From positions 1 through 64,000 of the IMG/VR virus record IMGVR_UViG_3300003890_000014: a stretch of DNA of 64,000 nucleotides. One strand, 5' to 3'. The position numbers and the translations under genes were made by a program. This document shows positions 1 through 64,000 of this stretch, piece after piece. The notes under the pieces were generated by a model, which did no database searches, was not told where the DNA came from, and was given only the letters and a program-made list of their open reading frames with translations. Source of the stretch: a virus. Numbering within the stretch: position 1 is the first letter of the stretch; each line of letters begins with the position of its first letter.

Positions 1-219
1 AGGGCTGATTGGGAGTATAGTTGGGAAGTTGAGCGTATAACTCGAACTCAGTTTCTTCAGAGGCTTTGCGAAAGTACAGTTCGATGGAGGATTATCACAA
101 CTCCGGTATCTATGGGGTGGGGATGTCCTACATGTGGGCGAGTAAACGCTCCATATATCCGACAGTACGAGTGCCCTGGATTTGTAACAATTACAACGTC
201 TACGGAGATCAAGGTATGA
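1..219 (+). CDS. Partial hypothetical protein with Zn-ribbon-like motif
   Basis: Frame 1 is open from base 1 (RADWEYSW...GWGCPTCGRVNAPYIRQYECP...EIKV*). Its stop overlaps the next ATG (ATGA at 216-219). Confidence 0.6.
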   Translation, partial: RADWEYSWEVERITRTQFLQRLCESTVRWRIITTPVSMGWGCPTCGRVNAPYIRQYECPGFVTITTSTEIKV

Positions 220-779
220 AAACTAGACCCACATTGATCTTACCTGGATTTCAACTTGAATTGACACCTATGGGAGAATTTATTAAAGGTATTCCTACTA
301 AATGGATTGAATCCGCTGAAACGGAACCCGTAGTGGAATATTTTCAAGCTAAAGGATTTCATGATTATTCAAAAAAAGTTGTAAAGCTAACGCCAATCCC
401 TAGATACGATAAAACAGTTTTAGTGCCAGATTCAGATTTTTTTATCAAAGAGTATAAGTTTTCTTTCTTTAAAGATGCTATTGCAAAGATTACTCCTTTT
501 AAAGAAGTTAAAACTTTAGATTTAAATACTTTGGCGGAGTTTTCAGTAATGATGGCAACCCAGTCTCCTTTATCTGCTTATATGCGAGGGGTTTTGTTTA
601 ATGCTGGAATTTTTATAGGAAATTTTGAAGATTTTTATTTTTTAGAATCAGAAGATGAACATGGCGTAAAAGCTATTGCACTTGCACATATGACCCCTAG
701 AAGTAGTTTTGTAGTTAAATTCGAGAATTTCTCGGCTTTAAGAGACGCTGTTCAATGGGAAGCGAGTAAAAGATGGTAG
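216..779 (+). CDS. Hypothetical protein
   Basis: ORF track 66..779. The ATG at 216 is preferred (GGAG upstream, ATGA coupling). Confidence 0.7.
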   Translation: MKTRPTLILPGFQLELTPMGEFIKGIPTKWIESAETEPVVEYFQAKGFHDYSKKVVKLTPIPRYDKTVLVPDSDFFIKEYKFSFFKDAIAKITPFKEVKTLDLNTLAEFSVMMATQSPLSAYMRGVLFNAGIFIGNFEDFYFLESEDEHGVKAIALAHMTPRSSFVVKFENFSALRDAVQWEASKRW

Positions 780-1015
780 AAAAAATCGGACTTAAGATAG
801 TAGAACTTATTCATGACATTACTCAAAAAGACTATTGTGTATCATTTAATGGTGATTTTGAAGGAATGGTTCGAATTGATTACACTTATGAATGGGATGA
901 TACTTTCTATGAACACGAACATGTAGGTTTTCCAGACTGTGAACGAATTCACCTTGAGAAGAATATCATTCGATCTTTGAGTGAGTTTTTAGAGAAACAT
1001 AAAGGAGATGTATGA
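773..1015 (+). CDS. Hypothetical protein
   Basis: Overlap-coupled 80-aa ORF. Confidence 0.7.
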   Translation: MVEKIGLKIVELIHDITQKDYCVSFNGDFEGMVRIDYTYEWDDTFYEHEHVGFPDCERIHLEKNIIRSLSEFLEKHKGDV

Positions 1016-1224
1016 GTTGGTTTTTATTGATGGCCCTATCGTGCCCTAAGACCCTTATGGATAATCAAACTAATTTCAAATGGACTGCACATGATTATAA
1101 AACTCTAGAGTACGCTAAAAAACGATGTGTTGAAATTTATCCAGATTCGAAATGCGTCAAGTATTTTAAGAAATGGGGAAAACAAGATTATTCTGTAATT
1201 TGTGGAGCGGAGGTTGAAGAATGA
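1012..1224 (+). CDS. Small Cys-containing, possibly exported protein
   Basis: AGGAG RBS, hydrophobic N-terminus (WFLLMALSC), 4 Cys. Confidence 0.65.
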   Translation: MSWFLLMALSCPKTLMDNQTNFKWTAHDYKTLEYAKKRCVEIYPDSKCVKYFKKWGKQDYSVICGAEVEE

Positions 1225-1454
1225 AACAATATATTACTCGATATATTCGAAAAGGTTGTACAGTTGAACATATTACCACAGAAAGCTCTATGAAGTATAC
1301 AATGATGAGTGATAGAGACGAGATGTTTGTGGTTGATCCTACAGTAATGATTGTTGTAACCCATACTGACGGTATGAAGGAAATTGTGTACAAAGGTCAT
1401 CTAGTTAGAGATGAAGAAGAAAACCCTTATAAAAATACGTCAGGAGCATGGTGA
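1221..1454 (+). CDS. Hypothetical protein
   Basis: GAGG RBS and ATGA coupling. Confidence 0.65.
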   Translation: MKQYITRYIRKGCTVEHITTESSMKYTMMSDRDEMFVVDPTVMIVVTHTDGMKEIVYKGHLVRDEEENPYKNTSGAW

Positions 1455-1595
1455 TGTCTAAAATTGTAGATATTGATGGGAATGAGATTGAAGTGCCTAT
1501 TAGGGCGAAGAGTACTTATGAAAGGGAATTTACCGCAATGAAGGCTGCATTATTTTAATATTGAGATGAAACTAAGACATGGAGAAGAAAAATGA
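1454..1595 (+). pseudogene. Small hypothetical gene, probable +1 frameshift in a T4 run
   Basis: MSKIVDIDG...AALF stops at 1556-1558. Removing one T continues NIEMKLRHGEEK* to a TGA overlapping the next ATG (1592-1595). Confidence 0.45.
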
Positions 1596-1957
1596 AAACA
1601 AAAACAATAAAAATTGAATACAAACATCGAAATTATGATACTTTCGGCGATCCCACTATATTTGAGTGTAAGACCAAGAAAGTTAAATCTGACACTTATT
1701 CAAGTAAAGACGTTCATAAAGAATTAATCTACTCTAAGAAAGATTCTAGATGAACTCCTAAAGTCAAAGGAAAAGTAGCGGCAAAGCTTATTAATCATGG
1801 AAATGGTTTTAAAGTTAAATTTTTTGATGGTAAAGAGTTAGAACTTGATTACTGTCAAGCTCAATATCTACAGCTTTTACTAGAAGAAGATCAAATCGAA
1901 TCTCCAGGAGAATATCGTATTACAAGGACGGAAACTAAGAAAAGAGCAAAAAAATGA
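1592..1957 (+). pseudogene. Hypothetical gene with in-frame TGA at 1751-1753
   Basis: One frame from ATG 1592 to TGA 1955-1957 (coupled to the next ATG) with a single stop: YSKKDSR*TPKVKGKVAAKLINHGNG...LDYCQA. Confidence 0.7.
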
Positions 1958-2190
1958 AAAAGCATTTAGTGACTTTAATAACAAGTTTGCTAAATGGTAT
2001 ACCACTTTTAATGTTCTTAATTTATATTTCGTATTCTTTAGAAGCCCCAAGGAGAAAGATACAAAAACAACAAGATTGTTACTCAAAGTGTGACGTCGAA
2101 ATCTTTAGGCCGTGTTGGGATACTGAAGTGACAGAGCGTCGTGTAACTGAGTATAAATCGTGTAATGAAGAATGTGGGAGGATAGAATGA
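1954..2190 (+). CDS. Membrane-anchored Cys-rich small protein
   Basis: N-terminal hydrophobic helix, CxxxC motifs. Confidence 0.65.
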   Translation: MKKHLVTLITSLLNGIPLLMFLIYISYSLEAPRRKIQKQQDCYSKCDVEIFRPCWDTEVTERRVTEYKSCNEECGRIE

Positions 2191-2450
2191 GAATAGTAAT
2201 TCCTCAAGATGGTCAACCTGTTAAATACTGGGAAGATGGAACGGTAAAGTATATTCGTAAGTGCATTTACTGTGAAGGGGATAATCCAGAGGTTTGGTTT
2301 CAAGTTCCTCCTAGATTTGAATCGGCTTATAAAATAACAGAAGAAAATGCTATTCCAGTGGAAACCACGGTTAAGCGAGCTTTGTATAAAAGAGTCGAAG
2401 AACCTAACTGTGCAGGGATTGCACAATACCATTTTGTGAGGCTTGAATGA
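2187..2450 (+). CDS. Hypothetical protein
   Basis: GGAGG RBS before ATG 2187, CxxC motif. Confidence 0.65.
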   Translation: MRIVIPQDGQPVKYWEDGTVKYIRKCIYCEGDNPEVWFQVPPRFESAYKITEENAIPVETTVKRALYKRVEEPNCAGIAQYHFVRLE

Positions 2451-2902
2451 AGAAAAAGAATCGTAAACCTCATCCTTTTGATGATCTACCTAAGCATGTG
2501 AGACTTATTGCTAGACTTAGGCGTATAGCCAAGGAATATGGGGCCAGACTATATATCTGGACCTCAGACGATGGCTCTTCGGGACAGTATTGTATGCTTA
2601 CTCGACATTTGTTCGTAGCGAGGGACCTAACCTATCGTCAAACCGTTTCCGCCTTTTTTCACGAGCTTTGTCATTTTTTAGACCATAGAGATGGAATCTT
2701 TAAAAGATTTTATTCAGCATCCACCTCGCTCAAAGATAATCGATTCCTGGCTTTACGAGCAGAGCTTCACACGGATAACCGTGCCCAAAAACTTACTAAA
2801 GAATATTTTCCAAAACTTAGGTACGTTAAAGCGTACCGTAGTAAACAGGATATTACATTTTTAATGGATTACTACAAAGACGGAAGGATTAAGAAAAAAT
2901 GA
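2447..2902 (+). CDS. HExxH metallopeptidase-like protein (ImmA/IrrE-like)
   Basis: FFHELCH motif followed by a downstream E in RAELHTD. Confidence 0.6.
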   Translation: MKKKNRKPHPFDDLPKHVRLIARLRRIAKEYGARLYIWTSDDGSSGQYCMLTRHLFVARDLTYRQTVSAFFHELCHFLDHRDGIFKRFYSASTSLKDNRFLALRAELHTDNRAQKLTKEYFPKLRYVKAYRSKQDITFLMDYYKDGRIKKK

Positions 2903-2954
2903 TAAGTAAGAACCAACGAGTTATTAGGAATTTCCGAATAACTGGGAGAAGTAT

Positions 2955-3164
2955 ATGAGTCAAAAATTTAAATGTGAAATAACAGAAACCTCAAGAGATA
3001 TCATAGCGAGACTGTATTTACATAATTTGATCTTTATTGTACCTCCACATAGAGGTATAGGGCTTCAAAGCTTTACTAACGAAGAAGAATTAAGAACCTT
3101 AATAAAAAAAATATTATGTGAACACGTTGATAAAATGGAAGTTGAGTTAAAAAATGAACGATAA
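2955..3164 (+). CDS. Hypothetical protein
   Basis: GGGAG RBS, 69 aa. Confidence 0.6.
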   Translation: MSQKFKCEITETSRDIIARLYLHNLIFIVPPHRGIGLQSFTNEEELRTLIKKILCEHVDKMEVELKNER

Positions 3165-3669
3165 TAAAAGAGGACTTATATACAGCCTATTAGGACACTT
3201 CCTATTACTAGCTCTATTAGCTTTTAATGGATTTCATACTAGAGGGGGGTCTGGAGGAGAACAACTGGAAACTAAAAGTGGAGGTAAAAAAGAATTATAA
3301 AAAATTACCGACAAACCCTCTGATAAGTTAGAAGTTGAAGTTGTCGAAAGTCCTACCTCAGAAACTCCTAAAAGAGCAAAAACTGCTCATGAAGACCAAG
3401 AATGTGAAAAATCATTTGGTGGAATCGGAGTAACGGTTAATGTCACTCCTCAAGGTCAACTTGTGATGGAAGTGCATAAAGGTTGTCCAGCAGACCTCGC
3501 TGGGTTTAAACCTGGAGATTTGATCTTAAACCAAAACAACCAACTTAGAGGAGAAGTAGGAACAGAAGTTTCTATTGATTACATAACTAGAGAAGGTCAC
3601 TCAGGAACAATCAAAGTGATTAGGGATAAAATTTGCTATGAAGAGACAGCTAGACCGAAAGGCCCTTAG
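3154..3669 (+). pseudogene. Membrane-anchored PDZ-domain protein with in-frame TAA at 3298-3300
   Basis: Single frame: TM segment LIYSLLGHFLLLALL, then KKEL*KIT, then PDZ signature FGGIGV...VHKGCPADLAGFKPGDLIL. Confidence 0.75.
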
Positions 3670-3847
3670 ACGGTCACTTTGGGCTGCACTTGCGAGGCTT
3701 ATCGGAGTTGGTCTTGGAGCCGGAGCTGGTAGTTTAATACACCAATTAATTGGAGGAGGATTCAATGGTTGGGGTATTGCGATGGGAATGGCAGGTGTAA
3801 GTTTTGTTTTGATGGTATTTGCAGAATATGAGAGGGAAATAGGATGA
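3638..3847 (+). CDS. Small two-TM membrane protein
   Basis: Two Gly-rich hydrophobic segments. Confidence 0.65.
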   Translation: MKRQLDRKALRRSLWAALARLIGVGLGAGAGSLIHQLIGGGFNGWGIAMGMAGVSFVLMVFAEYEREIG

Positions 3848-4104
3848 AAAAACTTAAATTTAAACTCAATAAAGCTATTGTGTTTGATCCTAAATGGTGA
3901 GGTAAATACGAAAAATCTTTTTGGGAAAAGATATTCGGAAACACTCATCATCTTGAGCATCCTTTAAGGCCAGGAGAAGTTGTTTACTATTTAGGTGAAA
4001 TCCCTAATGTACCAGGACATTGCTTAGTAGCGAAATATTCAAGACCAATTATAGCAATGGTTCATCCAGAAGATTTTAGAAAGGCAAAAGAGGAGGAACT
4101 ATGA
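3844..4104 (+). pseudogene. Hypothetical gene with in-frame TGA at 3898-3900
   Basis: ATGA-coupled at both ends, one stop: FDPKW*GKYEKSFWE...GEIPNVPGHCLV...HPEDFRKAKEEEL. Confidence 0.7.
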
Positions 4105-4292
4105 GTCAAAAATATTTAATTCTAAAAGAACTCATTTCGGAATGGATTGAGCGAGAAATGGAAAATTATGAAGAAGCAGTCAGACTTGTAGGCACGGAAT
4201 GCCCAGGAGCCTGTTTAGCTGCTGGAGCACTAGATGCTTATCAACAGGTTTTACGGGATATTGAGGAACTTGAAAGAGAGGCTTCCGTATGA
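4101..4292 (+). CDS. Hypothetical protein
   Basis: GAGGAG RBS, acidic 63 aa. Confidence 0.65.
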   Translation: MSQKYLILKELISEWIEREMENYEEAVRLVGTECPGACLAAGALDAYQQVLRDIEELEREASV

Positions 4293-4615
4293 GCTATGAC
4301 ACTACCCTAATGGCAGATGTTGGTGGTCCCGAGTTAGTTCCGGTTGGAGAGGTGAGAAATTGTACTTGCAACAATTATCACATCTTTAAAGCCGCAGGGC
4401 TTGAAATGAAGTATGTTCATGGAACTTTAGCTTCTGAGGTCATCCCTGTTTTGGAAAAAGCCCTCCATTACCTAACCAACCCAGATAATCGAGAATCTTT
4501 ACTTAAACTAGAACCCGAAAACAAATAAGGGGGTTTAGACGATTCAATTGATTTTGTAACCCAATTTTTAAAAATGACCCGTCAAATGCCAAAAACTTAC
4601 GTAATGATATCTTAA
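4289..4615 (+). pseudogene. Hypothetical gene with in-frame TAA at 4526-4528
   Basis: LEPENK*GGLDDSIDF... continues in frame to TAA 4613-4615, just before the next RBS. PEN.WG is the motif I would expect at this position. Confidence 0.65.
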
Positions 4616-4623
4616 GGAGCTTT

Positions 4624-4941
4624 ATGATTAAAAACAAACAAATCTTAGATCTTAGAGAAAAAAACGAACGAATTTTAGAATTGATGGAACATTTTTATCC
4701 AGGTTCAATGTCTTATGGCGGACATCCAATTTGGGTAAAAGCTGAAGACGTTAAGATTATTAAAAAAGAGTTTTCTAAAGCTTTGAAAATCGTAAAGTCA
4801 GATGGAGGCTTTAAAGCGATGAGCCTTCCCAAACCCAAATGGCCCAGCGAATATGTCATAGAACTTTTAACTTACGGGCGAAATCTGTATCGGGAAGAGG
4901 CTTCCAAATATTACGATGGAATGAGAGCTTTACTAGATTAG
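4624..4941 (+). CDS. Hypothetical protein
   Basis: AAGGAG RBS, 105 aa. Confidence 0.7.
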   Translation: MIKNKQILDLREKNERILELMEHFYPGSMSYGGHPIWVKAEDVKIIKKEFSKALKIVKSDGGFKAMSLPKPKWPSEYVIELLTYGRNLYREEASKYYDGMRALLD

Positions 4942-4954
4942 TCAGGTATAAACT

Positions 4955-5179
4955 ATGAAAAAAATTTATTTAATTGATCAAAGAGATATTTTACCCGAAA
5001 ACGACAACGGGTCCATGATTATCGAAGCTTACTCCCCTAAGGACGCAGCTTTTAACCGAGCTAAAGAGCTTTCAAAACAAGAACGGGGAATTTGGTACTT
5101 CTTAGTCCAAGAGTTGATCGTAGACGCGACTGAAGCGAAGGCCGTGCAAATTTTATACCCAGATGACCCGAAGGAGTAG
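4955..5179 (+). CDS. Hypothetical protein
   Basis: ORF within an operon-like run. Confidence 0.6.
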   Translation: MKKIYLIDQRDILPENDNGSMIIEAYSPKDAAFNRAKELSKQERGIWYFLVQELIVDATEAKAVQILYPDDPKE

Positions 5180-5181
5180 TA

Positions 5182-5409
5182 ATGATGCATAGGGAAATTG
5201 CCGATCATATCGGTTTATTAATTTTAGGTCCTAAACGACATTCCTACCAAGCCATCGCAGAACAGATTTGTGAACACTGGCCTGGATACATTGATTTCGT
5301 TTATGGCGAATACGCTCATAGAGATCTTTATGGCAACCAACTTTTAGGTATGGAACTCGTCCACCACGCCTGCAGAATTCTAGATTATAACTTTCACAAG
5401 CATTTATGA
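5182..5409 (+). CDS. Hypothetical protein
   Basis: AAGGAG RBS. Confidence 0.6.
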   Translation: MMHREIADHIGLLILGPKRHSYQAIAEQICEHWPGYIDFVYGEYAHRDLYGNQLLGMELVHHACRILDYNFHKHL

Positions 5410-5492
5410 AATACCTCCTAGCCGCCTATCTCATCGCTTCAGCTATAGGGATACTTTTATATCTCTTACTAAAACAGTCAGGTATAATCTAG
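5406..5492 (+). CDS. 28-aa single-TM peptide
   Basis: MKYLLAAYLIASAIGILLYLLLKQSGII, ATGA coupled. Confidence 0.4.
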   Translation: MKYLLAAYLIASAIGILLYLLLKQSGII

Positions 5493-5944
5493 TCAGTAAA
5501 ATTTATAATACCAGTAATTGACATTAGGGTCAATTCAAAGACATATAGATAAAACCTTCCCATTAGTCAGCATTAGTACTTATTAGCCATTATTAAAGCA
5601 TAATACAGGCAAACCCCCCTTTAGATACTCAAATGCCAGGAGGACCCATTTCCAATCGTTTTACACCACCCCACCCCACCTTGAAAGTAATACGATCAAG
5701 TATTTACCTGAGCAAAGCAGTTTGTAGGTTTTAAGTATACAATCGTATTCTTTAGTAATATAGGCGGACATTTGCTAACTATAGTAATTACATCAGGTAT
5801 TATTGAGAGGGGTGTAGTTGTGAGTATCCACTAGGTACAGTATAGGGGGGTGTCTTTACTGATCTAGGGATATCCCCCCGTACTCATTGAAGAATTACTT
5901 ATAGGGGTATGTCAATAGTCTAACACTTGCCCGTATAATAACGG

Positions 5945-5970
5945 TGCACTATAATAAGAGTTATAGTGCA
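5945..5970. repeat. Perfect 10-bp inverted repeat TGCACTATAA-N6-TTATAGTGCA
   Basis: Read directly from the sequence. Confidence 0.9.
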
Positions 5971-6081
5971 TTATACTCTATTAGTCGTTATCAAATTTTT
6001 TAATTTTTTCGGTTATGTGTCACGGGATAGTATATCAATCCTATACCCTCAAAACCCATTGTATACCTTTCGAGTCATATC

Positions 6082-6127
6082 AATCTCATATCTAAATCTC
6101 ATATCTCAATAGGGTATTCAATAGGGT
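6082..6127. repeat. Tandem direct repeats AATCTCATATCT x2 and TCAATAGGGT x2
   Basis: Copies at 6082/6095 and 6106/6118. Confidence 0.85.
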
Positions 6128-6459
6128 CTTTACATGACACAATACCTGGCAAAATATAGCATAACAATTCAATAAGTTATAACTCTCAAAATACCCTAGT
6201 AATAACACTATATTATACTGTTTAAGCCTTATACAGTGACTAATAATTCAACGGTTTGCCTAATAGCCTAATAATAACCCTCTATTAAGTCGGTCATTAG
6301 GGTCATAACATACCTAAAATGACAAAATTCAGTATATAGGTCATATACGACGTATATTAATACTATTAGAGTTATTTATGGCATCGTCATTGCAATGCAT
6401 ATTAAATAATTAATACTTGACCAAAAGGGTCGAGTGAAAAACGAAAGGAATAAACGGCC

Positions 6460-6624
6460 ATGAAAAACTTTAATGAAATTGACTTAGTTGATATGTTTGA
6501 GATTTCGACCCTAAGTGACGCTATATATAGCCTTGAAGATCATTGCAAGGGTATGACTGAAAGTGAAGTCAATAGCCTAATAGACCGATTGATTGAAAAC
6601 CTTAATGATATCAACTTGAAATAA
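6460..6624 (+). CDS. Small acidic early protein (54 aa)
   Basis: GAAAGGA RBS; 12 D/E against 4 K/R. Confidence 0.65.
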   Translation: MKNFNEIDLVDMFEISTLSDAIYSLEDHCKGMTESEVNSLIDRLIENLNDINLK

Positions 6625-6627
6625 TAC

Positions 6628-6655
6628 TTGACTATTTTAATAGGTTTGTTATCCT
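6628..6655 (+). promoter_or_regulatory. Sigma70-like promoter
   Basis: TTGACT-16-TATCCT with extended -10 TG. Confidence 0.55.
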
Positions 6656-6679
6656 GATATTAAGAGAAAGGCGGAATAT

Positions 6680-6811
6680 ATGAGAAACAAGACTTTTAAA
6701 TCGACGGAAAAATTGAGTGTTAGCGAATCGGCGCAAGCGGAAAAAAACCTTTTTGTCATGGCCTTAGTACTTAGTGCAACGGCTATATGGCACCTATTAG
6801 GCGGGTTTTAA
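6680..6811 (+). CDS. 43-aa protein with C-terminal TM segment
   Basis: GAAAGG RBS; LFVMALVLSATAIWHLLGGF. Confidence 0.55.
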   Translation: MRNKTFKSTEKLSVSESAQAEKNLFVMALVLSATAIWHLLGGF

Positions 6812-6812
6812 T

Positions 6813-7019
6813 ATGTTTAAGATCAACCCTAAAGATATGACTGGCAACGTCAAAGTCATACTAGATCAAATAACGGCCATTGAAAACACTATAACTTTGC
6901 TTGCCTTGACGCAAGGGGTCAATAGTGAAAAGGGTCGGTCAATGCTTGCTAAAAGGCATGAGTTAAAAGAAAAATTGAAAAAACAAGTTTGGTTTAACAA
7001 TGAAATAGGCAAAAAATAA
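6813..7019 (+). CDS. Hypothetical protein
   Basis: 68-aa ORF in the early run. Confidence 0.6.
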   Translation: MFKINPKDMTGNVKVILDQITAIENTITLLALTQGVNSEKGRSMLAKRHELKEKLKKQVWFNNEIGKK

Positions 7020-7027
7020 GGAGTGTC

Positions 7028-7111
7028 ATGGAATACCTAAGTCAAATTGTACTGATTGAATGTTATATATGCGTTGCAGTCTTAGGAATAGGAGTTATTT
7101 TCGAAAAATAA
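7028..7111 (+). CDS. 27-aa hydrophobic peptide
   Basis: AAGGAG RBS; MEYLSQIVLIECYICVAVLGIGVIFEK. Confidence 0.45.
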   Translation: MEYLSQIVLIECYICVAVLGIGVIFEK

Positions 7112-7114
7112 GGC

Positions 7115-7142
7115 TTGCAATACTTGAGTGTTTTGGTACTAT
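7115..7142 (+). promoter_or_regulatory. Sigma70-like promoter
   Basis: TTGCAA-16-TACTAT with extended TG. Confidence 0.55.
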
Positions 7143-7185
7143 TAAATAAACCGACCCTGGAAGGGTCACGAAAGGAAAAAATAAA

Positions 7186-8037
7186 ATGAAAACTTTAAAC
7201 CTTGAAAATGTAGGCAACGTATTAGATGCCCGATTGACTGAAAACCGTACTATTGAAAATGTAGTGACGAAGTCATTTATGCAAACCGAAAGGTATTCAA
7301 ACGTGAGTGAAAAATTCCAAGTTATTCAGCCTGCCATGATCGGCGGGGTTTTGAGTGAAAACGGTTTTAAACTGGTGTCATTGATAACAGGTAAGGCAAA
7401 ACACGAAGACAAAAAAGACTTCCAACGTACTATTGCCCGATATCGTGAATTAGATGCCTTTGAAGTTGACGGGTTGCACCTTGACCTATTGTATATTTCT
7501 AATCATATGGGTCGAGGTCGAGATAGACTGATTTTGTCTTTTATGCGTGGCGTATGCGCTAACCAATGGAATACAGGCAAAGGTTTTGACGCTGTATATA
7601 TTCGTCATTCGGGCAACCCTATTGCAGACCTAAGAGATGGAATTGCACGCATATTAGGTCAACGGTCTAAACTAGTGCAAGTCATTCAAAAAATGCAAAA
7701 CGTGACGTTAACAGCGGGTCAAATTGAGACGCTTGCCCGTCAATATGCTGAAATTAGACTTGATGGGGTCGAAAACGTCATTGACGTTGATTTTAAATCG
7801 CTTGCAAAAATTCACCGTCAAGACGATGCAAAACTTGACCTTTTCACCGTTGCGAACGTATTGCAAGAAAACGTCATTAGGTCAAGACTTAAGTACCGAA
7901 TCAAAACCGTTGACTCAAACGGTCAAACCGTTGAAAGGAATCAATCAACTAGGGTTTTAAGAGGGTCAAGCGTCAAATTAATTGACCTTAATGCCAAAAT
8001 GTTTGATGTTGCAATGCAATACCTTAATGCAGCGTAA
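7186..8037 (+). CDS. DUF932-like phage/plasmid protein
   Basis: SNHMG...FMRGVCAN...IRHSG and RQDDAKLDLFTVANVLQENVI resemble DUF932 motifs (R.vC.NG; R..D...DLW..fN..QEN). Confidence 0.75.
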   Translation: MKTLNLENVGNVLDARLTENRTIENVVTKSFMQTERYSNVSEKFQVIQPAMIGGVLSENGFKLVSLITGKAKHEDKKDFQRTIARYRELDAFEVDGLHLDLLYISNHMGRGRDRLILSFMRGVCANQWNTGKGFDAVYIRHSGNPIADLRDGIARILGQRSKLVQVIQKMQNVTLTAGQIETLARQYAEIRLDGVENVIDVDFKSLAKIHRQDDAKLDLFTVANVLQENVIRSRLKYRIKTVDSNGQTVERNQSTRVLRGSSVKLIDLNAKMFDVAMQYLNAA

Positions 8038-8158
8038 CTCAATAGAAGGGTTGACCTTGCCCGAAAGGTTTTGCATCGCAAAATTGCTAACTTTATAGCG
8101 GAAAAAAGACTCAAAAAGGTTGCATAACTCAAAACAAAACTTGAAAGGACAAAACAAA

Positions 8159-8416
8159 ATGAAAAAAACCAAGACTTTTAAAATAGGCAAATATTCAAAT
8201 TTTGGCAAGTGGCGATTGACCCTTGATGGTCAAACCTTGAGAGTACAAGGCATTGACTGGACAACGGACAAAGTACTTGAAGACTTGACCTTTCATGCGC
8301 AAGACTTTAGTAATATAGAGACTTTTTTAGTTGATAACATGACACCATATTACGCCGAAAAACTTATGCAATGGGTCAACCCTAAGCATGATCAAAACTT
8401 TTTTTCAGATTACTAA
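8159..8416 (+). CDS. Hypothetical protein
   Basis: GAAAGGA RBS before ATG 8159. Confidence 0.7.
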   Translation: MKKTKTFKIGKYSNFGKWRLTLDGQTLRVQGIDWTTDKVLEDLTFHAQDFSNIETFLVDNMTPYYAEKLMQWVNPKHDQNFFSDY

Positions 8417-8441
8417 ACCAAAAACCAAAGGAGTGAATCAA

Positions 8442-8708
8442 ATGAAAAACAAAACGTGTCAATATTGCAAGACTTCAACCCATATGACTAAAGTACTTGA
8501 CGAGACTTATGGCATTGTATCCGAACGGTATCGGGTTTGCTTTGAGTGTCAACCTTCAATGGACAGTGGCGACTATACCGACCAGTCAAGGCCGCGGGCA
8601 TTAAACGGTGACGATGGAGATTTAAACTATTTTGCTGAATCGTCTCATGCACCTGATATTGACGAGACTTTAGACGTTGAACTAACAGACCTTGAAGAGG
8701 TAGTATAA
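8442..8708 (+). CDS. Zn-finger protein with acidic tail
   Basis: CQYC...CFEC and a D/E-rich C-terminus; AGGAG RBS. Confidence 0.7.
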   Translation: MKNKTCQYCKTSTHMTKVLDETYGIVSERYRVCFECQPSMDSGDYTDQSRPRALNGDDGDLNYFAESSHAPDIDETLDVELTDLEEVV

Positions 8709-8710
8709 CC

Positions 8711-8875
8711 ATGAAATATCAACCTTTTATGTTAGAACTTTGGGAGTTAACAGGCGAAATCGGTACTATTGCAGAGACCGACGACCGTTATGTTGACGTA
8801 TATCGTGCACTGTCAGATGCTTTTGATCGTGCCGAAGAAAACGAATTGATATTGTCTGAAGAATACGATGATTAA
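8711..8875 (+). CDS. Small, highly acidic protein (54 aa)
   Basis: GAGG RBS; 16 D/E against 4 K/R. Confidence 0.65.
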   Translation: MKYQPFMLELWELTGEIGTIAETDDRYVDVYRALSDAFDRAEENELILSEEYDD

Positions 8876-8877
8876 AC

Positions 8878-8907
8878 TTGACAGTTATACTCAGAAAATG
8901 TTATAAG
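8878..8907 (+). promoter_or_regulatory. Sigma70-like promoter for rIIA
   Basis: TTGACA-18-TATAAG with extended TG. Confidence 0.55.
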
Positions 8908-8929
8908 CCTAAATGAAGGAGTCAAACCA

Positions 8930-10939
8930 ATGAAAATGAAAAACCATGCTAATAAATTAGAAACTAATGCTCAAATTGTATCGCAAAATTTTGGTATCGG
9001 TGACGCATCGGTGGTTATAGAGATTTTGCGCAATCGTCTTTACCAGCATAAAATTCGGACTTTAGTGCAAGAATATATCTGCAATGCTAGAGATGCACAC
9101 CGTGAGATTCATTCGACTGCAAGGTTAGAAGTTACGCTGCCCACAAAATTTAACCCTACGTTTTCAGTGCGTGATTTTGGTTTGGGTACTAGTCCCGAAC
9201 GTATGGAGAGAGTTTTCGTCCTTTATGGTGCATCAACTAAACGTGATAACAATACTCAAACGGGAGGGTTTGGGATTGGTGCAAAATCGGCTTGGAGTTA
9301 TACCGATTCATTTACTATCGTAACTTATATTGACGGTGTCAAACGGGTTTACGTTGCCCATACCGGAGTTAATAACAATGGACGACTTGACCTTATTGAA
9401 ACTTCACACACTAAAGAGTCAAGCGGTACTGAAATTAAAATAGCTGTTAACCCTAACGATTGGAAGGAATTCCGTAACGCTGCACTTCGAGCAACGTATT
9501 TTTGGGATATACGACCGAAATTTAAAGGAATTAATGAAAGTGAAATACCTACTCGTGAAATTGGATATCGAATCGGTAAGCAATTTGAAGTGCAATCAAA
9601 CAATTTACCTAGTTTTGTTACTTGGAGTAAAGGATATTACAACGAGAAAAAAGATTTACTTGTAATTGATGGTATTCCATATCCTATTGATGACGAATTA
9701 CAAGAAAAAATCAAAGGTTTTGACGTACTCAATGGGTTGATTAATCAAAGTAAATTTATTCTTTACATTGATAGTGGAGTGGTGGAAGTGTCTGCATCTC
9801 GTGAGAGTGTGGCCGACAGTATTGAGACTGTCAATGCGCTAGAGAATCTAATTAAAAGGCTCACACTCGAAGTGCGGAGCTGGATTGCAGATCAATTCGG
9901 TAAAGTAAAGTCAGTTAATGAGTTTCTGACTACTTATAGAACACTTAAAGACAATTTCAATGTAGAAGGATTCTCAAAATATGACGGTTATGAAATTAAT
10001 CACTACGGCAACCTTAATCATAAAGATTTGTTACCCGCTGTAGTAACTATTAAACACGTCACTAACTTAGATATAAGGGGTCGAAAGGTTACTTCTACTA
10101 TTAAGAGAACTCAAACCACAATGACAATCGACCGTATAGGCGCATTGTATCAAGTAGATGTAGAGGAATCAAAAGTTATTCAAAATCGCAGATTCAGAGC
10201 ATTATTTGCTACAAATAAATATATAACTTTGATTACTCCTAAAAGTGGAAGCTTATCAACTCAACTCATCAAGGATTTAGGTATCAAAAAACTATCAAGT
10301 GTAATTCCGATTGCAGTCGAGAGAGAAATTAAAGAATTTGGCATAACACCAAAACGTAAATCAGATGAGATCTGCGCTCATTTACCTACTAGTCGTGGGT
10401 TTGACTCTTTGACCGTGAGTGTTGATCAAAATGAAGTGACTTACATTTATGAGGAGAAGAATACACTTGCCAAACTCGATCGCTTTGAGCTATATGATTT
10501 TGCTAAATACCTTAAAGATTATAAAGATATGGTATTGATTGGACTTGCTCCGACGAGTATTGCTAAGATTAAAAGCAATCCTAAGTTTGTTAAGATAAGT
10601 ACGTTCAAGAAAAAATGGACGTTGACAGCTAATGAATTAAGTATGCTAAAATCTCAATTGTCTACTCATATTTATGATATCAAAAAGGTATTGAAAAAAG
10701 GGTATGAAACAATCAAAGACAAAGAAGTGAAAGATTTGGTTAAATCTTATATAGATATCACTAATACAAAATTATTACCTAAGTTAGTGGTGTCCGAATT
10801 TGCTCATGAAGCTAATGACTTTTTGAACAATGAAAGGGCTGTGATTAAGCGAATGAAATTGAAATACCCATTAGTATTCCAAATTCAAGACGCTAACATG
10901 AGTGAAGAGTTAGTAACTTATATCAATGCAAAAAATTAA
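8930..10939 (+). CDS. rIIA: RIIA-like protein (N-terminal GHKL ATPase)
   Basis: EYICNARDAH, VRDFGLG, STKRD...GGFGIGAKS, SASRE; adjacent to rIIB. Confidence 0.9.
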   Translation: MKMKNHANKLETNAQIVSQNFGIGDASVVIEILRNRLYQHKIRTLVQEYICNARDAHREIHSTARLEVTLPTKFNPTFSVRDFGLGTSPERMERVFVLYGASTKRDNNTQTGGFGIGAKSAWSYTDSFTIVTYIDGVKRVYVAHTGVNNNGRLDLIETSHTKESSGTEIKIAVNPNDWKEFRNAALRATYFWDIRPKFKGINESEIPTREIGYRIGKQFEVQSNNLPSFVTWSKGYYNEKKDLLVIDGIPYPIDDELQEKIKGFDVLNGLINQSKFILYIDSGVVEVSASRESVADSIETVNALENLIKRLTLEVRSWIADQFGKVKSVNEFLTTYRTLKDNFNVEGFSKYDGYEINHYGNLNHKDLLPAVVTIKHVTNLDIRGRKVTSTIKRTQTTMTIDRIGALYQVDVEESKVIQNRRFRALFATNKYITLITPKSGSLSTQLIKDLGIKKLSSVIPIAVEREIKEFGITPKRKSDEICAHLPTSRGFDSLTVSVDQNEVTYIYEEKNTLAKLDRFELYDFAKYLKDYKDMVLIGLAPTSIAKIKSNPKFVKISTFKKKWTLTANELSMLKSQLSTHIYDIKKVLKKGYETIKDKEVKDLVKSYIDITNTKLLPKLVVSEFAHEANDFLNNERAVIKRMKLKYPLVFQIQDANMSEELVTYINAKN

Positions 10940-10942
10940 TTC

Positions 10943-10971
10943 TTGACAACGTCGATCTGGTTTGCTATAAC
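10943..10971 (+). promoter_or_regulatory. Sigma70-like promoter for rIIB
   Basis: TTGACA-17-TATAAC. Confidence 0.7.
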
Positions 10972-10993
10972 AATAATAGGAAGGAAAAACCAA

Positions 10994-11773
10994 ATGAACT
11001 ATCATGTATTAAATAACTCTTTAGTGTTGAATTACAATAACAAAACCGTAGTAATTGATCGCAGTGATTCTCGTTTTGCTCCAGTATTGAATTGTATTCG
11101 AGAACAACGCCTTGATGATATTCCTACCATAGTTGATATTGAACAACAATACGCTGATCGTGGGCTTGAATTGCGTGACGGTCTATTACATATTGATTCT
11201 CAACCTTTGCCGATTGAATTGAGTGACCGCATTATTGCTTTCAAAGAAGAAAATTTACCTTTAGATGGGTTGCTAAAGTTTTGGAATAATCTAAAACAAA
11301 ATCCCTCTTTCAACGCCCGCAAAATGTTATTTAAATTCTTAGAACACAATGGGCATCCGTTGACTTCAGATGGATGTTTTATTGCTTATCGTGGTATTAC
11401 TGAGGATTTTAAAGACGTTCATTCACGCTCATTTGATAACCGAGTAGGTTCAGTATGTGAAATGGATCGAATCTTAGTTGATGATAACCCTAACAATACC
11501 TGCTCAAATGGTTTGCATGTCGCTTGTTTTAATTATGCAAAAAACTTTGGTCAGAAATTAGTTGAAGTCAAAGTCAATCCTCGTGATGTAGTAGCTGTGC
11601 CTACAGATTACAATGGGACTAAAATGCGAGTATGTCGTTTTGAAGTTGTAGCGGAATGCGCTATAATGCGCACTGAACATTATATTGATAAGTATAAAGA
11701 GGAATCATGTGATAATGGTAGTTGTGAATCATGCTCATGTGGATCTGAAAATGATGAAGACTGGAGTGCTTAA
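10994..11773 (+). CDS. rIIB: RIIB-like protein
   Basis: FWNNLKQNPS, DGCFIAYRG, TCSNGLHV, KVNPRDVVAVPTDYNGTKMRVCRFEV. Confidence 0.9.
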   Translation: MNYHVLNNSLVLNYNNKTVVIDRSDSRFAPVLNCIREQRLDDIPTIVDIEQQYADRGLELRDGLLHIDSQPLPIELSDRIIAFKEENLPLDGLLKFWNNLKQNPSFNARKMLFKFLEHNGHPLTSDGCFIAYRGITEDFKDVHSRSFDNRVGSVCEMDRILVDDNPNNTCSNGLHVACFNYAKNFGQKLVEVKVNPRDVVAVPTDYNGTKMRVCRFEVVAECAIMRTEHYIDKYKEESCDNGSCESCSCGSENDEDWSA

Positions 11774-11774
11774 T

Positions 11775-12590
11775 ATGTTGACTATTAAAAAAGCTTCACA
11801 AATGGAAATTATTGCATCAAAAGATGAATGGTTGATTGAAGGTGTCATCCCTAGCAAATCTCTTTGTTTGTTAGGTGCAGCACCAAAACAGGGCAAGACT
11901 ATGATTGCACTTGAACTCTCGACCGCTCTTTGTTCCGGTAAACCTGCTTTTGATAAACATTTAATCCCCAAAAAAGGTCGAGTACTATATTTTGCAGGCG
12001 AAGATTCAGAGACGGGCTTAAAGCGACGTATCGAAGCCTTTGCTGACGCAAAAAAGACAAGCGTTAACGATATGGAATTGTATGCTATTACGGGACAACC
12101 GTTGCTCATTGATGATGCAAAAGGTAGAGAAGTACTACACGCAGCTATTTTGGGTTACAAGCCTGACTTATTAGTGCTTGATAATTTATCTCGTATTCAT
12201 CGATCAAATGAAAACAATGCTACTAACATGGCACATTTGTTTGAATTTCTTCAAGAGATCAAAAACAAATATGATACTAGCATTCTATTAATATGCCATT
12301 TAGGTAAAAATGGAACGCTTCGAGGTTCTTCGCAAATCGATTCTTATTATGAATCTGCAATGTTTTTGAAGAGTAAAAATGGGCAGCGATACGTTGATTT
12401 TAAATTTCGTAATTATGAAGAGCGTTTAGATGTTCCATATCAATTAGTAGCTAAGAATGGACTTCGCATTAAATTAGATTCTGCCGAAGTTACCCCAATT
12501 ACAATAGTAAATTCTTTGACTGAGGAACAAGCTTTGGCCACTGGACGATATATTAGGACTCAATCTGGTGGAATCATGAGGATAGCATGA
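11775..12590 (+). CDS. RepA-type (AAA_25) SF4 helicase/ATPase
   Basis: WLIEG, Walker A AAPKQGKT, AGED, LVLDN, ICHLGK, RGSS. Confidence 0.85.
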   Translation: MLTIKKASQMEIIASKDEWLIEGVIPSKSLCLLGAAPKQGKTMIALELSTALCSGKPAFDKHLIPKKGRVLYFAGEDSETGLKRRIEAFADAKKTSVNDMELYAITGQPLLIDDAKGREVLHAAILGYKPDLLVLDNLSRIHRSNENNATNMAHLFEFLQEIKNKYDTSILLICHLGKNGTLRGSSQIDSYYESAMFLKSKNGQRYVDFKFRNYEERLDVPYQLVAKNGLRIKLDSAEVTPITIVNSLTEEQALATGRYIRTQSGGIMRIA

Positions 12591-13069
12591 AAGGGTTATG
12601 GTTAATACCTTGTATTTTGTTAATCGCCTGCGGTAAACCTGAGCGATGTATTAAGCAAGGAAAAGGTGATACTCCTGATATGATTAGAAATGTTGATCCT
12701 GATATGGAAGAGTATGTTCATAGATTTGAAAATGATATTGGGCATGATATTAATTTTCAAGTAAAGTTTGAAGAGTTATCTGATAACAAAGCAGGCGAAT
12801 GTATTCAATGGACTAATGGAGCAAAGTTAGTTAAGATTAAAAAATCCTATTTTATGGCTATCAATGAGTATCGTAAAGAGCAATTACTATATCATGAGTT
12901 AGGACATTGCGAACTAAACAAAGATCACAACGATAGCACTAAGACTTTTAATAGTCGAGCAGGGACTTGGCCTGCAAGTGTAATGAGAAATACTGCATTT
13001 AGTGAGTCAGAGTCAAATGTATATAAAGAAGAACGTAACTATTACGTTCAAGAATTGATAGGAGGATGA
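12587..13069 (+). CDS. Lipoprotein zinc metallopeptidase
   Basis: Lipobox LLIAC, HELGHCELNKDH, Met-turn-like SVM. Confidence 0.75.
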   Translation: MKGLWLIPCILLIACGKPERCIKQGKGDTPDMIRNVDPDMEEYVHRFENDIGHDINFQVKFEELSDNKAGECIQWTNGAKLVKIKKSYFMAINEYRKEQLLYHELGHCELNKDHNDSTKTFNSRAGTWPASVMRNTAFSESESNVYKEERNYYVQELIGG

Positions 13070-13070
13070 T

Positions 13071-13379
13071 ATGAAAACATGTAATAAATGTAAAAATAAT
13101 GCCGTTTGGGTTGAATACAATACCTTTCAATATTGGTATTGTCGTACTTGTAAAAAAGAACTTCAATTAGAAACAATCACTATTGATACGAATACCATCT
13201 CTCAGAATGAAATAGATTCATTAAGAGGACAGGTTTTTGATAGTGATATTATCCTTAAACCAAATCCTTGTTCTCCTAAAAATAAAAATTGGAGTTCAAA
13301 ACAAAAAGGTATTTATCTTGAGCATTTAAATGGAGAACTAGTATTTGCACCATTCATTTTTGAAATGAGCTTCAAATGA
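13071..13379 (+). CDS. Zn-ribbon protein
   Basis: CNKC...CRTC. Confidence 0.65.
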   Translation: MKTCNKCKNNAVWVEYNTFQYWYCRTCKKELQLETITIDTNTISQNEIDSLRGQVFDSDIILKPNPCSPKNKNWSSKQKGIYLEHLNGELVFAPFIFEMSFK

Positions 13380-13663
13380 ACTCAGAAAATTTAGCTTATT
13401 GGATAGATGATGAAGGGCGTAAACTAGATCTTAAATTTAAGGCTTTGATTTATGCAGATAATTACGGAGATGTAGTAAATTTGTATGCTTATGATGGGAG
13501 GTTTCTTTATTCAGAACCTTACAGTAAAAGCTTTGAATTTAATACTTTTTTGAATAATGCAAAGAGGTCAGGAGTGGATCTATTCTACGCTGATATTCCT
13601 TTTACAATTGAAATCCTATGGTTGGTGTTCAATCATAGGGTTGATTTGATAAAAGTAGCTTAG
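13376..13663 (+). CDS. Hypothetical protein
   Basis: Coupled ORF, last + strand gene before the strand convergence. Confidence 0.65.
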   Translation: MNSENLAYWIDDEGRKLDLKFKALIYADNYGDVVNLYAYDGRFLYSEPYSKSFEFNTFLNNAKRSGVDLFYADIPFTIEILWLVFNHRVDLIKVA

Positions 13664-13881
13664 TCTTCGATCTCATTGAGAAATATTTTAATCTCGTTGA
13701 TAAATAGCTTTCCATCTTTCTCTAAACATTCAAGTGCGTTTTTACCACGTTTACTTGCGATTGGAGAGAGTAAAAAATTTTTGACTTCTCTTGGAGTCAT
13801 ACCTTGATATTTTCTACTATTGCGAGAAAGTAAATGGATCAACTCAATTAAGTCTTTCTCAAAAGAACTTAAATTTCGCAT
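13660..13881 (-). CDS. Small hypothetical protein (possibly winged helix)
   Basis: 73 aa, convergent stop overlap. Confidence 0.5.
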   Translation of the reverse strand: MRNLSSFEKDLIELIHLLSRNSRKYQGMTPREVKNFLLSPIASKRGKNALECLEKDGKLFINEIKIFLNEIED

Positions 13882-13885
13882 TGGT

Positions 13886-14782
13886 CTATTGATAAATTGG
13901 AAAGGTTATTTCTGTTCTTTCTTGTTTACGCATAAACACCTCTTTTGGTTTATCAGAAGGCTTTGCTTGTGACCATTCCATAGAGGGAGCCTCATTATTA
14001 ACAAAATTGTATATATATTCTTGAGGCACAATAAAGGCATAGCTTAACTCTTTACTATTGCCAGCAAAAACTAATCCTGCAATCTCCCCATTTTCATTAA
14101 ATACCGCCGAACCTGAACTACCTGGCATGATTGTTCCAGTTACTAATTGAGAATCAAAAGTCTCAATAACAGGTATTCCACCCGTAAATATACACATAAA
14201 CACTTTAGCTGGGTCTTCATAGTCTTCTTTAGAACATTTTTTTACGCCAATGTTTACTCTGATAGTCATTCGACCAGAAAAGTTACCTTTAGTGAGTACA
14301 TGTGGTAAGAGATTTGGATGTCCAGAGATAAACGCCTCAGAGTATTCTTCTGGAGCTTCTGAAGCGACCTTAGTATTGACTCCAAGATCGGCATTAACCT
14401 TTATCTCACACAGATCATGGCTAAAGGATTCTTTATAAGCTGAGATTAAGAAAGAGCGAGTACTTTTTACAACTAATCCACCTTCTTCAATTACTTTACA
14501 AACATGCTTATTAGTGAGGACAATGCTTTCAGTAGCAGATGAAGAGAGTATAACTCCTGACCCACCACTTGTTTCTGACATATTCACCACTTTAACTGAA
14601 GTAACAGCGAATTCTTTAACCTGTTTTGGTTTTAAATAATGAGTATCGAGCATGGAATATCCAAGACTTAATACTATCAAAGCTCCGACTATTCGTAATC
14701 CTGCTCGTTGATGAGCTTTAACAAATAAATCTTCTCGCTTCATAAACTTTTTCAATTTAGTTTTCAATTTTTTAAACAGCAT
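13886..14782 (-). CDS. Membrane-anchored trypsin-like serine protease without PDZ
   Basis: TM IVGALIVLSLGY; triad TNKHV / HDLC / PGSSGS. Confidence 0.85.
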   Translation of the reverse strand: MLFKKLKTKLKKFMKREDLFVKAHQRAGLRIVGALIVLSLGYSMLDTHYLKPKQVKEFAVTSVKVVNMSETSGGSGVILSSSATESIVLTNKHVCKVIEEGGLVVKSTRSFLISAYKESFSHDLCEIKVNADLGVNTKVASEAPEEYSEAFISGHPNLLPHVLTKGNFSGRMTIRVNIGVKKCSKEDYEDPAKVFMCIFTGGIPVIETFDSQLVTGTIMPGSSGSAVFNENGEIAGLVFAGNSKELSYAFIVPQEYIYNFVNNEAPSMEWSQAKPSDKPKEVFMRKQERTEITFPIYQ

Positions 14783-14790
14783 ACGATTCC

Positions 14791-15072
14791 TTAGTTTATA
14801 TTTCCAGGTTGTTTGTTTGGTAGTCCCCCTACATTACCAATTAAACCCAGCGAGAACCCTTCTTGAATCTGTTTCAAAATGTGAATCTGTGTTTTTAAAT
14901 GAGCAAAGGCAGGATGATCAGCCGATTGTTTTTGCCTATAGAAATCCATATACATTTCACTTAAATCATCTATATATATGGATAAGGCGTTAAGAGATGC
15001 GATATAAGTCTCACGTTTAACCATGAGTAAAGCATCTAATTCTTGGTCAGAGTTTGGTTTTTTTTTCTTCAT
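14791..15072 (-). CDS. Hypothetical protein
   Basis: Coupled ORF. Confidence 0.65.
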   Translation of the reverse strand: MKKKKPNSDQELDALLMVKRETYIASLNALSIYIDDLSEMYMDFYRQKQSADHPAFAHLKTQIHILKQIQEGFSLGLIGNVGGLPNKQPGNIN

Positions 15073-15641
15073 AGTATTTTATCAACTAAACCTAACTTGA
15101 GTACTTCTTCAGCACTCAAATAACAGTCTTTACTACATAGTTTTTCAAAAGTCTTTGCTGTAGCTTTACCCTTTGAGAGTTTTTCATACAGCTTATTCAT
15201 TTGGTGTTCTAGAGACTCACAGTGTTTTAATTCATTTTTAAGATCAGAAAGGTTACCTTTTAACCAATCTGACATTTGATGAATCATTACCCAACTATTA
15301 GCACCTAAGATTCTCTCATCTCCAGCTGCCAAGATAAAACTAGCAGCAGACATGATTTTACCGAATCCTCTAGTGATTACATGACAAGGAGAGGATTGAA
15401 CTCGGTCAATCATTCCCAACATGTCGTAAACACTGCCACCATATGAAGAGACTTCAATACGGATAGGATGATCAGGCCATTTTTCAAGCTCATCAAAAGC
15501 TTTTTGAAATAGCTCTAAAGAAAACTCGTCGATATCACCGTTAAGATAGATTACTCTTTCTCTAAAGTTTACGTGATACTCAAAAATATTCTCATAGTGA
15601 ACATCATCCCGTCCACGGTTAAGCCTATTTTTAGAACTCAT
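15069..15641 (-). CDS. clpP: ClpP-like peptidase
   Basis: RVIYLNGDI, SSYGGSV, MSAASFILAAG, VMIHQ, DCYLSAEEVLKLGLVDKI; triad residues present. Confidence 0.85.
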   Translation of the reverse strand: MSSKNRLNRGRDDVHYENIFEYHVNFRERVIYLNGDIDEFSLELFQKAFDELEKWPDHPIRIEVSSYGGSVYDMLGMIDRVQSSPCHVITRGFGKIMSAASFILAAGDERILGANSWVMIHQMSDWLKGNLSDLKNELKHCESLEHQMNKLYEKLSKGKATAKTFEKLCSKDCYLSAEEVLKLGLVDKIL

Positions 15642-15655
15642 GAGACCTCCTCTAA

Positions 15656-16348
15656 TTAAGAAGCAGTCTCAGGAGTAGAAGATTTTGGAGCAATATCTTG
15701 AGAAATCGTTGCACTTTCTACAACAGTTGCTTGAGCAGCAGCTTCAGCTGCGACCTTCTTCTCAGCTACCATTTTATCATATTCAGCTTTGATTTCTTGC
15801 ACTTTTACATGAGTTATAGATTTATAGATCTTTTTAACTTGAACATCAAATCTAGCAGCTTTTTTAGCTAAACTAGCATTACCATAGTTCTCAGGGAAAG
15901 TCACGTCAATAGTTTTAATATCGCCAACCTTCATTCCCATGAGTTGAGATTCAAAGCCAGGGATCAAGGTATCGTTACCAAGCCCAATAATGGCATAATT
16001 CGTTCCATAACCACCTTCGAATGCATCTCCAGTAGTACCGTCTTCATTTACTAACCGACCAAAATAATCAATCATAATATGATCTCCAAGAACTGTTTCA
16101 ACATCTTGAATAGGATTAGCAGATTCAAGTACAGACAAAGCATTGATGTCTACAGCTTGACTACGAACTCCTTGAATAACTTGAGAAATCATATTACTCA
16201 AATATTGAAGTTGTTGAGTAAGCATTTGAACTTTACCCTGTAATTCGCCAGCAAGAGTTTGATTTTCTTGTTGAACCTGACCCTTTGTGGGCTTAGAGGG
16301 TTGTCTAAAACCTTTACGAACTACATTGTTTGCATTACCGTTTTCCAT
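15656..16348 (-). CDS. Coiled coil plus trigger-factor-type FKBP PPIase domain
   Basis: GDHIMIDYFG...AFEGG...LG..TLIPGFESQLMGMKVGD...VTFPENY...LAKKAARFDVQV. Confidence 0.85.
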   Translation of the reverse strand: MENGNANNVVRKGFRQPSKPTKGQVQQENQTLAGELQGKVQMLTQQLQYLSNMISQVIQGVRSQAVDINALSVLESANPIQDVETVLGDHIMIDYFGRLVNEDGTTGDAFEGGYGTNYAIIGLGNDTLIPGFESQLMGMKVGDIKTIDVTFPENYGNASLAKKAARFDVQVKKIYKSITHVKVQEIKAEYDKMVAEKKVAAEAAAQATVVESATISQDIAPKSSTPETAS

Positions 16349-16359
16349 TTTTCTTTCTC

Positions 16360-16896
16360 CTATTCCAAATTAAAGTCCAAGTCATCAACTGGGACATGAA
16401 AAGTTACTCCGCTTTGCGCAGTAACAAGCGCTCTTCCATCTTCCACCCGTCTAACATAAACAAGCGAATTCGAATCAATTTTGCTTCGAAGCTCTTTACG
16501 AACATTTTCTAAAGTCAGTATTTGGGCTCTACGAACCTCGTTATTTTTTAGTTCAGGGTCGTTTTCTTTTAGTTGATTTGTAGTTGAAGGCTCAGAACTT
16601 GCAGTTGAGCCTGAAATAGTTCTATTTTTAACAGTATTAATAAGTTGTTTTAAGATTACAAAATCTTCTCTTGTAAGAGAGATATCTTGAGGCACAGATT
16701 TAGAAAATTCCATATTCTCAGCAAGCTGAGCACATGCTGCTTGTAACTCAGAAATAACTTGCTGTTGAACATCATCAGGGAGTTTTGAATTCTTTGGAAA
16801 AGAAAATGAGACCGAAGCATATGCTTTTTTCAAAGCCAATAACCGTTCTAAGTCTGCAATCTTATCTTCAAGAGTTAATTTAGTATTATCGCTCAT
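16360..16896 (-). CDS. Hypothetical protein
   Basis: 178 aa, directly after a promoter. Confidence 0.7.
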   Translation of the reverse strand: MSDNTKLTLEDKIADLERLLALKKAYASVSFSFPKNSKLPDDVQQQVISELQAACAQLAENMEFSKSVPQDISLTREDFVILKQLINTVKNRTISGSTASSEPSTTNQLKENDPELKNNEVRRAQILTLENVRKELRSKIDSNSLVYVRRVEDGRALVTAQSGVTFHVPVDDLDFNLE

Positions 16897-16902
16897 GTAT
16901 TG

Positions 16903-16931
16903 ACTGTAGCTTATTTAAATGACAAAGTCAA
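16903..16931 (-). promoter_or_regulatory. Sigma70-like promoter, probably leaderless
   Basis: TTGACT-17-TACAGT, then 6 nt to the ATG. Confidence 0.6.
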
Positions 16932-16956
16932 TCAAAATAATACTTGACAAAATAAG

Positions 16957-17787
16957 TTAGACTTTATGAAGCTGACATCTGCAACGAGGGTGCGTTGCGC
17001 CGATTACAGGCTTCCAAGAACTTTTTTTAGCGGGATCATTTACCCCATTTTCTTGTAGTTCAGTGAGAGCAAATATTTTAGGGGAGCCATCTTTATTAAG
17101 GTAAAATTTATGACACCAATTACAAAGCTTGGCATCATTCATTACGGTCTTGTAAACCTTAATCTCTTCAACAGCCGTTCTTGAGATCATGGCAGAAGTT
17201 GTTGCGGCATCCACTGTCGCATCATTTATGGAATCGGTTAAATCGGTAGTAAAAGCTCGCACAAAGTTTTTGTGGGCCAGTGCAAGAATTGCACCAACTG
17301 ACAGCAATAAGGGGGCTAAGAACTTATTTTTATACTCAATTTGTTGAGGAAGAGAAGTTAAACGATTAACGATAACATGTTGTTTATACTCTTGATTAGC
17401 GTCTAATATCTTTTGAGTTAACTTCTTTTTGATAAGAGTTTTGGTATCTTCGATAGACTTATTGATAGAGGCTTTAGCATGTTCTATAGAATATCTTTGA
17501 GCGTCAGTGATAATCGGAAGCACCCCTGATAAAGCTACTTGATCAAGCAACTCGGTCAGGGTGGCATCCTTTTTATAACCCTCATGAGGTCTTTGTCTTA
17601 CTAAAATATAAAGCAACTCGATTAAAGGCTTTCTACCTATAATAAGACCTAGAGATTCTATTTGTCGTTTTTGTTCATCAGAGAAGAAATCAGCCCCAAT
17701 GATATCAAATGTGAAATCTAAATACGCTTTCTCAACGATATCGTCAATTCGTTTAAGAATGGTGGTTGAAGTGAGCATCGGATTCAA
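16957..17787 (-). CDS. Head morphogenesis protein (Mu F / SPP1 gp7-like)
   Basis: CNWC...HPRCRCQL C-terminus; downstream of the portal. Confidence 0.75.
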   Translation of the reverse strand: MNPMLTSTTILKRIDDIVEKAYLDFTFDIIGADFFSDEQKRQIESLGLIIGRKPLIELLYILVRQRPHEGYKKDATLTELLDQVALSGVLPIITDAQRYSIEHAKASINKSIEDTKTLIKKKLTQKILDANQEYKQHVIVNRLTSLPQQIEYKNKFLAPLLLSVGAILALAHKNFVRAFTTDLTDSINDATVDAATTSAMISRTAVEEIKVYKTVMNDAKLCNWCHKFYLNKDGSPKIFALTELQENGVNDPAKKSSWKPVIGATHPRCRCQLHKV

Positions 17788-17986
17788 TCTCTTTCACGAT
17801 TTCTTTAATAATATGATGTGTTAAAGATTCATGCCTAGAACAAATCCAATCATGGAAATCGTTTAGCGGTTTGTCAAAGTAACGCTCTCCACCAGAACAA
17901 TCCTCTTTAGCAGAAAGAGCCTTTCTAAGCTCTTTCTCTGCTTCTTCGATAGTTTGATTAGGTTCAAGAGTTATCTTGATTTTCAT
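17753..17986 (-). CDS. Hypothetical protein
   Basis: Coupled ORF. Confidence 0.6.
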   Translation of the reverse strand: MKIKITLEPNQTIEEAEKELRKALSAKEDCSGGERYFDKPLNDFHDWICSRHESLTHHIIKEIVKEIESDAHFNHHS

Positions 17987-18168
17987 TTGCGTTCTTGCCT
18001 AATGTTATACATTTCATTAGCTACTTCTTCAAGACTAGAATGTTCATGAATCTGAGCCATAACTTCTATCCAATGGTCATCGTCTACAGTAACAGTTTCA
18101 TTATAAGCAGAAGCAATTTCTCTTGGAGTCATATATTCTTTTCTTAACTCAATACATAACATGCACAT
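17983..18168 (-). CDS. Hypothetical protein
   Basis: GAGG RBS; MCMLC start. Confidence 0.6.
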   Translation of the reverse strand: MCMLCIELRKEYMTPREIASAYNETVTVDDDHWIEVMAQIHEHSSLEEVANEMYNIRQERK

Positions 18169-18171
18169 AGT

Positions 18172-19983
18172 TTATTCCTCATCTTTTTCAGTGAAATACT
18201 CTATTACAGTTGGAGTTAACGACTTTTTTGTTTCTTCTTGAGCTTTTGTTTTAGCTTCTTTATCAGCTTGTTGATCTTTTTCATCAGTTTCTGCATCTGC
18301 CGACGAGATCGCCGCATCAATTTGGTCAACAACTTCTGACATATCATCAGTATTTTCATCTGGATTTCCTTCGGGATTGTTTGGATCTTGACCAGCCATA
18401 TCCCTTTGCTGATCTTGCATAGCTTGTTGCTGCTCTGCCATTTGTTTTTGCGCCAAGTATTGAGTAAAGGTAGCATTAAGAACAAGATCTCCAGCTTCAA
18501 CTGGAGGAAAACCCATTTCAACTCGGGCCTCGTTTAAGGTCTTCCAAACTCTTGTCTCTTTTTCTAATCGATCAATTTCTTGCTGTCGAGTTTCAGCGTC
18601 AAAGCCTACAAATTTAAACTTATATTTAGAATTTAAATCCTTATTCCAATAGCATAAGATGTTATTATTAAGAAGATTCTCTACGTAGTCCAGTAAAGGT
18701 TTTAATCCTTTATCTCGTGAACTTCTGAGTCTTTCCTCATTGTTACCTTCATTTAGAGTGCTGGGACCTACTTTAGAGATATCAAAATTGATTTCAGCAG
18801 GGTCGATTTGATAAATAGCACAGCTAATGCGAATAAGATAATTCATCCATTGTTCAAACTCCATCTCTCGATTTGTTTGAGCAAGTGACACCCATTTAAC
18901 ATCTTCAGCCATACCGATAATCGGAGGTCTAAAAGAATTACGAGTATTTACGACTTGATTGAACCATTGTCGTTTGAAAGCTTCGAGTTGGCCACGGCTG
19001 ATATTATCACCTTTAATATGTAGAATACCTTTAGTACCAATACCTTGAGTAAAAAAGTTTCTATTGTGGGCTTCAGCAAATAAATGAGCTGTTACAATTT
19101 GAATAAGAAGTTCTAATTCTCCAGGGGCATATCCATTATCTTCTGGATCGACTGTAGGATGCGCAGCTTCGAAGATCAATTCGTCTTCAGTAAAAGCAGC
19201 CATTACTTTTCCTCGAATAATTTGCACATATCTAAAAGGTTTAGTACTATCAAATCTCTTTTGAAGTTTTTTTCTATCTGCAATAATTGGCTCTAACATT
19301 TTTTGATAAAGATTTGCACTCTCTGAAGATACAAACCTGATTGTACCTGCAGATACAGGATAAAAATGATGTAAAGTGTCACCGTCTTTAGTGGGAACAA
19401 GTTCAGTAGCTGAATAGTTATAAACTAAACGATCCCATACGATACTTTTAACCCAACGCTCAAAATCCCAACGCTTATAAGTAGTGTCAGTCTCTTCAGC
19501 AGGCATCCCACAATGGGTGATAAATTCTTTGATCTTGGCTATATCTTTATCTTGCTTTTCTTTAAGCTTTTGTCGTTTTTGATCTAGTTCATGCTTTAAT
19601 TGAGCACGAGCTTCATCGTCCAAAGAAGGGTCAGCGAGTCGCATCTTCTCTTCTCCGCTAATATCGGCGGGTTCGTTAGGAACCACGTCCCAACCTTGAG
19701 AATACTTATCTTTTTGAGGTTTACAAAAAGCTGCGATTTGAGCAAGGCGAGTGTTTAAGATGGCAATAACGATACTATCTTTTCTAGCCATATTCTTCAG
19801 AATACCAGGACCGACCAAAGAGGTACGCTCTTTATAGCCATACTGCTGCTCATCAGGGAAACCGACCTCAATCATCCCTTTTCGTTCAGCCATCTCTTCA
19901 TTTGAAATGGATGATTTAGCCTTTGCGATGTATCCATCTAGAGCGGCTTCAGAAGCTTCTATAATTTTAGAAAAAATTGACAT
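18172..19983 (-). CDS. Portal protein (SPO1/Twort-like)
   Basis: HNRNFFTQG..TKGILHI, REMEFEQWMNYLI...YQIDPAEINF, SRDKGLKPLL, TLNEAR; follows the terminase. Confidence 0.9.
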   Translation of the reverse strand: MSIFSKIIEASEAALDGYIAKAKSSISNEEMAERKGMIEVGFPDEQQYGYKERTSLVGPGILKNMARKDSIVIAILNTRLAQIAAFCKPQKDKYSQGWDVVPNEPADISGEEKMRLADPSLDDEARAQLKHELDQKRQKLKEKQDKDIAKIKEFITHCGMPAEETDTTYKRWDFERWVKSIVWDRLVYNYSATELVPTKDGDTLHHFYPVSAGTIRFVSSESANLYQKMLEPIIADRKKLQKRFDSTKPFRYVQIIRGKVMAAFTEDELIFEAAHPTVDPEDNGYAPGELELLIQIVTAHLFAEAHNRNFFTQGIGTKGILHIKGDNISRGQLEAFKRQWFNQVVNTRNSFRPPIIGMAEDVKWVSLAQTNREMEFEQWMNYLIRISCAIYQIDPAEINFDISKVGPSTLNEGNNEERLRSSRDKGLKPLLDYVENLLNNNILCYWNKDLNSKYKFKFVGFDAETRQQEIDRLEKETRVWKTLNEARVEMGFPPVEAGDLVLNATFTQYLAQKQMAEQQQAMQDQQRDMAGQDPNNPEGNPDENTDDMSEVVDQIDAAISSADAETDEKDQQADKEAKTKAQEETKKSLTPTVIEYFTEKDEE

Positions 19984-20001
19984 ATTTAGTGCTCCATTTG
20001 T

Positions 20002-20030
20002 ATTATAACACGGTTAAATTAAAAGGTCAA
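20002..20030 (-). promoter_or_regulatory. Sigma70-like promoter for the portal gene
   Basis: TTGACC-17-TATAAT with TG. Confidence 0.7.
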
Positions 20031-21793
20031 ACTGAAAACCAAAACCCATTTGGATCTTCGTCGTCATCTGGTTCTTCCCCGTTCTTTTCTCGCTCTTTCT
20101 CTACATGTTCTTTACGGTTATCGTAAAATTTCATGTTACCAGCGAACTCAGCTAAATCGTTGACTGTTGGAGTCAACAATTGTTTACCTGTAGTATCTTT
20201 TGTAATTACAACTTCATCTTCGTCTTCTCTATGATATCCAATATAAAGAGGAGAAGTCTTATCAAACTGATAAACACATAAAGCGATTGCAATAGCGTAA
20301 TCATCATGAGAATTCGAAGCCGCAGCGATTTGGATCTTATTAGAAATTGCAGATCGTTTTTCTCTAAGATCTTTTAAATGTTGAATTGCGATAGGGTTGT
20401 GAACTATTCCTAAAGTTTTAGTGTTCAATGCGACTTGTAAGGAATACATGATTTTTAGCTTCGATGCCCCAGCTAAAGTAAACTCTTTAAGAAGACATCC
20501 TTCTTTCGCAAATATAGGCTTCAAAGCTGCAAAAGCATATTGATCTGCTACACAATACGCTATTCCATACTCTTTCAAATGAATACAAATCTCAGGAATT
20601 ACTTCGGAAGGATCTAATTCGTTTCCATCAGTCCCTTGCCAATGCACCATGAAATCAATAAAAACTTTTTCCATTTTATCTTTTGTTTGAGGGTCAAGAG
20701 AGAACTCTTTATGCCCAATTGCGAAAGTCCATAAGTCATTTCTGGTAGCATAATCCATAGATGCTACATATCGATATCCTTTTTGAAAATCTAACTTTTC
20801 TACTCCTCTTAATATAGCGAGTTCAATGAGATTTGGATCTAGATAAGATGTTTCAGACGCTGTATATTGAGCGCCGTATTCTCGGTTAAAATAGTTAAGC
20901 CCTTTTTTCTTTTGCTTCTCAAGATATGCTACTGGAATAGAAGGGTTAGCATACCAAGTTGGAGCTTGAATATGCAATACATCTTTCTCTTCTCGTCCCA
21001 CGTAATCATTAAACATTAAACCCGCTTGTCCGTTTGGAGATGAAATTTTTAAGATCAAAGCCATACCTTCAACCATTTGAAATTGAGATAAAGCAGGAGC
21101 AAGAGCTTCATAGATACCTTTATCTGTATTTTTAGTATCGTTACCTTCAACTCCGAAAAAGCAAACTTCATCAAGAATAGCAAAAGGCACGGCCATGCCT
21201 CGAATTTTTGAGATATCTGCTGCCATAACTTTGATCACAACTTTATTATTAAGCCTAATTTGTCCACCACTAATACGAGACGGGTTAGATAAATCTTCTT
21301 CTGAGTACTCTGCTTGAAAATTTTCTACATTACCTTCTAAAAACTTTTGAAACAACCAAGGACTTTTTAGAAAGAAGTTCTTAATAGAAGCGTAAACCTC
21401 CCCCGCTTGTTCTTTAGTAGGGCTTATGATCGGAATTGTAGCATGAGGTGAAGTACCAAGATAAGGAGAATAATCAAACTGCGTGGCATAATAAATAGCC
21501 AAACCAGCACCGATGGTTGTACTTTTTCCTGAGCGGCGGCCAAAACAAAGGCTAGTGTCGGAGTAATGTGAGACAGTGTAATCAGATTTGCCGCTAAAAT
21601 ATTTATACATCTCAACTTCATTTTCAAAACCTCGTTCTTGATAAGCATGGGTTGCAGGAATAGGAGTAAGTGCATCCAATTGCTCGCCACGAATAGCTCT
21701 AAGTGTCATCTTTTGAATAGGGGATAAATTCTTTACTCCCAAAGCTATTTCAAAGAAATCAATGATGCTTTTAAATTTAATAGAAGAAGACAT
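20027..21793 (-). CDS. Terminase large subunit
   Basis: GRRSGKS, ILDE, ISSP, REYGAQY, nuclease motifs SMDYA...ADQ...HDD. Confidence 0.92.
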   Translation of the reverse strand: MSSSIKFKSIIDFFEIALGVKNLSPIQKMTLRAIRGEQLDALTPIPATHAYQERGFENEVEMYKYFSGKSDYTVSHYSDTSLCFGRRSGKSTTIGAGLAIYYATQFDYSPYLGTSPHATIPIISPTKEQAGEVYASIKNFFLKSPWLFQKFLEGNVENFQAEYSEEDLSNPSRISGGQIRLNNKVVIKVMAADISKIRGMAVPFAILDEVCFFGVEGNDTKNTDKGIYEALAPALSQFQMVEGMALILKISSPNGQAGLMFNDYVGREEKDVLHIQAPTWYANPSIPVAYLEKQKKKGLNYFNREYGAQYTASETSYLDPNLIELAILRGVEKLDFQKGYRYVASMDYATRNDLWTFAIGHKEFSLDPQTKDKMEKVFIDFMVHWQGTDGNELDPSEVIPEICIHLKEYGIAYCVADQYAFAALKPIFAKEGCLLKEFTLAGASKLKIMYSLQVALNTKTLGIVHNPIAIQHLKDLREKRSAISNKIQIAAASNSHDDYAIAIALCVYQFDKTSPLYIGYHREDEDEVVITKDTTGKQLLTPTVNDLAEFAGNMKFYDNRKEHVEKEREKNGEEPDDDEDPNGFWFSV

Positions 21794-22353
21794 TAAGATT
21801 CAACCTTTTTATACTCTGCTTCAACAATCTTCATAGCCTCTTCAGGTGATAATTGAATATTTTTTTCTTTAGCTTTTAAAATCAATTCCATAACATGATC
21901 CATGTCGATCTTTAGAATCGCCCCAGTGTGTTTGTGTTCTACCACACCTTTTGTCTCATGTTTGATAGTAGCAGTTTGAAGCTTTTCTAGGGTAGCAGCG
22001 GCCTTTTGAATCTCTCCTAAAAGAGGAAGAGGATTATCACTCATTAAAAGTTTTTGTAATTTTGCTATTCCAACGGCGACAGCTTTTGCAACTTCTGTTA
22101 GATTATATTTAGTAAGCTTTTCAGTATCGTTACCTAAAGCTTCGATCTCTTTATATTTATTGAGAAGGAAGTTCTTCTCTAAGTCCAATTTCTTCTTCTC
22201 TTCTACCCATTGCCCCGAGTCTCTCCAGTTGTATAGGGTGCGAGTTGGAATTCCCAGATCCTCTGAAATTTGTGAGATTGGATCTCCATTCAGAAACTTT
22301 ACTTTTGCCTGCAGTTCCCGTTCCTTGATATTTATTACGTTGTTGTCGTTCAT
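21793..22353 (-). CDS. Terminase small subunit (HTH)
   Basis: ISQISEDLGIPTRTLYNW...W; immediately upstream of TerL. Confidence 0.7.
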   Translation of the reverse strand: MNDNNVINIKERELQAKVKFLNGDPISQISEDLGIPTRTLYNWRDSGQWVEEKKKLDLEKNFLLNKYKEIEALGNDTEKLTKYNLTEVAKAVAVGIAKLQKLLMSDNPLPLLGEIQKAAATLEKLQTATIKHETKGVVEHKHTGAILKIDMDHVMELILKAKEKNIQLSPEEAMKIVEAEYKKVES

Positions 22354-22864
22354 TTAGAACCCCTTCAATAACTGAAATATGCTTTGCTAACAAGACGTTA
22401 TATTTTTCTCTATGAGATGGAATAAAGCTATGATATCGAGTATACCAAGTACGTCCTTGTTTCTTATCTATTTTATCATAGGTTTGGCGAAGTTGTGCCA
22501 ATATTTTAGCTGTTTCTTCAATAGCATATGCAGAATCAGTCAATAAACGGCCTAATTCAACATTTCTAGACTCAATAGTCGTGTAATGGAGCTGTCCTAA
22601 CCCAAAGTCCCTACTCTTATAATTAATAGCTCTTATGTTGAAGTTAGACTCTTGTTTAAAGATCGCTACAAAAATCTTCCAATCAATAGAGTATTTAGTA
22701 CTCATGTCTTGGATATTATTAGCAATTGTCGTCGCCATGTCATCGGAAATAGATGGAGTTAACTTCTTAATAACATTAGCTATTTTTTCATCGGCTAACG
22801 AGTTTTTTGGAATCAGAGTAATTGTTAAAAATACTCCAATAGCGGTTAATATTTTGACTTTCAT
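22157..22864 (-). CDS. SLT-family lytic transglycosylase with signal peptide
   Basis: AIFKQESNFN, DFGLGQL, RYHS; the 3' tail overlaps TerS. Confidence 0.8.
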   Translation of the reverse strand: MKVKILTAIGVFLTITLIPKNSLADEKIANVIKKLTPSISDDMATTIANNIQDMSTKYSIDWKIFVAIFKQESNFNIRAINYKSRDFGLGQLHYTTIESRNVELGRLLTDSAYAIEETAKILAQLRQTYDKIDKKQGRTWYTRYHSFIPSHREKYNVLLAKHISVIEGVLNERQQRNKYQGTGTAGKSKVSEWRSNLTNFRGSGNSNSHPIQLERLGAMGRREEEIGLREELPSQ

Positions 22865-23199
22865 TAATTCTCCCGAACTTGGTTCGTGTATCTTTTCAAT
22901 CTCACCGTTATGGTGTAATTGTATAGGTACTCTTTAAGCAGATTGATTGCATCTGAGATTAACCTATCTTTACGGGTAAATAAAAGTCTCCAAAATTTTA
23001 TATATAAAACGACTTCTACTTTTCTATTTTCAGTATCTAGAAAATACTCTAAATACTTTACTTGAGGAAAATTCATGTATAAATTTGTAACGATATTGTT
23101 ATGCGCAATAGGGGAAACGATACCATACTTCATAAGCCAAGCATCGCCAGCAATAAAAAGGCTTTCTAGTTCTGAAAGGGCTTTCTTTTTGCTATCCAT
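22864..23199 (-). CDS. Hypothetical protein
   Basis: Coupled ORF. Confidence 0.65.
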   Translation of the reverse strand: MDSKKKALSELESLFIAGDAWLMKYGIVSPIAHNNIVTNLYMNFPQVKYLEYFLDTENRKVEVVLYIKFWRLLFTRKDRLISDAINLLKEYLYNYTITVRLKRYTNQVREN

Positions 23200-23539
23200 T
23201 CTTTTTTAACTTCTTTCTCCATGTTGTCGCATCTTTTCGTACATCTTTATTCGAATTTTTATAGTTTCCAAGATGTCCAATCAACAAATGGCAACAAATC
23301 CCCTTCTCCCAATTCTCACAAAGGGTGATAAGGTTTTTTGGATCAAGTTCTTTTGATGGATCTTCGTGAAACGGTACAATATGATGTACCTCAGTTTTGT
23401 TCAATGATCCACAAACCTCGCAATTAGGTTTTGCTTTTAAATGTTCAGCTCTTACTTTTGGCCATTGAGAAGATCTTTTTGCGCCAGCGGGAGCTTTTCC
23501 TTCGATACGATCTTTAATTTGCTTTATTAGTTTAATCAT
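23192..23539 (-). CDS. HNH endonuclease (gp74-like, near the terminase)
   Basis: W..VR..HL...CEVC...EVHHIVP...NLITLC...CH...H. Confidence 0.85.
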   Translation of the reverse strand: MIKLIKQIKDRIEGKAPAGAKRSSQWPKVRAEHLKAKPNCEVCGSLNKTEVHHIVPFHEDPSKELDPKNLITLCENWEKGICCHLLIGHLGNYKNSNKDVRKDATTWRKKLKKNG

Positions 23540-23548
23540 TCTTTCTCC

Positions 23549-23577
23549 AGAATACCAAATAGTTAAAGTATTGTCAA
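23549..23577 (-). promoter_or_regulatory. Sigma70-like promoter
   Basis: TTGACA-17-TATTCT. Confidence 0.7.
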
Positions 23578-23579
23578 TG

Positions 23580-23617
23580 AAAAAAGGCTCTTAAAACCTT
23601 AACGATTTTAAAAGCCT
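23580..23617 (-). terminator. Intrinsic terminator
   Basis: AGGCTTTTAAAATC-loop-GGTTTTAAGAGCCT followed by a U-run. Confidence 0.7.
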
Positions 23618-23618
23618 A

Positions 23619-23722
23619 TGGTGTGGTCACGCTTAAAACTACCATTTGCTAGATGGACTTACCATTACCCGAACAGCTATTCGGCCCTCAGTCACCCGTT
23701 TTAAGCTTATGAGTTCGACCAC
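23619..23722 (-). ncRNA. Candidate ~104-nt CCA-ending tRNA-like / Y-RNA-like ncRNA
   Basis: TATAAT 7 nt upstream; GTGGTCG/TGACCAC stem plus ACCA; GCTTAAAAC/GTTTTAAGC stem; two inner hairpins; terminator directly after. Confidence 0.6.
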
Positions 23723-23792
23723 AGCTATATTATAGCTTATAAATTAACCTTTTTTGTAACCTCTAATTCACAACTAAACATGCATAAAACTT

Positions 23793-23909
23793 CTAAGTTG
23801 AACTTCTGCTCGATTTAGAATAACAACGGTCTTGAATATCATTTCCAATATAAAAAGGTAATTTAGTCTCTGGATTTATGTGTGCATACACATAGTATTT
23901 TTTTGTCAT
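23793..23909 (-). pseudogene. GIY-YIG homing endonuclease remnant
   Basis: MTKKYYVYAHINPETKLPFYIGNDIQDRCYSKSSRSST*; VY...YIG motif, TAG where a Trp would be expected, remainder missing. Confidence 0.7.
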
Positions 23910-23911
23910 AA

Positions 23912-24120
23912 AAATTTTACGTAGTTGAAAAGGTGGGGCAACCTCACTCCCACTCCAAACGTAACTCTTGCGAGATACGAGTCACCACCCTTTAGATGCA
24001 GCCTTTTTTACGATTACGGCCAAGGGCATTCCAACTACGGCAGGTAGGCGTTAGAACAAGTCTTGCGACTGTTCAGGGCGCTTCAGCACTTCAGCCCGTC
24101 ATTATCCACCTGCAAAATTT
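23912..24120 (-). ncRNA. Candidate ~209-nt multi-stem structured ncRNA
   Basis: About 53% GC by hand count; stems GCAGGTGG/CTACCTGC and CGTAGTTGGAA/TTTCAACTACG; two GCAA tetraloop hairpins. Confidence 0.65.
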
Positions 24121-24694
24121 ACTTACTCAAATAATAAGCTCCAAGTGCTATAGCATCTGCAATATCTGCGTCACCTGAATTTTCTTTTACATTAAGATTT
24201 AATTTATATTGTTTGTTAACAAAGCGTTGACTGAGAGTTTTCCAGTCTACTACAAGTCTTTTTTGACCAGATACTCTTGCTTCTTTATTGAAAAGTTTAT
24301 CTTCTTCTGACAATTTGAGACCTAATCCGCCTCTCCAGCCCTCTTTTCCGTTGGAGTCGATATAAATAACTTCTTTAAGCCATTTAGGATCAATCATATT
24401 TAAATAGTCTAACACAAAGAAATGCAAGGCGTCAAGAGATTTTTGAGCGATTCTATTAATTCCTCTATTTATTTCTTCGATAATTATAAGTTCAGGATTA
24501 GTTTCAGTGACAATATCTCGAACTTTTGATGACATATCCTTAATTTTAGCTAGTTGAGCTTCAGGATATTTCATCTTTGTAATAAGAGGAACCTTTGGCT
24601 TCAAAATACCGTATTTAGTAAGCTTACCCTTTTCGTCGAAAAAAGCATAACCTGTGCAACTAGTTGATAAGTCTAAAGCCAATAAGGTTTTCAT
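24119..24694 (-). CDS. ruvC: RuvC-like Holliday junction resolvase
   Basis: LLALDLSTSCTGYA, IIIEE, DIADAIALG. Confidence 0.85.
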   Translation of the reverse strand: MKTLLALDLSTSCTGYAFFDEKGKLTKYGILKPKVPLITKMKYPEAQLAKIKDMSSKVRDIVTETNPELIIIEEINRGINRIAQKSLDALHFFVLDYLNMIDPKWLKEVIYIDSNGKEGWRGGLGLKLSEEDKLFNKEARVSGQKRLVVDWKTLSQRFVNKQYKLNLNVKENSGDADIADAIALGAYYLSK

Positions 24695-24882
24695 ACCTGC
24701 CTACTTATAACCCGCTGATAATGATTAAATAGTTTTTTAGAGGACTCTTTGAGGTCCCAAACTTCATCTAGTAGTTTTTGTTTATCTTCTGTATTATATG
24801 GAGAGGAGTTAATGCGAAATTCAACTTTATTCAAGTCATCTTGGATCTCTAAAAGTACTTTAAGATTCAATTTTATATTCAT
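24691..24882 (-). CDS. Hypothetical protein
   Basis: AAGGA RBS. Confidence 0.55.
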   Translation of the reverse strand: MNIKLNLKVLLEIQDDLNKVEFRINSSPYNTEDKQKLLDEVWDLKESSKKLFNHYQRVISRQV

Positions 24883-24998
24883 TTAATAATCCTTTCAACT
24901 ATTTACCATTTTTCAAAGCTTTATTTCAAATTTATGGAATAAGGGTTTGATGTTATGCAAATATATGATTTTACAACGCTTTACAACTATTAGCCTAA

Positions 24999-25223
24999 CT
25001 ATTTGAATTTCTTTCCGAAATCTTGGGGGTGTACCCATCTTTTCATTGAAAGCTCAAGCTCTACTATTCCACAAGATTCAACACATTCTCGCTTCTCTCT
25101 AAGCTCTTCAACACTGGAATATAAAGGCATCGAACCTTCAAGATCACAAGCCTCGCCCATCTCGTGCTGCCAATCGACCGCACAAGCGTAAAACGTAAGC
25201 TTCTTATCTTCATTAGTTTTCAT
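24999..25223 (-). CDS. Hypothetical protein
   Basis: Coupled ORF. Confidence 0.6.
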   Translation of the reverse strand: MKTNEDKKLTFYACAVDWQHEMGEACDLEGSMPLYSSVEELREKRECVESCGIVELELSMKRWVHPQDFGKKFK

Positions 25224-25540
25224 TTTTTACCTATTGCCTTTTTATCCCAGCCAAATTTAAGAGCATCATCCATGCCCCATTTATCAATTTTCTCAGCCAC
25301 TAAATGTTTATCGTGATGATCTGTCATTCGCTTCTTTAGCTTTTTATCCATGTTCTTTGAAACTTGAACTCCTCGAAGTTTGTCCTTCATTTCGAATGAT
25401 TCAGTAGAGATATTTTTAGGAAGTTGAATTTCCATAGGTTCGTCGTATCCGCAGCCACAGTAAACATAAATATCCACGTTCTTAAGTAAAGAACGCTGCT
25501 CATTACCGCAGCCTGGGCATAATAAAGTGAATACTGGCAT
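25220..25540 (-). CDS. FmdB-like Zn-ribbon protein
   Basis: MPVFTLLCPGCG...CGCG. Confidence 0.65.
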   Translation of the reverse strand: MPVFTLLCPGCGNEQRSLLKNVDIYVYCGCGYDEPMEIQLPKNISTESFEMKDKLRGVQVSKNMDKKLKKRMTDHHDKHLVAEKIDKWGMDDALKFGWDKKAIGKK

Positions 25541-25902
25541 TATCTAGGTCCTTTTACTTTATCGTGATATTTTTGAAGCTTTGTCCGATGTTTGCAATTA
25601 TCACAAACTCTATTATAAAACACTCCATCTCGCCTTTCAAGTACCACAAGTCTGAGGATTCCACTTTCACAGTGCCAACATTTCCATTGTTCTGATAAAG
25701 CCTTGTTTTTTTCTAATGCTGCTTCTTGTTGTTCTTTACGATCCTGAGCATCCAAAAGATCCTTAAGATTCTGAAATCGGTCAACATCAATTCTTGATAT
25801 TTGCTTTCTTAGTTGACTAATTTGCTCTTTTAAACGCTTATTCTCACGTCGAACTTTTTGCAGCTGATCGATCTCCGAGTCAGCCAGATTACGTCGTCGC
25901 AT
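25540..25902 (-). CDS. Coiled coil plus Zn-ribbon protein
   Basis: Heptad N-terminus; CWHC...CDNC. Confidence 0.7.
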   Translation of the reverse strand: MRRRNLADSEIDQLQKVRRENKRLKEQISQLRKQISRIDVDRFQNLKDLLDAQDRKEQQEAALEKNKALSEQWKCWHCESGILRLVVLERRDGVFYNRVCDNCKHRTKLQKYHDKVKGPR

Positions 25903-25918
25903 ATGTAGCTATTTTATC

Positions 25919-26917
25919 TTATTTAAGGTGTTTTTTCTTAAAGACTTCAAGAGCTTCTTTACTGGCTGGGATCATACCCGTAGCCACCGTATAAACGCTT
26001 GATATAGGCATCTTATGTGTGATGTGGTTCTTCTTGACCTCAATCTTAGTCTCAAGCCCAATCACTACTTCTTTACCGCCAATGGTCATCTTTAGATCAC
26101 CAACGCGTCGTAAACGTAAGATCAGTACTGAAGAGTAAGGAATACCATCACCCCCATAAGGAGTCTCTATAGAGGGACCATAGGCAGGCATAGATTGATA
26201 GGATTGATTTAAGAATAAAATTCCAACCTTATTTCGAACTTTAGAAATAAGTTGATTCACTCTTCGAGTCAAAGTCTTAATAGCTTTAGCCGATTTGCCC
26301 ATAGATTTATCATGATCTTCAATCTCGTACTCAAGTTCTGAGGAGGACATTGTATTACCTACACTATCCATCATAATGAAACAATCTTGTTCGGCCATAT
26401 CTATTACTTGATCGTTTCCGTTTTCATCTTCTACAACAATCTTACCAGCCGCAAGATCTCTGAGGATTTTTTCGATATACCCATAGGCTTGTTCAAGATT
26501 ATCAGCGTGAAACACGAGCAAAGCTTCTGGATCTGCCCCCATAAAATTACTAAGCCTGGAGAAGTCAAATTTATGCTCAGTGAGGATTAAAATAGGAAGA
26601 ATATTTTGCTTCTGAGCCATAGAGATAGCTTCCATAAGCATTGTCGTCTTACCAGTATTAGGTTTTCCAAATACCATCGTGATATTGCCAAAGGGAAGAC
26701 CTTCTAGTTCGGTAGCATCTCTAAAGGCAGGGGTCATCTCTAACCATTTACTAACACTAACTTTTGCGATTGTATCAGTTGTAGGAGTATATGAGACCAT
26801 CTCTTTATACTGTGAATTATAATAATTGCTGAATTTTCTAGCAACATTTTTTAGCTTTTCGAGGTTATCTGCTGTAACTTCTTGAACAACTTCTAGTTCT
26901 GGCTTCTTCTTTGACAT
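25919..26917 (-). CDS. recA: RecA/UvsX-like recombinase
   Basis: GLPFGNIT, GKPNTGKT, MDSVG, FLNQ, TPYGG, VKKNH. Confidence 0.9.
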   Translation of the reverse strand: MSKKKPELEVVQEVTADNLEKLKNVARKFSNYYNSQYKEMVSYTPTTDTIAKVSVSKWLEMTPAFRDATELEGLPFGNITMVFGKPNTGKTTMLMEAISMAQKQNILPILILTEHKFDFSRLSNFMGADPEALLVFHADNLEQAYGYIEKILRDLAAGKIVVEDENGNDQVIDMAEQDCFIMMDSVGNTMSSSELEYEIEDHDKSMGKSAKAIKTLTRRVNQLISKVRNKVGILFLNQSYQSMPAYGPSIETPYGGDGIPYSSVLILRLRRVGDLKMTIGGKEVVIGLETKIEVKKNHITHKMPISSVYTVATGMIPASKEALEVFKKKHLK

Positions 26918-26928
26918 GAATACTCCTT

Positions 26929-27336
26929 TTAATCGATTAATTGTTTTCGTGCATTAGCACAAAGGTCTTTTAAAGATTCATGCCGCATATAAAATGCTCG
27001 CACTATTCCTTCAAATTTATCTAAGGTCTCTTCTGCTTCTATTAACTCTCTTTCTAACCGTTTTACGTTGTCATCTGAGGTCACGGCTGCCTCTACTTCT
27101 TTTACTTTCTTACCTGTTCCATCATTTGAAAATTTAACATAAAGCTCTGATTTTGTTTCTTCGAGCATTAGCTTAGTAGTCTTTACTTTACGAGCAATCT
27201 CAGCTTTAAAATTGGCCCATTTTTTATAAAACAAAGGTTGATCAATTAACTCTTCGTTTAAATGATTAGGATCAATATTTAGCTCTTGATCGACATCTTC
27301 ATGTATGATGTCACGACGTTTAAATTTGCTCGACAT
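26929..27336 (-). CDS. UvsY-like recombination mediator
   Basis: Long helical protein (LNID...LNEELIDQP, VEAAVTSD) adjacent to RecA. Confidence 0.6.
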   Translation of the reverse strand: MSSKFKRRDIIHEDVDQELNIDPNHLNEELIDQPLFYKKWANFKAEIARKVKTTKLMLEETKSELYVKFSNDGTGKKVKEVEAAVTSDDNVKRLERELIEAEETLDKFEGIVRAFYMRHESLKDLCANARKQLID

Positions 27337-27541
27337 TGTATTCCTTCCAATTCTTCATATCTTCAACTTTAATTTATACCTTATCAGGGCACCCCATGTC
27401 AAATACATTCTTTGGATTAACGATATTAAACCATCTACATTTAATTTGATATACGTTCTTACCTGGGATTAAGATCATATGAACAGGCATTAACGCCACA
27501 TCTCTTCCATAAATATGCTTGTACAATTTACCTTTTTGCAC
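27320..27541 (-). pseudogene. Hypothetical gene with in-frame TAA at 27376-27374
   Basis: GTG start after GGAG; MGCPDKV*IKVEDMKNWKEYNVEQI*. Confidence 0.6.
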
Positions 27542-27786
27542 GTTTTACAGTCTCCATGAGATAAAAGCTATTATTAGTCTTAATCAACCATCTAGAGGTA
27601 GATTTTTTTTGTAATTTTAATTAAAGGACTAGTACGTAAAGGATCTGACCCTCTTAAAATCAAGCATTCTCCGGCCTTTGGCTCAGACATTAGAACCCCG
27701 AAAAAACTCATACCAGACTCTACAGAATAATGACCGGAAATATAGTTCAACTTATCATAAACTTTATATAATTTATCTAGACTCAT
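27528..27786 (-). pseudogene. Hypothetical gene frameshifted in an A8 run
   Basis: With A7 at 27603-27610 the frame reads RTSPLIKITKKSTSRWLIKTNNSFYLMETVKRAKR*, overlapping the next start. Confidence 0.6.
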
Positions 27787-27992
27787 TTTGTAGCCTTTTT
27801 AGGAAAGCAAGAGTCAGGATTCAAAAGAAAGCATTCTACCCTAGAATTTGGGAAAAAATGATCTTTAACTTTAGAGATCAAAACCGAAATAAAAAATAAC
27901 ATAACGCATAAGAAAAAAATAACAGCAAAAATCACTATTACATTTACAAATTCTCTAATGAGAATTTTTATTATCTTAATTGCCCTGCTCCC
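27783..27992 (-). CDS. Small membrane protein
   Basis: Long hydrophobic segment; the start position is uncertain. Confidence 0.5.
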   Translation of the reverse strand, partial: GSRAIKIIKILIREFVNVIVIFAVIFFLCVMLFFISVLISKVKDHFFPNSRVECFLLNPDSCFPKKATK

Positions 27993-28357
27993 CATACCGC
28001 TACCCCCATGACCAATACTCCTAGACCAAAGTATAACCATTGATTTGTTGATTTATATTGTTCAATTGTATTAACTCTATCTTCTAACTTCATGGAAGTA
28101 TTCATCCAAAGATCGGCTCGCTTCTCTTGAATGTTGATGGCAAGATCTTTAAGTTCTATAATTTTCTCTAGCTTCGCAACTTGTTCTTCACGATCTTTAA
28201 GATCAGCCACAGTTTTACCTACTTTTTTATGACATTCAGCTGTATATTCAAAGTTACCATTAGATAATTTTGAGATACCAGTAAAAAAGTCACATTCAGC
28301 AAAAGCTATATTACTTAGAAGACTCAGGGTTATCAGTAGTACTAAGGGCTTTTCCAT
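27971..28357 (-). CDS. Exported coiled-coil protein with C-terminal TM (spanin-like)
   Basis: Signal peptide (AFA), coiled coil, C-terminal WLYFGLGVLVMGVAVW. Confidence 0.55.
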   Translation of the reverse strand: MEKPLVLLITLSLLSNIAFAECDFFTGISKLSNGNFEYTAECHKKVGKTVADLKDREEQVAKLEKIIELKDLAINIQEKRADLWMNTSMKLEDRVNTIEQYKSTNQWLYFGLGVLVMGVAVWGAGQLR

Positions 28358-28694
28358 CTAATCTTTCTCCTGTTTCACAATTAAATTTAACGAGAACTTG
28401 TTTATTTAGCTGTCTAATGTCCATCTCGCCTTTCATAACAAAAACAAGAATTTGAGCTAAAAATTGATACTTGCCGTCTTGAATTCCAGTAATTTTAAGA
28501 GCCACACCTTCTTGCTCGTCAAAAAGACATTCTCCAACTTTATACTTCGGCATCCCGTCGATGTAATATTTACCACTTACGAACAGACCTGCGCTGATCG
28601 CTAAAAAAATCATCCCAAATAACAATCGTTTCTTGAGACTCATTTTGGGCTTGTTTCCGCCTTTGATAACTTTCATTTTCGGAGGCTTCTTCAT
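28311..28694 (-). CDS. Membrane-anchored hypothetical protein
   Basis: TM segment, then PKYKVGEC. Confidence 0.65.
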   Translation of the reverse strand: MKKPPKMKVIKGGNKPKMSLKKRLLFGMIFLAISAGLFVSGKYYIDGMPKYKVGECLFDEQEGVALKITGIQDGKYQFLAQILVFVMKGEMDIRQLNKQVLVKFNCETGERLDGKALSTTDNPESSK

Positions 28695-28769
28695 TTTCTA
28701 ATTCCTTATGGTTAATGGGAGGATTAATAAGAGGTTTAACCCACCTGTTTTTATATTACTTAGACGTGG

Positions 28770-29057
28770 TTATTTCTTTTTATTCCAGTCTTCGGAAATA
28801 TCGTCCTCTTTCCGATTTTCAATTCGCTTGCTAATCTCATCAGCTTCTACTTTGGTTTTGTCAGCTTCTCTTTCAATTTGAGAGCTTTCCGATTTAAGTT
28901 TTTCATCCTCTGCTTTTGCAGCTCCAGTAACTCTGCGAGCAGAACCAATAAGTAACGAAAGAACGAGATCCCTAAATACAAAAAGTAAAACCAAAGGTAA
29001 AAGAATAAAAAACAGAAGTTTATTATTGTTCCAAAGATTCTTAATTTTCTCATCCAT
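28770..29057 (-). CDS. N-terminal TM plus coiled coil (i-spanin-like)
   Basis: LLFFILLPLVLLFVF followed by charged heptads. Confidence 0.55.
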   Translation of the reverse strand: MDEKIKNLWNNNKLLFFILLPLVLLFVFRDLVLSLLIGSARRVTGAAKAEDEKLKSESSQIEREADKTKVEADEISKRIENRKEDDISEDWNKKK

Positions 29058-29349
29058 TCTTCTCATCCTTTGCGCTTAAATCCACTTTCTTGCCGTCTCC
29101 TTGAATCCTACGACCCAAGTAAGCTGCTAAACAGATTCCAAAGAGGTAGTTAGCTTGGGTAAGATCAATGCCACCAACCAAACCAGAAAGTTTTCCAAGT
29201 TGACCTAAAAGGGCATTATTAAAGGAAAGAAAGGTCATGGTGGCCGTAAGACTTGGCTTACCATCAGACCTAATCATTGGAACTGGGACTCCGAATTCAT
29301 TGAGTTTTAAAATAGCTTTTTTTAGTTTACTTACTATAATTTGTAGCAT
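29050..29349 (-). CDS. Putative holin-like membrane protein
   Basis: GKPSLT, two hydrophobic segments, AYLGRR and a charged tail. Confidence 0.5.
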   Translation of the reverse strand: MLQIIVSKLKKAILKLNEFGVPVPMIRSDGKPSLTATMTFLSFNNALLGQLGKLSGLVGGIDLTQANYLFGICLAAYLGRRIQGDGKKVDLSAKDEKNG

Positions 29350-29355
29350 ATGATC

Positions 29356-29384
29356 ATTTTACCCCTTTTGAATTTAGAAATCAA
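29356..29384 (-). promoter_or_regulatory. Sigma70-like promoter, probably leaderless
   Basis: TTGATT-17-TAAAAT, then 6 nt to the ATG. Confidence 0.55.
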
Positions 29385-29992
29385 ACATTCTTACGATACA
29401 TTTCAAATAAACTTTTTCTTAAACGCTTTTGAGGAGTTACCCCTAAAGGAGCTAGGATAGTTTCATATTTACGTACCACTGCCCAAGCTTCTTCCTCTGT
29501 GAGGCTATGAAGTAGTTCTTCATCAACTTCAATCTCAATAAAATGAGACATCTGACCAGATTCGTCAATTACTGTATAAAACGGAAGAGTTGCGTCCTTT
29601 AATCTATAAATGTGAACATACTTGGCTATTTTAAAATTTTTAGTAAATCCCAAGCTTTCACAAAACTTAGCGGTGTTTTCAATCGTATTTCCATCGCATC
29701 GCAAGTTTACTTCTACTCGATTGATATTGTTTTGTGTATTAACTTTTTTCTTAAAAGTAAGCTCTTGTCGGCCCTCAAGATTCTTTATATCATAACGATG
29801 TCTGATAAATTCTTCACCTTTTACATAGTAAATATCATCTGATTCAAGATAAATAAATTCTTTTTCATCGGGTAAAGCAGATACGAGTTTTTTAAATTCG
29901 TATACTAAATCACCTTCAACTTTGAATTTAACTTCAAATTCAGTGAATTTTAAAGTCTCTTTAGGATTTTGTTCTTGCGAATTTGAATCCAT
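29381..29992 (-). CDS. CYTH-domain triphosphate tunnel enzyme (CyaB-like)
   Basis: EFEVK (ExExK), DIYY, IRHR, LTFK, RVEVN, FIEIE. Confidence 0.85.
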   Translation of the reverse strand: MDSNSQEQNPKETLKFTEFEVKFKVEGDLVYEFKKLVSALPDEKEFIYLESDDIYYVKGEEFIRHRYDIKNLEGRQELTFKKKVNTQNNINRVEVNLRCDGNTIENTAKFCESLGFTKNFKIAKYVHIYRLKDATLPFYTVIDESGQMSHFIEIEVDEELLHSLTEEEAWAVVRKYETILAPLGVTPQKRLRKSLFEMYRKNV

Positions 29993-30707
29993 GTTTTGGC
30001 TTTTCCTCTCTAGGAAACTCTAGTTTGTTGACTAGCTCTTCGAGATCCTCAAGAGTTCCATCGTTTTTGATGACGTTAGTGTCGGGAATCAGTTTTCTAA
30101 GCACCTTAACTGCTGTCTCGGATTCATGGGTGGCCATTGCAAGGCGTTCTTCTGCTTCGGGACGCTCGACATAATAACAAATAAAATTACTACCGAACTT
30201 CTCTTGCAAAAATTCAAGCTCATTAGGGAAACGAATATCAGTTACACAATAAGTGCCTGATTTTGTCAATTTTGAAAGCTCTTTATCGCTAAAAGCTGCT
30301 CTGACATGCCAGTCTTTATATATTCGTTCTCGTATAAAATTTGTTCCAAGTACTTGAAGAATTTCTCGTGGAGTAGATAGTACTTTATGCTCCAAACCCG
30401 ATACTGGAGCAGTATCGGGGCGGTATAGTTGATTGCCGTTACCTGTATAAGAATCTACGATTAATTGACATTCAGTTCTAAACTTTTTAAGAGATCTAGA
30501 ATCTAATTGAATTGGAGTCTTTAAAGGAATTTCTTTAAGAATTGGATCATTAAATAAATTGATATGAATACCAAAGAACTCTGAGCAGAGTCGTTTTAGT
30601 GGTCCAGCAAAACTAATCTTGCCATGAGATCGTTTCTTATCTTTGAGAATATCTGCTACTGTATCTTTTCCACCACCTTTTGGTGCTACAAGTCCAATAA
30701 TGATCAT
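29961..30707 (-). CDS. Deoxynucleoside monophosphate kinase
   Basis: GLVAPKGGGKDT, SFAGPLK, PREILQVLGT, TDIRFPNE, HESE. Confidence 0.9.
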   Translation of the reverse strand: MIIIGLVAPKGGGKDTVADILKDKKRSHGKISFAGPLKRLCSEFFGIHINLFNDPILKEIPLKTPIQLDSRSLKKFRTECQLIVDSYTGNGNQLYRPDTAPVSGLEHKVLSTPREILQVLGTNFIRERIYKDWHVRAAFSDKELSKLTKSGTYCVTDIRFPNELEFLQEKFGSNFICYYVERPEAEERLAMATHESETAVKVLRKLIPDTNVIKNDGTLEDLEELVNKLEFPREEKPKHGFKFARTKS

Positions 30708-30728
30708 GTGTCCTCCTAGATCGTATGA

Positions 30729-31165
30729 TTACTTTAACTTAACAAAGGTCACTTTGTCAAGAGAAATCTGATAAAATTGCTCATTTTTAGCTAAATATTT
30801 ATTTGGAACTTCTGTTATAGGCGCTGATGCAAGATCTACGCCATCTACTATTAAAGCCTGAGTTTTATAGGCATTAAACATAAAAATATGATAGGGAATT
30901 TAGAATTCTCTACAAACTTTCTTTTTCTAATAGGGAATTAAACTAAGGGCCAAGGGAATTTTCCCTCTTTCCAAGCAAGCTTAATCTCACATTCAATGTA
31001 TCCATACATTTTATCTTCGTGAAAAAGAATTAAATCAGGTTCGTATTTATCTGGATTATCTTTTATAGAAACATTGTATTGACTATGAAAATAATCTTTA
31101 ACTGCTTCTCTAGCTATTTGATCATTGTGTTCAAATAAATTTTTATCAAAAGGTTTATATACCAT
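30729..31165 (-). pseudogene. PD-(D/E)XK-like nuclease gene with a nonsense codon and a frameshift
   Basis: PDL...ECEIK...FPWPLV*FPIRKRK (TAA 30940-30938), then a frameshift near 30882-30886 into MFNAYKTQALIVDG...VPNKY...EQFYQI. Confidence 0.7.
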
Positions 31166-31168
31166 TGT

Positions 31169-31957
31169 TTAGACTTTCGTTTTGATGGATTTTAATTTCT
31201 CTTTTGAAAATTCATTTTTTCGACTTCTAACTTCAGCTCCGCATTCTACGCAATAATATCTTTGAAATTTACCCATACTAGTATAAGCAAAGCCATTTCG
31301 GTTAAATTTACTACTACCACAAGCACATACAGTATCGGTAGTATCAGAATAAAGATTTACGTTTAGAGAGTTATCCCAAGGTTGAAGTTTAAGATATAAT
31401 TCTTCGAGAGAAAGTACATCGTATTTATTATACTTTTCCATCTCTTTCCAAGCCTTCATATTACCTGCCATACATTGAACCCAAAGCTCAAACCCACCAA
31501 ACTTAGCGCGCTTTTGTTTCTTATATTTCACGCATAATTTATCAGTCATATATTCGAGTTTGTTTGAAGTAAATCCAAATTTCTTAGAAGCAATACGTTT
31601 AGTGTCGATATGTTTAAAAGATGATGGTGGCTTCATACCGTTCATAATGAAGCGAGCATTAAGTTTTTTAATATCGAAAGAGATACCATTTTGAGTAACA
31701 ATTACATCAGCTTCGTTGATAAGCTTCCAAATACCTTTAAGAAGCTCTTTATCATCTTCAAGTTTTTTTGCTTTACGTTGATCTTGATACATGATCTTTG
31801 ATGGGGCATCTCCAAGCCATTTAGCACTCCAAGCTAGGATATGCCAATCAGATTTCAACATATTCAGAGGAATGTTTTGATCCCACAATCCCCACACGTA
31901 AGCGAGCATTGGAGCGGTTTCTATGTCTAGTAGAAGTATTTTAGGTCTTTTCTTCAT
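31169..31957 (-). CDS. RNase H-like 3'-5' exonuclease with C-terminal Zn ribbon
   Basis: LDIET, QNGISFD, HIDT, YNKYDV, CACG...CVECG. Confidence 0.85.
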   Translation of the reverse strand: MKKRPKILLLDIETAPMLAYVWGLWDQNIPLNMLKSDWHILAWSAKWLGDAPSKIMYQDQRKAKKLEDDKELLKGIWKLINEADVIVTQNGISFDIKKLNARFIMNGMKPPSSFKHIDTKRIASKKFGFTSNKLEYMTDKLCVKYKKQKRAKFGGFELWVQCMAGNMKAWKEMEKYNKYDVLSLEELYLKLQPWDNSLNVNLYSDTTDTVCACGSSKFNRNGFAYTSMGKFQRYYCVECGAEVRSRKNEFSKEKLKSIKTKV

Positions 31958-31965
31958 AATTTCCT

Positions 31966-34344
31966 TTATTTTGCTTCTGCAAAGTTGTCCGCAATGACAG
32001 GCTCTGCCAGGATTGGAATATCAATTTGCTTAGTAATTGAATTATTCTCCATTGCATCTTTTAGCAGCTCTGCTGCCATATTAGCATGTTCGTCACGTAT
32101 AATGCAAGTAATTTCGTCGTGAACTTGTAAAGAAATCCAACCATCGATTTTATGAGCTTTGAGACTCTTTGCGAGTTTAATCATAGCCGCATTACATACG
32201 TGTGCAGCAGTGGCTTGGATTGGAAAGTTTTTAGAATTGTTTAATCCATTACGAAATTTATAGTACATGAGTTCACCGAATTCGTCTCCGTACTTTTGTT
32301 TCATTTTGTGTTTATTATAAATATTTGGACCATATCTTTTATAAAGATCAGCAGTCTCATTGAGATGTCGAACCCTTCCGAATTGAGTCCTAACTGTGCC
32401 ATAAGTACGAGCTTGAAACTCTTGATTTGACATATACTCTCTTAGCATTGGGTAAGCGTCAAGATAATTGTCAATAATCTGTTTTGCTTCCATAGGATCA
32501 ACTTTCATTATACCAGCAATACGGTATTCATTCGCACCATATGGAACGGCCAAAGTGAAAGTTTTTGAGAGTTGTCGTTTATCAGGTTCTACCTTTTTAA
32601 GATAATTTTCGTCACTTTCCCTAGCGGAAACGTCGGTTAATCCGAACACGTCAATTGCAATTTGAGAGTAAAGATCTAAACCTTCTCTCCATACTGTTTT
32701 AAGACCTTCGTCCCCCGATACCCAACTAAAAATTCTAGGTTCAAGAGATGAAAAATCTGCGTTTACTACTTTGTATCCAGGAGGGGCAATAAATCCAGTT
32801 TTAATTCTCTTATCGTCTCTGGGAAGGGTTTGTAAGTTGAGTCCTCCAGCACAAGAAAACCTACCAGAAGTAGTTCCAAACTGAAGCATAGAAGGGTAAA
32901 GCCAACCGTTAATATTAGTTTCGATAATGGGTTTAATATATGTATTTAATAGCTTCTCTTCTTTTTTTAATTTCACAAAATCCGCCATAAACGGAAGATG
33001 CATATACTCCTCAAGTGACTCTTTATCCACTTGTGGTTTGTTAGTTTTTTTGGAGTATTTTTTTGGTTTCTCGCCATACTTCTGAAAAAGAAGCCAAGCA
33101 AGATCGTCATTTGACGCTAAATTAAAAATTTCAGGAAGATCTGGGTGAGATTCGACAAAAATAGAACGCTTTATGTCATAGATAACGCTTTTAGGCAAAA
33201 CTGGGCCAGTATCTGCTGGATCGGGAATCATCTCAATGACCTCAATTTTAGATATTTGCCCGTCTTGTTCTACTTCTTTTTCGACCTTAACTTCTATGAG
33301 TTTAGGACTATGAAGAAGCCATTCTATAGCTGGATGGCCTGGATATGCGGAAATTAAAGGTTGCAGTGCACTTTTAGCCAGTGTGGGCTTGCCCGTCCGT
33401 TTATTTGAAGGAATCGGGATTTCATAATAACGCAACACTCTTTCAGCAAATTTTCCAGTCCTGGTTTCTTTAATCTTTTCGTCTAGAATCTGCCTTACAT
33501 AAGGCTCGATATCTTTTCGGATTTTATCAAAGATAGATCCAGTTAATTCGATTATACCACGTTCTACATCTTTCTCAAGTTTTTTAAAATATTCTAAGTC
33601 GATGAAAATCCCCCCTGATTTCATGGGGATAGTACAGTTCTTATACAGAGGCATTACCTCTTCTTCATAGAAAAATTTATCTAATCGTTCTTTGACGAGA
33701 CGATCTTGTAAATACTCATATAATCGAAGGGTTAGGTCCACGTCAGCGCAAGCATATTTTCCGATTATTTCTACGTTGCCCTTATAAATATCCTTTTGAG
33801 TCTTCGTAAACTTGCCGCCATTGCGTTTTACAGATTCCCCAAGCTCTAGTTGTTCTTGGTTTGCTACTTCCTCTTCAGGGATGCCTAAATGGGCTTTATA
33901 GAGGATTGCGATGTCTTTTAAACCAAAAGGTTGTTCCTCATCCACAGTATGCTTCATGAGGATGGTATCAGCGTATAAAGCAGGTGTTAAATCAATCCCG
34001 TAACGGTTTTTGATAACTGTAATATCGAACACGCCATTATGCATTATAAGTTTCTTATTGAGCAAGAATGAGCAAAGCTCTTCGACAAAAGTTTGCTCAA
34101 CTTCTTTTGGCATATAGCTTACAAGAGTCTCGTTCTTCCATACTCTGAAAGGAATATAAACCCCTTCGTCTACAAAGGAAGTAACGGCAATACCGATAAC
34201 CTCTGCGGTTTTTTCTACCGCACTATTAGTTTCGATATCGAATGATACGTAGTCGTGCCCAGCTTCTTCTAAAAAATCAAGAACCCGATTGAGGCTCTCG
34301 TTTAAATCGGCTGAAGGGACTATCAGTTGGTACTTCTTGTCCAT
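31966..34344 (-). CDS. polA: Family A DNA polymerase with 3'-5' exonuclease domain
   Basis: FDIET, HNGVFD, YACAD; TTSGRFS, ADFSSLEPR, RQLSKTFTLAVPYG, NFPIQ, QVHDE. Confidence 0.95.
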   Translation of the reverse strand: MDKKYQLIVPSADLNESLNRVLDFLEEAGHDYVSFDIETNSAVEKTAEVIGIAVTSFVDEGVYIPFRVWKNETLVSYMPKEVEQTFVEELCSFLLNKKLIMHNGVFDITVIKNRYGIDLTPALYADTILMKHTVDEEQPFGLKDIAILYKAHLGIPEEEVANQEQLELGESVKRNGGKFTKTQKDIYKGNVEIIGKYACADVDLTLRLYEYLQDRLVKERLDKFFYEEEVMPLYKNCTIPMKSGGIFIDLEYFKKLEKDVERGIIELTGSIFDKIRKDIEPYVRQILDEKIKETRTGKFAERVLRYYEIPIPSNKRTGKPTLAKSALQPLISAYPGHPAIEWLLHSPKLIEVKVEKEVEQDGQISKIEVIEMIPDPADTGPVLPKSVIYDIKRSIFVESHPDLPEIFNLASNDDLAWLLFQKYGEKPKKYSKKTNKPQVDKESLEEYMHLPFMADFVKLKKEEKLLNTYIKPIIETNINGWLYPSMLQFGTTSGRFSCAGGLNLQTLPRDDKRIKTGFIAPPGYKVVNADFSSLEPRIFSWVSGDEGLKTVWREGLDLYSQIAIDVFGLTDVSARESDENYLKKVEPDKRQLSKTFTLAVPYGANEYRIAGIMKVDPMEAKQIIDNYLDAYPMLREYMSNQEFQARTYGTVRTQFGRVRHLNETADLYKRYGPNIYNKHKMKQKYGDEFGELMYYKFRNGLNNSKNFPIQATAAHVCNAAMIKLAKSLKAHKIDGWISLQVHDEITCIIRDEHANMAAELLKDAMENNSITKQIDIPILAEPVIADNFAEAK

Positions 34345-36400
34345 TATTCTCTTTCTGCTTTTTTACCTTTTGTAAACTTTCACTTAACCGTTGAGTAGAA
34401 GGTTGGGGAGTATCTTCTTGACGATCTCGATAAGCTTCATCAATAAAAGGATCAAAAGTAACATCAAGATTAGCTTGTTGACACTGATTTCTATAGGTTT
34501 CAAATTCACTACGAGTTACTTCTCTAATAGCGCCTTTGCGCCCATCCCATTTAAATACCATCTCTCCGAGAGGTCCAGAACGATTTTTACCAATATACAC
34601 ATTCATAAAAGCGTCATCACCTTGAAGTCCAGATCCGAACGGTCTCCATACGTTAATAACCGCCGTAGCGCCTTCTTCCCATGCTCCTGAGTCTTTAGAT
34701 ACTCGACTCGTTCGTAGAGGATCAGTATGATCTCCATTCTCACGAGATACTTGAGATAGAAACATAATGTGAGTCTTAGTACGTTTTGAAACATCGTTTG
34801 CAAGTAATGCATTATGCGTTGAGTTTGCATATTGATTATCAAACTCTCCAGGGATTCGACCCGCATAATCAACAAAAATCATACGAATATCAATCCCCTT
34901 AGCTTTAGCATTATTTACAGTCGTCTCAATAACCGGAAGACTTGCGGAAGATACGAAACTAAAGAGGGTAAAAGGGTATTGATCATGCACGGCTTGAATA
35001 ACCTCTTCAATGATAGTGGTATTTTTAGTATGGATATTAAAAGCAGCTTCAATTTGAGAAGGGGAATAGTGAGTACATTTTGAACCCAATTTCTCCATCA
35101 CACTGGGAAGAGACATATCAAGAGAGAAAAAAGCGTGGTGCATTTTTTGGGCGTTCAAAGTTTCCATGATATGAACTACCATAGAGGTTTTACCTGATCC
35201 ATTTGCTCCATTAATGATTGAGAAATTTTCGGGACGAAGACGAACTCTTTCATCGATCCAAGTAAGACCTGTTTTTGGATATTCTTGTAGAGCCTCTTCA
35301 CCGTACTTGATATATTGATTGGTGATATCTCTAATAGTGAGAAGATCCTTATTATTAAGACGATTCTCTTTGCAGCATGGGCCATATCCAATATCGCATT
35401 TATTTTGAAGAAATCTATCAGTCTCACAACTAAAAGTTCCACCTTTCCATTTGGTAGAATATACTTCTGAGATTTCTCGTTCCAACTCAGCTTTATCAAT
35501 CTCTTTAGCATCTGGGTATCTAGCTGCTCGTTTAGTAAGAGCTTTCTCTATAAGGAGAGTAGCGTGCTCTCGACTGAAATCTCGGCCTCGATAATGAGCA
35601 GCAAGTCTTAGTACTGAATTATGTCGTTCGCCTGGAGTAAAGTAACCTTGCTCCAAAGCGTAAAAACATCTACGCATGTTCGGAGGACAATCTGAGAAAT
35701 CAATCTCATTTTGAACATTAGGATCTTTTTTGATCTCTACGACATTATTCTCAATTGACGCCACAGCTAGTAGATACTTAGTCTTCAAACTAGTAGCATC
35801 TACTGGTACAGTGTCAAATTGCTCAAATCGAGGGTTTTTAGCAAGAGTTCTAATATCAAGTTCGGACAAATTCGTAAGCTCTTCAATAGCTAAGGGGATC
35901 TTAAAAAGTTCAGAATCTTGATGCTTTGTATTCTCGATTCTAAAAATTCGAGTCACGTTATAGACTGAAGTATCAAATACATCGTTAGGCACTCCGCAAT
36001 CCTTTGCGAAATTATAACATATAGCCTGAACTTCTTTTGGAGTAAACTTATTAGTAGTTCTTAAAAGAATGTGAATTCCCTTATTACCGCTAAAGTAGAC
36101 TTCTGTTGCGTCTAAGTATCCCAAAGCTTCAAGAGCAGTACAAATCTGTTTTGCAGAAATCCTAGCTCGTTCGAAGTTCACTTTACAATCTAGATCAAAG
36201 AATGGAGTGTTAGTCCACGCTTGACCAGTATACCCTTTGATACTGTGATTATTTTTATCCCAGTATTTTTGAGCATCCTCGCCATAAGTGTAAACTGATC
36301 TATACCAATCGATGTTTCTGTCGGTAATGATCGCTTCAACCTTATCAGGATGGACCAATATCCCACGGTCAGAGACCGTCTTAGTGACTCGTACTAGCAT
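34277..36400 (-). CDS. AEP-type primase fused to a DnaB-like helicase
   Basis: FDLD, FSGNKGIH, RIFR, GERHN, Cys cluster; GANGSGKT, VDY, SQVSR, KNRSG. Confidence 0.9.
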   Translation of the reverse strand: MLVRVTKTVSDRGILVHPDKVEAIITDRNIDWYRSVYTYGEDAQKYWDKNNHSIKGYTGQAWTNTPFFDLDCKVNFERARISAKQICTALEALGYLDATEVYFSGNKGIHILLRTTNKFTPKEVQAICYNFAKDCGVPNDVFDTSVYNVTRIFRIENTKHQDSELFKIPLAIEELTNLSELDIRTLAKNPRFEQFDTVPVDATSLKTKYLLAVASIENNVVEIKKDPNVQNEIDFSDCPPNMRRCFYALEQGYFTPGERHNSVLRLAAHYRGRDFSREHATLLIEKALTKRAARYPDAKEIDKAELEREISEVYSTKWKGGTFSCETDRFLQNKCDIGYGPCCKENRLNNKDLLTIRDITNQYIKYGEEALQEYPKTGLTWIDERVRLRPENFSIINGANGSGKTSMVVHIMETLNAQKMHHAFFSLDMSLPSVMEKLGSKCTHYSPSQIEAAFNIHTKNTTIIEEVIQAVHDQYPFTLFSFVSSASLPVIETTVNNAKAKGIDIRMIFVDYAGRIPGEFDNQYANSTHNALLANDVSKRTKTHIMFLSQVSRENGDHTDPLRTSRVSKDSGAWEEGATAVINVWRPFGSGLQGDDAFMNVYIGKNRSGPLGEMVFKWDGRKGAIREVTRSEFETYRNQCQQANLDVTFDPFIDEAYRDRQEDTPQPSTQRLSESLQKVKKQKENNGQEVPTDSPFSRFKREPQSGS

Positions 36401-36418
36401 GGGGTTTTCTAACTGATT

Positions 36419-36802
36419 TTAGTTCTTAAGCAAAAGATGGCCGATAACGAAATCTTTATCATTTTCATTTGTTTGAAAAGATACAAGAAGAGTATCGCCA
36501 GATCTTAGAGTTAAGCTCTCTGTTTCTTTTGGAAGATATATTTTACAGTTAAGCTTGATTTCAGATCCTTTAAGATCTTGTTTGATTACGTTCGCAAGCT
36601 CGTCGTTAACAGACTTAGGAACAGTCAAAGATCCAATTCGAGAAAATGGGAATTTCTTTTCCCCATTCGAATAACCTTCTGAACGACTGCTACCACCTGA
36701 ACGACCAGAAAAACGACTACCTCCAGAATTACCTGAAGATTGCTGCATTTGACCGCCACCTGAACTGAATCGTGAATTACGTTTAAAACCTGACATTTTC
36801 AT
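36419..36802 (-). CDS. Hypothetical protein with Gly/Ser-rich N-terminus (possible ssDNA-binding protein)
   Basis: Located between the annealing protein and primase; beta-rich C-terminal half. Confidence 0.5.
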   Translation of the reverse strand: MKMSGFKRNSRFSSGGGQMQQSSGNSGGSRFSGRSGGSSRSEGYSNGEKKFPFSRIGSLTVPKSVNDELANVIKQDLKGSEIKLNCKIYLPKETESLTLRSGDTLLVSFQTNENDKDFVIGHLLLKN

Positions 36803-36822
36803 TTTCTCCTAATTATTATTGT

Positions 36823-37308
36823 TTAACTTTCATTCTTCTTAAACTTACTCATGTTAAAGCGAGAGGTTGTTTTTAACTTAGCTGGGGCATCTGGTTGCCC
36901 TTCGGCACCAGCTACGTCAGCCTCGGTCGTTTTAGTGAGTAACTCTTCTTTGTTCTGCTTGAAGCGACTCATCTCGTCAGCAGAAGCAATCGATTTCTCG
37001 ATTTTAAAACCTAAAATTGCAAGGGCACGGCCAATAGCTACCGTTTCAGTGTATTCTAATACTTTTTCACCAAGAAGTTCGCTTGGGAGAAAGGCGTGTC
37101 CAGTAGCAGAAGCAAGTCCTGTGAGTCCATATTCTTGTCCGTCATTAGGATCTTTACAAATTACTGCTCTAACCAAAAGTCCATCCTGGTTAGATTCTAC
37201 AAAAGTATTAATCCTACCATTTGGATATTTACTCCAAAATTCATTAAGACGTTCGTTAACTTTGACATAGGAGTTTTCATTAAACTCTGAATCTTTAAAC
37301 TTATTCAT
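36823..37308 (-). CDS. Rad52/Sak-like single-strand annealing protein
   Basis: YVKVNERL..F...YPNGRI, ATGHA, ETVAIGRALAILG, IASADEM. Confidence 0.75.
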   Translation of the reverse strand: MNKFKDSEFNENSYVKVNERLNEFWSKYPNGRINTFVESNQDGLLVRAVICKDPNDGQEYGLTGLASATGHAFLPSELLGEKVLEYTETVAIGRALAILGFKIEKSIASADEMSRFKQNKEELLTKTTEADVAGAEGQPDAPAKLKTTSRFNMSKFKKNES

Positions 37309-37714
37309 TTAAAAACCTCTTTAAATATTTAGTTGCATTTTTTAGTGATTTCATATTTTCTTTTAGATATCCAATCCCGTTATTACAGTTATTACAGAGT
37401 AATCCTCTAATTTTTCCAGTTTTATGACAATGATCGACTACCAATATCTTAGTCAATGCTTCTTCTGACTTCTCACAAATTAAACACTTATAATTTTGTT
37501 TAATCGCCATCTTCTCTCTTTGTTTCCATGTACACCCATAAAATCTTTTAAGAGCATAATTTCTAAGCCTATTAGGATTAGCTTTTCGCCACTGAGTCCC
37601 GTAAGCATATGCACACTGTTTACACCAGATAGCGTATCCATCTGGATCAGCTTTTCTTTTAAAGAAAGAGCTAACTTTTTTTCTTTTACGACATTTAGAA
37701 CAAACTTTAGTCAT
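37301..37714 (-). CDS. Endonuclease VII-family HNH endonuclease
   Basis: Q..KCLIC, VDHCHKTGKIRGLLCNNCN. Confidence 0.9.
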   Translation of the reverse strand: MTKVCSKCRKRKKVSSFFKRKADPDGYAIWCKQCAYAYGTQWRKANPNRLRNYALKRFYGCTWKQREKMAIKQNYKCLICEKSEEALTKILVVDHCHKTGKIRGLLCNNCNNGIGYLKENMKSLKNATKYLKRFLNE

Positions 37715-38827
37715 TTATTCTCCAATCTTTACTTTATCAGATTCAACAAGTGTTGTCAATGAATTTTTCTCTTCGAGATGAGAGATTTCAGAAGCTTGTT
37801 TTCTTTTCCAACACATATCGTAAAACTCGCAAGGTCTATTATAAAGATTACAGTTACTTGGGTTCTTATAATTAATGTTATTTTTAATTGCGGTTGCAAT
37901 GTTCATATAATCGTCTAGAACTTCTTCAAGTTCTTCAGTTTGATACTCTTTGCAGATAAATTGTACTCCGGCATCGAAGTCTTTAAGAGTACATTTACCT
38001 TTGCCGCAAGCAACACATTTTATTGATCGTCCTTCTTTTGGAGCACCACATTGATCGCATCGGTACTTAACTTGCATTTTCTTCAATAGAACAATATATC
38101 CAGCTCTATTAGTCCCTACTTCTTGCCCTAATGAGGCTACATAAGTTCTAAGCTGCTCTGAGCTAATCAAGGAGTGATCAGTATAAGGAGCGCCAGAGGT
38201 CTTTAAGTCTATTATAATAGGCGCTGTGTAGTCTTCGTGAGTAACTACATAATCCACAAATCCAGTAATTTTATCACCTTCGTTATTAGTAATCGTAATG
38301 TCTTTTTGAATGAGCGGAACACCATCTTTTGATACGATTTTAAGCTTAGGTAAAAGCTTTTCATAAAAAGCCCTAATCATATACATTCCTCGAATTTGAC
38401 AGCAAAGCCACATAATCCGATTATAGAAGATATGATCTTTAGGTCGAAGATCTTCTCGTTTATTTTTTTCAGCGATCTCATCAAAAAGTTCTGACCAATG
38501 AAGCATGAAATCTAGTTCAAGTTCTTTAACCCAACTTTCAATTAATGGAAGATCTTCTTCTGCGATAATACTATTATCAAAGTCGGATACCATATAAGAC
38601 ACGTCAGTATCAAATATCGCTTTCCAGTCTGATTCAAACTTAGCGTGAGCTTCATCCAGAGATTTACCTAAGAATAAAAGGGTAATAGCATCTTCAAGAG
38701 CTTTACCGAAAGCAAATGCGGAAGGATTTTGTTTAACTTTATATTTCCTAGAATTGTAATATTTAGTAGGACAAGTCTTAAAATTAGAAGCTGCTGAATA
38801 ACTGATTTGAAAATTCTTTTTACTCAT
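37715..38827 (-). CDS. PD-(D/E)XK (Cas4/RecB-like) exonuclease
   Basis: ISYS...CP..Y, GFVD, IIDLKT, QL.TY, C-terminal Cys cluster. Confidence 0.85.
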   Translation of the reverse strand: MSKKNFQISYSAASNFKTCPTKYYNSRKYKVKQNPSAFAFGKALEDAITLLFLGKSLDEAHAKFESDWKAIFDTDVSYMVSDFDNSIIAEEDLPLIESWVKELELDFMLHWSELFDEIAEKNKREDLRPKDHIFYNRIMWLCCQIRGMYMIRAFYEKLLPKLKIVSKDGVPLIQKDITITNNEGDKITGFVDYVVTHEDYTAPIIIDLKTSGAPYTDHSLISSEQLRTYVASLGQEVGTNRAGYIVLLKKMQVKYRCDQCGAPKEGRSIKCVACGKGKCTLKDFDAGVQFICKEYQTEELEEVLDDYMNIATAIKNNINYKNPSNCNLYNRPCEFYDMCWKRKQASEISHLEEKNSLTTLVESDKVKIGE

Positions 38828-38881
38828 TTTCAGGTTCCCATATAATGGCAAATTACTTTAATCATTTCACTTCGTTGCATA

Positions 38882-40537
38882 TCAACCCAATCCCATCATT
38901 GCAGCTAAGGGGTTTGGTTGTCCATCTTTCGATTCAAGATCACTAACTACAGCGCCGCCAGTAGTGAGAAGTAGTCCGGCAATAGAAACTGCGTTCTCAA
39001 GGGCAGATTTAGTTACCTTAAGAGGGTCAACAATACCTTTCTCAAGAAGAACTACATATTCCTTCTCAGCCGCATCATAACCTTGACCTTTGGGCATATG
39101 ACTTAAAATTACGTCTGGATTTTCACCTACGTTTGCAATGATCTGTTTAATAGGCGCAGATAGAGCTTCTTTCATAATGTTCTCAGCCAACGTGCTTGAT
39201 CCTATTGCTTGAGAAATCAAATAAAGAGCATATCCACCGCCTGGTAAAATACCTTCAGCCATAGCTACTCGGCCTGCACAAAGGGCATCTTCAATTCGGT
39301 CGTAGCGTTCTTTCATTTCAAGTTCTGATTCTCCGCCCACTTTAATAACAGCGATACCACCTGTAAGTTTGCCAATTCTACGTCTAAGATTTTCTTGATC
39401 TAATTCAGGAAGATTAAGAGTTTCAAGTTGTTTTTTAAGATCATCAACTCGTTTTAGAATTTCTTCTTCAGAACCATGACCACCAAAAAATACAGTGTCT
39501 TCGGCTCCAATTTCAATTCGATCTGCCCAACCTACATGCTCTTCTTTAATATCTTTAAGATCAATAATTCCACGAGCAGTGACTTTGCCTCCAAGAAGAG
39601 AAGCCATATCTTCGAGCATTTGAGTTCTAGCATTTGGTGAGCCATCAAAAGGAGCTTTAATAGCTGCTAAAGGGAGTTTGCCTTGAACTCTAGCTTGAAC
39701 AATTTGATTTTTAACATCATCAGAAAATTCATAAGCTACAATACAAAGAGGGAAAGGATTAGCAAATCCACCATCTTGAGAAACGCCCCATACAATCTTA
39801 AGAAGCTCAGTTACATCTAGTACTTCTTTGATCTCTCCGGCATATAAAACTACGGCAGCATTATCGAGTTCGCAAATATTACGAACTTTGTCATTAACCA
39901 TTAGATAACCCAGACCGCCGAAACGTCTCCAGCCTTGGGCATATTTAGTCCCTTCAACTACCTGAAGGGAAGTATCCTTTGTATATCCTTCTTCAAGAGT
40001 GACATGCCCATCTTCACCTACTGCTTTAAGAGCCTCGTAAACGATCTGAGCAACGTCTTCGTCACCATTAGCAGAAATCTTAGCTACTTCTCGGACTTCT
40101 TCAAATCCAATAGGAATAGCAACTTCGGTTAGCTTTTCAATGATTTTAGTTTTAAGTTCTTTAATTTGATTATAAAGTTGAATACCATTCAAACCTTGTT
40201 TAATGTGTTTATATCCAGCTTTATATATAGCCTCGGCAAGTACTACCGCAGTAGTTGTACCATCGCCTGTTTGATTTACGGTATTTTGAGCTACTTGAAT
40301 AATAGCTTGAGCGATTGTGTTTTTAGCGGGGTTCCTAAACGAGATACTCTGTGCAACTGATACCCCATCTTTTGTAATGATAGGCCAACGTGGTGAACCA
40401 TCAGGATTTGAACCTTGTTGTTGAAGGATAATAGGATTACCGCCTGGGCCTAGCGTCTGTTTTACTAACGCCGCCATCTCAGTAATAGTCTCTAAAGCAA
40501 TCAGTTTAGTCTGATCAGAATTATACAGCTTCTTCAT
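38882..40537 (-). CDS. groEL: Phage-encoded GroEL-like chaperonin
   Basis: TLGPGG, ITKDGVSVA, GDGTTT, ISANGD, KVGG, RIEDA, GIVDPLKV. The start at 40537 has a GAGGAG RBS. Confidence 0.93.
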   Translation of the reverse strand: MKKLYNSDQTKLIALETITEMAALVKQTLGPGGNPIILQQQGSNPDGSPRWPIITKDGVSVAQSISFRNPAKNTIAQAIIQVAQNTVNQTGDGTTTAVVLAEAIYKAGYKHIKQGLNGIQLYNQIKELKTKIIEKLTEVAIPIGFEEVREVAKISANGDEDVAQIVYEALKAVGEDGHVTLEEGYTKDTSLQVVEGTKYAQGWRRFGGLGYLMVNDKVRNICELDNAAVVLYAGEIKEVLDVTELLKIVWGVSQDGGFANPFPLCIVAYEFSDDVKNQIVQARVQGKLPLAAIKAPFDGSPNARTQMLEDMASLLGGKVTARGIIDLKDIKEEHVGWADRIEIGAEDTVFFGGHGSEEEILKRVDDLKKQLETLNLPELDQENLRRRIGKLTGGIAVIKVGGESELEMKERYDRIEDALCAGRVAMAEGILPGGGYALYLISQAIGSSTLAENIMKEALSAPIKQIIANVGENPDVILSHMPKGQGYDAAEKEYVVLLEKGIVDPLKVTKSALENAVSIAGLLLTTGGAVVSDLESKDGQPNPLAAMMGLG

Positions 40538-40721
40538 TTGAAGGGATCTCCTCACTTCTGGCAACCATGCGTTCTGCACTACGCTGCGTTTCTGCGTCAG
40601 CAATAATGGATAAGATCAGATTTTCTAAATCTTCAGGCATTCCCTTTCGGATTTGCGCAATCTTATTATCGTTTAACCAACCATGAAGAAACTCAAGGGT
40701 CTTGATTTTTAATCCATTCAT
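40521..40721 (-). CDS. Hypothetical helical protein (not GroES-like)
   Basis: Upstream of groEL; lacks the PL.DRV GroES motif. Confidence 0.55.
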   Translation of the reverse strand: MNGLKIKTLEFLHGWLNDNKIAQIRKGMPEDLENLILSIIADAETQRSAERMVARSEEIPSNEEAV

Positions 40722-40728
40722 ATTGTCC

Positions 40729-40800
40729 ATACTACTAAATCCTTCCTACATTGTCAAGAGTAAAATAATATTTGACTTGTGTAGTTGAAACTGTTATCTT
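40729..40800. promoter_or_regulatory. Divergent sigma70-like promoter pair
   Basis: Minus strand TTGACA-17-TAGTAT (40757-40729); plus strand TTGACT-17-TATCTT (40772-40800). Confidence 0.7.
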
Positions 40801-40808
40801 TAACAGAC

Positions 40809-42233
40809 ATGATAGAACTTATCGTAAACAACAGCAGTTGTCAAATAAATAATGTTCCTGATCATTTTGATATAATTCTAACTAACACACTTAGGTACTC
40901 AAATCAGAGTGTGTCTTTTGGGTATTTTAAAAATGTAAGAGCCGTAAATAGATTGAAGGATTTGCTCGCAGACTCTCGTATGGGAATGGATAGAGATAGC
41001 GTAATGAAAACATTACGCAGATTAAGCTTTATGAATCAAGGACTTGAGAAAAAACTGTTCACCGTTCTATACAAAAATGGAACTTTTCCTACTGGATTGC
41101 TTCCTAGAGTATTAAAACTATTAAAAGATTACAAATTACAATTTGTAATAAAAGATCAAAGAGTAGAACCTAAACTTAACTCAGAGAAATATGTCTTAAA
41201 AGAGTCATTCCCTCCCTTGAGATACTACCAAAAAGATGCCGCTAAAAAACTATTAGAACAAAAACGAGGAATAATCGTAGCTCCTACAGGTACAGGTAAG
41301 AGTTTACTTATGGCTAAAATGATTTGGGATTTAGGACTTAAAACTTTAGTGATAACTCCTTCAAAAGAAATCACAAATAACATGATTGATACTTTAGTGA
41401 AATTTTTTGGTAAAGGAAAAATTTCAAAGTTAAATACTAAATCAGGTAAAGTTAATAAAATCAATGTGTGTAATATTCAAGCTTTAATAAAACTAAAGCC
41501 TTCTATTTTGCAAGAAATTGATGCTGTTTTTATTGATGAGTTTCATCATAGTGCTGCTGAGACATATATGATGGTAAATGCTGAACATTTAAAGCATTGC
41601 TATTATCGTATCGGTTTAACTGCCACTAATTTCAGAAATGATGGTTCTGATCTTGGACTCGAAGCTGTACTGAGTGAAATTATTTATGAATATCCTATTA
41701 CTCAAGCTATTAAAGATGGATTTTTAGTTAAACCTACTTTCGAGATTGTAGAAAATGAAAGCCCTGCTTTCGATAAATATCAAACTGAGTACAAAAAGAG
41801 TATTGTTGAAAACGAAAACCGTAATAGAATTATCACTGAAATAGTGTCATATCATCATAATGATCAAGTATTAGTATTAGTTCAACAAATAGAGCATGGT
41901 GAAACTTTAAAAAGTCTATTGCCACAAGCCTCTTTTATAAATGGTCAAGAAAAGGATTCAGATAGACAAAGAATGCTTGAAGATTTTAGAAAAGGAAAAA
42001 TCAAATGTTTAATCGGTACTTCAGTAATAGGAGAAGGCGTTGATTTACCAAATGCTAATGTTCTAGTTATGGCGGGTGGTGGGAAAGCTCGAAGCCAAAT
42101 CATGCAGAATATAGGCCGAGTACTTCGTCCAGGAAAAGCTGAAGCTACTATTTACGATTTTACTGACGTAGGATCAAACTTTCTATCAGAACACGCCTTA
42201 CTAAGACAAGAGATTTACCGTATTTATGATTAA
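40809..42233 (+). CDS. SF2 DExH helicase (UvsW-like)
   Basis: LRYYQ, APTGTGKS, IDEFHH, GLTAT, EGVDLP, QNIGRVLR. Confidence 0.9.
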   Translation: MIELIVNNSSCQINNVPDHFDIILTNTLRYSNQSVSFGYFKNVRAVNRLKDLLADSRMGMDRDSVMKTLRRLSFMNQGLEKKLFTVLYKNGTFPTGLLPRVLKLLKDYKLQFVIKDQRVEPKLNSEKYVLKESFPPLRYYQKDAAKKLLEQKRGIIVAPTGTGKSLLMAKMIWDLGLKTLVITPSKEITNNMIDTLVKFFGKGKISKLNTKSGKVNKINVCNIQALIKLKPSILQEIDAVFIDEFHHSAAETYMMVNAEHLKHCYYRIGLTATNFRNDGSDLGLEAVLSEIIYEYPITQAIKDGFLVKPTFEIVENESPAFDKYQTEYKKSIVENENRNRIITEIVSYHHNDQVLVLVQQIEHGETLKSLLPQASFINGQEKDSDRQRMLEDFRKGKIKCLIGTSVIGEGVDLPNANVLVMAGGGKARSQIMQNIGRVLRPGKAEATIYDFTDVGSNFLSEHALLRQEIYRIYD

Positions 42234-42477
42234 GTTAGATGTAACGTGCCTATATTGTGGAAACCATTGGCAAGAATCCGTTTGGAGTACATCAAATGTA
42301 AATATTTGGTGTAAAAATTGTAAAGAAACTAAAAATATTAAGATTAAAGAAGTCTATGAAAAACACGGTAATGATGTTTTTGGTTATCGTTTTAGTCCTG
42401 CTTTCCCAGAGAAAAAAGAAGAACCTATTAATATAGCTTTAGATATGCCTAGTTGGAAGTCGTGGAGTGTTGATTAG
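42226..42477 (+). CDS. Zn-ribbon protein
   Basis: CLYC...CKNC. Confidence 0.65.
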   Translation: MIKLDVTCLYCGNHWQESVWSTSNVNIWCKNCKETKNIKIKEVYEKHGNDVFGYRFSPAFPEKKEEPINIALDMPSWKSWSVD

Positions 42478-43256
42478 TCTCCGTATTCGTCCCAAAGCCA
42501 TTTTATAGATGGTTGCTCTTTATTTTGAAAGTAAGCTTTAAGTACTCCTCCAATTCCACCTTCCCACTGAGCTTTGAGTTTTTTAGTCCAGAACTTAGCT
42601 ACCTTATTCATAAGCCAAGATCGACTATTTTCTGAGCCTTTAATCATAAACCAATTAAGAACTTTACCATCTTGAGAGTTCTTTGAGAATGCACTAACTA
42701 AAACTCCGATACACCAAGCTAATCTCCAACCAATATGAAGACTTTCTCCTGCGCAGACTTTAGCATGAGCTATTAGAGGAAGTTGTCTACCCATCCAAGC
42801 AGAGTCATTAAACCATCCAGGTCTATTATTGTTGTATACATACTTGTATCCTGTTAATTTACAAAACCACATAGCGGGTTTAGAATACCATTTTTTACGA
42901 TCATAGGTTTCATCGTAACCTATTATTTTAGTATCTCTACCTGTTGCTAGAAAAGCTCTAGCAAACTCTCCGCCAAGTTCTTTAGATAAAGCTAAAGCAG
43001 CGTAGGTGTCATCGGGACCTTCTTGCTCATCAGAGGTAGGGTGACGCCGCAGAAGGCCAGGTTGGACTTGGCAGAGTTGTAATATGTAATTAAAATGGGT
43101 TTTATCGTGAAGGTTAAGTTCTTGATGTCGTTTAAGAGCAAAGTAAAATTCAGTAGACCATCTAGGTCCATTTTGACTATAACCTTTAGAAGCTAAGTCG
43201 CAATGAACTATTCCATAATCATCAGTGAACGGTTTATAGTCGTCACGAATGCTCAT
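42474..43256 (-). CDS. Hypothetical helical, Trp-rich protein
   Basis: 260 aa at the end of the tail operon. Confidence 0.7.
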   Translation of the reverse strand: MSIRDDYKPFTDDYGIVHCDLASKGYSQNGPRWSTEFYFALKRHQELNLHDKTHFNYILQLCQVQPGLLRRHPTSDEQEGPDDTYAALALSKELGGEFARAFLATGRDTKIIGYDETYDRKKWYSKPAMWFCKLTGYKYVYNNNRPGWFNDSAWMGRQLPLIAHAKVCAGESLHIGWRLAWCIGVLVSAFSKNSQDGKVLNWFMIKGSENSRSWLMNKVAKFWTKKLKAQWEGGIGGVLKAYFQNKEQPSIKWLWDEYGD

Positions 43257-43266
43257 AGTTTAATCC

Positions 43267-46200
43267 TTATTTACTAAACCTAAAGTTGATACCTTGGATT
43301 GAAGACTGGTTTCTTGAACTACCTCGGTTCATAGAAATCTTCAATTGAAGCTCGCTACCAGCTTGAGCTAACGAATGCTGGAACTGAGTGATAATATCAT
43401 AACTATCAACTACAGCTGCCTGATTCGAATTACCGTCAATATGCATCGTCTCATAATATGAGTAGGTATTATTAGTAGCATCTACTTCGCCAGTAACTTT
43501 CTTCGCAGCAATCGCAATACCTAAGTTCTGCGGAGTAATCATAGCTGGTTGAGCTTTGAATCCGTCATAAACAAACGATGGCGCGACTCCTGGATTAAAC
43601 TTAGCCATTTTTACATAGCCGATCTTACCTTTGAAATAATCGCTAGATGCAGATCCACCAATTCGTCCAATACGTAATCCAGCATCTCCAGCGTTAGGGA
43701 AAGTAGCGTTTGGAGTTTGCTGAGTTACATAACTTGAAACCTCAGTAAACGCAGTATGAGGCGCTGCAGTAGTTCTGTACAACTTAATTGTATTAGCTAC
43801 GGCATTATAAACTACTCGTACTTTATGATACCCTTGTGGCTCAGCTTCGTTAGCCTCAACTATACGATTGGTGCCAGAGTTGTTCATGTAGAAAAAAAGA
43901 TGACCGTTGCCTTGCCGAATTTGGAAAGTCCAGCCTCTATCTACTGATTTATCGTAATTAGATACGATATTTGAGTAGTTAGTATAAGTAGGATCGTTAG
44001 GCTTAATCTCAGCTTCAATAATGAAACTTCTTGTATTATCAATACGATGATGAAGTGGACTGTTTGTTGAACCATTCCAACTTTCGCTAGAACCGTCTAA
44101 GTCTACAGCAAAACCTAACTGAAAGTCAGCATCGGTTACGTAGTCGGCAGAAGTCACGTTTTCGTTATTAGATGCGAAATGAATACCGGACATGTCTGCA
44201 CTACGCTCGTCAGCATTAAGAGCGCCAGTAGTGGTATTAATCCTAGCAGCAGACGTATCTCCGATAGCAATGTTAAGAACCAAGTTCGGATCGAAGTTAG
44301 TCTCGGCATAACCAGCGATCTTAGCAGCACTAATAGTGGCTTTCGCATTGGAATTTAAACTTACAACTCTTCGGAAGATATGTCCGCTAAGGTCATATCC
44401 CCTGACACTCGTACCACAAGCATTTCTTCTAAATAGAAGCTGAAGTTGGTTTGAATCAATAAATTCAATAGAAGGTTCAACGCAGTTGTTAGCCACACCA
44501 TTATGAGATACACCTTGAGCTTCACCGCCTAGACCTACATCAGTAATCCACTCACCATGTACTTCAAACATAGGATCTCTGTGTTGGCCTGATTCGTTCC
44601 AAGCTACCCAAGAAGAACCGTTATAGTAGTATAGAGTACCTCCGGTAGCTTGAGATCTCCAAACTAATCCTCCAGAAGTTGGCAATGAGCCGGACACAAA
44701 CTCAATTACTAGAGCAAACGTGCCTGTTAAGCTATCGAGTGCTGCGTCATCAAAGTTGAAGTATATCCATTGGCCGTTTCCATCTGTAGTGATCTTGCTA
44801 GCGTCGATCTGATTAACAGAAGTCGCTACTACGGTAGTAGGAAGACCTCCAGAAGTATTATAAAGCTTGCCTTGGAGCATAGTTCCAGAAGGATATAGAA
44901 ATGATTGATATACTAGAGCGCCAAACGACTTTAATCTATGAGTAGAAAAACCGCTTGTAACTCTGGCTACCCTAATAGCGGTAGTACTGAAAGATCCTTG
45001 TGGTCCTAAAGTTGTTGGGTTAGATTCGAGCGTAACGTACTTACTTAGCTGAACGCCTTTGTAGTCAGAAGCATCTTCTACTTCTAGCATATAGGATCTG
45101 AAATAAGCATCAGGAGAAGTAGCAGAGAACACAGCTAAAAGATGGTTATGATTAGCTGGGTCCATCTTCAAGAAGGTATTATATCCTTTCATGAAGTTGT
45201 CAGTGTTGGTATCGTTCATACAACCATATCTAGTATCCATCTGAATCGAACTTGCGTTCAATACTGTACGCTGAGTACCAGAAGCTGTTGAAGGAGAACC
45301 GGTAGCAGCGTTGACGATCTCATAGATCATAGAACCGCCGCTGTCTGCGTGGGTTATAAACCAAAGCTTATTAAGTGTCGAAGAATATCTAGTATCAAGA
45401 AGGTCGTGGTTAGTTAACGGAGCTAGGTCATAAACCAAGCTTCCGTAAGAACCTTCGTCCCATCCGTAAAATTTAAGTTGGCTAGTAGTAGACTTACGTC
45501 CACCAATCCAAGTTCTACGATTAGGTGCAGTACCTACGATATCGACTTTAGCAGAACCTCCTGCATTAAGTTCGAAATCAGCGGCAGGGGAGTTGCCTAA
45601 TGCCGTAGCTCCACCGTTACTATACCAAGCAACACCAGCAGAAGCAGCGCCTGAATATTGGCAAAGAACTGCAATAAAGCTTAGGTCAGTAAGATCAGCG
45701 CCTACAGTAGCAGTCAAAGCTGTACTGCCAGAGTTTGCAATAACTCCTGCACCGTTGTTTCCGTGCCATACGCCTTGGTTAGCAATAGCTGGAACATCGT
45801 TGAGTACTGGGGAACCTGCAGAGATATCTGCATATACTCCGTAAACAACAGCATTACCGCCAGCACCTTGTCTGGTGTAAGTAGAGAACATTTTGCCGTT
45901 ATCGGCAACTACGATCTGGCTTCGGTTTCTAAAACGATATACGTCAGCAGATTCAAATCCATAACCCAAGCTATCGCTCGTAGAACGGGTACCTAGAGAA
46001 GTCCAGGTCTTACCGCGATCTGCAGTATAGAACCATTCAACCGTGCGGTGAGTAGCAGTATTCTCCATCATACGGTAAATACCGTATTGCTTGTTTGGAG
46101 ACATAACTGCGTCTTTCTCAAGAATAGTAGGAGCAACATTTCCGACTTCTTTAGCGAAGTTTTCGCCAGCTAGACGAACAACATCTTCACAGAAAGCGTC

Positions 46201-46866
46201 TATGATTGCCATCTGCTCAAGAGAAGCAGCGGTTAGAGCCTTAGATTCAAATTGGTAATCGAAAGGAATTAAACGAAGCTCGGCATTGTAGTTAGAAGAA
46301 CTAACGTCCAAATCAAGATCAAGAGCGTTCGTATTAGTTAGAACTACTGAGGTTTCATCAGTCCCTGAGTTATAGGTACGAGAAGAAACTACAAGTTGAG
46401 CAATATTAGTATCGGTATCTGCCAAGAAGCGATGAACTGTTTGACCATCACTTGTGGTCTTACGGGCAATAAGAACCTTCTTAGTAGTAGGGAAAAACTC
46501 AGTTACGTCTCCGCTGAATACGAAAGTATTGGAAGCTACTGCAATATTCTTTGGAGCTAAAGCTTGGAGGGTCATTACAGCAACGCCAGTTGCTTTGCTA
46601 ACAGGAGCAGAAGCTAGACGATCACGAGTATAAGTACCAGCATCCTGTCCAGCATTAAAACGAAGAGCGTCAGCAGAAGCAGCTAGGTTTACTTTAGTTC
46701 CCTTACTGTCGTCATTAAAAGCATCAATGATTTGGTTAGGAACTTTGGTAATAAGAGCATTCAATTCTTCTTGACTAAGTTGCTGGAGGATATCAGCAGA
46801 ATCGGAGCCACCTCCGCTTCCTCCTGAAAAGTTCAAATCTGGGATCTTTACGCCTTTAATAGCCAT
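43267..46866 (-). CDS. Tail fibre / receptor-binding protein 2 (BNR repeat, LamG-like domain)
   Basis: YTADRGKTW Asp-box; SFIIEAEIKP...FKGKIGYVK; paralogous to the next gene. Confidence 0.8.
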   Translation of the reverse strand: MAIKGVKIPDLNFSGGSGGGSDSADILQQLSQEELNALITKVPNQIIDAFNDDSKGTKVNLAASADALRFNAGQDAGTYTRDRLASAPVSKATGVAVMTLQALAPKNIAVASNTFVFSGDVTEFFPTTKKVLIARKTTSDGQTVHRFLADTDTNIAQLVVSSRTYNSGTDETSVVLTNTNALDLDLDVSSSNYNAELRLIPFDYQFESKALTAASLEQMAIIDAFCEDVVRLAGENFAKEVGNVAPTILEKDAVMSPNKQYGIYRMMENTATHRTVEWFYTADRGKTWTSLGTRSTSDSLGYGFESADVYRFRNRSQIVVADNGKMFSTYTRQGAGGNAVVYGVYADISAGSPVLNDVPAIANQGVWHGNNGAGVIANSGSTALTATVGADLTDLSFIAVLCQYSGAASAGVAWYSNGGATALGNSPAADFELNAGGSAKVDIVGTAPNRRTWIGGRKSTTSQLKFYGWDEGSYGSLVYDLAPLTNHDLLDTRYSSTLNKLWFITHADSGGSMIYEIVNAATGSPSTASGTQRTVLNASSIQMDTRYGCMNDTNTDNFMKGYNTFLKMDPANHNHLLAVFSATSPDAYFRSYMLEVEDASDYKGVQLSKYVTLESNPTTLGPQGSFSTTAIRVARVTSGFSTHRLKSFGALVYQSFLYPSGTMLQGKLYNTSGGLPTTVVATSVNQIDASKITTDGNGQWIYFNFDDAALDSLTGTFALVIEFVSGSLPTSGGLVWRSQATGGTLYYYNGSSWVAWNESGQHRDPMFEVHGEWITDVGLGGEAQGVSHNGVANNCVEPSIEFIDSNQLQLLFRRNACGTSVRGYDLSGHIFRRVVSLNSNAKATISAAKIAGYAETNFDPNLVLNIAIGDTSAARINTTTGALNADERSADMSGIHFASNNENVTSADYVTDADFQLGFAVDLDGSSESWNGSTNSPLHHRIDNTRSFIIEAEIKPNDPTYTNYSNIVSNYDKSVDRGWTFQIRQGNGHLFFYMNNSGTNRIVEANEAEPQGYHKVRVVYNAVANTIKLYRTTAAPHTAFTEVSSYVTQQTPNATFPNAGDAGLRIGRIGGSASSDYFKGKIGYVKMAKFNPGVAPSFVYDGFKAQPAMITPQNLGIAIAAKKVTGEVDATNNTYSYYETMHIDGNSNQAAVVDSYDIITQFQHSLAQAGSELQLKISMNRGSSRNQSSIQGINFRFSK

Positions 46867-46877
46867 TTGTTATACTC

Positions 46878-49800
46878 CTACTTCGTAAACCTAAAGTTTA
46901 TACCTTGTATGCTTGACTGATTACGTTCTGAGCCTCTGCCAGCCGTTACCTTCAATTCTAACTCACGTCCTGGGTCTCCCGCAAGCTCGTGGTTAAACTG
47001 AGCTACGACATCATAGGAGTCTACCATAGAAGCTTCGGAAGCATCAGGATTCATAACTACGCCTTGATAAAAGGGAGTGTCATAAGATCCGTCACCATTC
47101 GATTGACCGATCACCTTATTTGCAGACATGATACTTCCATGGTTCACGCAGTTGATAAGAGGAGCCTGATTCTTCCATCCGGTATAAGCGAACGACGAAG
47201 CTCCGTTTGCAAATTTTGCGTATCCAATTTTTCCATTGAAATAAGCCGTCAGATCCCCGTTTGCTCCAATGGTAAGTGAAGTGGTTGCAGACGTTTGACC
47301 CGTGGTAAACGAGGTTTGTGACGAGTATGAGGGGACCTCTGTGAATGTCCCATCATAAGCCGTAGCCGTATAGATTTTTGGAGCCAACCCAGTTCCAAGA
47401 CCAACAACTCGAATGATTTTGTAAACGCCAGCCGTGATTACTCCTGTGGCACTTCTTGCTCCGCCTCTTAGCACCGAACCAGAGTCTATAATTTCGAATT
47501 CAACTGATCCATCGGTTCCGATTCTAAGTTTCCACCCATGAGCGCCAGTCCAATGGGCGATTGGGAACATGGTTGAAGCGAGTGCCGTTGGCTTAGTTTC
47601 GATCTCAATGCAAAATGGTTTGTAATAATAAAGATCAAACGCAGAATTGTCTGAGTATTGAATAGCTTCAGAAGACCCGTCAAAGTCACAAGCGAATCCA
47701 GATTGAAACGAAGAATCGGCAACAAAGTCCGCATCTACAATGTTTGGTGAAGCGGCCACGTTTAGCGCCAAGCCAGATCGATCCCAAAACTTCTGGTTAG
47801 CTATTACGGCACCATCAGCGGTAAAAGCTCTGCTATCATCGTTTCCGAGACTTACGTTGAACACAAGCCTTGGATCAAAGTCCCCATCTTGGAATCCAAC
47901 AACCGTGGCATCTCCCTTAGTAGAAATTGCACCCGAATTGATGGTGATTACTCTCCTAAAAGGATGTCCAGAGATCCCGTATCTAAGACTATTGACTGAA
48001 TCGTAGGTTTTTCTAAATAAAAAGTTAATTTGATTATTGCTGATTAATGCGATCGAACTCTCGCATACACCCTCTTGAAGATTTGAGTCAGTTCCAGAGC
48101 TTGTGTTTTGCTCTCTTCCCAATCCAAGGTCTGTAATCCACTCGCCACTAATCTCAAAAACAAAGTCTAATGTCGCGCTTGCGCTCCATGATGAGCCATC
48201 ATAAGAGGTTACGTTTCCGCCAGCATAACCACCAGTGTTTCCTTTGAAGGATATATAATTGGAGGCACTAATTGGGAAAGTTCCCTCAAGAACAATAGCG
48301 TAAACACCCGTCAAACTTTCAACATCTGAATCATCAAAGTTAAAAAAGCACCACTGGCCGCTTGTGGATTTGGTTATTCTTGATGGATCGTAGGTGTTCA
48401 CAGATGATGCCAAAACAGTACCATTTGGATTTCCACCAGTTGTGGCTTCAATTTTCACAGAAATTTCATACCCAGGTGGTATTACGCCGTTTTGGAAAAG
48501 TCTTAGTGCTACAGTCCTAACCCTTGTTGCTGAACCAGTAAATGTTTGTGCCTGTTTTGTGGCTCCAGAATTGTGTCTTAAATTATAATTATTATCGGTT
48601 GAATACTGAGAAATCTGAGTACCTACCATTGAGTCAGTATTTTTGACTTCAATGAATCCACTTCGTCTTGCACCGCTATCGGGATGCTGAATTTCATCTA
48701 CAAAGAAAACGTGCTTATTGTTCGATGGATCAATAATCACTCTTCTATTGATCGTCTTCTGCATGAAATCTCGTTGAGCAGTGGCACCGACGCCACCATC
48801 AACTGGGGTGAGCATTCCACTTGCCGAGTTCATCACCGTGAATCCAGAGACGAGTGCAGGAGATCCAGAGACTACGTTATTGAAATAACGCATATACCAA
48901 TCGCCAGATGTTGACCTGTAACTAACATACATGATTCCGGTGCCAGTCTCATCGAAGGCGATGCCTCCGTGGTTGGCGATGTTTCCGCCGCTATCTAATG
49001 CGAATGTTGTAAATGACGTTGATGCCTCTGCAAAATAAAGACCATTCAAATTGTTAGAAGCACTTGTATATACAAACCATGTCCTTCGAGAAGGAGATGT
49101 TCCAAGAACATGAACTGACGCTGGTTGATTTGAAATTGTTGATATCGCAGAGGTTGACCCGATGTGAACAGGCGTTGCCCCAGTCCAAGTCCAAACTCTA
49201 CCAAGATTTTGTGGACCACCAGAGTTAACGCTCCACATATGAACAAGACTTCCATCCACCTTGTCTCCACCAATAGTGAGTGCGTCATAATGTTGCCCAC
49301 CATCAAAGAACATTCTACCCGCTCCGCCACTAATGTCGGGGAAATCTGTAAGAACTGGAGAACTTGATAAATTGGCATAAACTGCCCAAACCTCTCTATT
49401 CGTTCCGTTACGGTTATACATTAAAGCCATCTTGCCATTGTTTGCTACAAATGCTTGAGTAGGATTTGAAAGTTCAAGATTAAGAAAAACACTCGAAGGA
49501 GGATAAGACCCTGCTGTAGTCTTATGTCCTAAGAAAGTCCAAGAGTTACCAGCATCGACAGTGTAATAGACAGATATTTGATCGTTGCCAGATTCAGACT
49601 GATAGCCCCACGCAACTCCATATTGTTTGTTTTCAGAAAATGCGGTCCAAAAACCTGGAAGACTTCCATCAACATCTCCTCCGGTAACAAGTTTTTGAGG
49701 TGATTCGCCTTGAAGTCTGATCACGTCTGAGAGAGAAGCATCTGAGATCTTCATCTGTTCTAAAGCTTCTGAAGATAGACTCTTAGCTTCGTATTTATAA

Positions 49801-51794
49801 TCCCAAGGAATAACTCGCATTTGTGAGTGTAAGTTATTGGTAGTGACACCTTGCGCTAGGTCTACAGGAGTTCCTAGATTGGTAACTGTGATAGTAGTTT
49901 CGTCTAAGCCGATATTATAAGAAACAGCACTTACAACTAACTCTGCTATATTCCCATCAGCATCAGGAAGGAAGCCGTAACGATTAGCTCCATCAGCATA
50001 AGGATCAGAATCCTGTAAAAACTTGGCTAATAAAATCTTTTTAGTAGTGGGGAAAAGTTCTGTGACATCTCCTCCGAACTTGATGTTCTGGGAAGCTCCG
50101 TTCATAGGAACAGTTTGTCCATCTTTAGGTGCAAGAGCTTGAGCAGTGTGTACCGCTACTCCGGTAACTTTGGTCACAGGAGCTGAGCCTAAAAGTCGAC
50201 GAGTATAGGTGCCGTTATTTTGTCCGGCGTTAAAACGAAGAGCATCAGCGCTGGCTGAGAGGTTGACTTTAGTTCCTAAAAGGTTTGTGTCGAAAGAGTC
50301 TAAGATTTGGTTAGGTACTTTGGAAGCAAGAGCGTTTAGTTCGGCATTATCCAACGCTCCTAGAATATCTCCGCCATCAGCCGCACCGCCGCCTCCGGTG
50401 CCTAGATCTGACCAACTATCAGTGGGAAGATGTCTGAATTGAAGCTTTTGTGTTGTTGTATCCCAACGAATTTGTCCTTCAAGAGATGCGCTAGTTCCAA
50501 TGTGAATAGTTGATGGTCCAAGATAAGCGTCTTTCCATCGAAGAGCAGGAGCGCCAAGATCATAGGTATTGTCTGTGAGAGGTATTAAACTAGAAGTAAT
50601 AGCATCTAGTTCTGCCACAAAGTAACTTACCTTCTCTACTTCAATTTGAGCATCTGCGGGGAGAGGTTGGGTAGAAGGTCCGGCGATAATCTCATAAATA
50701 TCAACTTGGGTTCCAGAAGCTTCTTCGAAAACGACGTTGCCTACGTTATCGTTGACACCAGTAACTTTACGCTCAATATCTTGTCCGTTTACTCGAACGA
50801 CGATATCTCCACGAGTTTTACCAGAATTATAATCCTGAATAAAACTAAAACCTGTAGAAAGAGTTACACGAGTTTTGAGGGATACTGTCGAAATAGAACA
50901 GTTTTGTGCTTGAGTTCCATCAGCATATCCACGAGCAACTTGAATGGTCTTTTCAGCGAGACCTACCCCATCAAAGGTATTAACCAAGAATCGCATTTCG
51001 AAAATATCGTCTGCTATTGCTGGGAAACTTGGATGAAGAGTAATTTGATTTGAGGAATTTCCGGCATTAACTTCCATGTACTCGTCAGAATAATTTCCTA
51101 CTCCAACGGTAAAAGCAGCGACTTTGCGCATTTCGACGCCATTTCTAAAAAAGAAAGCGTTTTTATTATAAGAATAATTTTTAGTAAAAGTGATTGTAGT
51201 ACCAGTTACTCCAGTAGTTTCGGCTACTCTCCACTGAACAACTCCACCACCGCCAGATCCCCCACCAACAAACATTACGATATCTGAGTTAGAGATATTT
51301 TGTATAGTACCAGCAATATTCTTAAGAACTACATAACCAATTGCTCGACTACCTGTTCCAGCAGGAAGTAAAGCCGCAGCTTCGGAAGCAGCTGGATCGC
51401 CAAGATCGAGTACAAGATTATTTGCATCATCAAGAGAAATAAGAGCTTTTAAAAATTGACCAGAGGGAAGGGTGACTACTACGTCCGTACCTGGAGAAAC
51501 AACGGCGGTGCCTCCAGAGATTGCAGGGAAAACGATGTTACCAGAAGAAAAAGTAGGAACTTGATCATTGATGGGTTGGATCGTTCTGCGACGATTAGTT
51601 TGAGAATTAGTTACGACTACGTTCTCTACATTCACCGTGAGAGAGGGTGAAGTGGTAGCATTAAGTCTGAGAGGGGCTGTAAGTTCGCTATCAATTAACC
51701 GTAAGAGATCATCAAGCTCCATGTTTGCTTGGTTAGCAATTTGGGTTAATGTATCTCTTGAGATAAATTGTCTTACATCGGTTTTTGTAGCCAT
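46878..51794 (-). CDS. Tail fibre / receptor-binding protein 1
   Basis: IPLTDNTYDLG...RWKD fibre motif, YTVDAGNSW, LamG-like C-terminal part. Confidence 0.8.
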   Translation of the reverse strand: MATKTDVRQFISRDTLTQIANQANMELDDLLRLIDSELTAPLRLNATTSPSLTVNVENVVVTNSQTNRRRTIQPINDQVPTFSSGNIVFPAISGGTAVVSPGTDVVVTLPSGQFLKALISLDDANNLVLDLGDPAASEAAALLPAGTGSRAIGYVVLKNIAGTIQNISNSDIVMFVGGGSGGGGVVQWRVAETTGVTGTTITFTKNYSYNKNAFFFRNGVEMRKVAAFTVGVGNYSDEYMEVNAGNSSNQITLHPSFPAIADDIFEMRFLVNTFDGVGLAEKTIQVARGYADGTQAQNCSISTVSLKTRVTLSTGFSFIQDYNSGKTRGDIVVRVNGQDIERKVTGVNDNVGNVVFEEASGTQVDIYEIIAGPSTQPLPADAQIEVEKVSYFVAELDAITSSLIPLTDNTYDLGAPALRWKDAYLGPSTIHIGTSASLEGQIRWDTTTQKLQFRHLPTDSWSDLGTGGGGAADGGDILGALDNAELNALASKVPNQILDSFDTNLLGTKVNLSASADALRFNAGQNNGTYTRRLLGSAPVTKVTGVAVHTAQALAPKDGQTVPMNGASQNIKFGGDVTELFPTTKKILLAKFLQDSDPYADGANRYGFLPDADGNIAELVVSAVSYNIGLDETTITVTNLGTPVDLAQGVTTNNLHSQMRVIPWDYKYEAKSLSSEALEQMKISDASLSDVIRLQGESPQKLVTGGDVDGSLPGFWTAFSENKQYGVAWGYQSESGNDQISVYYTVDAGNSWTFLGHKTTAGSYPPSSVFLNLELSNPTQAFVANNGKMALMYNRNGTNREVWAVYANLSSSPVLTDFPDISGGAGRMFFDGGQHYDALTIGGDKVDGSLVHMWSVNSGGPQNLGRVWTWTGATPVHIGSTSAISTISNQPASVHVLGTSPSRRTWFVYTSASNNLNGLYFAEASTSFTTFALDSGGNIANHGGIAFDETGTGIMYVSYRSTSGDWYMRYFNNVVSGSPALVSGFTVMNSASGMLTPVDGGVGATAQRDFMQKTINRRVIIDPSNNKHVFFVDEIQHPDSGARRSGFIEVKNTDSMVGTQISQYSTDNNYNLRHNSGATKQAQTFTGSATRVRTVALRLFQNGVIPPGYEISVKIEATTGGNPNGTVLASSVNTYDPSRITKSTSGQWCFFNFDDSDVESLTGVYAIVLEGTFPISASNYISFKGNTGGYAGGNVTSYDGSSWSASATLDFVFEISGEWITDLGLGREQNTSSGTDSNLQEGVCESSIALISNNQINFLFRKTYDSVNSLRYGISGHPFRRVITINSGAISTKGDATVVGFQDGDFDPRLVFNVSLGNDDSRAFTADGAVIANQKFWDRSGLALNVAASPNIVDADFVADSSFQSGFACDFDGSSEAIQYSDNSAFDLYYYKPFCIEIETKPTALASTMFPIAHWTGAHGWKLRIGTDGSVEFEIIDSGSVLRGGARSATGVITAGVYKIIRVVGLGTGLAPKIYTATAYDGTFTEVPSYSSQTSFTTGQTSATTSLTIGANGDLTAYFNGKIGYAKFANGASSFAYTGWKNQAPLINCVNHGSIMSANKVIGQSNGDGSYDTPFYQGVVMNPDASEASMVDSYDVVAQFNHELAGDPGRELELKVTAGRGSERNQSSIQGINFRFTK

Positions 51795-51833
51795 TTTCTA
51801 ATCCTTATATTCTTATCAAAATTATAACACAAT

Positions 51834-52166
51834 TTATGCTGATCTATCAATTCTAAAGTGTATACGATCTCCTATCACTAGGTCAAAAGTCAAAGTAACT
51901 TGAGTGCGAGGCGGTGAGCCTACGTAGTTGTAATCTATAACACTTTCTAATCTTATACCATTTAATCTTACTTCTAGTTCCTCAGAAGTATAGGTTTGAC
52001 TAAGCGGTAGGGTGATATTAGTACCCGCCGTAACTGGTCCAGTAATCTGTCCAGGTCCAGGGCTTCCTGATACCACGTCTAATGCTTCATCGTAAATGGC
52101 TACGGAACCTCCAGTTTCATCGAAGGACCGTAAAATTCCATTTACTAACCTAGTAAATTTGGCCAT
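51834..52166 (-). CDS. Small virion beta-sandwich protein
   Basis: LEVRLNG...DY..VG...LVIGDRIHFR module shared with neighbouring genes. Confidence 0.65.
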   Translation of the reverse strand: MAKFTRLVNGILRSFDETGGSVAIYDEALDVVSGSPGPGQITGPVTAGTNITLPLSQTYTSEELEVRLNGIRLESVIDYNYVGSPPRTQVTLTFDLVIGDRIHFRIDRSA

Positions 52167-52169
52167 ATA

Positions 52170-54032
52170 TTATGCTACTATACCAATCATTGGTTGAACA
52201 AAAATTCGATCTGTGTTTTCAACAAACCCGATCGGTTTTGCTGCTTCATTCGCTGTATTAGTTAAAGAAGCTCCTAAAATAAAGGCTCCGCTTGAACCTA
52301 AGAATACTGGTTTACCAATATCTGCTCCAGCAAATGGAGTATCTGAAGATCCAAGTACATGAGTACCTAACATGATTACGTCGATATTTTCACCAGCTGA
52401 TACTGCACTTGTTGAGAGTGCAATACCTATAGCATGAAATTTATCACTTACAGAAGCGTCTTTATCGGCTTTATATACTCTGCCTGCAGTTTCACCATTT
52501 AGAGCAAAACGAACTAAGAAACTCGTATTAGCAGCCATAGATTCGCCAGCTACCATTACTTTCTTAGCAAGAGGAGCATGAGCAGTTTTTACCCCTGAAG
52601 CAGATCTAGAGATCGAATCTCCATCGAGTTTAACTCGAACTGCATCAGAATTGATTTCGATACCATCGCCAGGGTTTACATCAATAGCTGCGCCATTGCC
52701 GCCAGTCAATCCTGAACCAGCGACATCAGATCCGAGTTTTGCTGCAGTTACTGAGGTAGCTGCAAGTTTAGCGGTTGAGATACCAAGATCTTTAACTTGA
52801 AGAGCATTGGTAGCAATTTCGATAGTCGAGTTATCAACATTAGCTTTTGTACCAGCTGCGCCTTTAGATAATGCACCAGCAGGGTCGAATTTAATACCAA
52901 GTTCATCAGAAGAAATCTGAAGAGAAGGATTAGAAGCTTCGAGTTTAACACTCAATATTCCAGCAGAGAATGCTAGACCATCCCCTGCGGCAGAAGCGTC
53001 GAGTCTTACATCAAATCCAACTTTAGTCAATCCAGTAGAAGCGGTCGTAGCTTCAAAATACTTCTGTACCCACGATGACCCACCCCATTGACGGAGAGAA
53101 GATGTTTCGTCATCAATAGAAATCATCATCCCAACAGTAGGATTAGTTTCTACCCAAAGAGTTCCATTAAACTCAACAATATCACCAGCTTCAGCGCCAT
53201 CCCAATCTACGTGTGGTGTGCCGCCATCGTGAGAAAGTACATATCTATCGCCAAGAACTTCAGTAGGAGGGGCAACGGTATTGTCTACAATATAGTCAAT
53301 TGCAGAGTTCTGAAACTCAAAGTTTTGAATTAAAGAAAGAGCATTTTGAAGTTGTTCCCAACGAACTGCATCTCCGTTAGCGGAAGCGGGGGCTAGATTA
53401 GTTAGTTTATTTCCACCCATCGACTGGTTACCAGAAAAAGCTCTAGTTCCATCAACAAGAATATATTGGGTGTGATCATCTGAAGAAAGATTAAGAAGTG
53501 CGCTATGGCTAACTTTAGAAGCATCGAAACGGATTCTAAAAATTTCATTACCAGCGGGATTAAGAATACTTTCTTCGAGAGCATTGGTAGTATTGCTTCC
53601 AACATCTACTTGGATTTTAGGAGAAAGATAATCAGAGGTGGTGTCAGCTGCGCTCACTCGAACTTGTTTATCGTTCGATCCAGCGCCAAGGGCGGTGTTG
53701 ATTCCTTGAAGAGCGCCTTTTACAGTAGCAGCAGTTGGGGTAAAGTTTGTATAGGTATTGTCATCCCCAATTAAATCAGAACCAGAAGATGCATTTGAAG
53801 ATCCTAATTCAGACTCAGTAAAATATCTTCCATCATGAGTATGTGAATTTGTACCATCAGCAAAATCAGTTCCATTCTGAAGATTGATAAGTTTATCAAG
53901 AATGGTTTTGCTAAGATCAGTACCTGCTCCACCACCAAATTTTACTTTATCAACTACTAAAGTGTTAGTTGAGATATCTACGTTTCTAATTACACCGTCT
54001 ATGACTCGAGATAATTTGCTAATATCAGACAT
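52170..54032 (-). CDS. Virion fibre protein with repeated shaft and DUF2190-like C-terminal domain
   Basis: HTHDGRY, SMGGNKLTNLA...DAV, repeats such as DNSTIEIATNALQVK. Confidence 0.7.
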   Translation of the reverse strand: MSDISKLSRVIDGVIRNVDISTNTLVVDKVKFGGGAGTDLSKTILDKLINLQNGTDFADGTNSHTHDGRYFTESELGSSNASSGSDLIGDDNTYTNFTPTAATVKGALQGINTALGAGSNDKQVRVSAADTTSDYLSPKIQVDVGSNTTNALEESILNPAGNEIFRIRFDASKVSHSALLNLSSDDHTQYILVDGTRAFSGNQSMGGNKLTNLAPASANGDAVRWEQLQNALSLIQNFEFQNSAIDYIVDNTVAPPTEVLGDRYVLSHDGGTPHVDWDGAEAGDIVEFNGTLWVETNPTVGMMISIDDETSSLRQWGGSSWVQKYFEATTASTGLTKVGFDVRLDASAAGDGLAFSAGILSVKLEASNPSLQISSDELGIKFDPAGALSKGAAGTKANVDNSTIEIATNALQVKDLGISTAKLAATSVTAAKLGSDVAGSGLTGGNGAAIDVNPGDGIEINSDAVRVKLDGDSISRSASGVKTAHAPLAKKVMVAGESMAANTSFLVRFALNGETAGRVYKADKDASVSDKFHAIGIALSTSAVSAGENIDVIMLGTHVLGSSDTPFAGADIGKPVFLGSSGAFILGASLTNTANEAAKPIGFVENTDRIFVQPMIGIVA

Positions 54033-54035
54033 TTG

Positions 54036-54245
54036 TTATTCTCCTTTAGGGTTCTCAGTTTGGTTTAAGGGTTCTATTAAAAATTGCATTTTGACTTGTA
54101 TACCGTATATTTGTGCTATTCGATTTGCTTCATCACAAGCTTTGTCCATGATTTGTCTAAGCTTTTCGCCAATTCTTTGGCTAAGTTGATCTGCCTCTTC
54201 TTCAGACAGTTTTTCTAGATCTACTTTCCTAACTCGTTCTTCCAT
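54036..54245 (-). CDS. Hypothetical protein
   Basis: Small helical ORF; the start position is uncertain. Confidence 0.6.
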   Translation of the reverse strand: MEERVRKVDLEKLSEEEADQLSQRIGEKLRQIMDKACDEANRIAQIYGIQVKMQFLIEPLNQTENPKGE

Positions 54246-54280
54246 ATTATATCCCAATCCTTTCAAACTTTTGAAATTTA

Positions 54281-56620
54281 TTATAACTGCCCTATAATAG
54301 CAACGTTTACTATTAGATCTTTTAAAGTAGGATTAGAAGTATTTCTAGAGATTACTCCCAACCTAATAACCCAATCTCCCGCTACAAAACCACCGACGCC
54401 AATGTCAGGTTTAACATTTGTAATATCTCCAGTTTTAGATACGTATACTGGTTCTCCATAATCTGCGGTCGTTGTAATATCTTTAAGAACTCCACTAACT
54501 ACTACACTTCCTTGCGCCGCATTTACAGTGTTTGCTGCTAAGACACCTACACATGCTAAAGCTTCTGCTTCAATAGAAACATCAATATCTTCCATATAAC
54601 CTAAAGAATTCACTCTAATAGGTTTTAATTTATTAATGGTAGAACCAGTTTGATTCTCAAGTGGAACTTCGCCAGAAGCTGCGGTACCGGCACCTGCACC
54701 GATGGCGCTAATATTTATAGTAGATCCACCGTTCTTTTTGTATTTAAGATCTCCAGTATTATCTACCCATAATCCATCTTGAGCGGGAAGTGGGTCTGAA
54801 GCTTCTCGACTAAAAGTTATACCTTTAGGATCGATAATTCCGGTAACATCGATATCACCATTAAATACTGCTATCTTACCTGGAGGTCCATTTACGGTAA
54901 AAGGAAAGCCAGGAGTAACAAGAATCGTAGAACCATTATTGTAAGCATTTTGTAAACTTACTGGTCCACCACCGCCGCCTACAAATCCACCAACTACAGC
55001 ATGTCTAAAAGTAAGGCGATCTCCTACTACAAGAGGAATTTGAATCTGAACTATAGAAGAAGGATTACCTATAGTACCAACTTCAGTCCAATCATCTCCA
55101 ACAAAAAGATAAATACCATTTAAATAAAGTTCAAGTCCACCACTACCTACAATATAATACTCAGTACTATTTCCATCTCTTGAATCAAGAGGAAGACTTA
55201 AGTTGGTGGCAGGAGAAACTGGACCAGTAAATTCATTATCATTAGCTGGAGCACCAGCGACGATATCCATTTTTTCTTCATATGGATTACCATTGAGTAC
55301 TGTATTTAAAAAATTAATATTTTTAGCATTTTCTGAAATTGCGGTAACTAAGGTAGAGGCTGTGGTGAATTGTCCAGGAAGAGATGGATCTGGAAGTTCA
55401 GTATATGGTACTGAAGTAGCAGTCTCGGGGTCGAATCCTAAGAAAGTAGCAAGAGATTCAGTAGTCTCGTCATTAATTTCTTTTGCTTCGCCAGCGTCTA
55501 ATTCGCCTAAACCTCTAAGATAAAGTCTAGAACCTTCTCTGTAAGCAAGCCAATATACATCGTCATCAAGGGGTACACTACCACGAGCTGAGACTCTATA
55601 GTTTGTAGCTGTTAAACCTACTGAATCATAAGTTACAGTAGTAAGAGGATCAGGAAGTTCTATCCATAGCACTTCTCCATCAGCAATAGAGATTGCATTG
55701 CCACCTTCTTGTCGAGTAAGTTGAATATTAGAGGTATTATCAAAAAGTCTTACATAAGCAATAACGTCAGAATCAAGAGGGATTCCAGAATCATCAGTAA
55801 TAGTAAGTGCAGTACCAGTCCAATAGAATCTAGCTCCTGCAGTAGCTCCTACTAAAATACTTAAACCAGTAGCTCTAAAAGAACCACCTAAAGTAATTGG
55901 AGCTTGCTCAAACCAATAGGTTGTACCTTTAATTTCTCGAATACTGTCCATGACAGCATCAAAAAATTGTTTAAAATTCTTGATGTCTTTATCAGCACCT
56001 GTGAATTGTGTATTGACAGGTTCAGTTCTAGATGCCCATGAAAAAGCAAAAGTTGGATTTGTACCACGACCTAATCTAAAAAACAGATCTCGTTTGTCTC
56101 GGATTGCAGTGATTACACCTGAACCGTTTACATCAACTTCACAAACTTTAACTTTATCTGCATCGCCTGAAAAATTTGAGGTATTAATTACTAGGCTGGC
56201 TTTAAGAAAAGTGAAAGTATCTACAATTTGTGAAAACTCTGCGCCTTGCCCCCCAGCTGCAGTTGGGTCCCAAAAAGCTCTACTATCTGCGCCACCTGTA
56301 TCTTGAGTTACAGAAATTTCAATGTAATTAGTGGTAGCTGGAGAAAGACTTGAGGAAGATAGGGCAGAAAGACTAGGTGCTCCAATATAAAGCACGCCAT
56401 CGTCTTGGCCCATAATAAGAGAAGAATTTGCAATGGCTACTGAAATAGTGTTAGTTCCAACGCCAGTAGCATTGAATCCAGAAAATATAAAATTTTGATT
56501 GGTCCAGGCGTTTCTTTGAATCGCTTTAAAATCTGCACAAACAAAGTCCTCGATCTTATTAAAATCAGGTAAATCGAGACGTTGATTCGGGAGGATTCTG
56601 GTCCTTTGAAGTAAAGCCAT
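54281..56620 (-). CDS. Baseplate / fibre-anchor structural protein
   Basis: Follows the wedge gene; ITAIRDKR motif, shared beta-sandwich module, DUF2190-like C-terminus. Confidence 0.65.
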   Translation of the reverse strand: MALLQRTRILPNQRLDLPDFNKIEDFVCADFKAIQRNAWTNQNFIFSGFNATGVGTNTISVAIANSSLIMGQDDGVLYIGAPSLSALSSSSLSPATTNYIEISVTQDTGGADSRAFWDPTAAGGQGAEFSQIVDTFTFLKASLVINTSNFSGDADKVKVCEVDVNGSGVITAIRDKRDLFFRLGRGTNPTFAFSWASRTEPVNTQFTGADKDIKNFKQFFDAVMDSIREIKGTTYWFEQAPITLGGSFRATGLSILVGATAGARFYWTGTALTITDDSGIPLDSDVIAYVRLFDNTSNIQLTRQEGGNAISIADGEVLWIELPDPLTTVTYDSVGLTATNYRVSARGSVPLDDDVYWLAYREGSRLYLRGLGELDAGEAKEINDETTESLATFLGFDPETATSVPYTELPDPSLPGQFTTASTLVTAISENAKNINFLNTVLNGNPYEEKMDIVAGAPANDNEFTGPVSPATNLSLPLDSRDGNSTEYYIVGSGGLELYLNGIYLFVGDDWTEVGTIGNPSSIVQIQIPLVVGDRLTFRHAVVGGFVGGGGGPVSLQNAYNNGSTILVTPGFPFTVNGPPGKIAVFNGDIDVTGIIDPKGITFSREASDPLPAQDGLWVDNTGDLKYKKNGGSTINISAIGAGAGTAASGEVPLENQTGSTINKLKPIRVNSLGYMEDIDVSIEAEALACVGVLAANTVNAAQGSVVVSGVLKDITTTADYGEPVYVSKTGDITNVKPDIGVGGFVAGDWVIRLGVISRNTSNPTLKDLIVNVAIIGQL

Positions 56621-56678
56621 TTGTTAAATCCTTATATTCTTATTCTTAATTTTCATTTTAGCACACATCCTAAAATCC

Positions 56679-58571
56679 TTATGTAAAAACCAGAGGGCCT
56701 TGTCCAGTTAAGGCTCCCCTATAATCAGGGCTTTCGGATGGACCACAAGTCCTACAAACACATTCAAATAAAACTTCTGGGAATGAGATCAGAAATCTAA
56801 TGACTACTCCTGCTGCTAATAGCTTCTTAATGAGGTTCTGGGCAGCTTGGCGGGCTTCTTCAGTACCCACTACATAAACAGCGTAGTCTTCGCCTGTAAC
56901 CCTTGGAATAGTAGGGGAATCTGAGATGAAATTAATTTTTCTTCCAATTAAATGCTCTTGTTGAAATATATAACTTGCGTCAATCAGTAAAGTAGAGTTA
57001 TTTGGTCTGCTATTGTACTGGATTGGGCCTTCCTGTTCAGACCTTCCAAAGTTCAATAGAATCTTACCTGGCTTATTGGGAAAGCTTGCTGCGTTCGCCA
57101 CTGAAAGGGTTGGTACAATTGATCCGCTATTGACTGTGGTAGATAGTTCTGTACTAACTCCAGTTACAGTAAATAATTGACCAGTTGGATCAAACAAGTA
57201 TGCAGAAGGATAGTCAGTCACAATAAGATCTGGATCTTGCTGTAAAGTAGTTATAAATCCTAATACTATATTTGCTGTACCTCCAGTAATTTGATACTCA
57301 GAGCTTCCTTCTGTAGTTCTTAGACCTACTTTTTTATAGTTACTTCCCTGACCGTGTGTAAAAGCTTCTAAAAATGTTAGCTGATTATTTATAACTTCTA
57401 CTACCTCTTCTGCGGTCACTGCTGAAGGGTCAACAAAATCAGATGCATGAGTAAAAGTAACTGTAAAAGGATTCCCATCAATAGTTAGAGTTAAAGTAGA
57501 AGATACACCTAATCCGCTAAAGTCAAATACTTCTTCATTAGAGTAAATTTCTAACTTATCTTGTTTAGGGTGAGCAGCACCTCTTAGGGTTCTCCTAAGA
57601 ACTGGAACAGAACTAGGAATTTTAATTACTAATTCATTAGGATTGATTTCGTAAACACTAGCTTTAACTTCAGTTTGTTTTACTAAAGAGAAATTTAGTC
57701 TTGCTGGAGTATTGGCATCGCCGCCTAAAATTTGGATAGAACCTAGTAGTCCTGGCGTATTTGTTCTTAAATTTAATTTATTTCCAGAAAGAGGATCTAA
57801 AAATTTACTGGCGGTTATATTTAAGTTGTGTTCAGGGTCAGCGTTAATAAATGCGACTAACTCATCTACAGATATATTAGTGATGTCATCAAAAGCGTAA
57901 GGTTTGAATCGAAGAGTCACTGCGGGTTTGTTATCTACTTTATAGTCAAGAGTTCTTACTATTCCTAAAGAAATATTACTGTTAATAGCGATATCACTAT
58001 CCCATTCCATAGATAGGTCAAGCTCAGTATCACTATGAATAGCCGATACTTTTTTATAAGTATATCCAGAAGCAGCTGAAGCTTTAATGTAATCTCCAGG
58101 AGCAAGTTCTGTTAGAAATAGAGTTCCTGTTCCTTTAACTCTTTTTGTTCCCTTAATAAAACTAGCTGTTCCTGTTAACAGACTTACTGGACCAAAATTA
58201 TAGGTTTCAGTTGTTCCGCTATTAATATTTGGTCTTGTAAATCCAGCTCCCCAAAATACATCTAATAAAGAGATAATAGTTTTACGAACTTGTTTTGGAT
58301 AAAAAGACATTACAGGTATAAGTTTACGGAAGTCATCATCACCCATGCCTAAATTAGGGTCTCTTGGAACTCCTACGTTATTACCTAAATAATCTAGATA
58401 TCTTCCTTCTGCCTGTTCCACAAACAATTGATCTTTTGTATTTTGAATCTGAACTACAATCTCATCATCAGATAATCCCCATGCCTTTAAAAGACCACGG
58501 ATCATTACGTTACTCTCAGCTTTATAAAAACTCGGCAAACTACGAGCCATTCTCTGAAATTTATCCGCCAT
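56679..58571 (-). CDS. Baseplate wedge protein (P2 gpI-like N-terminus)
   Basis: AEGRYLDYLG..VGVPR...DDDFR and C-terminal LAAGVVI; adjacent to baseplate J. Confidence 0.75.
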   Translation of the reverse strand: MADKFQRMARSLPSFYKAESNVMIRGLLKAWGLSDDEIVVQIQNTKDQLFVEQAEGRYLDYLGNNVGVPRDPNLGMGDDDFRKLIPVMSFYPKQVRKTIISLLDVFWGAGFTRPNINSGTTETYNFGPVSLLTGTASFIKGTKRVKGTGTLFLTELAPGDYIKASAASGYTYKKVSAIHSDTELDLSMEWDSDIAINSNISLGIVRTLDYKVDNKPAVTLRFKPYAFDDITNISVDELVAFINADPEHNLNITASKFLDPLSGNKLNLRTNTPGLLGSIQILGGDANTPARLNFSLVKQTEVKASVYEINPNELVIKIPSSVPVLRRTLRGAAHPKQDKLEIYSNEEVFDFSGLGVSSTLTLTIDGNPFTVTFTHASDFVDPSAVTAEEVVEVINNQLTFLEAFTHGQGSNYKKVGLRTTEGSSEYQITGGTANIVLGFITTLQQDPDLIVTDYPSAYLFDPTGQLFTVTGVSTELSTTVNSGSIVPTLSVANAASFPNKPGKILLNFGRSEQEGPIQYNSRPNNSTLLIDASYIFQQEHLIGRKINFISDSPTIPRVTGEDYAVYVVGTEEARQAAQNLIKKLLAAGVVIRFLISFPEVLFECVCRTCGPSESPDYRGALTGQGPLVFT

Positions 58572-59145
58572 AACGATTTCCCTTTTTAAGATTATCTTCG
58601 GCCCATAGCGGTTGTAAATTTGTATAACGAAATGCTTCTTTATATTGTTCGTTATCTTTTAGATTGAAAATTGATAAAGGTTTTATATGATCAATATGCC
58701 AACCATTTTTACCGTAATTATCCCAAGACATTTCTGGCTGAAATTTAGATTCTAAATGCTTTTTTAATTGTTCAAATGAACAATCTAGCGCTTCAAGTGT
58801 TGATCCTTGTTTCTGATTATTCTTTAATGCTAGTCTAATTCTTGCTCTCATATTTTGAGCCAATATAAATATTTCTCGTTCTTTACGGGCCTTTTTTTGC
58901 CAGTTATTTTGTTCTATTCTTATTTTATCTTTTCTAGTAATTTTATACACATTTGATAATTCTTTTACTCGTTCAGGATTTCGTAATCTCCATCGACGTA
59001 GTCTCTGTCTTTTAGCTTCGATATTAACTAGCTCATAACTCTTACAACACAACTTACACCAAGGATGTAATCCATCTACTCTTCGAGTTTGTTTATAAAA
59101 CTCTAACAATTCTTTCTCGATATTGCATTTGCTACAAGTCTTCAT
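58561..59145 (-). CDS. HNH endonuclease
   Basis: KTCSKC...CKLC; MSWDNYG..WHIDHIKP...YTNLQPLWAEDNLKK. Confidence 0.9.
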   Translation of the reverse strand: MKTCSKCNIEKELLEFYKQTRRVDGLHPWCKLCCKSYELVNIEAKRQRLRRWRLRNPERVKELSNVYKITRKDKIRIEQNNWQKKARKEREIFILAQNMRARIRLALKNNQKQGSTLEALDCSFEQLKKHLESKFQPEMSWDNYGKNGWHIDHIKPLSIFNLKDNEQYKEAFRYTNLQPLWAEDNLKKGNRYGG

Positions 59146-59147
59146 AA

Positions 59148-62100
59148 TTATCCAATAATTAAGTCTGAGCTATCAAGTCTGGCCAATTCTCCATCGGCCA
59201 CGACTATATTAGAAGAATGATTTGAGATAGTAACATCGAAAACTCCGCCCACAGATTGAGCTGCTGTGACGATTTCAGATAAAACTACATCTTGACCCAC
59301 GCCTCTTGAATTCACATACTCTAAAATGGCATTTGAAATAGAGTCACTTACAGAACTGAGGCTGACACCTTCTTCTGTAGTTACATCGATAATAAGTTTT
59401 AATTTAACTAGTACAGGAGCTAGGACTTCAAATTGAGTTCCGGCGGCTCCTATGCCTGGGTAATTATTTGGATCGTGATCAATTCCGTCAATAGTCCATT
59501 GTACTTTCTGAATCAAACTTGTGAAATATTTGTATCCATCTACTCCTTCAACTTGAATATTTGAGAAATTAAATCCATTATTATCTCTAATAGTTCCGTT
59601 TCTAGCTAATGAGAATTCAGTTACATCAATAGGAGCATTTGATTGATCGTTCAAAGAAAGAGTATATGGGGCAGATGTGCCTTGAATATCTACTATATAT
59701 GCTGAACTATTGATTCTAAAAGTATCATTTATACTGATCTGATTTATCGTAGCACTTGCTAAAACAAACTGACCTGTAATATTATTATATGAGGATATAG
59801 TAGTTTTATGTCCCGCATTATTACCTGTTAAAAACTCTATAGTCATTCCAGTAAAATAAGATGGGATAGCAGAAGTTAGGACACTTGCTATAAAAGTGTC
59901 ATAAGGAACTAAAGAATCTCCAGTAGTCACTGTACCATCTAATGAGATATCTACAAATAATCCTTTTGCTAATCCAGCTATTGAATTTACAGTAAGATCA
60001 TTTACAGGTGAACCTCCAGGGATGGATTGAATTGGTATTCCTATTTCATTTGCGGTTCCACCAGTCACATAAACTTTTCCTTTGCTTCCAGGTAATTTAG
60101 TGGCAAGCTGTACAAAATCTCCGCTAATACCTACTACATCAGCATCGCCTACAATAGACAGCGTGGTGATATTAAAGTCATTAAGAAACTTAACTGCATT
60201 TTCAGCCGTTCTGGGTACAATAGAAAACTCATCGCCCGATGAAATTGGATTTGGTAAAGTATTAGGGAATATATCCTGATAGGTTATAATTCCTGAAACT
60301 CCAGAATAGGCAGTTACGAGTTGAACTGATCCTGTGTTCAAGCCTGCAGTCCAGTATATCCAAAACTCATTAAAGTATCCGGCATCAGTGTATTTAGAAC
60401 CTAAAACAGAATCGGTAAAAGTACCAACTCCTACACCTGTGACTACTCCTTTTGCTTCTAAGGATACTGCAAAAGTTTTATTAAGGCTGTCGTTATCTAA
60501 AATTGCTACTAAGTTTTGTCCTGGGCCTAAAGTAAAACCTTTAGCTGCGGGATTCCCGTTTCTATCTGAGTTACCAGATTGAACAAATGCTAAGTTTGCT
60601 AATTGATTCTCTGCTTCTGTAGTAGAAAAAGCCAGAACAGAGTTTGCTAATCCACCTTTGATTTGAACTTTTCCTGAACTTTGAAAATTTCCAGTTCTAA
60701 TTCTAACTTCATTGGTTAAAGTTGTTTCTGCTTTTCCACCAAATAACTGAGCATTTATTACTGCTACGACTTCAGCTGCAGTGGCATTCTGGGCATCGGC
60801 GAAATCAGATGCGTGTACAAAGTTAATAACTTGACATAATACAAATTTATCACCGTTTGAAATAGGATTTGAAAACCCTGCGATAGTTGAGATTTGTCCG
60901 GTTAAATTATTATATGAACTTACGAATCCTGTTTGTCCGTAGTTTGCTCCTGAAATCCATTCAATATAGAATCCATTAAATAAAGAAGCAGAATATCCAA
61001 TCAACGAAGTATCTATAAAAGTATCATATGGGGCACTGCCATCTCCAATAGTCACAGTCCCATTAAATCCACCATCTATACAAACTATCAAATCCGAAGT
61101 AAGTCCAAGACTATCAAAGTCATATAATTCAGGAATAGAATCTGAGAAGGCTCTTGTATTGATAGATCCAGCAGTTAGACTATCATTTGCAGATAAAGGA
61201 ACTTGAAGTTCTATCTGTCCATTAGATCGATTTAAAGTGTAGTCTGCATTTTTACCTTGTGAAAGAATACTGAAATTAATTTTAGAGGAGGCTACTGCTG
61301 CTCTATTTTCTCCTCTATAACCTTCAGTTAGATACAAAACTGTATCACTCTCGATACTTTCTATTTTTGTCCAAGAGCCAGCGCCATCTAGATTTGCTTT
61401 AATCCACTGTCCCTCTTGAAGATCAGAAGTAAATAAAGTTCCAGCTCCTGTTACTACCTTACTACCACCTGAGAAAGTGACAAGTCCATTGATAGAGGCA
61501 GGTATGCAAAATCCTAATGCTGTAGCAGCTCCGCCGCCAGTTACTTGCATCTTGGACATTTCGCTATTTTCTACTTCAGAAATTATTTTAATTTTAGTAT
61601 TGTCTACTGCAAGTTCAATTTTTGATAAATTAAGTTCTTGTACAATTCGGTTATATACTTCTAAAGCAAGAGCTTGAGAAGGATTTGCAAAATCATTAGG
61701 ACCAAATGATATTACTTCAGTTTGCTCAATATCTCCATTAGCAGCTACTTCAAGTTGAGGGGAGTTCCAAATTACGATATTTCCTAAACCACCTCCGGCA
61801 TTAGGATAAGCAGAGTCTAAAATAAATTTGGTATCTGATACTACAGTTAAAACTCTAGTATAAAATAGATCTGAGTCTCCAGAGAATTTAATGTAATCTC
61901 CAGGATGTACGAATTGATTAAATGGATTTACTCCAGGAACAGTTTTAGTTACAATTCTAGAATTTGGAACCACTGTAATATCTGAGTCAGTAGTGGTAAC
62001 AACATTAGTGCTTAAGTTAAAAGGTTGCGCTAAACTTATCAAAGAGGCAGTTAAACCATCTTTAGTGAGTAACTTATCATTTTTATAAAGTTTAAGAGTA

Positions 62101-63503
62101 AATACTTCTAACTCAGAGAAATTCAAAGCTTCGTTGGCTGTTGATGCTGAATCCAATTGCATGTTCTCATTTGTTCTAGTTCTAGGACTGATAATAACTT
62201 TACGACCATCTGAGTCTGTGATAGTACGTGCTTCAAATAAAGTTGCACGATTGTTGATGGCTTCCGCAATTTCAGTTGCCTCTGCTTTACTAGGAGTTTC
62301 AAAATCAGATGATGCAAAAGTAAATGTCTCTTCATCCGTACCAATATTAAGTACTAAAGTTTCTAAACCCGAAAGATTAAAAGGTTCTACTTTTTGAGAA
62401 ATAATAGTAGACTTAGCGATTGGGAAATTCTGTAATTGGAAGAATTGTTCTCCTCCAGTCGCTTGTGTAACTAATGTCTCTAATCCAATTGAACTAAAAG
62501 CGGGTTCTAAACCTCTACCGTTATCAATATAAACTTTCGTGGGACCATCGGCAATATTTACTGGAGGAATAATACTTACACTTACTACACTTGAGTTTGT
62601 ATTCTCATCAATTAATCCAATAATACCGCTCTTAATAGATTGACCAGTTCCTCTAGACAAAGCTTGAATATAATCTCTAATTCTATCTCTTAAATCTTGA
62701 TCTGATTCAACATCTCGTCCATTTATAAATGGAAGTGGGTTAGTAACAGCGGCTGTTGGGAATGGAGCACTAGGAAAGGAGATTACTGAATTGGCGGGGA
62801 CTTTAATTCCTCCTGGTTCTACTGCAGTGACAAGAATATTTGTTACTTCATCTTCGCCATCTAGTAAAACAACTTCTTGATTAATCTCAAATAAAACTTG
62901 CTCGCTTACATCTGATTCTGGAATTTCTACTTCAGTTCCAGCAGGAATACTTCTAATCCCTCCTTGAGCTAAAATCACACTCTCGTCTGTACCATGATCA
63001 TTAATCAAAGCTACATCTAACGAGATAGTCCAATATGATCCGTTATTAATTGGAGCAGAAGAATAAGAAATAGAACCTTCTGAATTAGCGGTGCCTCTCC
63101 CGATGTAGATTGCGCCTGAAGCAGGAAAACTGGAAGCATCGTCGATATTGATTATTGAAGATCCTGCGGTAGGTCCTGAAAGACCCGCATATAATTTTGT
63201 AGAGATTTTTGAAAAGGCTACGTCACTAATCGACACAAATCCACTATGTGGAGCAGACTGTTTTCTGCTTAGACCATATTCAGCGGCTCGCTTATCTAAA
63301 TCTTCCCCTTCAGTAGTATCGAGATTATAATTGCGGATAATATTCAACATCTGAATATATTGTTGAAAATCTTCTTGTGCTGAAGTTTCGAGTAATGTGA
63401 GAGCTACTGATCCATCAGTAAAATCTGTAATAGGAGTTTCCGCAGATAATTTAGCAGCTTGATCTGCTACAATTTGAGGAAATGATTTAGGTGTAAATTT
63501 CAT
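59148..63503 (-). CDS. Very large baseplate J-like protein
   Basis: ITDFTDGSVALTLLE, GEDLDKRAAEYGLSRK, GRDVESDQDLRDR, C-terminal YVNSRGVGQDV...V.GVFDV. Confidence 0.88.
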   Translation of the reverse strand: MKFTPKSFPQIVADQAAKLSAETPITDFTDGSVALTLLETSAQEDFQQYIQMLNIIRNYNLDTTEGEDLDKRAAEYGLSRKQSAPHSGFVSISDVAFSKISTKLYAGLSGPTAGSSIINIDDASSFPASGAIYIGRGTANSEGSISYSSAPINNGSYWTISLDVALINDHGTDESVILAQGGIRSIPAGTEVEIPESDVSEQVLFEINQEVVLLDGEDEVTNILVTAVEPGGIKVPANSVISFPSAPFPTAAVTNPLPFINGRDVESDQDLRDRIRDYIQALSRGTGQSIKSGIIGLIDENTNSSVVSVSIIPPVNIADGPTKVYIDNGRGLEPAFSSIGLETLVTQATGGEQFFQLQNFPIAKSTIISQKVEPFNLSGLETLVLNIGTDEETFTFASSDFETPSKAEATEIAEAINNRATLFEARTITDSDGRKVIISPRTRTNENMQLDSASTANEALNFSELEVFTLKLYKNDKLLTKDGLTASLISLAQPFNLSTNVVTTTDSDITVVPNSRIVTKTVPGVNPFNQFVHPGDYIKFSGDSDLFYTRVLTVVSDTKFILDSAYPNAGGGLGNIVIWNSPQLEVAANGDIEQTEVISFGPNDFANPSQALALEVYNRIVQELNLSKIELAVDNTKIKIISEVENSEMSKMQVTGGGAATALGFCIPASINGLVTFSGGSKVVTGAGTLFTSDLQEGQWIKANLDGAGSWTKIESIESDTVLYLTEGYRGENRAAVASSKINFSILSQGKNADYTLNRSNGQIELQVPLSANDSLTAGSINTRAFSDSIPELYDFDSLGLTSDLIVCIDGGFNGTVTIGDGSAPYDTFIDTSLIGYSASLFNGFYIEWISGANYGQTGFVSSYNNLTGQISTIAGFSNPISNGDKFVLCQVINFVHASDFADAQNATAAEVVAVINAQLFGGKAETTLTNEVRIRTGNFQSSGKVQIKGGLANSVLAFSTTEAENQLANLAFVQSGNSDRNGNPAAKGFTLGPGQNLVAILDNDSLNKTFAVSLEAKGVVTGVGVGTFTDSVLGSKYTDAGYFNEFWIYWTAGLNTGSVQLVTAYSGVSGIITYQDIFPNTLPNPISSGDEFSIVPRTAENAVKFLNDFNITTLSIVGDADVVGISGDFVQLATKLPGSKGKVYVTGGTANEIGIPIQSIPGGSPVNDLTVNSIAGLAKGLFVDISLDGTVTTGDSLVPYDTFIASVLTSAIPSYFTGMTIEFLTGNNAGHKTTISSYNNITGQFVLASATINQISINDTFRINSSAYIVDIQGTSAPYTLSLNDQSNAPIDVTEFSLARNGTIRDNNGFNFSNIQVEGVDGYKYFTSLIQKVQWTIDGIDHDPNNYPGIGAAGTQFEVLAPVLVKLKLIIDVTTEEGVSLSSVSDSISNAILEYVNSRGVGQDVVLSEIVTAAQSVGGVFDVTISNHSSNIVVADGELARLDSSDLIIG

Positions 63504-64000
63504 ATTCTATTACCTTTTTTAATATTATCCAAAGCTGGTAAATACTGTAAATTATAATCTACATGTAATCCTGTTATATTCTTTCCTTTAAGCGGAATGA
63601 TATGGTCTACATGAAAACCTTTAGGACAATTTTTATAAATATCTTTAATCTTATCTAAGTTAGCCCATTTAGGAGTGGCGTTTAGCTTTGCGGCTCTGCG
63701 GTTTGCCTCTACGGCATTATAATATTTTCTATTAGTTTTTTTAGATATATTACTTAAGTGCCTAGCCTTCTCGCGATTATTTTCTCTCCATACTTTATTC
63801 CTTTTAAGAATACTAAAACTACCATTTTTATAAAGCATCTTATGCCTTAAACTTTCGCAATTTTTGCAGTGGGATGCCCGACCATCTTTATGATGCTTAA
63901 CCTTTTGAAATTCTACTATATTTTTAGTACTTAAACACTTAGAGCAAGTTTTAAACCCGAGAACTAAAAGTTCTATGTTATCCTTTATTTTGTAAGGCCG
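63500..64000 (-). CDS. HNH endonuclease (5' end beyond the window)
   Basis: Frame open from 64000 (KTCSKC...HCKNC); ATPKWAN, HVDHIIPLKG...GLHV..NLQ...N. Confidence 0.88.
   Translation of the reverse strand, partial: RPYKIKDNIELLVLGFKTCSKCLSTKNIVEFQKVKHHKDGRASHCKNCESLRHKMLYKNGSFSILKRNKVWRENNREKARHLSNISKKTNRKYYNAVEANRRAAKLNATPKWANLDKIKDIYKNCPKGFHVDHIIPLKGKNITGLHVDYNLQYLPALDNIKKGNRI

Follow-up and report, generated by a model that had tools for sequence, protein, structure and literature searches.

An AGCT-free stretch upstream of rIIA coincides with a conserved compositional island in a previously undescribed clade of phages

Why should some 4 kb of a viral genome be devoid of a tetranucleotide that is frequent elsewhere in it? 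The 112,813-bp genome considered here contains 610 copies of AGCT, one per 185 nt, with 348 of them in the window (the whole stretch of 64,000 nt that was analysed). Between the copies at 5441 and 9442 there is none, and the resulting gap of 4,001 nt compares with 1,937 nt for the second-largest one in the genome; from Poisson spacing we calculate P ~2.5e-7 for such a gap anywhere among the 610 sites. The counts of the first-pass annotation, which had recorded this absence, roughly 28 copies in bases 1–5444 and frequent copies elsewhere, are thus reproduced (we likewise find 28), and the gap is not a matter of background rate. That annotation took the stretch to be the leading end of the virion DNA, from which AGCT had been purged owing to an AGCT-specific host restriction system acting before protection is expressed. 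The high significance of the gap against the genome speaks for such a purge; nevertheless, on the evidence developed below we regard it as unlikely. Although the gap is real, we attribute it to the unusual composition of a putatively immediate-early block and not to the purging of a site.

The gap coincides with a compositional island (Table 1) and reaches beyond it, through chance alone, over adjoining non-coding DNA and ~500 nt at the start of rIIA. This island is the strongest 4-mer chi-square outlier of the genome, no other window being similar to it in the likelihood-ratio profile from which its boundaries were drawn, and its k-mer entropy lies below that of all 72 bulk windows, making it the minimum of the genome. 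Its G+C (0.368) is close to that of the bulk (0.366); what sets it apart is a paucity of AG/CT, GA/TC, AGC/GCT, AGA and GGA together with high CpG. Relative to expectations from the rest of the genome, AGA/TCT is reduced to 90 from 186 and GGA/TCC to 46 from 98, whereas TTGAC/GTCAA rises 6-fold, with 46 copies against 8.4. The scarcity of TCT/TCC words and the excess of TTGAC/GTCAA had both been noticed in the first-pass annotation, as had the recovery of normal composition within rIIA: the first ~500 nt of this gene, which have no AGCT, are intermediate in composition, and the likelihood-ratio profile is back to bulk at ~8.9–9.6 kb. Codon use differs in the same region, with GCT falling to 0.22 of Ala codons from 0.50 in the bulk, GGA to 0.06 from 0.41, AGA to 0.19 from 0.44 and TCT to 0.13 from 0.38. 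Some other changes, namely the decrease of TTC and ATC and the increase of ATA, are unlike classical optimal-codon use.

Table 1. Coordinates of the compositional features, predicted genes and putative signals in and around the module
Feature	Positions	Strand	Evidence or remark
AGCT-free stretch	5445..9441	.	Site count; largest gap in the 112.8-kb genome
Core compositional island	5950..8880	.	Top 4-mer chi-square outlier; likelihood-ratio boundaries; entropy; word counts
Non-coding repeat-rich block, ~1 kb, upstream of early genes	5410..6459	.	Sequence reading, ORF list
G6...C6 inverted repeat	5845-5879		Within non-coding block; recurs in relative G003 at 90350
Small putative early gene, 54 aa, without known family	6460..6624	+	ORF, PHROGs/Pfam scans
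Predicted sigma-70-type early promoter cassette: TTGACT, 16 nt, TATCCT; AATAATAC motif upstream	6628..6655	+	Consensus scan
Small putative early gene, 43 aa, without known family	6680..6811	+	PHROGs/Pfam scans
Small putative early gene, 68 aa, without known family	6813..7019	+	PHROGs/Pfam scans
Stem-loop before ribosome-binding site	7152-7168		
DUF932 protein, 283 aa	7186..8037	+	Pfam PF06067 at 6.4e-15, phrog_12094
Small putative early gene, 85 aa, without known family	8159..8416	+	PHROGs/Pfam scans
Small Cys-rich putative early gene, 88 aa	8442..8708	+	Weak homologue 3' of rIIB in L010
Small acidic putative early gene, 54 aa, last of island	8711..8875	+	ORF, PHROGs/Pfam scans
Promoter-like site before rIIA: TTGACA, 17 nt, TTATAA	8878..8906	+	Sequence reading
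rIIA	8930..10939	+	phrog_612 at 3e-78
rIIB, bulk composition, conserved right flank of module	10943..11773	+	phrog_609 at 4e-59; 54–63% identical in nine relatives

The gene content supports viewing the stretch as a distinct, probably early module directly upstream of rIIA/rIIB. All its genes are on the + strand, and it would comprise the ~1-kb non-coding block, sigma-70-type promoter/stem-loop/ribosome-binding-site cassettes, several small genes and the DUF932 gene, ending at the putative rIIA promoter. In the non-coding block the only ORF of at least 40 aa codes for 48 aa (5966–6112) and is without support in any search; comparable blocks precede the corresponding zones of the relatives L010 (3430–4447) and L008 (1–1455). 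Scans of all island proteins against PHROGs and Pfam yielded the DUF932/phrog_12094 match alone, and structure comparison of this protein gave no significant match. The DUF932 gene is also the only island gene present in the zones of relatives, namely L005 (54%), L004, L006 and L010. The predicted promoter cassette recurs in L010 at 4633, and near-identical upstream 14-mers occur at 6408–6421 and 6619–6632 (repeat D8, 93% identity). Arbiol, Comeau and Krisch reportedly described, in 2010, promoter-early stem-loop cassettes from the hyperplastic regions of T4-type phages. Like them, the module has small, fast-evolving genes with near-identical copies of a promoter cassette between them, and a stem-loop stands before a ribosome-binding site. 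Cassettes of this kind account for the intergenic repeats, but not for the motif excess within coding sequence.

Once the composition of the stretch itself is taken into account, the lack of AGCT is unremarkable. The dinucleotides of the gap predict 9.7 copies and its trinucleotides only 3.3 (P = 0.04 for the observed zero), while in the core island the trinucleotide expectation is 1.9 (P = 0.15); the deficit arises because AGC/GCT trinucleotides are low in the island. Recoding the island proteins gives 6.9 copies with bulk codon use, as against 2.9 with island codon use, for which P(0) = 0.05. The same dependence on trinucleotides is seen outside the island: AGCT in the bulk reaches 1.3–2.3 times the base expectation, yet equals the trinucleotide expectation, and in the zones of relatives its observed/expected ratio on trinucleotides is 0.9–1.2, which tells against a purge. 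In favor of some selection on the site itself, synonymous shuffles of the island coding DNA predict 3.65 copies where none is seen (P = 0.016), and the first-step-transfer genes of phage T5 have 17 where 27.4 are predicted. From these two deficits we allow for a weak AGCT-specific component beside the lower-order words. AGCT is, moreover, wholly absent from some more distant relatives (L012 and L022), a point on the side of restriction, from which it follows that AGCT-cutting enzymes probably matter in the hosts of this phage group.

The behavior of palindromes as a class weighs further against a restriction-driven origin. In each of the four genomes compared (this one and three relatives) they are commoner in the zone than in the bulk; in the island, 4-bp palindromes number 70.6 per kb against 59.8 in the bulk and 6-bp palindromes 16.7 against 14.3, with TGCA, ACGT and TATA enriched 2–2.7 fold. 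The most depleted words are instead non-palindromic AG/GA words, and their loss is common to phages of 34–52% G+C. Loss of the same words by phages so diverse in G+C is not expected from host-specific restriction systems, and a restriction purge is therefore not supported. As to the position of the stretch at a virion end, the contigs of several relatives stop 1–1.5 kb past the zone, as a DNA end would have it; on the other side, the 127-bp end repeat of the relative G001 looks like an assembler overlap. The present contig has no end repeat. Thus, the first-pass interpretation holds in part: a distinct, putatively early module with a word shift like that of T5 and T7 is present, and 'early-exposed DNA' is a fair analogy for it, whereas the label 'restriction-purged' is unsupported.

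The module belongs to a clade of phages, ~110–180 kb in size and carrying rIIA/rIIB, that had not been described before, and comparisons within this clade establish the island as old and conserved, with bulk G+C but other word use. Ten relatives, spanning 34–52% G+C, gave a full-length rIIA match; in every one of them the densest TTGAC/GTCAA window lies upstream of rIIA, and in nine of the ten this window also has few AGAA-type words and raised CpG. In each of the three relatives fetched whole, no part of the genome deviates more in composition than the zone upstream of rIIA; in the four genomes, this zone contains the k-mer entropy minimum, and wherever compared its G+C is close to that of the respective bulk. 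The codon shift runs in the same direction in the three whole relatives, although for some codons in two of them only (AGR is retained in G001, GGA in G005). These relationships bear on the alternative, raised in the first-pass annotation as what might overturn its reading, that the segment was recently acquired from a genome with another oligonucleotide signature. The distinct codon use and k-mer signature would fit such an acquisition, as would DUF932, a family characteristic of plasmids and integrative elements (10.1101/2025.06.20.660599). We reject it as exceedingly improbable: the island matches the bulk in G+C, a zone of the same signature precedes rIIA in relatives in which this gene is no more than 35–43% identical, and the DUF932 gene is orthologous across relatives.

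What, then, does early phage DNA of known function look like? For T5 we took the first-step-transfer (pre-early) DNA as the left terminal repeat, 1–10,219, with its injection stop signal, and for T7 the class I early region as bases 1–7588, from the host-polymerase promoters A1–A3 to the terminator TE. The T7 class I region is the entering end of that genome and is transcribed by the host RNA polymerase. The 4-mer shift of the island correlates with that of T5 first-step-transfer DNA at r = 0.64 (0.64–0.75 with the clade mean), a likeness that a purge of early-entering DNA could also claim; the shift of T7, which is weaker than the module's, correlates with that of the clade at r = 0.48 (k = 3) and 0.40 (k = 4), with 0.61 for its first 3.2 kb. 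Control windows gave zero or negative r, all T7 controls being negative. In T5 the direction is the same: AGAA-type words drop from ~52 to 22–26 per 2 kb, CpG observed/expected rises from 0.5–0.9 to 1.35–1.49, AGCT is about halved, and AGR codons stand at 0.16 against 0.42. The layout is also similar, i.e., a few kb of small genes beside a ~1-kb untranslated repeat-rich block, with host-polymerase transcription predicted in our case. DnaA boxes have been described for the T5 injection stop signal (10.1101/866236), and the only three exact DnaA boxes of the relative G005 all fall in its non-coding block; in this genome, G001 and G003, by contrast, the block has none. When all island proteins were scanned against PHROGs and Pfam, no homologs of A1, A2 or dmp emerged, and, unlike the T7 class I region, the module has no Ocr or RNA polymerase gene.

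The leading regions of conjugative plasmids offer a further parallel. This first-expressed DNA is described as compositionally distinct, G+C-richer at silent sites and codon-adapted, and its short palindromes as not consistently depleted (Shaw et al. 2026, PMC13478746). The module is likewise compositionally distinct early-type DNA with a gene family of such elements, DUF932, although conjugative plasmids, unlike the phage module, enter as single strands.

Beyond this shared shift, the island is saturated with GTCAA/TTGAC on both strands in excess of what codon use and protein sequence explain. The coding DNA has 33 copies against 12.2 +/- 2.8 in synonymous shuffles, and the DUF932 gene alone has 16 against 6.0. 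TTGAC/GTCAA is the top favored 5-mer of the four genomes combined, and Val before AAN is encoded by GTC in 5/5, 9/10 and 10/14 cases (P = 3e-4 to 4e-3). In orthologous DUF932 genes the excess sits at non-homologous positions. Overall, the pentamer has a density of 16 per kb in coding as against 4.5 per kb in non-coding DNA. T5 first-step-transfer DNA differs from the module in having no such saturation (16 against 11.2).

One could go further and ascribe the entire anomaly, the AGCT deficit included, mainly to densely packed protein-binding words, GTCAA/TTGAC among others, with selection on translation being minor. Consistent with this, the k-mer entropy reaches its minimum here in each of the four genomes; their favored and avoided words pair as reverse complements (CTTGC/GCAAG, TTGG/CCAA, GTAA/TTAC, AGAA/TTCT); AGAA/TTCT is down to 7 copies where synonymous shuffles give 22.7; and each relative has extra saturating words of its own, e.g., 34 GTCTCAA in 6.6 kb of L011. 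Against it, T5 first-step-transfer DNA is AG/GA-poor and CpG-rich without any TTGAC excess, and the T5 shift is accounted for by codon choice, its purine words showing z = -1.5 in shuffles. Further, we know of no protein that binds the island words. We hence consider this explanation doubtful, if less so than the restriction purge.

The account that we find somewhat more probable than its competitors taken together is an immediate-early module with a codon/word shift, on which a clade-specific GTCAA/TTGAC signal is superimposed. The first layer is common to T5 first-step-transfer and T7 class I DNA: the genes, presumably needing instant expression by unmodified host machinery, shun the bulk codons and words AGA/AGG, GGA, GCT, TCT and AG/GA steps and use CGN, GGC, GAC and AAC instead, which raises CpG. 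With this shift two of every three AGC and GCT trinucleotides are lost, so that AGCT drops from ~5.4 per kb to 2–3 copies expected over the entire island, a number at which finding none can be due to chance. The second layer, the saturation of coding DNA with GTCAA/TTGAC, may be a cis-acting signal for a protein recognizing -35-like DNA, such as region 4 of the host sigma-70 or a stand-alone sigma-region-4 protein encoded by the phage at 93,959–94,273 (PF04545, E = 7e-6; conserved in three relatives), and might serve early polymerase recruitment or later silencing of the module. Counting against this account as a whole are the codon changes in TTC, ATC and ATA, the fall of AGCT below shuffle expectation and the result from T5, where the host is known: compared with the bulk of that phage, its first-step-transfer DNA is not measurably nearer to an E. 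coli word signature. Against the second layer count the base following TTGAC, which is least often A, the complete promoter-like sites, which are not enriched (12 against 14.4 in shuffles), the lack of any preferred spacing or orientation of the sites when these were looked for, and the relative G005, in which the motif excess is present while a sigma-region-4 homolog was not detected.

As a tentative possibility, then, the 6-fold saturation of the module's coding DNA, kept by turnover of sites across the clade, could be an array that acts in cis through a -35-recognizing protein, marking immediate-early DNA for polymerase capture or later silencing; its reader could be the host sigma-70 region 4, the phage's own sigma-region-4 protein or the conserved DUF932 protein. 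If this is true, the phage would be tagging one temporal class of its genome on the DNA itself, which would be a novel strategy.

Within the phage genome studied here, the word AGCT disappears over one stretch in a manner that is highly non-random against the rest of the sequence. A computed count found 348 copies in the window and 610 in the complete 112,813-bp single-contig genome, whose first 64 kb make up the window, with 28 copies in bases 1-5444 and none between those at 5441 and 9442, bearing out the density and the gap that the first-pass annotation had reported from a hand scan. At 4,001 nt, this gap is twice the next-largest in the whole genome, and arithmetic with one AGCT per 185 nt gives P ~2.5e-7 for such a gap anywhere in it.

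The gap is accompanied by a distinct compositional island. In a sliding chi-square over strand-symmetric 4-mers, no part of the genome deviates more than 5.3-9.3 kb. A likelihood-ratio profile, with the island core as its training set, puts the bounds at ~5950-8880, with the first 500 nt of rIIA being intermediate and no island-like composition elsewhere in the genome. The return to normal composition inside rIIA, the enrichment of TTGAC/GTCAA (46 vs 8.4 expected) and the poverty in TCT and TCC words (both strongly down), which had been noted by eye, are all confirmed by these analyses. The G+C content is constant (0.368 in the island vs 0.366 in the bulk of the genome), and the shift is one of words: from bulk to island, the relative abundance of AG/CT goes from 1.15 to 0.84, of GA/TC from 1.10 to 0.93 and of CpG from 0.77 to 1.11. 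AGC/GCT (42 observed vs 114 expected), AGA/TCT (90 vs 186) and AGAA/TTCT (15 vs 71) are reduced and GAC/GTC (136 vs 64) is raised. The codon fractions of island vs bulk move alongside: 0.22 vs 0.50 for the Ala codon GCT, 0.06 vs 0.41 for GGA, 0.19 vs 0.44 for AGA, 0.13 vs 0.38 for TCT and 0.55 vs 0.23 for GAC, with TTC and ATC falling while GAC and AAC rise, and a third-position G+C of 0.37 vs 0.25.

The phage is myovirus-like, and its genome encodes a portal, large terminase, DNA polymerase, primase-helicase, GroEL and a baseplate protein. The deposited-phage collection holds no close relative, and megablast of 5000-10000 against it returned zero matches; relatives came to light only by way of an rIIA profile. 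The island lies in a run of plus-strand genes extending from ~94.5 kb across the contig junction to 13.7 kb (see the table for its layout). A promoter cassette (AATAATACTTGAC ... TATCCT) precedes the small genes in near-identical copies and recurs almost letter for letter in one relative. A PHROGs scan of the upstream genes at 66-5409 gave no useful match. Within the module, a 47-nt direct repeat (6558-6604 and 7203-7249, 70% identity) connects the C-terminus of a 54-aa protein with the N-terminus of the DUF932 protein, which suggests a partial duplication.

Features of the early region around the compositional island
Feature	Coordinates	Strand	Remark
Non-coding block	5410-6459		Essentially non-coding, repeat-rich
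Seven small genes	6460-8875	+	Family assigned to one only (DUF932)
DUF932 gene	7186-8037	+	
rIIA	8930-10939	+	
rIIB	10943-11773	+	

The first-pass annotation had interpreted the gap as the first-injected end of the virion DNA, purged of a restriction site. A count against trinucleotide composition leaves little room for an avoidance of AGCT as such: it predicts 3.3 copies for the full gap (P = 0.04) and 1.9 for the core (P = 0.15), with ~3 apiece in the ~500-nt extensions on each side of the core. Recoding the island proteins yields 6.9 AGCT with bulk codon use and 2.9 with island codon use (zero in 5% of trials), and synonymous permutation leaves 3.65 expected (P = 0.016); hence, protein composition and codon choice cut the expectation in 2 kb of coding sequence from ~11 to ~3. 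What deficit is left can be put down to chance or to a site-specific effect that is weak at best. Moreover, in the bulk sequence of the present phage and three relatives, AGCT stands at 1.3-2.3 times the base-composition expectation and equals the trinucleotide expectation, and in the relatives' early zones it is observed at 0.9-1.2 times the latter. AGCT itself is thus hardly avoided. Palindromes as a class are enriched in the island (70.6 vs 59.8 per kb in bulk for 4-bp and 16.7 vs 14.3 for 6-bp ones), foremost TGCA (33 vs 12.9), ACGT (18 vs 8.1) and TATA (47 vs 24.2), and the excess is also present in the corresponding zones of three relatives; depletion is strongest for AG/GA words that are not palindromes. 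With palindromes enriched and AGCT close to its trinucleotide expectation, a restriction purge is not borne out. Instead, the AGCT loss is a by-product of the word use peculiar to a conserved, predicted immediate-early module. A different situation is seen in four more distant rIIA-bearing phage loci of 18-22 kb: L012 (21.8 kb) and L022 (17.8 kb) have zero AGCT and L019 and L021 almost zero, the avoidance being locus-wide in contrast to the local gap described here.

The conservation of this module became apparent from its relatives. A search with the rIIA protein recovered a family (~40% identical) whose contigs measure 78-177 kb, and a profile of this family retrieved 26 loci from IMG/VR. 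Ten loci (34-52% G+C) gave a full-length rIIA match, and in every one TTGAC/GTCAA is densest in a window 1-9 kb upstream of rIIA, accompanied in nine of them by fewer AGAA-type words and higher CpG; no such zone was seen in the more distant T4-like and jumbo loci. When three relatives were taken whole (G001, 110.7 kb; G003, 116.3 kb; G005, 176.9 kb), the zone upstream of rIIA was the top compositional outlier genome-wide in each, with G+C near bulk and a k-mer entropy below that of every bulk window. The zone-vs-bulk shift vectors correlate among six zones of the clade (r = 0.27-0.75), and four zones share an orthologous DUF932 gene, the small genes not being conserved. DUF932 homologues also occur in two high-G+C phages (L001, L002), from which nothing further could be learned. 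Since such a zone recurs upstream of rIIA across the relatives, in four cases with an orthologous DUF932 gene, a recent horizontal acquisition of the segment is excluded.

The likeness to T5 and T7 early DNA drawn in the first-pass annotation holds at the level of composition and fails as to the purge mechanism. Using bases 1-50,000 of T5 (L061) and the entire T7 genome, we found a compositional island in T5 as well: its first-step-transfer DNA (1-9140) deviates in the same direction as the island described here. Relative to the rest of that T5 sequence, it has 22-26 vs ~52 AGAA-type words per 2 kb, a CpG observed/expected ratio of 1.35-1.49 vs 0.5-0.9, 3-6 vs ~10 AGCT per 2 kb, and an AGA plus AGG share among Arg codons of 0.16 vs 0.42. 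Its AGCT count is 17 vs 27.4 in synonymous shuffles, and its purine words are not below the synonymous-shuffle expectation; what shifts in T5 is codon use. Averaged over the clade, the shift vector correlates with that of T5 (r = 0.75 for 3-mers, 0.64 for 4-mers) and with that of the T7 class I region (0.48 and 0.40), whereas control windows of T5, T7 and the present genome all give zero or negative values. Thus, this layer of the signal is common to DNA expressed first by an unmodified host. The shift is an observation, and for its cause we infer a translational basis. Several observations limit this reading. Phage tRNAs offsetting the bulk codons were rejected for this genome, which is without tRNA genes (none were found in it, G001 or G003). 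The fall of TTC and ATC runs opposite to the rise of GAC and AAC. In a test for a host-like word signature in T5, the first-step-transfer DNA came no nearer to 38 kb of E. coli sequence than the T5 bulk did. An analogous result comes from plasmid leading regions, for which one study describes adapted codon use and palindromes that are not consistently depleted (PMC13478746).

A second layer, peculiar to this clade and absent as a TTGAC excess from T5, is the saturation with GTCAA/TTGAC. When protein sequence and island codon use were held fixed, 33 copies were observed vs 12.2 +/- 2.8 expected, with AGAA/TTCT (7 vs 22.7) and GAAC/GTTC (4 vs 13.7) avoided. In the same test, GTCAA is the most favoured 5-mer in four genomes, and favoured and avoided words alike are paired with their reverse complements, indicative of double-stranded DNA, not mRNA, as the level concerned. 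The Val codon GTC is nearly confined to positions before AAN, and the motif is found in all permitted reading frames at 16 per kb of coding vs 4.5 per kb of non-coding sequence. Three of five orthologous DUF932 genes carry a significant excess, with the sites at non-homologous positions; it is the density of the motif that is maintained, not its position. No preferred spacing, orientation or flank was detected, apart from A being the rarest base to follow the motif, and dimeric or hairpin sites were rejected in the absence of preferred spacing and a flanking consensus. A reading as many promoters was also rejected: complete promoter-like sites, of which the motif is not a part, are not enriched above shuffles and show no clustering in a genome-wide scan. 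To our knowledge, such saturation inside coding sequence is without a described counterpart. Separately, a second, phage-specific saturating word, GTCTCAA, fills the early zones of two relatives, with 34 copies in L011 (2300-8900) and 12 in L006 (1800-5000), together with 26 and 11 copies of TGAGACA in the respective zones, both words being biased to the coding strand.

Sigma-70 region 4 recognises TTGACA; hence, a host sigma or a stand-alone phage sigma-region-4 protein is a candidate reader of the motif, though only a lead. The latter (104 aa; G000:C1:93959-94273, minus strand, outside the window) combines a Cys/His-rich N-terminus with a sigma-70 region-4 helix-turn-helix (PF04545, E = 7e-6, exceeding the curated cut-off), and its gene is the first of a long minus-strand block. 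Homologues with 52-55% identity occur in the relatives G001, G003 and G004; none was found in G005. The DUF932 protein had zero PDB sequence matches and zero PADLOC families, and its predicted structure (pLDDT 78) no significant Foldseek match. Residues 35-160 of the model, the N-terminal domain, weakly resemble YbjN/chaperone-like folds and the T4 MotA DNA-binding domain; with a best VIA-align Z of 6.0 and 4.9 for the MotA C-terminal domain, all below the tool's stated noise level, this possible likeness serves as a lead only.

As for the DNA ends, no virion terminus was located: the contig carries no end repeat, and a 127-bp end overlap in G001 is taken to be the assembler overlap of a circular assembly. 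The contigs of three relatives terminate within ~1.5 kb beyond the zone, where the repeat-rich block may simply break assemblies. A G6 run and a C6-7 run form an inverted repeat spanning 35 nt in the non-coding block of both this phage (5845-5879) and G003 (G003:C1:90350-90384), whose rIIA proteins are only 43% identical, and CCCTAA-like tandem words also occur in a relative's locus (L010, 4160-4280). In the 176.9-kb genome of G005, exact DnaA boxes (TTATCCACA) are confined to the non-coding block beyond the early zone, where three are packed into 78 nt (G005:C1:176582-176659) with a fourth, one-mismatch box nearby; none was found in this block of G000, G001 or G003. The cluster is reminiscent of the T5 injection stop signal, for which DnaA boxes have been described (10.1101/866236), and suggests an origin-like or injection-stop-like element.

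In more general terms, codon and word choice can, as a side effect, leave a stretch strikingly free of one restriction site; to recognise such a case, the site should be set against its sub-words, the whole class of palindromes and relatives. In T5, T7 and this clade, three phage lineages that are not related, word use in the early host-dependent DNA moves in the same direction, and this shared shift could serve as a sequence-only marker of immediate-early modules in uncultured phages. Finally, the clade-specific GTCAA/TTGAC saturation of coding sequence points to a putative reader of that word.

What the first reader, a model, noticed from the sequence alone, without database searches (positions are those of the whole stretch)
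23912..24120. GC-rich ~209-nt structured RNA with a near-perfect three-way junction and two GCAA tetraloops
Seen on the minus strand, starting at the ruvC stop: an outer A-U stem (24120-24114 with 23918-23912) encloses two abutting domains. Domain 1 is closed by 24113-24106 with 24047-24040 and holds GGGC/GCCC and GAACAGTC-GCAA-GACTTGTTC. Domain 2 is closed by 11 bp (24039-24029 with 23930-23920) and holds CCCTT/AAGGG and CGTATCTC-GCAA-GAGTTACG. G-U pairs and GNRA loops work on this strand. An alternative pairing AAAGGGTGG/CCACCTTTT suggests a switch. I recognise no tmRNA, RNase P, SRP, 6S, group I/II or hammerhead motif. Inference: a new phage ncRNA or ribozyme class; its position upstream of the packaging operon makes a packaging or regulatory role conceivable.
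Basis: partly seen in the sequence, partly recalled or inferred. Interest (0 to 1): 0.8.

Follow-up and report, generated by a model that had tools for sequence, protein, structure and literature searches.

The report
Orphan four-armed phage RNA after ruvC
The GC-rich stretch after this uncultured phage's ruvC-like gene is probably a real folded non-coding RNA of no catalogued family, with one likely relative at the same spot in a related phage, but nothing shows it to be a ribozyme, a switch or a packaging RNA.

Summary
The described helices are in the sequence at the stated coordinates. Most are strongly favoured in the folding ensemble. The fold is modestly better than shuffles (z about -2.3 to -2.7) and better on the minus strand. 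The block is the most GC-rich ORF-free stretch of the 112.8-kb genome.

No Rfam family matches, and no frame is open.

In 57 related loci, ruvC is usually followed directly by the first late gene. The RNA, a 38-aa GIY-YIG remnant, a second CCA-ending RNA-like block and an HNH gene are therefore extras in a variable slot.

A covariance model of domain 2 alone (23920-24039) gave its best outside hit in the same ruvC-to-late-gene spacer of one relative, L002:3644-3730 (19.7 bits, E about 4e-4). All 22 shared pairs are kept and 9 changed on both sides. The reverse model did not find domain 2, so this is probable, not proven. Domain 1 and the proposed switch pairing are not shared.

In other relatives the same slot holds a tRNA-Pro and an aberrant tRNA-like gene, like the T4 region with tRNAs, segB, rnaD and rnaC.

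Best reading: an uncatalogued four-armed small RNA of unknown function.

This scan has noted four-armed RNAs in other phages. Kinship with them was not tested.

The parts
24119..24694 (-). ruvC-like Holliday-junction resolvase gene (191 aa), complete; its stop codon 24121-24119 overlaps the start of the RNA
   Evidence: phrog_159 E 5.5e-11. 100 homologues at 36-61% identity. The C-terminus aligns to the end of the homologues, so no intron interrupts it.
24101..24130 (-). Weak promoter-like site (TTGAGT, 18 nt, GATAAT) overlapping the ruvC stop. If used, transcripts would start inside domain 1 and the domain 1 closing stem could not form.
   Evidence: Consensus scan, 9 of 12 matches. Not evidence of function.
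24040..24113 (-). Domain 1: three-way junction (8-bp closing stem, GGGC/GCCC arm with a GCUGAAG-U-GCUGAAG loop, GCAA-capped hairpin). Seen only in this phage.
   Evidence: z -2.52. Pair probabilities 0.98, 0.61 and 0.93. No counterpart in L002, which has a plain 11-bp hairpin there.
23920..24039 (-). Domain 2: four-way junction core. It has an 11-bp closing stem, an arm with an A-rich loop, a GNRA-capped arm, and a 5-bp GGG/CCC arm with a purine-rich loop that nearly abuts the 3' closing strand.
   Evidence: z -2.74. The model built from it finds L002:3644-3730 in the syntenic spacer at 19.7 bits. Of 22 shared pairs, 9 changed on both sides and none is broken.
23912..23918 (-). 3' half of the outer 7-bp A-U stem (partner 24114-24120); weak
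   Evidence: Pair probability 0.23. Not part of the conserved core.
23793..23909 (-). 38-aa N-terminal remnant of a GIY-YIG homing endonuclease; no Shine-Dalgarno sequence; the rest of the gene is missing
   Evidence: 74% identical to residues 1-38 of the 174-aa protein P0102, which shows the GIY-YIG-type N-terminal motif (by eye) and a Pfam HTH_3 domain; other hits carry LEM-3 GIY-YIG or NUMOD3. phrog_5356 E 1e-4.
23619..23722 (-). Block 2: second RNA-like stretch with a 7-bp acceptor-like stem plus ACCA and a 9-bp helix stacked on it. It is the subject of another first-reader note.
   Evidence: Sequence. Weak fold statistics, z -1.1. No tRNA call and no Rfam match.
23585..23617 (-). Intrinsic-terminator-like hairpin (14 pairs) followed by a U run. 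It is the first terminator after ruvC, so ruvC read-through transcripts would carry block 1.
23549..23577 (-). Promoter-like site TTGACA, 17 nt, TATTCT with TG, in front of the HNH gene
   Evidence: 10 of 12
23192..23539 (-). HNH endonuclease gene (115 aa), absent from this position in relatives
   Evidence: Pfam HNH E 4.7e-7. In relatives the gene after ruvC is the orf111 homologue.
22864..23199 (-). orf111, first conserved gene of the late/packaging block. In most relatives it follows ruvC after 12-60 nt.
   Evidence: 49-55% identical to L002 and L047 homologues. Gene order.

Best explanation
Block 1 is a real structured non-coding RNA of a family that is not in Rfam.

Its conserved part is domain 2 (23920-24039), a four-armed fold: a long closing stem, an arm with an A-rich loop, a GNRA-capped arm, and a G/C arm with a purine-rich loop next to the 3' closing strand. 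Domain 1 (24040-24113) is a lineage-specific three-armed 5' addition.

The RNA lies on the ruvC strand. It is made either by read-through from the ruvC operon (no terminator lies between) or from a weak promoter over the ruvC stop.

It occupies a variable slot between the last early gene (ruvC) and the first late gene. In related phages this slot is empty or holds tRNA or tRNA-like genes, and here homing-endonuclease genes have also landed in it.

Shown: the fold, its strand bias, the lack of coding capacity, the lack of a known family, the slot, and the probable relative.

Inferred: it acts as a stable, folded small RNA in the manner of the T4 tRNA-region RNAs rnaC and rnaD. That would mean a tRNA-shaped but non-decoding RNA working through its shape, for example by binding or decoying a host protein that handles tRNA, rather than through catalysis or ligand sensing.
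For: - Fold statistics, ensemble probabilities and strand asymmetry.
- Highest G+C of all ORF-free gaps.
- No open frame and no protein family.
- No Rfam match.
- A single-sequence model of domain 2, searched with filters off over about 150 kb of related and unrelated loci, gave its best outside hit at L002:3644-3730. That is on the ruvC strand, inside the 197-nt ruvC-orf111 spacer: 19.7 bits, E 3e-4 to 4e-4. The next best scores were 14.9 and 12.3 bits.
- On that alignment all 22 shared pairs are standard pairs, 9 with both sides changed, none one-sided or broken.
- L002 folds by itself into the same four-way junction. Its z is -2.8 to -3.3 on the sense strand against -1.5 to -0.6 on the antisense strand.
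- A sequence-only global alignment of the two is better than shuffles (z 2.9-3.4, p 0.001-0.011).
- The GNRA cap is kept: GCAA here, GUAA there.
- The same spacer holds tRNA-Pro in L048 and a tRNA-like gene with a 48-nt insert in the anticodon arm in L019 (Rfam tRNA 40.8 bits).
- T4 has tRNAs, segB (GIY-YIG), tRNA-Arg, rnaD and rnaC in one block.
- SegB-type genes are enriched next to phage tRNA genes (PMC13096335, PMC2330249).
Against: - There is only one candidate relative. The pair counts come from an alignment fitted to the model.
- The reverse model, built from L002 alone with its own RNAfold structure, did not find domain 2 in the 64-kb window (best hit 9.3 bits, elsewhere).
- nhmmer and the default-filter model search see no similarity.
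- Fold z-scores are only about -2 to -3.
- Domain 1, the second GCAA hairpin as drawn (probability 0.13) and the outer A-U stem lack support.
- L047 lacks the RNA although its orf111 homologue is about as close to this phage as L002's, so the RNA is dispensable.
- It has no T-loop, no D-loop and no 7-nt anticodon loop, and here no CCA, so 'tRNA-shaped' rests on arm order alone.
- Expression could not be tested.
Confidence: 0.5

Rival explanations
1. Structured leader of the homing-endonuclease gene. Block 1 came in with the GIY-YIG gene as its 5' leader and throttled its translation. The A-rich loop (CGUAAAAA, 24014-24007) can pair with UUUUUAUG, the start codon and the five bases before it. 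The endonuclease gene has since decayed and the leader is a leftover.
For: - The remnant's ATG lies 10 nt after the closing stem of domain 2.
- The loop-to-start complementarity of 8 pairs, one of them G-U, is visible in the sequence.
That note is unchecked here.
Against: - The probable relative in L002 has no endonuclease gene after it, and its loop has no comparable partner.
- No int-alpA or other Rfam match.
- An A-run pairing with a U-run is cheap in an AT-rich genome.
- No full-length relative of the endonuclease could be fetched with its upstream DNA.
Confidence: 0.15
2. No RNA function. The block is foreign, G+C-richer DNA dragged in by endonuclease-driven or illegitimate recombination, or a decayed tRNA-like gene. 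Its stems and the likeness to L002 are chance.
For: - The whole 580 nt plus HNH is an insertion relative to most relatives.
- Fold z-scores are modest.
- The reverse model search failed.
- No further homologue in IMG/VR, one genome per prokaryote species, GenBank phages or plasmids.
- Imperfect direct repeats beginning GTAAGT flank 464 nt.
Against: - At 57% RuvC identity, neutral spacer DNA should be unalignable. Yet the top model hit falls in the syntenic spacer on the right strand with every helix kept and nine two-sided changes.
- Both elements fold better on the sense strand.
- No frame or protein family explains the composition.
Confidence: 0.22
3. One reading: a new self-cleaving ribozyme or a riboswitch-like element that toggles between CCCTT/AAGGG and AAAGGGTGG/CCACCTTTT.
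For: Both pairings exist in this sequence. There are two GNRA loops and multi-helix junctions.
Against: - The alternative pairing is not conserved in L002.
- No match to any ribozyme or riboswitch model.
- No regulated gene follows in L002.
Confidence: 0.05
4. Remnant of a group I intron carrying a GIY-YIG gene. Block 1 would be the 5' half, the ORF would sit in a loop, and block 2 would be the 3' half.
For: - GIY-YIG genes often sit in phage group I introns (established knowledge).
- Two G+C-rich blocks flank the ORF remnant.
- A long-range MFE pairs domain 1 with block 2.
Against: - ruvC and HNH are both complete, so no gene is interrupted.
- No Intron_gpI match even at E 10.
- The complementarity between domain 1 and block 2 is not better than shuffles.
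- Two stem-closed multi-branch domains do not fit the P1-P9 order.
- L002 has the core without any ORF.
Confidence: 0.03
5. Packaging RNA or packaging signal for the terminase genes downstream.
For: Position some 1.5 kb upstream of terS-like and terL genes.
Against: - Most relatives with the same packaging genes lack it.
- No Phage_pRNA match.
- A terminator and promoter separate it from the late genes.
Confidence: 0.02

Closest known systems
Phage T4 small stable RNAs rnaC (species 1, 139 nt) and rnaD (species 2, 119 nt) of the tRNA gene region
   Same: - Small, folded, non-decoding RNAs of unknown function.
- They lie in a phage's tRNA or small-RNA slot next to a GIY-YIG homing endonuclease gene (segB). 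The T4 order is tRNAs, segB, tRNA-Arg, rnaD, rnaC.
- They are multi-armed, with tRNA-like pieces.
   Different: - No sequence or model similarity (best 8.8 bits, E 0.6).
- rnaC keeps a canonical T-arm, which this RNA lacks.
- This phage has no ordinary tRNA gene in the window.
tRNA (Rfam RF00005) and aberrant phage tRNA-like genes
   Same: - A four-way junction with arms in the order closing stem, arm, arm, arm.
- The last arm has a 5-bp GGG/CCC stem abutting (L002) or 1-2 nt from (here) the 3' closing strand.
- The same spacer holds a true tRNA-Pro (L048) and a tRNA-like gene (L019) in relatives.
   Different: - Closing stem of 9-11 bp, not 7.
- No T-loop or D-loop consensus.
- The middle arm ends in a GNRA tetraloop instead of an anticodon loop.
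- No ARAGORN or Rfam tRNA hit.
Lineage-specific orphan structured small RNAs found by comparative genomics (for example the raiA motif, or the phage-linked GOLLD and ROOL)
   Same: Complex fold, GNRA loops, phage context, no known function, patchy distribution.
   Different: Much smaller than GOLLD or ROOL. Only two members are known so far. No match to any of these models.
phi29 packaging RNA (Phage_pRNA, RF00044)
   Same: A phage RNA of similar size built around a multi-helix junction.
   Different: - No model match.
- Different phage type: terS/terL packaging and a 112-kb genome.
- Absent from most relatives that share the packaging genes.

Membership tests
tRNA (RF00005) | Detected by ARAGORN or the Rfam tRNA model | tested here: not met
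   No tRNA in the window. No tRNA match at E up to 10 on 23905-24125.
tRNA (RF00005) | 7-bp acceptor stem, D-loop and T-loop consensus, 7-nt anticodon loop, 3' CCA or a discriminator site | tested here: not met
   The closing stem is 11 bp. The loops are GUAAUCGUAAAAAA, GCAA and AGUGAGGUUGC. The 3' tail is UAAAAUUU.
Group I intron (RF00028) | Interrupts a gene; P3-P7 pseudoknot core recognised by the model | tested here: not met
   ruvC is complete to its C-terminus. The HNH gene has its own start. No Intron_gpI hit at E 10 over 23100-24800.
Known self-cleaving ribozymes and riboswitches in Rfam 15 | Match to the family covariance model | tested here: not met
   No match at gathering. Only chance-level hits at E up to 10.
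Archaeal C/D box sRNA (sR30, RF01134) | Score at or above the gathering threshold; C, D', C' and D boxes with guide regions | tested here: not met
   16.8 bits against a threshold of 38. The hit rests on AUAAUGA and three CUGA words in domain 1. The SLT transglycosylase gene suggests a bacterial host (inference).
phi29 pRNA (RF00044) | Match to the model; phi29-type packaging motor | tested here: not met
   No hit. The phage has terS-like and terL genes.
T4 rnaC / rnaD | Sequence or structural homology to the T4 RNAs | tested here: not met
   Model R2 scores 8.8 and 8.3 bits on the T4 region.
T4 rnaC / rnaD | Likeness in kind: a non-decoding folded RNA in a tRNA and GIY-YIG endonuclease slot | tested here: met
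   GIY-YIG remnant adjacent. tRNA or tRNA-like genes lie in the same slot of relatives. T4 layout.
Proposed new family (this RNA plus L002:3644-3730) | Same four-way junction at the same locus, with helices kept through compensatory change | tested here: inconclusive
   - Forward model hit of 19.7 bits in the syntenic spacer.
- 9 two-sided changes and 0 broken pairs.
- Sequence alignment p 0.001-0.011.
- The reverse model found nothing.
- No third member is known.

The most novel reading that the evidence does not exclude
Domain 2 and its L002 counterpart found a new class of tRNA-shaped, non-decoding phage RNAs. On this reading, these RNAs travel with homing endonucleases through the early/late junction of a widespread family of roughly 115-kb uncultured phages. 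They would act as decoys or adaptors for host tRNA-handling or tRNA-cleaving defence proteins. Domain 1 would be an added module that docks through its GNRA loop.
Probability: 0.12. Interest if true: 0.7.

Novelty: new variant of a known kind. Interest (0 to 1): 0.42.

Why it matters
Phage genomes carry small folded RNAs whose roles are still unknown fifty years after T4 rnaC and rnaD were found. Recent work ties tRNA regions and their SegB-type endonucleases to escape from tRNA-cleaving defences (PMC13096335). If this RNA is real, it is another uncatalogued example of that kind. It has a compact four-armed core that could be expressed and probed, and it marks the ruvC-to-late-gene junction of this phage family as a slot where RNA genes and selfish nucleases are exchanged. 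With only two members and no expression data, it remains a candidate, not a discovery.

Tried and rejected
**Searches that found nothing**
- Rfam at gathering and at E 10, on the window, on the blocks alone and on relatives: nothing relevant.
- blastn against GenBank phages and plasmids: nothing.
- nhmmer of both blocks against 26 related loci: nothing.
- BLAST of the region against the 26 whole related virus records: only chance hits.

**DNA pattern scans**
- Two GCAA tips with a gap: 8 hits, all chance, most in one protein-coding gene.
- An exact 20-mer: none.
- A 19-base pattern shared with L002, in IMG/VR: only L002 itself scored with the model.
- The same pattern in one genome per prokaryote species: 84 hits at about the chance rate, none with the fold.

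**Model searches**
- R2 through the genome search missed even L002, so that route is insensitive.
- Searches of orf111-anchored loci found no new member.

**Ideas tested and dropped**
- Terminal inverted repeats between domain 1 and block 2: the alignment is no better than shuffles.
- An intron in ruvC: rejected because the C-terminus is complete.
- 'Twin-box' RNA (earlier notes of this scan). The 8-mer UCGCAAGA occurs at both GCAA tips here, and CGCGUAA occurs twice in L002. Repeated 7-mers are expected by chance in this length and the positions differ, so no claim is made.

**GIY-YIG relatives**
- The word-based search found none.
- The exhaustive search found 12.
- Their DNA context could not be fetched.

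Neither expression nor the closest RuvC relatives, which are held only in Logan or ENA, could be examined.

Full report
**What is there**

The window is the first 64 kb of a 112,813-bp IMG/VR virus record with 36.6% G+C. On the minus strand the order is as follows:
- a complete ruvC-like resolvase gene (24694-24119);
- the flagged G+C-rich block (24113-23920, with a weak A-U stem outside it);
- a 38-aa ORF (23909-23793);
- a second, smaller G+C-rich block ending in ACCA (23722-23619);
- a terminator-like hairpin (23617-23585);
- a promoter-like site (23577-23549);
- an HNH gene (23539-23192);
- orf111, an SLT transglycosylase, a terS-like gene and terL.

**Check of the observation**

In the RNAfold ensemble the helices are favoured as follows:
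- closing stems of both domains: 0.98 and 0.96;
- first GCAA hairpin: 0.93;
- CCCTT/AAGGG stem: 0.90;
- an unlisted GUGGG/CCCAC hairpin: 0.99;
- GGGC/GCCC and the inner GGCC/GGCT stem: intermediate;
- second GCAA hairpin: 0.13;
- outer A-U stem: 0.23.

Domain 1 is a three-way junction and domain 2 a four-way junction.

Against dinucleotide shuffles the minus strand gives z -2.3 for the block, -2.5 for domain 1 and -2.7 for domain 2. The plus strand gives -1.4 to -2.0.

The block has the highest local G+C of all 29 ORF-free gaps of the genome.

No frame is open and no open piece matches Pfam. The 60-aa plus-strand ORF has no Pfam match and is antisense to the end of ruvC. The statistical support from this one sequence is real but modest.

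**Known families**

Rfam 15 gives nothing at gathering thresholds. At E up to 10 it gives only chance-level hits. The best is an archaeal C/D box model at 16.8 bits against a threshold of 38. ARAGORN finds no tRNA or tmRNA.

A group I intron was my first guess, because of the neighbouring GIY-YIG remnant. It fails for these reasons:
- ruvC aligns to the very end of 18 homologues;
- HNH has its own start;
- no intron model matches;
- the long-range pairing of domain 1 with block 2 seen in an MFE fold is no better than shuffles at the sequence level.

**Context in relatives**

RuvC has about 100 homologues at 36-61% identity, many on contigs of 110-120 kb. I fetched 26 loci from IMG/VR and 31 from metagenomes.

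In most of them ruvC is followed after 12-60 nt, usually with a TTGAC-type promoter, by a homologue of orf111. So in this phage block 1, the 38-aa ORF, block 2, the terminator and promoter, and the HNH gene are all extra. The junction is a variable slot.

The 38-aa ORF is the N-terminus of a GIY-YIG endonuclease. It is 74% identical to residues 1-38 of a 174-aa protein that shows the GIY-YIG-type N-terminal motif and a Pfam HTH_3 domain. Other hits carry LEM-3 GIY-YIG or NUMOD3 domains.

**A probable relative**

One relative, L002 (IMGVR_UViG_3300037311_000024), has a 197-nt spacer. Its RuvC is 57% identical and its orf111 homologue 49% identical. By RNAfold alone, the spacer forms an 11-bp hairpin followed at once by a four-way junction.

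A covariance model built only from domain 2 of this window was searched with filters off. Its best outside hit over about 150 kb was exactly this spacer, on the ruvC strand: 3644-3730, 19.7 bits, E 3e-4 to 4e-4 with rough calibration. The next best hits scored 14.9, 12.3 and 11.2 bits.

On the model-made alignment, all 22 pairs with letters in both sequences are standard pairs. Nine have changed on both sides: three in the closing stem, three in the first arm, one in the GNRA arm and two in the last arm. None is one-sided or broken.

Shared single-stranded words include GUUGG and UCAAC in the closing stem, GUAA opening the first loop, GGUG in the junction, a GNRA cap (GCAA here, GUAA there), and GGA..GGG...GAGG...CCCC in the last arm.

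The L002 element is itself more stable than shuffles on the sense strand (z -2.8 to -3.3) and not on the antisense strand. A plain global sequence alignment of the two is better than shuffles (p 0.001-0.011).

There are four caveats:
- The alignment is fitted to the model.
- A model built from L002 alone did not find domain 2 in the window. This may be because domain 2 carries about 33 extra bases inside two arms.
- nhmmer and the filtered searches see nothing.
- No third member was found by any route.

I put the homology at about three in four.

**The slot holds RNA genes**

- L048 has a tRNA-Pro in the same spacer, on the opposite strand.
- L019 has a gene on the ruvC strand that scores 40.8 bits on the Rfam tRNA model, with canonical D and T arms but 48 nt where 15 belong in the anticodon arm. 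ARAGORN rejects it.
- This window has the CCA-ending block 2.

The layout is the one known from T4, where the order is tRNAs, segB (GIY-YIG), tRNA-Arg, rnaD and rnaC. SegB is a homing endonuclease that promotes inheritance of the tRNA region (PMC2330249), and SegB-type genes are strongly enriched next to phage tRNA genes (PMC13096335). Model R2 does not match rnaC or rnaD, and the remnant shows no BLAST similarity to SegB. The likeness is therefore one of kind, not of descent.

**Reading**

The best-supported account is an uncatalogued small structured RNA. Its conserved four-armed core is domain 2, with a private three-armed 5' extension. It lies in a small-RNA and endonuclease slot at the early/late junction.

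How it works is inference. I favour a stable RNA that acts through its tRNA-like shape. Less likely readings are a translation-braking leader of the now-dead endonuclease gene, whose A-rich loop can pair with the remnant's start codon region, and functionless imported DNA. Nothing supports a ribozyme, a ligand switch or a packaging RNA.

**Relation to earlier notes of this scan**

Other first-reader notes on this window cover block 2 and the GIY-YIG remnant, and I agree with both.

Notes on other genomes describe four-armed small RNA genes in the tRNA clusters of uncultured phages. They also describe leader RNAs of phage endonuclease genes. These are unchecked AI notes, and I could not compare sequences with them. 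They agree in kind with my reading but are not evidence for it.

**Limits**

The closest RuvC relatives, held only in Logan or ENA, and any expression data were therefore out of reach.

Noticed in passing
window 23619-23722 (-): A second RNA-like block. It has a 7-bp acceptor-like stem plus ACCA, stacked on a 9-bp helix, preceded by TATAAT and followed by a terminator. Fold statistics are weak (z -1.1). There is no tRNA or Rfam match, and models R1 and R2 do not hit it.
   Followed up: partly
window 23793-23909 (-): A 38-aa remnant of a GIY-YIG homing endonuclease, 74% identical to the N-terminus of a 174-aa protein (P0102) with a GIY-YIG-type N-terminal motif and a Pfam HTH_3 domain. It is cut off by a stop, and the rest of the gene is gone.
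   Followed up: yes
window 23192-23539 (-): The HNH gene in front of orf111 is absent from this position in the relatives examined. It looks like a second free-standing endonuclease insertion rather than a fixed part of the packaging module.
   Followed up: partly
window 24007-24014 and 23907-23914 (-): The loop word CGUAAAAA of domain 2 can pair (8 pairs, one G-U) with UUUUUAUG, the start codon region of the GIY-YIG remnant.
   Followed up: no
window 24061-24068 and 23966-23973 (-); L002 3659 and 3682: The 8-mer UCGCAAGA forms the tip of both GCAA hairpins here. In L002 the 7-mer CGCGUAA occurs twice, in the first loop and in the GNRA arm. This may be chance.
   Followed up: partly
window 24106-24126 and 23642-23662: Imperfect 21-nt direct repeats (15 of 21 identical, both beginning GTAAGT on the minus strand) lie 464 nt apart and bracket block 1, the remnant and most of block 2. 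They could be an insertion scar or chance.
   Followed up: no
L019 3658-3763 (+): A tRNA-like gene in the ruvC-orf111 spacer of a relative. It scores 40.8 bits on the Rfam tRNA model with normal D and T arms, but has 48 nt in place of the 15-nt core of the anticodon arm. ARAGORN does not call it, and the gathering-mode scan missed it.
   Followed up: partly
L048 2637-2712 (-): A normal tRNA-Pro (anticodon TGG) lies in the same spacer of another relative, on the strand opposite to ruvC.
   Followed up: yes
L002 3604-3612 and 3730-3735: In L002 an extended -10-like word (TGATATACT) overlaps the ruvC stop just before the RNA. The closing stem is followed by GACCA, which would read as a 3' ACCA if the last position is an A-G mismatch.
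   Followed up: no
L047 2606-2677: A relative close to L002 lacks the RNA. Its 70-nt spacer contains UCAACUAC, the same word as the 3' closing strand of domain 2. This could be a deletion scar or chance.
   Followed up: no
L046 1209-1492: After ruvC and a TTGACA-type promoter, this short contig has about 280 nt without a convincing ORF. The stretch contains a T-arm-like CCAGTTCGATTCTGG. The overall fold is not better than shuffles (z -0.9), and no tRNA is called.
   Followed up: partly
window 24071-24109 (-): Domain 1 carries AUAAUGA and three CUGA words. This gives a sub-threshold match to an archaeal C/D box sRNA model (16.8 bits against 38). It could hint at a kink-turn but is most likely chance.
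   Followed up: no
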